Source: a virus (lineage: Duplodnaviria > Heunggongvirae > Uroviricota > Caudoviricetes). From it: a DNA stretch of 28,031 nt. Position 1 is the stretch's first letter. Each line of letters starts with the position of its first letter. Where the stretch lies: IMG/VR virus record IMGVR_UViG_2740892212_000023, one strand, 5' to 3'. The translations under genes were made by a program, and so were the position numbers. Positions 1 through 28,031 of this stretch are shown here, one piece after another. Below the pieces are notes generated by a model that made no database searches, was not told where the DNA came from, and saw only the letters and a program-made list of their open reading frames with translations.

Positions 1-213
1 ACCGCAGCATTAAAGCAGCAGGATGTTGTTCCTAACCTTGCCGGGAATGGCTTTGTGGTAATAGGCCAGTCAACCAGCAGGATGCGTGTAGGCGAATTTG
101 CGGAGCTATTAGAGCTTATACAGGCATTCGGTACAGAGCGTGGCGTTAAGTGGTCAGACGAATCGAGACTGGCTCTGGAGTGGAAAGCGAGATGGGGAGA
201 TCGGGCTGCATGA
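1..213 (+). CDS. ninB: NinB-like recombination protein, C-terminal fragment (5' end lies outside the window)
   Basis: Frame 1 is open from position 1 to TGA at 211-213 (…[27 protein letters not shown]). Position and sequence resemble the C-terminus of lambda NinB as I recall it. Its stop overlaps the next gene's ATG. Confidence 0.45.
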   Translation, partial: TAALKQQDVVPNLAGNGFVVIGQSTSRMRVGEFAELLELIQAFGTERGVKWSDESRLALEWKARWGDRAA

Positions 214-737
214 CTATCAAATCAAATACGCCAGCACACGACAAGGACTGCTGGCAAACGCCGCTTTGGCTTTTTGATGCACTGGATATTGAGTTTGGAT
301 TCTGGCTGGATTCGGCAGCGAGCGACAAAAATGCTCTGTGCGCTCACTGGCTAACTGAGGCCGACGACGCGCTCAATTCTGAGTGGGTAAGCCACGGTGC
401 AATCTGGAATAACCCACCGTACAGCAATATCAGGCCGTGGGTGGAAAAAGCCGCTGAGCAGTGCATACAACAGCGACAGACGGTAGTTATGCTTGTGCCA
501 GAGGATATGTCAGTCGGATGGTTCAGCAAGGCTCTGGAGAGTGTCGACGAAGTTCGTATTATCACTGATGGACGGATTAATTTTATCGAGCCATCGACAG
601 GGCTGGAGAAGAAGGGGAACAGCAAAGGTTCCATGCTGCTGATTTGGCGACCGTTCATCAGTCCTCGACGGATGTTTACTACCGTATCCAAAGCGGCATT
701 GATGGCGATCGGGCAGGGCGTCAGGAAGGCGGCATGA
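210..737 (+). CDS. Phage DNA N6-adenine methyltransferase (Dam-type)
   Basis: ORF 150..737; ATG at 210 overlaps the upstream stop (ATGA). Contains the methyltransferase motif IV NPPY (…[11 protein letters not shown]…) and the N-terminal DKDCWQTP segment typical of small phage Dam enzymes. GTG 150 and ATG 192 are alternative starts. Confidence 0.75.
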
Positions 738-916
738 GACGACAGCGACGAAGTATCACCGACATCATCTGCGAAAACTGCAAATACCTTCCAACGAAAC
801 GCTCCAGAAATAAACGCAAGCCAATCCCAAAAGAATCTGACGTAAAAACCTTCAATTACACGGCTCACCTGTGGGATATCCGGTGGCTTAGAGAACGTGC
901 GAGGAAAACAAGGTGA
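734..916 (+). CDS. ninE: NinE protein
   Basis: 60-aa product [60 protein letters not shown] closely matches lambda NinE from memory. ATG at 734 overlaps the Dam stop (ATGA). Confidence 0.8.
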
Positions 917-1083
917 TTGACCCAAATCGAAGTTACGAACAAGAAAGCGTCGAGCGAGCTTTAACGTGCGCTAACTGCGGTCAGAAGCTGCATGTGCTGG
1001 AAGTTCACGTGTGTGAGCACTGCTGCGCAGAACTGATGAGCGATCCGAATAGCTCAATGTACGAGGAAGAAGACGATGAGTGA
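913..1083 (+). CDS. ninF: NinF protein (GTG start, below the ORF-track size cutoff)
   Basis: Hand translation from GTG 913: [56 protein letters not shown], resembling lambda NinF. The start overlaps the ninE stop. Confidence 0.6.
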
Positions 1084-1288
1084 TTACCTGAAATGGTATC
1101 TCTGCCACCGCTGGTTAATTAAGTTTGCTGTAAAAGACTGGATGACAGCGGATGCCAACAAGCTTAAGCAAAGAAAAGACTATTACTACGCCAGAATGAA
1201 GGAAAACTACTGCTCAATTCGCACTCGCATATTTATTAAAAAAGACCTTCAGTCAATTCTTCAATTGCGAGGGAAGGTAAATGGCTAA
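1076..1288 (+). CDS. Hypothetical nin-region protein (70 aa)
   Basis: ORF 1076..1288, overlapping the neighbouring genes at both ends in the tightly packed nin operon. No recognisable motif. Confidence 0.45.
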   Translation: MSDYLKWYLCHRWLIKFAVKDWMTADANKLKQRKDYYYARMKENYCSIRTRIFIKKDLQSILQLRGKVNG

Positions 1289-1571
1289 CCTACGCAAAGA
1301 AGCGCGCGGCAGAGAATGCCAGGTACGTATTTACGGCGTATGCAATGGCAATCCTGAAACTACAGTTCTGGCACATTACCGGATGGCTGGAATTTGCGGA
1401 ACTGGAATGAAACCTGACGACCTGATCGGTGCATGGGCTTGTAGTGACTGCCACGCGGAGATCGACCGACGCACAAGGATTCTCGACAACAAAGACGCCA
1501 GACTTTACCACCTCGAAGGCGTGATCAGGACGCAGGCGGTATTGCTGAAGGAGGGGAAGATTAAGCCATGA
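1281..1571 (+). CDS. YbcO-like protein (DUF1364-type, putative nuclease)
   Basis: 96-aa product MANLRKEARGRECQVRIYGVCNGNPETTVLAHYR…CSDCHAEIDRR resembles E. coli DLP12 YbcO, with Cys/His-rich motifs. Sits directly upstream of rusA as in DLP12. Confidence 0.7.
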   Translation: MANLRKEARGRECQVRIYGVCNGNPETTVLAHYRMAGICGTGMKPDDLIGAWACSDCHAEIDRRTRILDNKDARLYHLEGVIRTQAVLLKEGKIKP

Positions 1572-1930
1572 ACGAATATCAGTTTGTGCTTCCATACCCG
1601 CCGTCGGTGAATACCTACTGGCGAAGACGGGGAAGCCAATACTACATCAGCGATAAAGGCCAGAAATACCGAAAAGACGTTCAGCAAATCATCCGCCAAC
1701 TTAAGTTAGACATTTTCACCAAATCACGACTCCGCATCAAAGTCATCGCAGACGTTCCAGACTCCCGCCGCCGCGACCTCGATAACATCCTGAAAGGTTT
1801 ACTCGACTCCCTTATCCACGCCGGATTTGCGGAAGACGACGAGCAACTCGATGACATTCGCGTAATTCGTGGTGTGAAAGTACCAGGCGGAAGGCTTGGA
1901 ATAAAAATCACCGAACTGGAGAACGCATGA
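1568..1930 (+). CDS. rusA: Crossover junction endodeoxyribonuclease RusA (Holliday junction resolvase)
   Basis: 120-aa product with the RusA hallmarks (LPYPPSVNTYW…, PDSRRRDLDN…, GGRLGIKITEL), co-linear with E. coli RusA. Translationally coupled to the upstream gene. Confidence 0.9.
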   Translation: MNEYQFVLPYPPSVNTYWRRRGSQYYISDKGQKYRKDVQQIIRQLKLDIFTKSRLRIKVIADVPDSRRRDLDNILKGLLDSLIHAGFAEDDEQLDDIRVIRGVKVPGGRLGIKITELENA

Positions 1931-2115
1931 ACGCCACAATTCAAACGATACCAGAGCTTCTTATCCAGACACGAGGCAATCAGACCGAAGTGGCGAGGAT
2001 GCTTTCCTGTGCAAGAGGAACAGTGCTCAAGTACAACCGAGACAGCAAAGGCGAGCGTCACGTAATAGTTAACGGCGTCCTGATGGTCAAACAGGGCAAG
2101 AGGGGAAGACGATGA
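1927..2115 (+). CDS. ninH: NinH protein
   Basis: 62-aa product …TIPELLIQTRGNQTEVARMLSCARGTVLKYNRD… resembles lambda NinH (helix-turn-helix-like). Confidence 0.75.
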   Translation: MNATIQTIPELLIQTRGNQTEVARMLSCARGTVLKYNRDSKGERHVIVNGVLMVKQGKRGRR

Positions 2116-2735
2116 GACTCGAAAGCGTAGCTAAATTTCATTCGCCAAAAAGCCCGATGATGAGCGACTCACCACGGGCTACGGCTTCTGACTCTCTTTC
2201 CGGTACTGATGTGATGGCTGCTATGGGGATGGCGCAATCACAAGCCGGATTCGGAATGGCTGCATTCTGCGGTAAGCATGAACTCAGCCAGAACGACAAA
2301 CAAAAGGCTATCAACTATCTGATGCAATTTGCACACAAGGTATCGGGGAAATACCGTGGTGTGGCAAAGCTTGAAGGAAATACTAAGGCAAAGGTACTGC
2401 AAGTGCTCGCAACATTCGCTTATGCGGATTATTGCCGTAGTGCCGCGACGCCGGGCGCAAGATGCAGAGATTGCCACGGTACAGGTCGGGCGGTTGATAT
2501 TGCCAAAACAGAGCAGTGGGGGAGAGTTGTTGAGAAAGAGTGCGGAAGATGCAAAGGTGTCGGCTATTCAAGAATGCCAGCAAGCGCCGCATATCGCGCT
2601 GTAACGATGCTAATCCCAAACCTTACTCAACCCACCTGGTCACGCACTGTTAAGCCTCTGTATGACGCTCTGGTGGTGCAATGCCACAAAGAAGAGTCAA
2701 TCGCAGACAACATTTTGAATGCGGTCACACGTTAG
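2112..2735 (+). CDS. Q: Late-gene antiterminator Q (lambda-type)
   Basis: 207-aa product that I recognise as essentially identical to lambda Q (MRLESVAKFHSPKSPMMSDSP…CRDCHGTGRAVD…CGRCKGVGYS…). Followed by the lambda pR' promoter sequence. Confidence 0.95.
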   Translation: MRLESVAKFHSPKSPMMSDSPRATASDSLSGTDVMAAMGMAQSQAGFGMAAFCGKHELSQNDKQKAINYLMQFAHKVSGKYRGVAKLEGNTKAKVLQVLATFAYADYCRSAATPGARCRDCHGTGRAVDIAKTEQWGRVVEKECGRCKGVGYSRMPASAAYRAVTMLIPNLTQPTWSRTVKPLYDALVVQCHKEESIADNILNAVTR

Positions 2736-2777
2736 CAGCATGATTGCCACGGATGGCAACATATTAACGGCATGATA

Positions 2778-2818
2778 TTGACTTATTGAATAAAATTGGG
2801 TAAATTTGACTCAAGAAT
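2778..2818 (+). promoter_or_regulatory. Late promoter pR' with qut-like initial transcribed region
   Basis: -35 TTGACT (2778-2783), 17-bp spacer, -10 TAAATT (2801-2806), matching lambda pR' as I recall it. The predicted +1 to +6 segment is AAGAAT (lambda: AACGAT), so a -10-like pause element is retained although the downstream sequence is new. Confidence 0.75.
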
Positions 2819-2877
2819 GGCAGATTTATATCCGTTCACATTCTTTCAGTTTTTACCCACCTCATCTTTAAGTTCTA

Positions 2878-2990
2878 AGCGCACTGACATGCGCATCATA
2901 AACTCGAGAGCACATAGGAATAGAGCCTGAGAAATATCGCTTTTGGCGACTTCTCTCGTGGTGATATTTCTATGTCAGCAGGCTCTAATA
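2878..2990 (+). repeat. Copy A of a duplicated ~110-nt leader element with conserved interleaved inverted repeats
   Basis: Shares the blocks AGCGCA…GCGCAT…CGAGAGC…GAGCCTGAGAAAT…GGCGAC.TCTCTCG…TTTCT.TG…CAGGCTC with 5518-5624. Lies directly upstream of the HNH gene start. Confidence 0.65.
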
Positions 2991-3006
2991 TCTATGTGGT
3001 TCGCCT

Positions 3007-3497
3007 ATGTTAAAACGTGAAGATGCATTGAGACTTTTTAATTACAATCCAGATACTGGAATTCTTACATGGAAGAATCCACCTCGGTCTTCTAGATTTA
3101 TCTATGGCGCTGTTGCTGGCTATAAACAAATGGATATCTGCAGGTAAAACTTTATGGAATGCGGCTATATGTCCATAGAATTGCATGGCTGATGGTTTAC
3201 AATGATTGGCCAACCGATGTGATTGACTATATTAATGGTGATAGGTCTGATAACCGGATAGCCAATCTTCGTGTTGTTACTAACACTCAAAACTCATGGA
3301 ACAGCAAGATGAGGAAAAACAATTCATCTGGTGTGAAGGGGGTGACTTTTAATTCTGCTGCAAACAAGTGGGTTGGAAGAATTAGGGTCAATGGTAAAAG
3401 GATTCATGTAGGGTGTTTTGACGATATCGAGGAGGCGAGAAAGGCAATGGAAAATGCCAGGATAAAATATCATGGTGAATTCTCCAGTATGGGATAG
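3007..3497 (+). pseudogene. HNH (HNH_3-type) homing endonuclease with C-terminal AP2 domain, interrupted by an apparent -1 frameshift
   Basis: N-terminal part in frame 1 (3007..3147: MLKREDALRLFNYNPDTGILTWKN…AVAGYKQMDICR*). The remainder is in frame 3 from 3126 (TNGYLQVKLYGMRLYVHRIAWLMVYNDWP…IDYINGDRSDNRIANLR…GVKGVTF…KWVGRIRVNGKRIHVGCFDDIEEA…YHGEF, to 3497). The frames switch inside the A-run at 3128-3130. The HNH signature reads DYINGD where the family normally has DHINGD. Confidence 0.7.
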
Positions 3498-3628
3498 ATG
3501 GGTTAATTCGCTCGTTGTGGTAGTGAGATGAAAAGAGGCGGCGCTTACTACCGATTCCGCCTAGTTGGTCACTTCGACGTATCGTCTGGAACTCCAACCA
3601 TCGCAGGCTGAGAGGTCTGTAAAATGCA

Positions 3629-3689
3629 ATCCCGAAACAGTTCGCAGGTAATAGTTAGAGCCTGCATAACGGTTTCGGGATTTTTTATT
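3629..3689 (+). terminator. tR'-like intrinsic terminator (end of the lambda 6S-RNA-homologous segment 3501-3689)
   Basis: Sequence 3501-3689 matches the lambda 6S RNA body from memory. Hairpin ATCCCGAAAC…GGTTTCGGGA followed by a T-run (3681-3689). Confidence 0.75.
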
Positions 3690-3690
3690 T

Positions 3691-3765
3691 GGGTCAGTCG
3701 TATAAAGGTCATTACGGAAGGCTGTTAACCTTCTTATCGTGGTTCGAGTCCACGCTGTCCCGCCA
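3691..3765 (+). tRNA. Candidate tRNA-Asn (anticodon GTT), possibly degenerate
   Basis: Hand-folded cloverleaf: acceptor GGGTCAG/CTGTCCC (one T·T mismatch), anticodon stem GAAGG/CCTTC with loop CTGTTAA, T-arm CGTGG-TTCGAGT-CCACG, discriminator G and encoded CCA. The D-stem is weak. Confidence 0.45.
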
Positions 3766-3770
3766 AATAT

Positions 3771-3846
3771 GCTGGTTTAGCTCCAATGGTAGAGCAGTCG
3801 CCTTGTAAGCGAATGGGTAGCGGTTCAAGTCCGTTAACCAGCACCA
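3771..3846 (+). tRNA. Candidate tRNA-Thr (anticodon TGT)
   Basis: Hand-folded cloverleaf: perfect 7-bp acceptor GCTGGTT/AACCAGC, D-arm GCTC-CAATGGTA-GAGC, anticodon loop CTTGTAA, T-arm AGCGG-TTCAAGT-CCGTT, discriminator A and encoded CCA. Confidence 0.65.
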
Positions 3847-4088
3847 TAACTGAGCCGTAGCCACTGGCTATCCTGAACTCATCAGTGATAGTTACGCTGC
3901 GGCCTTCTACACATGATCTTCGTGAAAGCGGGTGGCAGGAGGCTGCGCTAACAACCTCCTGCCGTTTTGCCCGTGCATATCGGTCACGAACAAATCTGAT
4001 TACTAAACACAGTAGCCTGGATTTGTTCTATCAGTAATCGACCTTATTCCTAATTAAATAGAGCAAATCCCCTTATTGGGGGTAAGAC

Positions 4089-4412
4089 ATGAAGATGCCA
4101 GAAAAACATGACCTGTTAGCCGCCATTCTCGCGGCAAAGGAACAAGGCATCGGGGCAATCCTTGCGTTTGCAATGGCGTACCTTCGCGGCAGGTATAATG
4201 GCGGTGCGTTTACAAAAACAGTAATCGACGCAACGATGTGCGCCATTATCGCCTGGTTCATTCGTGACCTTCTCGACTTCGCCGGACTAAGTAGCAATCT
4301 TGCTTATATAACGAGCGTGTTTATCGGCTACATCGGTACTGACTCGATTGGTTCGCTTATCAAACGCTTCGCTGCTAAAAAAGCCGGAGTAGAAGATGGT
4401 GGAAATCAATAA
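4089..4412 (+). CDS. S: Holin S (class I, lambda-type, with dual-start motif MKMPEK)
   Basis: 107-aa product that I recognise as essentially identical to lambda S. The Met1-Lys2-Met3 dual-start arrangement for antiholin/holin is preserved. Confidence 0.95.
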
Positions 4413-4872
4413 TCAACGTAAGGCGTTCCTCGATATGCTGGCGTGGTCAGAGGGAACTGATAACGGACGTCAGAAAACCAGAAATCATGGTTATGACGTC
4501 ATTGTTGGCGGAGAGCTATTCACTGATTACTCCGATCACCCTCGCAAACTTGTCACGCTAAACCCAAAACTCAAATCAACAGCCGCCGGACGTTACCAGC
4601 TTCTTTCCCGTTGGTGGGATGCCTATCGTAAGCAGCTTGGCCTGAAAGACTTCTCTCCGAAAAGCCAGGACGCTGTGGCATTGCAGCAGATTAAAGAACG
4701 TGGCGCTTTACCGATGATTGATCGTGGTGATATTCGTCAGGCTATCGACCGTTGCAGCAATATCTGGGCTTCGTTGCCGGGCGCTGGTTACGGTCAGTTC
4801 GAGCATAAGGCTGACAGCCTGATTGCAAAATTCAAAGAAGCGGGCGGAAAGGTCAGAGAGATTGAGGTATGA
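4396..4872 (+). CDS. R: Endolysin R (lambda-type lytic transglycosylase)
   Basis: 158-aa product matching lambda R from memory ([26 protein letters not shown]…). Overlaps the S stop. Confidence 0.95.
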
Positions 4873-5306
4873 GCAGAGTAACCGCGATTATCTCCGCTCT
4901 GGTTATCTGCATCATCGTCGGCCTGTCATGGGCTGTTAATCATTACCGTGATAACGCCATTGCCTACAAAGAGCAGCGCGATAAAGCCACATCCACAATC
5001 GCTGACATGCAGAAGCGTCAACGTGATGTAGCAGAACTCGACGCAAGATATACAAAGGAACTTGCTGATGCTAACGCGACTATCGAAAGTCTCCGTGCTG
5101 ATGTTTCTGCTGGGCGTAAGCGCCTGCAAGTCGCCGCCATCTGTGCAAAGTCAACGACCGGAGCCAGCAGCATGGGCGATGGAGAAAGCCCAAGACTTAC
5201 AGCAGATGCTGAACTCAATTATTACCGTCTCCGAAGTGGAATCGACAGGATAACCGCGCAGGTTAACTACCTGCAGGAATACATCAGGACGCAATGCCTT
5301 CGATGA
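4869..5306 (+). CDS. Rz: Spanin Rz (i-spanin); N-terminus lambda-like, remainder divergent
   Basis: 145 aa. The first ~30 residues ([17 protein letters not shown]…NHYRDNAI) match lambda Rz, after which the sequence diverges. N-terminal TM helix plus coiled-coil character. Confidence 0.85.
5062..5253 (+). CDS. Rz1: Spanin Rz1 (o-spanin lipoprotein) embedded in the +1 frame of Rz
   Basis: ORF wholly inside Rz in another frame. Signal-peptide-like N-terminus with lipobox-like LGVSAC and a Pro-rich mature region. The exact start is uncertain. Confidence 0.65.
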
Positions 5307-5479
5307 TAGCGATAATTTTACTCATCATCCTTCACATCTGGCTCTGTAGACAGGGTGGTGATCACTTCTGGAGTAAATCCAGATTAAACATCTCATTGCT
5401 GATGCTTGATATTGAGCATCTGGCGCGCGGTAAGGGGCTGCGTTGAGATAAGAGCCAGTCATCACAAACACCAGGATTT

Positions 5480-5505
5480 AGCCCCGCATTCGCGGGGCTT
5501 TTTAT
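5480..5505 (+). terminator. Rho-independent terminator downstream of the lysis cassette
   Basis: Hairpin AGCCCCGC-ATTC-GCGGGGCT followed by TTTTTAT. Confidence 0.7.
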
Positions 5506-5517
5506 ATCTTAATTTCA

Positions 5518-5624
5518 CAGCGCATCTCACGCGCATATTAACGAGAGCCTTTCAGTAAGCGAGCCTGAGAAATGCCGTTATAGGTGGCGACCTCTCTCGG
5601 GCGGCTTTTCTGTGAGACAGGCTC
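5518..5624 (+). repeat. Copy B of the duplicated leader element, upstream of rha
   Basis: Same conserved blocks in the same order as 2878-2990, lying between the post-lysis terminator and the rha start codon. Confidence 0.65.
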
Positions 5625-5647
5625 ACTTTCTAAAAGGTAAAGACGCT

Positions 5648-6166
5648 ATGAATCATCAATTGGCTAATCTCGATTTCCGGGACATGGTGGTTGTTTCTGG
5701 TGATCGCGTGATCACAACCTCCCGCAAGGTAGCAGCTTACTTCGACAAGCAGCATCACCACATCATTCAGAAAATCGAAAAGCTAGACTGTTCGGATGAA
5801 TTTCTAACCAGCAACTTTTCGCGGGTTACCTATGAACACAAGGGTAATCAGTATGTTGAATATGAAATTTCCAAAGACGGCGCGATGTACATCATCATGT
5901 CGTTTACCGGAAAAAAAGCTGCCGCCATCAAAGAGGCGTTTATCAAAGCATTTAATTGGATGCGTGACAGGCTGATGGAGATGGCTCACTCATACCAAAG
6001 AGAGCACAACGAGTTAATGCTGGAGTTCATGAAGGAAAAGGATGTTGCCAGTATGTCAGGACGCTTGCTGAACCGCTGGGGCAGGATCAAAAAACCGCAA
6101 CTCATAGCAAGAATCGAAAGGCTTGAGCAGCAGGCGCAAATATCGATCCCCGGACTGCCAAAGTGA
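5648..6166 (+). CDS. rha: Phage regulatory protein Rha (P22 orf201-like)
   Basis: Rha-family N-terminal motif (…VVVSGDRVITTSRKVAAYFDKQHHHIIQKIEKL…). ATG 5648 is preceded by AAAGG; the ORF track's GTG 5612 extension is probably not translated. Same position as rha in P22. Confidence 0.8.
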   Translation: MNHQLANLDFRDMVVVSGDRVITTSRKVAAYFDKQHHHIIQKIEKLDCSDEFLTSNFSRVTYEHKGNQYVEYEISKDGAMYIIMSFTGKKAAAIKEAFIKAFNWMRDRLMEMAHSYQREHNELMLEFMKEKDVASMSGRLLNRWGRIKKPQLIARIERLEQQAQISIPGLPK

Positions 6167-6280
6167 CCATTCCAAAGCCCATCTACGGGTGATTCCTTAC
6201 AGAGTGGCTTTGATAATGGCTTATACCCTACACGGGATAACTTAACTGATATCCCTTTTAACGGATAAACGGAGCCAACA

Positions 6281-6523
6281 ATGGCAGAGATTATTCCCAT
6301 GACTGAAGAACAGAAATTCCAGTTAGAGATTTACAAACTGGTCATGAACCAGAACGCAGCCGCAGAAGAAGCATTTCAGTTCATTGGCACTGACGAGCTG
6401 AAGCTTGAGCTATTCAAAATTCACTTCCAGTCAGGCGGCGCTAATTCAGATATCACGACCCGCACTATCGAAGCGGTACGTAAATCGAAGGAAGCGTTAG
6501 ACCTGTTCACCACCGGAGCATAA
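6281..6523 (+). CDS. Hypothetical protein (P22 orf80-like, 80 aa)
   Basis: 80-aa ORF between rha and the terminase small subunit, the position of orf80 in P22. Acidic, helical-looking, no motif. Confidence 0.55.
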   Translation: MAEIIPMTEEQKFQLEIYKLVMNQNAAAEEAFQFIGTDELKLELFKIHFQSGGANSDITTRTIEAVRKSKEALDLFTTGA

Positions 6524-6602
6524 TCATGGCAACTCAAGGTTTCGACAACCCATCCAAATTCCGCGATGAATGGGATAAGCAAGCAGAAGGGAAATAATCA
6601 AT

Positions 6603-7091
6603 ATGGCAGCACCAAAGGGCAACCGATTTTGGGAGGCCCGCAGTAGTCATGGGCGAAACCCTAAATTCGAATCGCCTGAGGCGCTGTGGGCTGCTTGTTG
6701 TGAATACTTCGAGTGGGTGGAAGCTAACCCGCTATGGGAGATGAAGGCGTTCTCGTATCAGGGGGAAGTGATACAAGAGCCTATCGCCAAGATGCGAGCG
6801 ATGACCATCACCGGCCTCACTCTGTTCATTGATGTGACGCTTGAAACATGGCGCACATATCGCCTGCGAGAAGATTTATCTGAAGTCGTTACGCGAGCAG
6901 AACAGGTCATCTACGACCAGAAATTCTCTGGCGCAGCCGCTGACCTTCTCAACGCTAACATCATCGCCCGTGATTTGGGCCTCAAAGAGCAGTCGCAAGT
7001 TGAAGACGTGACACCTGATAAGGGAGATCGCGATAAGCGACGCTCTCGTATCAAGGAGCTATTCAACCGTGGAACTGGACGCGATTCTTGA
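6603..7091 (+). CDS. Terminase small subunit (P22 gp3-type)
   Basis: 162-aa product that I recognise as very close to P22 gp3 ([29 protein letters not shown]…). Contains the candidate pac site. Confidence 0.9.
6870..6891 (+). other. Candidate P22-type pac site (headful packaging initiation) inside the small-terminase gene
   Basis: GAAGATTTATCTGAAGTCGTTA matches the 22-bp P22 pac sequence as I recall it, at the expected position within gene 3. Confidence 0.65.
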
Positions 7092-8565
7092 TAACCTGAG
7101 CGACGAAGAGCAAATAGAATTGCTCGAGCTACTCGAAGAAGAAGAGAACTACCGGAACACACACCTGCTATATGAATTTACGCCATACAGCAAACAGCGT
7201 GAGTTCATCGACGCCGGGCATGACTATCCAGAGCGCTGTTTTATGGCTGGTAACCAGCTTGGTAAGTCATTTACTGGGGCTGCTGAAGTCGCGTTTCACC
7301 TTACCGGGCGTTATCCGGGCACAAAAGGCTATCCTGCTGATGGTAAATATGGCGGAGAGTGGAAAGGTAAGCGTTTCTATGAGCCTGTTGTCTTCTGGAT
7401 TGGTGGCGAGACAAACGAGACTGTAACCAAAACGACTCAACGCATCCTGTGCGGTCGTATCGAAGAGAATGACGAGCCTGGCTACGGTTCCATACCGAAA
7501 GAGGACATCATTAGCTGGAAGAAGTCTCCTTTCTTTCCGAACCTTGTTGATCATCTTCTGGTTAAGCATCACACGGCTGATGGCGTTGAAGATGGCATTT
7601 CAATCTGCTACTTCAAACCATACTCGCAAGGCCGCGCTCGCTGGCAGGGTGACACAATCCACGGCGTGTGGTTTGATGAAGAGCCACCATACAGCATTTA
7701 TGGCGAAGGGCTTACCCGTACCAACAAATACGGGCAATTCTCGATTCTGACGTTTACCCCGCTGATGGGGATGTCTGACGTTGTTACCAAGTTCCTGAAG
7801 AATCCCAGCAAGTCTCAGAAAGTGGTCAACATGACCATCTATGACGCTGAGCACTACACCGACGAGCAGAAAGAGCAAATCATCGCATCCTATCCTGAGC
7901 ATGAGAGAGAGGCGCGTGCTCGCGGTATTCCTACGATGGGTAGCGGTCGAATCTTCCAGATACCGGAAGAGACGATTAAGTGTCAGCCGTTCGAGTGTCC
8001 TGATCACTTCTACGTCATCAATGCAATGGACTTCGGATGGGATCACCCACAGGCACACATCCAGCTTTGGTGGGATAAAGACGAGGACGTGATTTATCTT
8101 TCTCGCGTCTGGAAGGCCAAACAGAAGAAGGCGACAGAGGCATGGAGTGCTGTTAAAGCATGGAGCAAAAACACCCCTACGGCTTGGCCTCATGACGGGC
8201 ATCAGCACGAAAAGGGAGGTGGCGCTCAGCTCAAGGAACAATACGCCGACGCTGGGTTCGACATGTTGCCAGATCATGCAACATGGCCTGATGGAGGTAA
8301 TGCGGTCGAACCCGGGATAGCAGAGATACGCGACATGATGCTCGACGGTCGTTTCAAGGTATTTAACACCTGCGAGCCATTCTTTGAAGAGTTTCGCCTG
8401 TATCACCGTGATGAGAACGGGAAGATCGTAAAGCTAAATGACGACATCCTTTCTGCTGTTCGCTATGGCTACATGATGAGGCGTTTTGCAATACAGATGC
8501 GAGACATCAAAGATCCTAAAGAGATTGATTACTCAAGCTACAACATACCTTGCGGAGTTGGATGA
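7069..8565 (+). CDS. Terminase large subunit (P22 gp2-type)
   Basis: 498-aa product with the N-terminus [37 protein letters not shown]… as in P22 gp2. Overlaps the terminase small subunit by 23 nt. Confidence 0.95.
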
Positions 8566-10766
8566 TGGCTGATGATAGAAAGATGACTGACTGGCATCGC
8601 AAGGTGCTGTGCAACTTTGATAATGCCTGGTCAGCAACGCAGGATATGCGTGAGCAGATTATTGAGGCTCAACGTTTCGTCCGGGTATCCGGCGCACAGT
8701 GGGAAGGCAGCACAAACGCTGGTTACTCATTTGATGAAGGCAGGTTTGAGCATTACCCGCGCTTTGAACTGAATAAGATTGCCCGTGAATGTGATCGCAT
8801 CATTGGCGAGTATCGACAGAATCGCATCAGCGTTAAATTCAGGCCGAAGGACGATAAGGCATCGGAAGCGTTAGCCGAAAAGATGAATGGTAAATTCCGC
8901 GCTGACTATCAGGAGACATCCGGTGGCGAAGCGTGTGATAACGCATTTGATGATGCTGTAACGGGCGGATTCGGTTGTTTCCGCATGTGTGCCGATTACG
9001 AAGATGAAATGGATCCGAGTAACGAGCAGCGACGCATCAGCCTTCTTCCTGTTTACGACCCAGCGACATGCGTCTTCTTCGATCAGGACAGCAAGCAATA
9101 TGACCGCTCTGATGCTATGTGGGCTATGGAAATGTTCTCCATGACGCCCAAAGCGTTCGAGGCTGAATACCCTGATTCCATCGCGGCAAGCCTTTCCCGT
9201 GATGACACTGGTACTCAGTATGACTGGTCAACGCCTGACGCCATCTATGTTGGACGCTACTACGAAGTTCGCATAGAGAAGGTGAAGCTCACGGCGTGGC
9301 GCAACCCTGTTAGCGGAGAAACGGCAATCTATGATGAAGAGCAAATCAAAGATATTGTCGACGAGCTGACCGATGGTGCATTCGAACTGATTGGCGAGCG
9401 GACAGTGAAGAAACGCCGCGTTTATTGCGGACTTCTGTCTGGCGCTGAATGGCTGGAAGAACCGAAGCGTATTCCGGGCGAACATATTCCTCTCATCCCG
9501 GTATATGGGCGTCGCTCATTTGTTGATAATCAGGAGCGAATCGAAGGCCACGCAGCAAAAGCGATGGATGCGCAGCGTCTTGAGAACCTGATGGTTTCCA
9601 TGATTGCAGATAACGCTACTCAGGCTGGCGGTGATGGCATTCCTGTAGTTGATGTTGACATGATTCCTGGTCCTCTAGCCAATCATTGGGCGGAGCGCAA
9701 CAAAAAGCGCCCGGCGTTCCTGCCGATGGTCAGTCTGAAAAACAAAAACGGAGATATTACTGCGCAGGCTCAGGTCAGCAGTTATACGCCTCCGACACAA
9801 ATGCCTCCAGCTCTTGCCGGGCTATTGCAGTACACCGGAACGGCTATTCAGCAAATTACAGGTGCGTCGCAGCTTGAGAACATGCCGAGCAACGTCGCCA
9901 CCGATACCGTTGATAGCATCTTTAACCGGATGGATACGCAGTCCTATATCTACATGGACAACATGGCTAAATCCATGCGCCGTGCTGGCGTCGTGTGGCT
10001 TTCTATGGCTCGTGAAGTCTATGGCAGCGATACGCCAATGCGCATCGTTAATGAGGACGGCAGCGATGACGTGGCGCTGATGACTGGTGAAGTGGTTGAC
10101 CGTCAGACAGGGCAGGTTATCGCGCTTAACGACCTTTCGCAGGGTAACTATGAAGTGACTGTCGATGTCGGTCAGTCGTTCGCTACTCGCCGTGATGCAA
10201 CGGTTAAGTTGTTACTTTCCATGCTGGCACTTATCCCGCCAGGAACGCCGAAGCATGACCTTGTATCGTCGATGATTCTCGACAATATGGACGGCGAAGG
10301 GATGGACGACCTTAAAGAATACAACCGAAATCAGTTGCTTCTGTCTGGAGTTATCAAGCCGAGAACGCCAGAAGAGCAGCAAATGGTTGAGCAGGCGAAA
10401 CAACAACAGGCCAGTCAGCCAGATCCGGCTATGGTTGCAGCGCAAGGTCAGCTTCTTGCTGGTCAGGCTGAATTGCAGAAAGCGCAGAACGAACAGGCAG
10501 CCATTCAGGTTAAAGCATTCCAGGCACAGACTGATGCTCAGGTTGCAGCGGCAAATGTTGTGAAAATCCTCGCATCTGCCGATAGTCAGCAGAAATCTGA
10601 TATCCGCGAGGCTCTGAAACTGCTCGGACAGTTCCAGCAACAGCAAGGAGACAATGCCCGTGCTGATGCAGAGCTTGTCCTGAAAAGTCAGGCACAGGGC
10701 CATGCGCAGCGCATGGACATCAGCAGCATCCTGCAAAAATCAACTCAGCAACAACCACAGCAGTAA
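8562..10766 (+). CDS. Portal protein (P22 gp1 family, divergent)
   Basis: About 734 aa from ATG 8562, overlapping the terminase stop (ATG 8565 is an alternative; the ORF track starts at TTG 8550). Q/A-rich helical C-terminal region typical of P22-like portals (…PEEQQMVEQAKQQQASQPDPAMVAAQGQLLAGQAELQKAQNEQ…). Confidence 0.85.
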   Translation: MMADDRKMTDWHRKVLCNFDNAWSATQDMREQIIEAQRFVRVSGAQWEGSTNAGYSFDEGRFEHYPRFELNKIARECDRIIGEYRQNRISVKFRPKDDKASEALAEKMNGKFRADYQETSGGEACDNAFDDAVTGGFGCFRMCADYEDEMDPSNEQRRISLLPVYDPATCVFFDQDSKQYDRSDAMWAMEMFSMTPKAFEAEYPDSIAASLSRDDTGTQYDWSTPDAIYVGRYYEVRIEKVKLTAWRNPVSGETAIYDEEQIKDIVDELTDGAFELIGERTVKKRRVYCGLLSGAEWLEEPKRIPGEHIPLIPVYGRRSFVDNQERIEGHAAKAMDAQRLENLMVSMIADNATQAGGDGIPVVDVDMIPGPLANHWAERNKKRPAFLPMVSLKNKNGDITAQAQVSSYTPPTQMPPALAGLLQYTGTAIQQITGASQLENMPSNVATDTVDSIFNRMDTQSYIYMDNMAKSMRRAGVVWLSMAREVYGSDTPMRIVNEDGSDDVALMTGEVVDRQTGQVIALNDLSQGNYEVTVDVGQSFATRRDATVKLLLSMLALIPPGTPKHDLVSSMILDNMDGEGMDDLKEYNRNQLLLSGVIKPRTPEEQQMVEQAKQQQASQPDPAMVAAQGQLLAGQAELQKAQNEQAAIQVKAFQAQTDAQVAAANVVKILASADSQQKSDIREALKLLGQFQQQQGDNARADAELVLKSQAQGHAQRMDISSILQKSTQQQPQQ

Positions 10767-10856
10767 TTAACCCATAACGTGCAATGGCTGTCTTTATGAG
10801 GCCTGGCACCCTATTGCCTTCCGATGGGCTGAACATCGAGTAAACAGGGGTAACAA

Positions 10857-11750
10857 ATGGACCAGATGGCAGAAAACACACCAGAAGTTGAAATCGAAAC
10901 CGACGCGTCAGAGCAGATTCCTGATGATGTCGAACTGGCTGAAGAAGTCGAAACAGAAGAAGGCAGTGAGTCCTCCGGCAATGATGCAGAGGAAGCTACT
11001 GAAACTGATGACGACGAATCAGAACAGGAATTCTACTTTGGTGACGAAAAGCTGGATTCGCCAACCAGCGAAGATGGCGCAGAGCATGGACTGGTAAAAC
11101 ACCTGCGCAAGACGATTAAAGAGAAAGACCGCGAGCTGAAAGAGCTGATGCGTCAGTCTCAGAAACCCGTCGAGCAGCAGCCGGTAATCACTCAACCACC
11201 GCGAATTCCAAAACTGGATGATGAGGACATCGGTTTCGATGAAGAAATCTATCAGCAACGCATGGCTAAGTGGGCAGAGGATAACGGCAAGTACCAGCAA
11301 CAGGAGATGGCTCGCAAGCAGAAGGAGCAGGAGCTTCAGGCTGCCTATCAAGAGCGATTATCCAAATATCAGCAACGTGTTAAGGCTCTCAAAGTTCCTG
11401 GCTATCAGGAAGCTGAGCAGGCCGTACTCGAGGAAATCCCCATCGAGACACAAAACGCGATCCTGTTTGAGTCAGAGAAGCCGGAAATCGTTGTTCTGGC
11501 ACTCGGTCGCAACGCTGAACTGCGCAAGCAACTGGCAGAAGCTACCAACCCCGTAGCAATTGGTCGTCTGCTGGAACGTATCGAATCGAAGGCCAGAATC
11601 ATGCCAAAAGCAAAAACCACGGCAGCCACAACCCCGACAGTTAAGGGGAGCAACGGCGCAGTAATCAACAACCTCGACAAACTGAAAGCCAGGGCGCTGG
11701 AAACTGGTGACTGGACGCCGTATTTCGCCGCTAAAAAGGCAAAAAAATAA
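10857..11750 (+). CDS. Scaffolding protein (P22 gp8-like)
   Basis: 297 aa, highly acidic N-terminus, helical charged body, basic C-terminal tail. Located between portal and coat. Confidence 0.8.
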   Translation: MDQMAENTPEVEIETDASEQIPDDVELAEEVETEEGSESSGNDAEEATETDDDESEQEFYFGDEKLDSPTSEDGAEHGLVKHLRKTIKEKDRELKELMRQSQKPVEQQPVITQPPRIPKLDDEDIGFDEEIYQQRMAKWAEDNGKYQQQEMARKQKEQELQAAYQERLSKYQQRVKALKVPGYQEAEQAVLEEIPIETQNAILFESEKPEIVVLALGRNAELRKQLAEATNPVAIGRLLERIESKARIMPKAKTTAATTPTVKGSNGAVINNLDKLKARALETGDWTPYFAAKKAKK

Positions 11751-11768
11751 CCTATCGGAGCATTAAGC

Positions 11769-13022
11769 ATGGCTAACCAATTAGCAAAAGACCTTGAAAT
11801 CATGTTCGAAAACTACGTTGAAGGCTTTGAGGCCGCCTGCGTAGTTTCCCGTAACGCTAAAAAATTCCGTCCCGGTGATACTGCAATGCAGCGAGCAGGC
11901 GATGTTCTGTATCGTCCGCAGCATTACCACATGAACATTGAGGAAGGCCTCGATCTCAGCAGCAAAACGCCAACAGCACTGGTTCAGCGCCTTGTTCCTT
12001 CAGTGTTCAAGGAGCCGAAAAACATTCTGTACACTCTGGATGCGCGTGAAATGCGTGACCCGGAACATAAAACTGAAGCTGGTCGCGCCGCAGGTATGCG
12101 CCTTGCTGCACAGATTGACTCTGACCTGATTTCCATGGTCACGCAGCGTGCTACTAACGTGATCACAATGGCTGACTCAACCACTGGTTCACAGGGCCGT
12201 GATTTGTGGAACTGTGCGGCAGGTATTGATGCCACCATGACGGCGATTGGTGTACCACAGGGTATCAACCGCCGCTCTTTCTGGAACCCCTTCAACTACA
12301 AAGACCTTGCTGGCGAGCTTGGTCACCGTGCCTATGCTCAGGGCGCAACCCTGACAGCATACGAAAAAGCGCAGATCCCTCCGGTTGCGTCCTTCGATAG
12401 CTACAAGACCGATATTTCCGGTCGTGTTCCGAAGGGTACAGCAACTTCCATTACGCTGGCAGCAGCACCTGCGCACAAGGTTGAAGCGAAAGATGCTAAC
12501 GATATGCCAGTGGATAACCGACAGGGGACTATTACGGTATCTGCATCTGGGTTGCAGGTTGGCGATGCGTTCACCATTGCTGGCGTGAATTCTGTACACC
12601 AGATCACCAAAGACACCACCGGGCAGCCGCAGGTATTCCGCGTTCTGGCAGTAAGCGGAACGACAGTAACTATCTCCCCGAAAATTCTGCCGCCTGACAA
12701 CGCAGATGTCGCCAGCCGTCCATATGCAAACGTTGATGCTAACGCGGCAAATGGTGCAGCAATTACCATTCTCAACAAGAATGCCGCACCGGCTAACCTG
12801 TTCTGGGCTGATGGTTCTGTTGAGCTGATGTACGGCAAACTGGCGTTCCCGACTGGTCAGGGTCCACAGGTAATGACAGCAACCACCGAGCAGGGCGCTA
12901 CGCTGATCATGTCTTACGCCTTCGACCACATCAAAGGCGTAACCACTGCTCGTTTCACCACTCTGTACGGTTGCTCTGTACTTGTTCCTGAATATACGGG
13001 CATCGTTATTGCCGGGCAGTAA
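11769..13022 (+). CDS. Major capsid (coat) protein (P22 gp5 family)
   Basis: 417 aa, immediately after the scaffold gene, size and position of the P22-like coat protein. Followed by a GC hairpin and T-run at 13030-13050. Confidence 0.85.
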   Translation: MANQLAKDLEIMFENYVEGFEAACVVSRNAKKFRPGDTAMQRAGDVLYRPQHYHMNIEEGLDLSSKTPTALVQRLVPSVFKEPKNILYTLDAREMRDPEHKTEAGRAAGMRLAAQIDSDLISMVTQRATNVITMADSTTGSQGRDLWNCAAGIDATMTAIGVPQGINRRSFWNPFNYKDLAGELGHRAYAQGATLTAYEKAQIPPVASFDSYKTDISGRVPKGTATSITLAAAPAHKVEAKDANDMPVDNRQGTITVSASGLQVGDAFTIAGVNSVHQITKDTTGQPQVFRVLAVSGTTVTISPKILPPDNADVASRPYANVDANAANGAAITILNKNAAPANLFWADGSVELMYGKLAFPTGQGPQVMTATTEQGATLIMSYAFDHIKGVTTARFTTLYGCSVLVPEYTGIVIAGQ

Positions 13023-13063
13023 TTTTGGTGGGGCTTCGGCCCCATTTTTATTGGGAGAAGACA

Positions 13064-13252
13064 ATGGCACGAACAATGCTCTATAAGCCTGGCAACATGA
13101 TCACCTGTGGTCAGTTTGCTGTCGATTACATCATTGTTGATGACGAAGAAGTTAAATCTCACCTGAAAAAAGGCTGGGTAAAAACTCCTGAAGAAACCGC
13201 AGCGAAGCAAAAAGTGGCTAAGGCGGAAGAAGATGGCGAAAACGAAGGGTGA
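13064..13252 (+). CDS. Small hypothetical protein
   Basis: ATG 13064 preceded by GGGAGAAG, within ORF 13025..13252. Overlaps the start of the gp4-like gene. No motif. Confidence 0.4.
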   Translation: MARTMLYKPGNMITCGQFAVDYIIVDDEEVKSHLKKGWVKTPEETAAKQKVAKAEEDGENEG

Positions 13253-13694
13253 TCTCGTTCTAAAGGCTTTACGAAAAGCCGGGCTGTATTCCAATGCCAC
13301 GTTGACAGATGCTGACCCTCAGGCAATTGAAGATGCCATTAATGACCTCGAAGACATGATGGCAGCATGGCAGACTAAAGGTATCGAGCTTGGGTATCAG
13401 TTTGCTGATACAGAAAACGGCATCATGCCGTTACCGGACGATGATTCAGGTATCCCTGCATGGGCAAATGATGGCGTCGCTTTGAAACTCGCTGTGCAAG
13501 TGTGCATGGATAACGTCATTCAGCCTTCAGACGCTCTCCTTACCGCTGCTGACAGTGCATATCAGACAATCTGTATCGCTTTAACCAAAATACCACCACT
13601 TGAGCGGCGAAATGACATGCCTCGCGGTAGTGGTAACAAAAGCGCGTTTACGTGGAATCGGTTTTACATCGAGAAAGATGATCCGAGTACGTGA
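13233..13694 (+). CDS. Head completion / tail accessory protein (P22 gp4-like)
   Basis: 153 aa, N-terminus KTKGDLVLKALRKAGLYSNATLTDADPQAIEDAINDLEDMMAAW resembling P22 gp4. Confidence 0.75.
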   Translation: MAKTKGDLVLKALRKAGLYSNATLTDADPQAIEDAINDLEDMMAAWQTKGIELGYQFADTENGIMPLPDDDSGIPAWANDGVALKLAVQVCMDNVIQPSDALLTAADSAYQTICIALTKIPPLERRNDMPRGSGNKSAFTWNRFYIEKDDPST

Positions 13695-13703
13695 GGTGAA
13701 TAA

Positions 13704-15122
13704 ATGCCGATTCAGCAACTTCCGCTTATGAAAGGCGTCGGCAAAGACTTCCGAAACGCCGACTATATCGACTATCTGCCAGTGAATATGTTGGCTACAC
13801 CCAAAGAAATCCTGAACAGCAGCGGATATCTTCGCTCATTCCCGGGCATTGCCAAACGTTCTGATGTGAACGGTGTATCTCGAGGCGTCGAGTACAACAT
13901 GGCGCAGAATGCTGTTTATCGTGTGTGTGGTGGCAAGCTGTATAAAGGAGAAAGTGAAGTCGGTGATGTTTCCGGAAGTGGTCGCGTATCAATGGCGCAT
14001 GGTCGGACATCTCAGGCTGTAGGCGTTAATGGTCAACTGGTCGAATACCGCTATGATGGCACGGTTAAAACCGTCTCAAACTGGCCTACAGACAGCGGAT
14101 TCACGCAGTATGAATTAGGTTCAGTCCGCGACATTACACGCTTACGTGGGCGTTATGCGTGGTCAAAAGACGGCACTGATTCATGGTTTATCACTGACCT
14201 TGAAGACGAATCGCATCCTGACCGATACAGCGCACAATATCGTGCTGAGTCTCAGCCTGACGGCATCATTGGCATCGGAACATGGCGAGACTTCATCGTC
14301 TGCTTTGGTTCATCGACGATTGAATATTTCTCCCTGACTGGTGCAACCACCGTTGGTGCCGCTTTGTATGTTGCACAACCATCGCTGATGGTGCAGAAAG
14401 GTATTGCCGGAACCTATTGCAAAACGCCATTCGCTGATTCCTATGCGTTCATCAGCAATCCGGCAACAGGTGCTCCGTCTGTATACATCATCGGCTCCGG
14501 TCAGGTATCACCAATCGCCAGCGCGAGCATTGAGAAAATACTACGCTCCTACACTGCTGATGAACTGGCTGAAGGCGTGATGGAATCGCTGCGGTTTGAT
14601 GCGCATGAGTTGCTGATTATCCATCTTCCGCGCCATGTTCTCGTACACGACGCATCTTCAAGCGCCAATGGTCCGCAATGGTGTGTATTGAAAACAGGCC
14701 TGTATGACGATGTGTACCGCGCTATCGACTTCATTTACGAAGGCAATCAGATAACGTGCGGCGATAAGCTGGAATCGGTGATCGGGAAATTGCAGTTCGA
14801 TATCAGCAGCCAGTACGACAAGCAACAGGAACACCTGCTGTTTACTCCGTTGTTCAAAGCGGATAACGCCAGATGCTTTGATCTGGAGGTGGAATCATCG
14901 ACTGGTGTTGCGCAGTATGCTGACCGCCTGTTCCTCTCTGCAACCACTGACGGCATCAATTACGGTCGTGAGCAGATGATTGAGCAGAATGAACCGTTCG
15001 TTTACGACAAACGCGTTTTGTGGAAGCGAGTTGGGCGCATCAGGAAAAATGTCGGCTTCAAATTGCGCGTTATCACTAAGTCACCTGTCACTCTGTCAGG
15101 CTGCCAGATAAGGATTGAGTAA
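13704..15122 (+). CDS. Tail accessory/hub protein (P22 gp10-like)
   Basis: 472 aa, same length and near co-linear sequence with P22 gp10 as recalled ([49 protein letters not shown]…). Confidence 0.9.
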
Positions 15123-15970
15123 TGGCTGATTCGAATCTCAATGTGCCGGTAATCATTCAGGCTACACGGCTGGACACATCAGTCCTTCCACGCAATATCT
15201 TCTCGCAGTCGTATCTGCTTTACGTTATCGCACAGGGTACTGATGTTGGTAACGTGGCGAACAAAGCCAACGAGGCCGGACAGGGTGCTTATGACGCACA
15301 AGTCAGGAACGATGAGCAGGATGTTATTCTCGCTGACCATGAGCAGCGAATTTCTGCTGCGGAAGCAACGCTTGTTAATCATGAGGAGCGAATCAGCCAG
15401 GCAGAATCAACTCTTCAGGAACATGAAACACGAATCGCCCAGAATGAAAGCGATATTGCGTCGCTTGATACCAGAGTTCAGTCGCTGGAATCGCAGGTTT
15501 CAGACCATGAAACGCGCATCGATGCTCTGGAGTATGCCACTACTCGCAAGAAGTCGGAGGTTGTTTACTCTGGCGTATCAGTAACCATCCCGACAGCGCC
15601 TACTAACCTTGTTAGCCTGCTGAAAACGCTCGCGCCGTCATCCGGAACGTTGGCACCATTCTTCGACACCGTTAACAACAAGATGGTTGTGTTCAACGAG
15701 AACAAAACCTTGTTCTTCAAGCTGTCGATTGTCGGGACGTGGCCCAGCGGAACCGCAAACAGGTCAATGCAGCTAACCTTTTCCGGCTCTGTTCCTGACA
15801 CACTGGTAAGCAGTCGCAACTCGGCGACAACGACCGATAACATCCTGTTAGCTACGTTTTTCAGCGTGGATAAAGACGGCTTTCTTGCCGCAAATGGCAG
15901 TACGTTAACCATCCAGTCAAATGGTGCGGCGTTTACTGCCACAACCATCAAGATAATCGCGGAGCAGTAA
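15122..15970 (+). CDS. Tail needle protein (P22 gp26 family) with a C-terminal knob domain
   Basis: P22 gp26-like N-terminus ([43 protein letters not shown]…) and heptad-repeat coiled coil ([40 protein letters not shown]…). 282 aa versus 233 in P22, with a non-P22 C-terminal domain like the Sf6 needle knob. Confidence 0.85.
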
Positions 15971-16425
15971 TGATTCAGTTCAAACCAACGCGAAACATCG
16001 ACCTGATCGAAGCAGTCGGAAATCACCCTGACATTATTGCCGGGAGCAACAACGGTGATGGATACGACTACAAACCTGATTGCCGTTACTTTGAGGTGAA
16101 CGTGCACGGGCAGTTCGGCGGCATTGTTTACTATCAGGAGATTCAGCCGCTTACATTCGATTGCCACGCCATGTACCTGCCAGAGATTCGCGGATTCAGC
16201 AAGGAAATCGGGCTGGCGTTCTGGCGATACATTCTGACTAACACCACCGTTCAGTGCGTCACATCGTTCGCTGCACGCAAATTCCGCCACGGGCAGATGT
16301 ACTGCGCAATGATTGGCCTTAAGCGTGTAGGAACCATCAAGAAATACTTCAAAGGCGTGGATGACGTGACGTTTTACAGCGCCACACGCGAAGAACTAAT
16401 CGACTTCCTGAATCACGGGAGATAG
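15970..16425 (+). CDS. Virion/head assembly protein (P22 gp14-like)
   Basis: 151-aa ORF in the gp14 position between the needle and ejection-protein genes. Confidence 0.55.
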   Translation: MIQFKPTRNIDLIEAVGNHPDIIAGSNNGDGYDYKPDCRYFEVNVHGQFGGIVYYQEIQPLTFDCHAMYLPEIRGFSKEIGLAFWRYILTNTTVQCVTSFAARKFRHGQMYCAMIGLKRVGTIKKYFKGVDDVTFYSATREELIDFLNHGR

Positions 16426-16427
16426 CC

Positions 16428-17123
16428 ATGTTATATGCATTTAAGCTAGGCAGAAAACTGCGTGGCGAGGAACCTTATTGCCCTGAAAAAGGCGGGAAAG
16501 GTGGCAGCTCTGATAAAAGCGCAAAGTATGCAGCAGAAGCCCAGAAGTATGCCGCAGACCTGCAAAATCAGCAGTTCAACACCATCATGAACAACCTGAA
16601 GCCGTTTACTCCTCTGGCTGATAAGTATGTCGGCAGCCTCGAGAACTTATCGTCTCTGGAAGGGCAAGGTCAGGCACTTAATCAGTATTACAACTCTCAG
16701 CAGTACAAAGATCTTGCTGGTCAGGCTCGCTATCAGAGTCTGGCTGCAGCGGAAGCAACAGGTGGATTGGGTTCGACTGCAACCGGTAATCAGTTAGCAA
16801 CAATCGCACCAACGCTTGGTCAGCAATGGCTATCTGGTCAGATGAACAACTACCAGAATCTGGCAAATATTGGTCTTGGCGCACTGCAAGGTCAGGCAAA
16901 CGCCGGGCAGACATATGCCAACAACATGAGTCAGATTTCGCAGCAAAGTGCGGCTCTTGCAGCGGCAAATGCCAACAGACCATCAGCAATGCAATCTGCT
17001 ATTGGCGGAGGTGCGTCTGGTGCTATTGCTGGGGCTGGACTTGCGAAATTAATTGGTTCATCAACTCCGTGGGGTGCTGGTATCGGTGCTGGTATCGGTC
17101 TGCTTGGTTCACTGCTTTATTAA
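16428..17123 (+). CDS. Ejection (internal virion) protein, P22 gp7-like
   Basis: 231 aa, MLYAF.LGRKLRGEEP…KGGKGGSS…AKYAAEAQKYAADLQ… as in P22 gp7, with a Gly/Ala-rich C-terminus. Confidence 0.8.
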   Translation: MLYAFKLGRKLRGEEPYCPEKGGKGGSSDKSAKYAAEAQKYAADLQNQQFNTIMNNLKPFTPLADKYVGSLENLSSLEGQGQALNQYYNSQQYKDLAGQARYQSLAAAEATGGLGSTATGNQLATIAPTLGQQWLSGQMNNYQNLANIGLGALQGQANAGQTYANNMSQISQQSAALAAANANRPSAMQSAIGGGASGAIAGAGLAKLIGSSTPWGAGIGAGIGLLGSLLY

Positions 17124-17133
17124 GGGGTAATCA

Positions 17134-18483
17134 ATGGCTACGTGGCAACAGGGTATTAATTCTGGTGGTTTTCTGGCTGGCATCGGTACGCAAAATGAGA
17201 ATGCGCCAAAGGCAAGCGACATTAACGCAACGCTTGGTCTGATCCGCGAAAACAATGAACTGGCTCGCTCAGGTGCAAATAACGTTGGCCTGACCGCGTT
17301 ACGTGGTCTGGCTGGAGTTGCTGATATTTACAATCAGGAACAGCAACAGAAAGCTATTAGTGCGTTCAATAAGGTTCACGCTGATGCATGGGCTTCTGGT
17401 GATCCATCGGGACTATTTAAGTTTGCCCAGGAAAATCCAGCGTTTGTTGCACAGGCACAACAGGCGTTTTCTGGTCTTAATGAGCAGCAACGCAACGATA
17501 TGGGCGATTTAGCCATGAGGGCTAACGTCGCTCTTTCTCAGGGACCGGAAGCCTACAGTAAATTCATTACTGACAACAAGGACAGGTTAAATCGCGTTGG
17601 TGCTAATGCTGACTGGATGATTCAGACAGGTATCCAGAATCCAGAGCAGCTATCACACATGCTGACTACGATGTCTCTCGGTGCGCTTGGGCCAGAAAAG
17701 GCGTTTGCTGTTCAGGACAAGATGGTTGGTCGCCAGCAGGAGCAGCAAAGAATTAACGAAACCATTCGCAATAATGACATGACGAATGCGAGGGCTATTA
17801 GGGGGCAGGATCTTTCCTATAAGGCTCAAATGGCAAGACTGAATCACGACAAGTATGTGTTTAAGCAGTCACAGGCGGCCCTTGAAAGAGCAGGACAACT
17901 TCAGGATATGGATGTTTTGTCTCTTAACTCACAGATAGCAGCGACGGGAATTGATCCTCTAACCGGTAAAGCTGCAACGTCAGCCAGAATGTCTCAGGCT
18001 AAGAGATGGCTTGATGGCAACAATAATTACAACAATGCGTTGATTACTGGTGAGCGAGGGATAGAGAAAATAGATTCTTTGCTTGGTAAGAAGGAGCTTG
18101 AAGGTATCGGTCGCTTCGAAGGAAGAAATATAGATGGCTTCACAAGTGCTGAAGGGCTTGCAAACCGTAATGCGATAGAAGAATTAAAGTCGGGTGCGTT
18201 TGTCCAGAACGTGCAGACTATGCGAGGTATGGGTAGCCTCTCCAATGCTGAAGGCCAAAAACTGGAAAACCTGATCGCGAAACTCGATATAACACAGCCT
18301 GAAGAGGTCGTCAGAAAACAGTTATCTGAAATCCGATCGCAATATTCTGTATTTCAAAAGGTTGCAGCAAGGGAGGCTGAATCAATGGGATATAGTTCAT
18401 CAGGTTATGACACATATGTTAGTGAGCGAAAATCAGGAAGCGACAGCAATAAGTCCGGTTTCTCGTCTTTATGGGGTGATTAA
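17134..18483 (+). CDS. Ejection protein, P22 gp20-like
   Basis: 449 aa, in the gp20 position and of similar size. Confidence 0.75.
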
Positions 18484-20651
18484 TGGCTAAAGCATGGAAA
18501 GATGTTATCGCTTCTCCACAGTATCAGGCGTTAACTGAAGAACAGAAAGCACAGGCTCAAGCGCAATATTTTGATGAGGTTGTTGCCCCTAAGGCTGGTG
18601 ACAAATGGGCTGAAGCAAGAGATCAGTTTTATGCAGCATACCCTCCACCTCAGCAGCAGAAAGAAGAACCATCATTGATGCAACAAGCTGGTGATTGGCT
18701 CACAGGTGGTCAAAGTGCAGGGCAAATTGCAGAACAGGCTGGTCGTGGTCTGGTAAACATACCATTTGACGTATTACAGGGTGGCGCAAGTCTGATTAAT
18801 GCAATCAGTCAGGGGCTTGGTGGGCCAAAAGTATTGGATGATGTCTATCGTCCAGTCGATCGACCGACAGACCATTACGCGCAAGCCGGTGAAACAATTG
18901 GCGGGTATCTCCTGCCAATTGGTACAGCGGCAAAAGCTGCTGGAGCGCCAGCAAAGCTCGCTGGAGATATCGGTTCCGCAGGAAACATGATTACAGGTTC
19001 TCTTGCTGATGCTGCAAATCAGGAGGGCGACTTTGCACAAAATGCTGCCATTAACGGTGGTATAAATATTGGTGCTCAGGGGATACTTTCTGGGGCTGGA
19101 AGGATCTTAACCTCTAAATCACCTCAAGTTCTTGGTGGCGGGGCAATAAATTCCGCTGCTGATGTTTCGAAAATGGCAAAGTCTGGTACAGGAAGAGAGA
19201 TTATTGCCAGACAGTCAGCTAATGTGTCAGACGAAATAGCAAAAGCAGCAGATACTGCTGGAATAGATATCAACGCATTAACTCCTGGCATGAGATCAGG
19301 TAGTCGTGGTCTTGCTCAGGCGGAGGGGATTCTGGCGTCAAAGCCCGGAATTACACAGGATGCACACACCAAAGCATTCAGTGAAATAGAGTCGAAATTT
19401 AACTCAGCATTGGATGAGTTTGGGGCTGAAGCAGGAACTGCATCAGAAAAAAGTGCAGCCATAAAACAAAGGGTTTTGGCAAGTATTGATAAAATGAAAA
19501 ATTCAGAAAAGGCCGCATGGGATAGCGTCCGCTCCACGATGCCTGACGCAAAGGCCAGAATGTCAAACCTGAACGCTACAATTCAGGGTGATATTTTGGC
19601 CGGCATGCCGCTAACTCCTGAGATGAAACAATTCGCATCTGCTTATGCTAAAACTAGTAAAAAAGGAATCACGTTTGATGCCATGAAGGCATGGCGAAGT
19701 AAACTTGCTGACGCAGAGCAGAAGTATATAAGGTCTGGTGAGGCAAATACGGCAAGGCGCATGGCTGAGCTTCGTGATGCAGCAACGGAAGATATGCGCA
19801 TAATGGCTCAAAATGGCGGTTTTCTTGATGACTGGCAAAAAGCTAATGATCTGTCAAAAGCAAGATTTACAGCACAAGAACAGGCTGAAGCAGCGTTTGG
19901 TAGAGACCTTGCAACTGATCAGTTGGTAACTAATGGCTCTAAGGCGTTGCAGGGTTCAGCAAAAAGTGGAACAGGTCAGTTCCATAAAATAATAAGCGCC
20001 CTACCTGAGTCGGAACGCGCGCCAGCAATTGCATCAATATTACAAGATGCGGTATCGCAAGGGGTACGCGGAGGTAAGTCTGAAGAGGCTGGAATTAAGC
20101 ATATCGCGACTATTCTTACCCCACAAAACGTGAAGGCAATTAGTCGATATTCTCCAGAGCTTGGTAGGATTGCCAGGGGGTTTGGAGAACTTGCAAGAGC
20201 AGCAACAAAGCCACTTCGATATGTTGAACAAACAGGGCGCTCTATGCCAGCCATTAGCACTCTTGAGAATGGCCTTCATCCAGTTTTAGAGAGCGTATTG
20301 TCTGGCGCTTTTCCAACCGCTGGCGCTATCGCAGGGTTCTCTGGAGGAGGTGTTATTGGAGCAATAGTGGGTGGCGCTGCAGGTGGAGCAATTGATGCAA
20401 TAGCAAAAGGATCGATAGCGAAATTATCCGCAACCAGAAGTGGTCGTTACGCTATTGAAAAGGCTGTTCAAGAGGCGACAAAGGCAGTTAAAGTTGGGGC
20501 AAGTGATGGCGCATTAGCGGCGGCGGAACGCAGATTTATGGCAAATAAGGCCGCCGTAAAAGCAATTCGCGATGCACTAGGAAACGAAGAGTTCCAGCGT
20601 TTGTCGAGGGCTGGGATTGTGGCATCGCTAAGCGGAATGGCACAGGATTGA
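18483..20651 (+). CDS. Ejection protein, P22 gp16-like (longer than P22 gp16)
   Basis: 722 aa, in the gp16 position. Gly/Ala-rich C-terminal segment. Confidence 0.75.
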
Positions 20652-20668
20652 GGTGACGCCATGGATGG

Positions 20669-21118
20669 CTATTTTTTAAGGTAATAATCATCAAAATCGC
20701 AAGAAGCGGATATCACAGAACTTGAATCCATAGAAAAAGACAGGGTTTCGCATGCCTTTCCGGCCTGATGATATGCATGGATATCACCGGATACATATCC
20801 TCCTGTAGAAAACAACGATTTTTCACCGTTTTTTTCTACAAGAATGTGCTTATCTGAATCATTAATAAACCAAATGGAAATAGAGTGACTTTCGCCAAGG
20901 TCTGTTCTATTGAACACCTTAGGTTGGGTACCCTTGACAGCATTTTCGGCTCGCATAATCAGTTCAGCGCTTTTTTTGCTATTTTTTTGTTCTGTATAGA
21001 TTTTGTCTGCCACAAAATAAACAATGGCAATGGCTAACAAAGATAGGGAAATCAGCAATGCCTTTTTAATCAATTTTTTGGCATCCCTGTAAATCTCAAC
21101 TGATAATTTTTCACTCAC
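20669..21118 (-). CDS. Small membrane-anchored protein of unknown function (sieA-position moron)
   Basis: Minus-strand ORF 20669..21193. Likely start is GTG 21118 preceded by AAGGAGG; ATG 21193 is the alternative. One N-terminal TM helix (ALLISLSLLAIAIVYFVA) then a ~110-aa extracytoplasmic domain. AT-rich compared with the structural genes. Confidence 0.5.
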   Translation of the reverse strand: MSEKLSVEIYRDAKKLIKKALLISLSLLAIAIVYFVADKIYTEQKNSKKSAELIMRAENAVKGTQPKVFNRTDLGESHSISIWFINDSDKHILVEKNGEKSLFSTGGYVSGDIHAYHQAGKACETLSFSMDSSSVISASCDFDDYYLKK

Positions 21119-21183
21119 ACCAACCTCCTTAGTTTTGTGCAGGATACCAGATGATAATGTGTAGTTGGAGTAGCGCGGTTGTA

Positions 21184-21277
21184 ATGCAAGCATTTTGTTT
21201 TGGTTTTATGCTTGCTTGTATGTGTGTACAGTGCATATAATGCAAGCATACATCACAATAAAGGTGCTTGCATTATG
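21184..21277 (+). promoter_or_regulatory. Promoter with four copies of a 10-bp palindromic operator-like motif ATGCWWGCAT
   Basis: Motif at 21184-21193, 21208-21215 (partial), 21240-21249 and 21265-21273. -35 TTGCTT (21212-21217), 18-bp spacer, consensus -10 TATAAT (21236-21241). The copies overlap the -35, the -10/+1, the RBS/start of the downstream gene and the alternative start of the divergent gene. Confidence 0.55.
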
Positions 21278-22267
21278 ACTGAAAAGAAAAGTGGCGAAGG
21301 GAAAGCTAAGGGCGGTATCGCTCGCGCAAAGTCGCTGACTAAAGAGCAGCGTTCTGAAATAGCAAAGAAAGCAGCGGCTGCAAGATGGAAGGATAAACCA
21401 TTAATTGCTACGCATAAGGGATCGTTCCAGCATGAATTCGGGATTGATGTTGAGTGCTATGTGTTAAATGATGATAACAAAACTGCCGTTATTAGCCAGA
21501 GAGGCATGGGAGAAGCGATTGGTCTTGGCGAAGGTGGCAGCAGGTTGCCAAAGTTTATTCAGGGGAAAACTATTTCTCAGTATATCGGGCATGAATTAAG
21601 GGCAAAACTTGAAAATCCTCTTATTTTTCAATACAAACAGGCGGGCACGAACACTCCAGCTAATCCTGTAATACATGGCTACGATGTAACAATATTAATT
21701 GATTTATGTCGAGCAATCTCTAATGCTAAAGCTGAAGGTAAGTTGCTTTCCAGTCAGGAAGGGATTGCTAAGCAAGCCAGAATCATTATTGATGCATCAG
21801 CCAAGGCGGGCATTCAGGGGCTTGTTTATGCTTTGGCAGGGTATGACAGAACAAAAGAAGAGGTAATTCAAGCATATAAGCGATATGTTGCTGAAGAGGC
21901 TCGTGAGTATGAAAGAGAGTTCACCCCTGAACTTTATGAGCATTGGTATCGTCTGTATGGTATAGACAAACCAGTTAGAGGGCGACCATGGGCGTTTAAA
22001 TATCTTACGATAGATCACATTTATTACCCATTAGCCAGAAGTGAAGGAAAGGTATTTAATTTAGCAAAAACGTCAAAAGAAGAAAAAGGCAGCAAAAACG
22101 ATAAAATACACCAGTTTTTATCAGAGGTTGGAGTTAAGGCTCTTAGAACCCAAATAGGTAAGGTTACTGGTATTGCAATGGTTTCTGATACTCGAGAAGA
22201 GTATGAGAAATACATAGATGAAAAGGTTATTGGACAAAGAACCATAGACTTAAAAGATAAAGAATAA
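21275..22267 (+). CDS. Conserved phage protein with a basic N-terminus (…GGIARAKSLTKEQRSEIAKKAAAARW…); I attribute it to the P63C-domain family from memory
   Basis: ATG 21275 within ORF 21200..22267, giving 330 aa. The N-terminal motif and the following ATHKGSFQHEFGIDVECYVLNDDNKTAVISQRGM block resemble P63C-family proteins. Function unknown. AT-rich. Confidence 0.6.
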   Translation: MTEKKSGEGKAKGGIARAKSLTKEQRSEIAKKAAAARWKDKPLIATHKGSFQHEFGIDVECYVLNDDNKTAVISQRGMGEAIGLGEGGSRLPKFIQGKTISQYIGHELRAKLENPLIFQYKQAGTNTPANPVIHGYDVTILIDLCRAISNAKAEGKLLSSQEGIAKQARIIIDASAKAGIQGLVYALAGYDRTKEEVIQAYKRYVAEEAREYEREFTPELYEHWYRLYGIDKPVRGRPWAFKYLTIDHIYYPLARSEGKVFNLAKTSKEEKGSKNDKIHQFLSEVGVKALRTQIGKVTGIAMVSDTREEYEKYIDEKVIGQRTIDLKDKE

Positions 22268-22273
22268 GAAAAT

Positions 22274-22296
22274 CCCACCGTCAGGTGGGTTTTTTA
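22274..22296. terminator. Bidirectional intrinsic terminator between convergent genes
   Basis: Hairpin CCCAC-CGTCAG-GTGGG with a T-run on the + strand (22290-22296) and an A-run upstream that gives a T-run on the - strand. Confidence 0.6.
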
Positions 22297-22320
22297 TAAG
22301 GAGTAATCATGATTTACCCA

Positions 22321-22857
22321 TCAAACAACCCACCAGTTTGCCTGATTGGATGCCAGCCTTGCAGTTTTTATGGAATTAATTATGCCATGCTCAAGAGCCT
22401 TGTTAGCATCCAAAATGGTCGAGTCTGCTATCAGGGATGCCCACCTAATATGGGTTCCGATGTCGATATTGAACGTCTCAACGAAGCGATCAAGATCGTT
22501 ATCGAGGCATTTCCCGTACTCTCTCAATCTGGCATGGTCGGCGGCTGGGGAGGCAAAGCACCATAATAGAGGATGTAACAGGAATCTTGATAATGGGTTT
22601 GCGAAACGTTCTGAGCCAGCCAGGAAAACGATATTAGCTATGGATTCAACATTGCTTATGTTGTGAGTTCTAACGGTAACAGGGAGTGACTTAAGAAAGT
22701 TATACGCAGTAAAGCCAGCGGCAGTTTCCCCTCCCTGACTTGATATATGGATATTTAATTCAGTTGCGCCTTGAGATAATGCGGTGAGACAGTGGTTCTG
22801 AAGTTGCCCAACAGTGGCAGTGTTAACGGGGCATAAGAAATGAATTGTGTGCAGCAT
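22321..22857 (-). CDS. ClpP-family (S14-like) serine peptidase homologue, 178 aa
   Basis: Co-linear with the ClpP core: …NIHISSQGGETAAGFTAYNFLKSL…ISNVESIANIVFLAGSERFANPLSRFLLHP…DANKALEHGIINSI (ClpP: …YINSPGGVITAGMSIYDTM…[32 protein letters not shown]…SAPEAVEYGLVDSI). Candidate Ser, His and Asp triad positions are conserved. Its start overlaps the stop of the upstream Mnt-like gene. Confidence 0.7.
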   Translation of the reverse strand: MLHTIHFLCPVNTATVGQLQNHCLTALSQGATELNIHISSQGGETAAGFTAYNFLKSLPVTVRTHNISNVESIANIVFLAGSERFANPLSRFLLHPLLWCFASPAADHARLREYGKCLDNDLDRFVETFNIDIGTHIRWASLIADSTILDANKALEHGIINSIKTARLASNQANWWVV

Positions 22858-23105
22858 TATTTTTCATCCTTAGCATACATGGTCTTTAGCGTCTCAAGCA
22901 GCGCCTCTTTGAATTTGTCAGCTTCTTGCTGAGCAAATGACTCAACTGACTTTGGCGACCTATCTTCATCAATCGCGGCTTGCAAAATCATGACGATCTC
23001 GGAGTTAACAGAGCGACCATTTTTTGATGCTCTGACAGCAAGAGCCTCGCGTAAAGATTCAGGGATTCTTACCGTAGTTGGAGAAATTGACACACCCTTT
23101 GCCAT
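22857..23105 (-). CDS. mnt: Mnt-like ribbon-helix-helix repressor
   Basis: 82 aa from ATG 23105 (MAKGVSISPTTVRIPESLREALAVRASKNGRSVNSEIVMILQAAID…), compared with P22 Mnt …FRMPMEVREKLKFRAEANGRSMNSELLQIVQDAL…. Divergent from the arc/ant genes as in the P22 immI region. Confidence 0.75.
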   Translation of the reverse strand: MAKGVSISPTTVRIPESLREALAVRASKNGRSVNSEIVMILQAAIDEDRSPKSVESFAQQEADKFKEALLETLKTMYAKDEK

Positions 23106-23128
23106 ATCACACCTTTGGTATTCAATTT

Positions 23129-23219
23129 GATAGCAAAGTGTATGCAAAAAAATTTTGACTAGATATACTCACTTTGCTATCTTTTGTATTCGAAAAGAGT
23201 TGTTTGTGTGGAGGGTAAC
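23129..23219. promoter_or_regulatory. Divergent immI-like promoter/operator region
   Basis: Perfect 12-bp inverted repeat GATAGCAAAGTG (23129-23140) and CACTTTGCTATC (23170-23181). Between and after them: -35-like TTGACT (23155-23160), 17-bp spacer, -10-like TATCTT (23178-23183), then GGAGGG RBS before ATG 23220. Confidence 0.5.
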
Positions 23220-23391
23220 ATGGAGAAAGAAATAAGTAAGATTTTGGTAAGGATGCCGCAGTCGTTAAAGGATGCCGCAGTCGTTAAAGGATGCTATAGG
23301 TAGCAGGGCAAAGGAAGAGTGCAGGTCGTTTAACTCAGAGGTTATCAAGCGCCTGATAGACAGCTTGAAGAGAGAGGGGGTAATGGTATGA
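23220..23391 (+). pseudogene. arc: arc homologue (ribbon-helix-helix) disrupted by a 19-bp tandem duplication
   Basis: As it stands the frame is MEKEISKILVRMPQSLKDAAVVKGCYR* (stop at 23301). Removing one 19-bp unit restores MEKEISKILVRMPQSLKDAIGSRAKEECRSFNSEVIKRLIDSLKREGVMV, Arc-like (P22 Arc …RWPREVLDLVRKVAEENGRSVNSEIYQRVMESFKKEG…), ending in an ATGA overlap with the next ORF. Confidence 0.7.
23252..23294 (+). repeat. Tandem direct repeat, 2 × 19 bp (GATGCCGCAGTCGTTAAAG) plus a 5-bp partial third copy
   Basis: Units at 23252-23270 and 23271-23289, then GATGC at 23290-23294. The period is not a multiple of 3. Confidence 0.9.
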
Positions 23392-23591
23392 GTAAAGAAT
23401 GTTGTTTCTGCGGCATTAGCGAATCAGACGCTGATCAAACATACATTTACTCTAAAGAAACAGGTCGGATGCTGTGTAGTGACTGCGTGTTGGACATCAT
23501 AAGATACAAGCATCTTGGATGTTCTGCCAGCATTAGCAATATAGGTGAAGTATATGAAGGGAAAGATATAACTGATAGAGCAGAAAGTTGA
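23388..23591 (+). CDS. Small Cys-rich protein (putative zinc ribbon), 67 aa
   Basis: Two CxxC pairs (CCFCG…CSDC). ATG 23388 overlaps the stop of the reconstructed arc frame. P22 has no gene between arc and ant. Confidence 0.45.
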   Translation: MSKECCFCGISESDADQTYIYSKETGRMLCSDCVLDIIRYKHLGCSASISNIGEVYEGKDITDRAES

Positions 23592-23653
23592 AGCCCCAAC
23601 TGCGGTAACAGTCAGGGCTTCGGTATCAACAAATCGTCTTAGGAAATATTGAC

Positions 23654-24532
23654 ATGAAAAGTATAGCAAAGGCACAAAACGATTTCACCATCTTCAAATT
23701 CGGCGACAGTGAAATCCGCGTCATCAACAAGTGCGGTGAGCCGTGGTTTGTAGCTAAAGATGTTTGTGATGCTTTAGCTTTGACTAACTCACGCAAGGCG
23801 CTTACTGCACTTGATGACGATGAAAAGGGAGTAACTTTAAGTTACACCCTTGGTGGTGAGCAGAATCTAAGCATTGTGAGCGAATCAGGTATGTATACAT
23901 TGGTTCTGCGCTGCCGCGATGCAGTCAATAAAGGTTCAGTCCCGCACAAATTCCGCAAGTGGGTAACAGCAGAAGTTCTGCCTTCAATTCGCAAACATGG
24001 CGAGTATGTTAAAGGAAAGAAAACCACTGTTGAGGAAAGAACACCGCTACGCGATGCAGTAAACATGCTGGTAGGAAAGAAAGGACTTCGCTATGACGAT
24101 GCATACAATATGGTTCATCAGCGTTTTGGTATTGACAGCATTGATGAACTTTCAATTGAACAAATCCCGCAAGCTGTAGAGTACATCCACAGGGTAGTGC
24201 TTGAAGGTGAGTTCATCGGCAAACAAGAGAAGAAAACCAACGAGCTTTCTGCAAAAGAAGCAAACAGCCTTGTATGGTTATGGGATTATGCCAACCGCTC
24301 ACAGGCATTATTCCGCGAACTGTATCTGGCATTAAAACAAATTCAATCGAACTATTCCGGCAGATGCTACGACTACGGTTATGAGTTCTCGTATGTTATC
24401 GGAATGGCGAGAGATGTTTTAATCAACCATACACGAGATGTTGATATTAATGAGCCAGACGGACCAACGAATCTTTCCGCATGGATGAGACTTAAGAATA
24501 AAGAATTACCTCCTTCAGTACATAACTACTGA
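23654..24532 (+). CDS. ant: Antirepressor Ant (Bro-N-type N-terminal domain)
   Basis: 292 aa with …[32 protein letters not shown]…[16 protein letters not shown]…[18 protein letters not shown]…, the Bro-N/Ant signature, in the P22 ant position. Confidence 0.85.
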
Positions 24533-24550
24533 CAGATAACCAACGCAACG

Positions 24551-24576
24551 ACCCAGCTTCGGCTGGGTTTTTTTAT
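24551..24576 (+). terminator. Rho-independent terminator after ant
   Basis: Hairpin ACCCAGC-TTCG-GCTGGGT followed by a T-run. Confidence 0.7.
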
Positions 24577-24632
24577 GCCCAAAATTCACCGTAGCCATGC
24601 TGCGGCGATTCATTGTATCTGGAGCAAATTAA

Positions 24633-26795
24633 ATGACAGACATTACAGCCAATGTTGTAGTGAGTATGCCTTCGCAACTCTTCACTATGGCGAGTTCTTT
24701 TAAAGCTGTTGCCAATGGAAAAATTTATATCGGTAAAATTGACACTGACCCGGTAAATCCTGAAAACCAGATTCAGGTTTATGTGGAGAACGAAGACGGC
24801 TCTCACGTTCCTGTTTCGCAACCAATCATCATTAACGCTGCTGGATACCCGGTATATAACGGGCAGATTGCAAAGTTCGTAACTGTGCAAGGCCATTCTA
24901 TGGCTGTTTATGACGCATATGGTGCACAGCAGTTCTATTTTCCTAATGTGTTGAAGTATGAGCCGGATCAATTAAGGTTGGAGCTTGAATCATCTGGTGG
25001 AGCAGGATTGATAGGTGGTGTTTCGAAGCCTATTACTTTTTTTGGTGCTATTGGTGATGGATTAACAAACAATACGCAGGCATTTAACGATGCAGAGATA
25101 TCGGAATTCAATGACATATACATTCCTGATGGTATTTATAATGTAAATAATATTAACTTAAATAAGAGATATTGGGGGCCTGGCATAGTAGTGATTAATT
25201 ACCAGACTAAATATTCTGGCTCTGGTGTTAACGACATGACCGTGTCAGGAATATACAATGGACAGCAAGATCTAAATGCAATTGTAAGAATAAAAGAAGC
25301 TTCAAATCCTGATAAGCTTGAATTCAGTACAGATAATGGAGTTACATGGCGTGACACGATAGACGTGTACAACCCAATCGATGACAGTGTATCTCAGCAA
25401 CCAATCGTAATACTTGCAGGTGGGGTGGATTTTTTCGTAAGTGGATTGAAGATAAACTTTTCTTCAACCACTGGACATACAGTAAATGACTCATGGTCAT
25501 TTTTCATTCCTTCCAATCCATCAGTAATAAACACAGGAAGTGGCAGCATCGTTAAATCAGGAAGCGTTATTTTTAATGTTAGCGGAAACAATGATACTAA
25601 TACTTCCGCTGGAAAAGACTCATTAGGCGGTGGAAACGTAGGAGCTAACAATACCGCATATGGGTGGAAGAGTTTGCACTCAAACACTACAGGATACGCA
25701 AATACCGCGTCTGGGATTCAGTCTATGGAAAACAATAAGACTGGTAAAAACAATTGTGCATACGGTGCTGATTCTCTAAGAGCTAACGTATCTGGTTCTG
25801 ATAACGTAGCGGTTGGGGTTTTTGCGTTATGTGCAAACACAACAGGCTACGGTAATACTGGTATTGGTAATGATACTAACAGGTATAACAAAACAGGATT
25901 TGGGAATACTGCGGCAGGTGTGCAGGCCTTGTATCACAACAGTGCTGGTAATGAGAACACCGCTTTTGGTGAATATGCGTTACGTGGCGGTAATTCCAGT
26001 TTTCCTACGGGGGTGTCTATCCAGTATTGTGTTGCGGTAGGGGCTAAGTCGGGTTTCAACGCGTTAGGTAATAATAATACAGCTATAGGTTACGAGGCGC
26101 TATATTCTGCATCAGGATCTGATAATGTTGGTATTGGATTCGATGCAGGGTTTAAAGTAACGGCTGGATCTTTCAATGTATTTTTAGGTTCTAATTCTGG
26201 TAACGTGTCAGAGCAGGCTACAGATGTGACAAACTGCGTCCTTCTCGGAGATAATACAAAATCAACCGGAAGTAACGCAGTAGCTATCGGTAGTGGGGTA
26301 ATTGCCGCTCAGAATACTGTAGCTATAGGTAATAGTGAGCATGAATTATTCTTTCATTATGGGAAAATTACACCACAAATTGATAATGCTTTTGATATTG
26401 GTGGGCCGGATGCGAGATATAAAACAATATATGCAACTACAGGAATGATAAATACATCAAATGAAATGTTGAAAACAAAACTAACAGACATTGATGTTGC
26501 TGAAAAAAAAGCTGCACTAGAAATAAAAGATAATATTAAAAAGTTTAAGATGCTGGATTCTGTTGAGGTAAAGGGATTTGATGGTGCTAGGTGGCATTTT
26601 GGTGTTGGAGCTCAAACTGTTGGTAATATAATGAGGAAGCACGGACTTGATCCTAGTAAGTATGGGTTTTGGTGTCACGATAAAACGCATCGCGAACACA
26701 TGACTGGAAATATAGATATCTTTTGTGAAAGTTATGGTATAAGATATGACGAACTTGCAATGTTTATATTGGCATCAATATCTTTATGTGAATAA
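24633..26795 (+). CDS. Tailspike protein: P22 gp9-type head-binding N-terminus, G/N/T-rich repeat receptor-binding region, C-terminal S74-like intramolecular chaperone
   Basis: The N-terminal ~115 aa resemble the P22 gp9 head-binding domain ([11 protein letters not shown]…[33 protein letters not shown]…). The central region carries about 15-aa repeats of the form N(T/N)A.G…AL…N..G. The C-terminus begins SNEMLK (Ser-x4-Lys spacing as in S74 autoproteolytic chaperone domains). AT-rich after about 24950. Confidence 0.85.
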
Positions 26796-26865
26796 ACTTT
26801 GTAAATGAAGTGAATTGCAAATCCTTGTACTTGATTGCAAGGCTTTGTGCTCTTCGATAATGGTT

Positions 26866-26885
26866 AAGGTGGATCACTCCACCTT
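26866..26885. terminator. Hairpin at the convergent tailspike/integrase junction
   Basis: AAGGTGGA-TCAC-TCCACCTT followed by TTT on the + strand. Overlaps the 3' end of int. Confidence 0.4.
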
Positions 26886-28031
26886 TTCATCAAGCCAGTC
26901 CGTCCACCATTGCATCATTTCTCTGCGCTTATCGAGATACTGAGCATGGTTGTAAATCCCGCGCACAGATCCGCCGTTGGCATGTGCCAGTTGCACTTCA
27001 ATAGCATCAGCAGGCCATTCGTGCTCGTTCATAATCGTGCTGAATTCATGCCTGAATCCGTGACCGCTTTCCAGACCCTCATAGCCGATTTGTTTGATCA
27101 CAAGTAGCACCGCGTTCTCGCAGATTGGCTTCTTCTTATCGTTGCGCCCGGCAAAAACAAACTCTGATACTGGTTTAGTGATGGAGCTTAGCGTAGTGAG
27201 AAGTTCAACCACCTGGTCTGACATAGGAACAACATGAATCTTGCGGCCCTTCATCACACTGGCGTCGATAGTGATAATCCTGTTTTCAAAATCGACGTTC
27301 TTCCATTGCATGGAGCGAAGCTCTTTCGTTCTTAGGGCTGTGTAGCGTAAAACTTTGGTCGCAATGAGCGATATGATGCTTCCTGAAAATGTTGCCAGTG
27401 CTTTGTTGAATGCAGGGATCTGGTCTGCTGGGAGAAACGGGAAGTTCTTCTTGCGGTATCCCTTCATGGCGTCAGCAAGGTCAGGTGCCGGGTTATATTT
27501 AGCCCTACCAGTGACAATAGCGTAACGGAAAACCTCGCCGCATCTTCTGCGGGCTTTGTTGGCTCGCTCCATTGCACCGCGATCTTCAAATCTGCGGATT
27601 ACTTCCAGCAGTTGCATCGGCTCAATATCCTGAATTTCAAGGCCGCCGATGATAGGTAAAATGTCGTCATCAAACATTTTTGCAAGTTCAGTTGCATAGC
27701 CTACTGACCAGACTTGCTTCTTGTGCTCGTACCATTCCTTGTAAATCGCACTAAAGGAATTGTTGTTAGACGAAGCCTTTTTCGCTTTTACCGGATCGAT
27801 GCCAACCGAGATGTCTTTCCTCGCGGTCCATGCTTTATCTCTTGCCTCCTGCAAAGTCATTAGCGGATATTTTCCTACGGTCAGGATTTTCTCCTTACCG
27901 TCAATCTTGTAGCGAAGCTGCCATACCTTTTTCCCTGACACAGGGACATAAAGGTACAGGCCATTACTATCGAGTAGGCGGTATGGTTTTTCTTTCGGCT
28001 TTGCTGCTTCAATCTGCTTAACGGTGAGCAT
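26874..28031 (-). CDS. int: Tyrosine site-specific integrase (P4-like N-terminal arm-binding region)
   Basis: 385 aa; the ATG is the last three bases of the window. N-terminus MLTVKQIEAAKPKEKPYRLLDSNGLYLYV…GKKVWQLRYKIDGKEKILTVGKYP…, C-terminal catalytic motifs …GHGFRHEF… and …RGIYNHAQYLDKR…. Confidence 0.9.
   Translation of the reverse strand: MLTVKQIEAAKPKEKPYRLLDSNGLYLYVPVSGKKVWQLRYKIDGKEKILTVGKYPLMTLQEARDKAWTARKDISVGIDPVKAKKASSNNNSFSAIYKEWYEHKKQVWSVGYATELAKMFDDDILPIIGGLEIQDIEPMQLLEVIRRFEDRGAMERANKARRRCGEVFRYAIVTGRAKYNPAPDLADAMKGYRKKNFPFLPADQIPAFNKALATFSGSIISLIATKVLRYTALRTKELRSMQWKNVDFENRIITIDASVMKGRKIHVVPMSDQVVELLTTLSSITKPVSEFVFAGRNDKKKPICENAVLLVIKQIGYEGLESGHGFRHEFSTIMNEHEWPADAIEVQLAHANGGSVRGIYNHAQYLDKRREMMQWWTDWLDEKVE

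What the first reader, a model, noticed from the sequence alone, without database searches (positions are those of the whole stretch)
24633..26795. Chimeric tailspike: P22 head-binding domain fused to a repeat-rich receptor-binding region and an S74-like self-cleaving chaperone
Only the N-terminal ~115 residues resemble P22 gp9. The rest is AT-rich DNA encoding G/N/T-rich periodic repeats and a C-terminal domain starting SNEMLK at 26457, whose Ser-x4-Lys spacing matches the autoproteolytic chaperone of endosialidase-type tail fibres. This implies a horizontally acquired host-range module and a released C-terminal fragment of about 112 aa.
Basis: partly seen in the sequence, partly recalled or inferred. 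Interest (0 to 1): 0.55.

Follow-up and report, generated by a model that had tools for sequence, protein, structure and literature searches.

The report
Mosaic P22-type tail fibre, self-cleaving chaperone

Summary
ORF 24633-26795 encodes 720 aa. Residues 1-113 are a P22 head-binding domain (Pfam E 1e-65; 72% identical to P22 gp9). The rest is AT-rich DNA (GC 0.32-0.44, against 0.47 for the window). Residues 327-560 are 61% G/N/T/S/A with a 17-residue period. Ser609 (codon at 26457) begins a Peptidase_S74 intramolecular chaperone.

The chaperone call rests on a Pfam score above threshold, PDB hits (family profile E 1e-37 to 1e-26), a fold match to K1F endoNF, T5 pb1 and phi29 gp12 chaperones, and all five residues of the published cleavage mechanism (D584, R595, T608, S609, K614). 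Cleavage itself is inferred: it would give a 63.8 kDa mature protein and a 12.8 kDa, 112-aa fragment.

Horizontal acquisition is supported. The cassette (residues 114-720) occurs at 76-86% identity on other anchors in a G7C-like podovirus, a Nouzillyvirus siphovirus and a 58-kb contig. In APEC O2-211 it sits, identical at synonymous sites, on a diverged P22 anchor.

Phage CUS-3 is a published precedent for the architecture. Verdict: new member of a known kind, low to moderate interest.

The parts
24550..24569 (+). Terminator-like hairpin (GACCCAGC-TTCG-GCTGGGTT followed by a T run) after the antirepressor gene, just upstream of the fibre gene
   Evidence: Consensus scan; sequence read. Function was not tested.
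24621..24635 (+). Shine-Dalgarno GGAG (24621-24624), an 8-nt spacer, and the ATG start codon (24633-24635)
   Evidence: Read directly from the sequence.
24633..24971 (+). P22-type head-binding (tail-anchoring) domain, residues 1-113
   Evidence: Pfam PF09008 covers 1-113 of 113 profile positions, E 1.1e-65. PDB hits to Sf6 gp14, P22 gp9 and HK620 have E 1e-63 to 1e-44. It is 72% identical to P22 gp9, and 90-95% identical at DNA level to anchors in 1125 E. coli genomes.
24972..25031 (+). Linker and recombination joint, residues 114-133 ([20 protein letters not shown]), where similarity to P22-like tailspikes ends and similarity to the ST4/P817/P0004 fibres begins
   Evidence: The megablast match to P22-like phages ends at nt ~345 of the gene, and the match to ST4/P817 begins at nt 366. 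The BLASTP alignments start at residue 114. The CUS-3 alignment is identical through PDQLR.
25032..25187 (+). Cap and first rung of a pectate-lyase-type beta-helix, residues 134-185 ([18 protein letters not shown]...[10 protein letters not shown])
   Evidence: A family profile of this region hits only the N-terminal caps of Sf6 tailspike, phi29 gp12, phiAB6 tailspike, a beta-1,3-glucanase and mannuronan epimerases, E 3e-8 to 6e-4, at profile positions ~8-64. PF12708 profile positions 3-52 are matched in 5 of 28 relatives.
25188..25610 (+). All-beta domain of unknown fold class, residues 186-326, with a single Asp-box (STDNGVTW, residues 231-238)
   Evidence: AF2 models give strands with pLDDT ~80-90 over much of residues 133-293. 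There is a weak BNR hit (E 0.09). Profile search found no solved relative. Against other phages, dN/dS is 0.08-0.28.
25611..26243 (+). G/N/T-rich 17-residue repeats, residues 327-537, modelled as a YadA-like (trimeric-autotransporter head type) beta-roll
26244..26456 (+). Endosialidase-type C-terminal stalk (expected triple beta-helix), residues 538-608, carrying D584, R595 and T608 of the cleavage site
   Evidence: Pfam End_tail_spike matches profile positions 91-160 only, at 30.7 bits against a cut-off of 25. It aligns to the stalks of K1F endoNF, T5 pb1 and Kp7. In the monomer model, residues ~570-613 have pLDDT below 50, which is expected of an intertwined trimer.
26454..26459 (+). Predicted scissile bond Thr608|Ser609 (ACA TCA)
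   Evidence: It aligns to T5 pb1 Thr1263-Ser1264 and to endoNF Ser911, and the mechanism is described in PMC4690869. T608 and S609 are each conserved in 27 of 28 relatives.
26457..26795 (+). Peptidase_S74 intramolecular chaperone (auto-processing) domain, residues 609-720, plus the stop codon; catalytic dyad Ser609/Lys614
   Evidence: Pfam PF13884 scores 23.4 bits in the whole protein and 27.5 bits in the isolated domain, against a cut-off of 22. The family profile hits PDB entries 7y5s, 9vvr, 3gw6, 6eu4, 3gud and 4uw8 at E 2e-37 to 2e-26. Foldseek gives probability 1.0 to 3gw6, 4uw8 and 3gud, and 0.97-0.99 to the MyRF ICA domain.
26823..26842 (+). Weak terminator-like hairpin in the 78-bp gap between the fibre gene and the convergent integrase gene
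   Evidence: Consensus scan, with only 3 GC pairs and a poor T run. Weak evidence.

Best explanation
The gene encodes the single receptor-binding protein of a P22-like (Lederbergvirus-type) prophage. It is a homotrimeric tail fibre or spike assembled from exchangeable modules.

Residues 1-113 are the conserved P22 head-binding domain, which docks the trimer on the tail hub. From residue ~114 onward the protein is a horizontally exchanged cassette, in this order:
- a short pectate-lyase-type cap;
- a small beta domain carrying an Asp-box;
- a YadA-like beta-roll made of 17-residue G/N/T-rich repeats;
- an endosialidase-type triple-beta-helix stalk;
- a C-terminal Peptidase_S74 intramolecular chaperone.

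The proposed mechanism is as follows. The chaperone trimerises first and templates folding of the upstream stalk. Once the stalk is correctly intertwined, Arg595 of a neighbouring chain, together with Asp584 and Thr608, completes the active site. The Ser609/Lys614 dyad then cuts the Thr608-Ser609 bond, releasing a 112-aa (12.8 kDa) fragment and leaving a 608-aa (63.8 kDa) mature protein.

What is shown: the domain content, the homologies, conservation of the mechanistic residues, and the mosaic history. What is inferred: trimerisation, cleavage, and receptor binding. The receptor-binding part looks adhesin-like rather than depolymerase-like. This sub-claim is weaker, at about 0.55.
For: - The ORF and its coordinates are confirmed.
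- Anchor: PF09008 E 1e-65, with PDB hits limited to residues 1-119.
- Backbone: 55-66% of the upstream 24.6 kb is 94-96% identical to P22-like phages E212, CUS-3 and Kapi1. Gene order is antirepressor, fibre, then integrase, as in CUS-3.
- Chaperone: PF13884 scores above its cut-off. The family profile hits six solved chaperone-bearing fibres at E 2e-37 to 2e-26. The fold match has probability 1.0.
- Mechanism residues: window D584, R595, T608, S609 and K614 align with T5 pb1 D1239, R1250, T1263, S1264 and K1269. Across 28 relatives they are conserved in 28, 24, 27, 27 and 27 sequences respectively. Asn at +1 (SNEMLK) has a precedent in endoNF itself, which reads S(A)NGERK.
- Cassette exchange: 77% identity to the ST4 fibre and 76% to the P817 fibre over residues 114-720. 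ST4 is G7C-like, P817 is a Nouzillyvirus, and P0004 lies on a 58-kb contig with a tape-measure gene. All three carry a Tail_spike_N anchor instead of a head-binding domain.
- Window against APEC O2-211: dS is 0.20 in the anchor and 0 over residues 214-720.
- Purifying selection on the cassette: dN/dS 0.06-0.28.
Against: - No experiment: cleavage, trimerisation and receptor are all inferred.
- Pfam S74 is only just above threshold for this copy (23.4 against 22), and the motif lacks the usual Asp and Arg (SNEMLK where relatives read SD-x-R-x-K).
- The AF2 models are monomeric and of moderate confidence (pLDDT 68-71; repeats ~65-78), so the YadA-like assignment rests partly on a model.
- The window's own YadA_head Pfam score is below threshold.
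- The family profile found no adhesin head in PDB by sequence at E <= 0.01.
Confidence: 0.8

Rival explanations
1. The cassette is an enzymatic depolymerase tailspike. On this reading, the cap plus repeats form a narrow right-handed beta-helix with a polysaccharide-cleaving site, as in P22, Sf6 and HK620, and the adhesin-head resemblance is only generic solenoid similarity.
Against: The profile similarity to beta-helix enzymes ends after ~55 residues. The best structural matches are adhesin heads at 21-32% identity, whereas depolymerases reach at most 12%. The Pfam repeat family recovered is YadA_head. No sialidase or other catalytic family was found.
Confidence: 0.25
2. The S74-like domain is a degenerate, non-cleaving C-terminal trimerisation domain that stays on the mature fibre.
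For: The motif SNEMLK departs from the SD(E/A)R(L/Q)K seen in 25 of 28 relatives. The Pfam score is barely above its cut-off. The chaperone is the most diverged segment, less than 60% identical to anything in the phage collection.
Against: All five residues assigned a role in catalysis are present. EndoNF, the prototype that does cleave, also has Asn at +1. Relative P0007 reads SNEEMK, so the variant recurs. Fold and profile matches are strong.
Confidence: 0.1
3. The gene is a decaying remnant in a defective prophage and makes no functional protein.
For: It is rare, with the full gene in only 2 of 5426 complete E. coli genomes. Prophage activity was not assessed.
Against: The 720-codon ORF is intact with a good ribosome-binding site. 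dN/dS is 0.06-0.28. Its protein is 98-100% identical per segment to the APEC O2-211 copy (identical over residues 114-720), and a 97%-identical cluster holds 47 member sequences. The upstream virion genes are 94-96% identical to those of P22-like phages E212, CUS-3 and Kapi1.
Confidence: 0.05

Closest known systems
Endosialidase tailspike of P22-like prophage CUS-3 (siaK1; CP000711)
   Same: The genome slot is the same: antirepressor, tailspike, then integrase. The end architecture is the same: Head_binding 1-113, then End_tail_spike stalk, then Peptidase_S74. The anchor is near-identical through ...PDQLR, and the stalk plus chaperone are 28% identical.
   Different: CUS-3 has the endosialidase N-terminal extension, beta-propeller and beta-barrel (PF12218, PF12217, PF12195). 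The window protein has none of these and instead carries a cap, a small beta domain and YadA-like repeats. CUS-3 also has neuO between the spike and int.
Tail fibres of Escherichia phages ST4 (G7C-like N4-type podovirus) and P817 (Drexlerviridae, Nouzillyvirus), and metagenomic P0004
   Same: The whole cassette, residues 114-720, is homologous: 77% (ST4), 76% (P817) and 86% (P0004) identity. Against P0004, residues 214-613 are 90-100% identical per 50-residue block (mostly 94-100%). All have the same stalk and an S74 chaperone.
   Different: They are anchored by Tail_spike_N (PF18668) rather than the P22 head-binding domain. Their chaperones read SDERLK, are only 53-59% identical, and lack ~14 residues in the hairpin. 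They are annotated only as 'tail fibers protein' or 'hypothetical protein'.
Intramolecular chaperones of K1F endoNF (3gw6), T5 pb1 (4uw8) and phi29 gp12 (3gud)
   Same: The fold matches (Foldseek probability 1.0). Also shared are the Ser-x4-Lys dyad, the upstream Asp/Arg/Thr, and the WHFG motif.
   Different: Sequence identity is only 24-30%. The cargo domains they fold are unrelated: sialidase, a bullet-shaped domain, and a beta-helix respectively.
YadA-like head domains of trimeric autotransporter adhesins (UspA1, BpaC, EibD, BoaA, YadA)
   Different: The repeat is 17 residues long. There is no signal peptide or beta-barrel membrane anchor, and the C-terminus is an S74 chaperone. The window copy scores below Pfam's cut-off. 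The protein is phage-borne and is not a member of the adhesin family.

Membership tests
P22-like tailspike head-binding domain (Pfam PF09008) | Full-length profile match above the gathering score, at the N-terminus | tested here: met
   219.4 bits against a cut-off of 24, residues 1-113 matching profile positions 1-113. 72% identical to P22 gp9.
P22-like tailspike head-binding domain (Pfam PF09008) | Encoded as the last virion gene of a P22-like genome, next to the immI/ant region and int | tested here: met
   Bro-N/P22_AR_C antirepressor lies upstream and the integrase downstream. Upstream DNA is 94-96% identical to E212, CUS-3 and Kapi1. The order is the same in CUS-3.
P22-like tailspike head-binding domain (Pfam PF09008) | Binds the tail hub as a trimer | not testable with these tools
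   Needs virion structure or biochemistry.
Peptidase S74 / intramolecular chaperone auto-processing domain (PF13884) | Profile match above the gathering score | tested here: met
   23.4 bits in the whole protein and 27.5 bits in the isolated domain, against a cut-off of 22. 27 of 28 relatives match.
Peptidase S74 / intramolecular chaperone auto-processing domain (PF13884) | Catalytic Ser and Lys five positions apart at the domain start | tested here: met
   S609 and K614 align with T5 S1264/K1269 and with endoNF S911/K916. Each is conserved in 27 of 28 relatives.
Peptidase S74 / intramolecular chaperone auto-processing domain (PF13884) | Upstream Asp, neighbouring-chain Arg, and Thr preceding the Ser, which complete the active site only in a folded trimer (PMC4690869) | tested here: met
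   D584 (28/28), R595 (24/28) and T608 (27/28). Their spatial arrangement was not tested.
Peptidase S74 / intramolecular chaperone auto-processing domain (PF13884) | Chaperone fold (helical core plus beta-hairpin tentacle), preceded by a triple-beta-helix stalk | tested here: met
   Foldseek probability 1.0 to 3gw6, 4uw8 and 3gud. End_tail_spike profile positions 91-160 match immediately upstream. The model is a monomer, so the intertwined stalk itself is not modelled.
Peptidase S74 / intramolecular chaperone auto-processing domain (PF13884) | Autoproteolytic release of the C-terminal domain | not testable with these tools
   Needs expression of wild type and S609A, with SDS-PAGE or mass spectrometry.
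Endosialidase (GH58) tailspikes | Catalytic beta-propeller (PF12217), beta-barrel (PF12195) and N-terminal extension (PF12218) | tested here: not met
   None were detected at E <= 1, whereas CUS-3 scores 775, 157 and 127 bits in the same search. Only the C-terminal stalk part of PF12219 matches.
Pectate-lyase-type right-handed beta-helix depolymerase tailspikes | N-terminal cap motif | tested here: met
   Profile hits to the caps of Sf6, phi29 gp12 and phiAB6 spikes.
Pectate-lyase-type right-handed beta-helix depolymerase tailspikes | Long beta-helix body homologous beyond the cap | tested here: not met
Pectate-lyase-type right-handed beta-helix depolymerase tailspikes | Catalytic acidic residues / glycan-cleaving activity | not testable with these tools
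   No reference alignment exists to map a site. An enzyme assay is needed.
Trimeric autotransporter adhesins (YadA-like head, PF05658) | YadA_head repeats above the Pfam cut-off | tested here: inconclusive
Trimeric autotransporter adhesins (YadA-like head, PF05658) | C-terminal beta-barrel membrane anchor and secretion signal | tested here: not met
   The C-terminus is an S74 chaperone and the N-terminus is a phage head-binding domain.

The most novel reading that the evidence does not exclude
Probability: 0.3. Interest if true: 0.45.

Novelty: new member of a known kind. Interest (0 to 1): 0.25.

Why it matters
It is a clean, well-resolved example of receptor-binding-protein modularity. One cassette appears on four anchor and virion backgrounds. 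Joints lie at the anchor/RBD hinge, near residue 213, and right after the chaperone's scissile serine (between residues 609 and 613).

Practically, the cassette is confined to avian-associated E. coli and phages in the records seen here: APEC O2-211, a chicken isolate, and a phage from poultry-farm sewage. It could therefore mark a particular surface receptor useful for phage or tailocin engineering.

The adhesin-head-like receptor-binding region has no solved or characterised representative that I found. Its structure and receptor would fill a small gap. Nothing here challenges current understanding.

Tried and rejected
- Endosialidase reading: rejected. No propeller, barrel or N-terminal extension domains were found, and the Pfam 'End_tail_spike' hit covers only the stalk part of the profile.
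- Classical depolymerase beta-helix: not supported beyond the ~55-residue cap.
- NCBIfam: no hit for the protein.
- PDB profile search of residues 120-326: nothing beyond the cap.
- Whole-family profile against PDB: no adhesin head found by sequence at E <= 0.01. The adhesin-head similarity therefore rests on the model and on Pfam hits in relatives.
- Literature searches for phage P817 found nothing, and PMC10408124 does not mention P817 or ST4. No serogroup or receptor could be attached.
- I considered typing the O-antigen of the two host genomes, but had no reference sequence to search with, and n=2 would be weak.
- The apparent 14-aa 'insertion' in the window's chaperone is better read as a deletion in ST4/P817, because Kp7 (7y5s), 6eu4 and 9vvr have residues there too.
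- PADLOC found nothing for the neighbouring ClpP-like and Arc-like genes.
- The minus-strand ORFs overlapping the gene were ignored as by-products of the long + strand frame.

Full report
**1. The observation**

GGAG lies at 24621-24624, 8 nt before the ATG, and a terminator-like hairpin at 24550-24569 closes the preceding gene.

The DNA is AT-rich. Gene segments have GC 0.32-0.44 and GC3 0.15-0.34, against 0.474 for the whole window.

Residues 321-560 are 61% G/N/T/S/A. Sequence identity autocorrelates at 0.24 at lags 17 and 34, against a background of ~0.07. Seven clean 17-residue units (G-x-x-S/A-L-x-x-N-x-T/S-G-x-x-N-T-A-x) span residues 327-445. Invariant Gly and Asn residues recur every 17 positions across 28 relatives.

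The Ser codon of SNEMLK is at 26457-26459. That is Ser609, with Lys614 five positions on, and Ser609 to Glu720 is 112 aa. All elements of the observation are confirmed.

**2. The ends of the protein**

Pfam gives three hits:
- Head_binding, residues 1-113, E 1.1e-65.
- End_tail_spike, residues 538-608, 30.7 bits against a cut-off of 25. Only profile positions 91-160 match, which is the stalk, not the catalytic part.
- Peptidase_S74, residues 609-672, 23.4 bits against a cut-off of 22. The score rises to 27.5 bits when the domain is scanned alone.

Against solved structures, similarity to P22 gp9, Sf6 gp14 and related P22-like tailspike structures stops at residue ~119. Identity to P22 gp9 is 85 of 118 residues.

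The C-terminus hits Klebsiella phage Kp7 fibre 7y5s, 6eu4, 9vvr, T5 pb1 (4uw8), the K1F endoNF chaperone (3gw6) and phi29 gp12 (3gud). With a profile of 28 relatives, these hits strengthen to E 2e-37 to 2e-26.

An AF2 model of residues 114-720 (mean pLDDT 68) recovers the chaperone fold by Foldseek. Probability is 1.0 to 3gw6, 4uw8 and 3gud, and 0.97-0.99 to the MyRF ICA domain 7dc3.

**3. Is the chaperone catalytically competent?**

The T5 pb1 structure paper (PMC4690869) assigns roles to five residues. Ser1264 is scissile. Lys1269 activates it. Arg1250 of a neighbouring chain sits between Asp1239 and Thr1263 and forms the oxyanion hole, so cleavage requires a correctly folded triple beta-helix.

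The gap-free alignment maps these residues to window D584, R595, T608, S609 and K614. All five are present. Across the 28 relatives they are conserved in 28, 24, 27, 27 and 27 sequences respectively.

The window motif SNEMLK differs from the common SD(E/A)R(L/Q)K. However, endoNF itself reads S(A)NGERK, and relative P0007 reads SNEEMK.

Self-cleavage at Thr608|Ser609 is therefore the expected outcome. It would give a 63.8 kDa mature chain and a 12.8 kDa fragment. This step is inferred, not shown.

**4. The middle of the protein**

It is not an endosialidase. CUS-3's propeller, barrel and N-terminal extension score 775, 157 and 127 bits, and none is detectable in the window protein.

A family profile of residues 120-326 matches solved proteins only over its first ~55 positions. 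These are the FGAxGDGxTNxTxAF...IYxPxGxY cap and first rung of pectate-lyase-type helices, as in Sf6 tailspike, phi29 gp12 and phiAB6 tailspike.

Residues ~186-326 form a well-predicted all-beta domain with one Asp-box (STDNGVTW) and no recognisable relative.

- BoaA: 29% identity.
- YadA: rmsd 1.2 Å, 32% identity.

Pfam YadA_head matches 21 of 28 relatives. The window copy is sub-threshold, and the family profile finds no adhesin head in PDB by sequence.

My reading is an adhesin-like fibre rather than a classical enzymatic spike, held at about 0.55.

BFVD hits show the same repeat fold in many viral proteins, including proteins annotated with an S74 or intramolecular-chaperone domain. The repeat fold itself is therefore not unusual in viral proteins.

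**5. Mosaic history**

The head-binding part occurs in 1125 of 5426 complete E. coli genomes. The full gene occurs in only two: APEC O2-211 at 99.3% and a chicken isolate at 98.6%.

In the phage collection, nt 1-345 match P22-like phages at 89-94% (listed hits). Nt 366-1703 match only phages ST4 and P817, at 85%.

At protein level, residues 114-720 are 77% identical to the ST4 fibre and 76% to the P817 fibre. A metagenomic protein, P0004, is 86% identical.

The backgrounds of these three differ:
- ST4 is a G7C-like N4-type podovirus.
- P817 is a Drexlerviridae Nouzillyvirus.
- P0004 lies on a 58-kb contig next to a tape-measure gene.

All three use a Tail_spike_N anchor.

Within the cassette there are further joints. 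Against P0004, identity is 68-72% over residues 114-213 and 90-100% per 50-residue block (mostly 94-100%) over residues 214-613. It then drops to 55-59% right after the scissile Ser, between residues 609 and 613. The synonymous divergence (dS) tells the same story: 1.7, then 0 to 0.39, then saturated.

Against APEC O2-211 the pattern is reversed. dS is 0.20 in the anchor, 0.015 over residues 114-213, and 0 over residues 214-720. The same cassette therefore sits on two diverged P22-type anchors.

dN/dS of 0.06-0.28 indicates a functional protein.

**6. Context and comparison**

The window is the late and immI end of a P22-like prophage. Of the upstream 24.6 kb, 55-66% is 94-96% identical to E212, CUS-3 and Kapi1. 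The order is a Bro-N/P22_AR_C antirepressor, the fibre gene, then a convergent tyrosine integrase.

CUS-3 has the same slot and the same end architecture, Head_binding ... End_tail_spike, Peptidase_S74. Its anchor is near-identical, and its stalk plus chaperone are 28% identical.

Exchange of receptor-binding domains among Lederberg-, Gamaleya- and Nouzillyviruses, among others, is described in PMC10408124.

RefSeq already annotates the APEC O2-211 copy as 'phage tailspike protein'.

**7. Verdict**

The refinements are:
- The receptor-binding part resembles an adhesin head rather than a depolymerase.
- The cassette is itself a finer mosaic, with a joint right after the scissile Ser, between residues 609 and 613.
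- The architecture has a direct published precedent.

It is a new member of a known kind, of low to moderate interest.

Noticed in passing
window 22321-22857 (-) and 22857-23147 (-): A ClpP-like serine protease ORF (PF00574, E 2e-11) lies immediately downstream of an Arc-like ribbon-helix-helix ORF, in the immI-like region between the ejection genes and the antirepressor. There is no PADLOC hit. The related APEC O2-211 prophage carries different genes at this position. It may be a moron or accessory module.
   Followed up: partly
window 21275-22264 (+): A P63C-domain protein (PF10546, E 1e-8) of ~330 aa sits in the same accessory region. Its function is unknown.
   Followed up: partly
window 18483-20648 (+), 20669-21193 (-), 23388-23588 (+): A 722-aa ORF (probably an ejection or DNA-transfer protein, judging by position), a 174-aa ORF and a Cys-rich 67-aa ORF all lack any Pfam hit.
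   Followed up: partly
window 24633-24971 against L003 6001-6339: Essentially all divergence between the window's gene and the APEC O2-211 copy lies in the head-binding domain (dS 0.20). Over residues 214-720, dS is 0 (0.015 over residues 114-213). This indicates recent transfer of the cassette between diverged P22-type backbones, or recombination within the anchor.
   Followed up: yes
window 26457-26471 against L004 (P0004): The recombination joint with P0004 falls between residues 609 and 613, right after the scissile Ser. The two are identical through ...TTGMINTS, then 55-59% identical afterwards. This suggests that the S74 chaperone is exchanged as its own module.
   Followed up: yes
L005 4045-4908 (-): A family-2 glycosyltransferase gene lies near the gene for P0007, the relative whose chaperone is closest to the window's. 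It may be an O-antigen modification gene.
   Followed up: no
window 26796-26873; L006 7105-7237: CUS-3 carries neuO, with 19 heptanucleotide repeats, between its tailspike and int. The window has only a 78-bp gap there, with a weak hairpin at 26823-26842.
   Followed up: partly
model m53fc84214aed (window residues 114-570): BFVD fold hits include giant-virus proteins with the same repeat fold: a Tupanvirus 'Peptidase S74 domain-containing protein', a Bodo saltans virus FhaB-like protein, and medusavirus and marseillevirus proteins.
   Followed up: no
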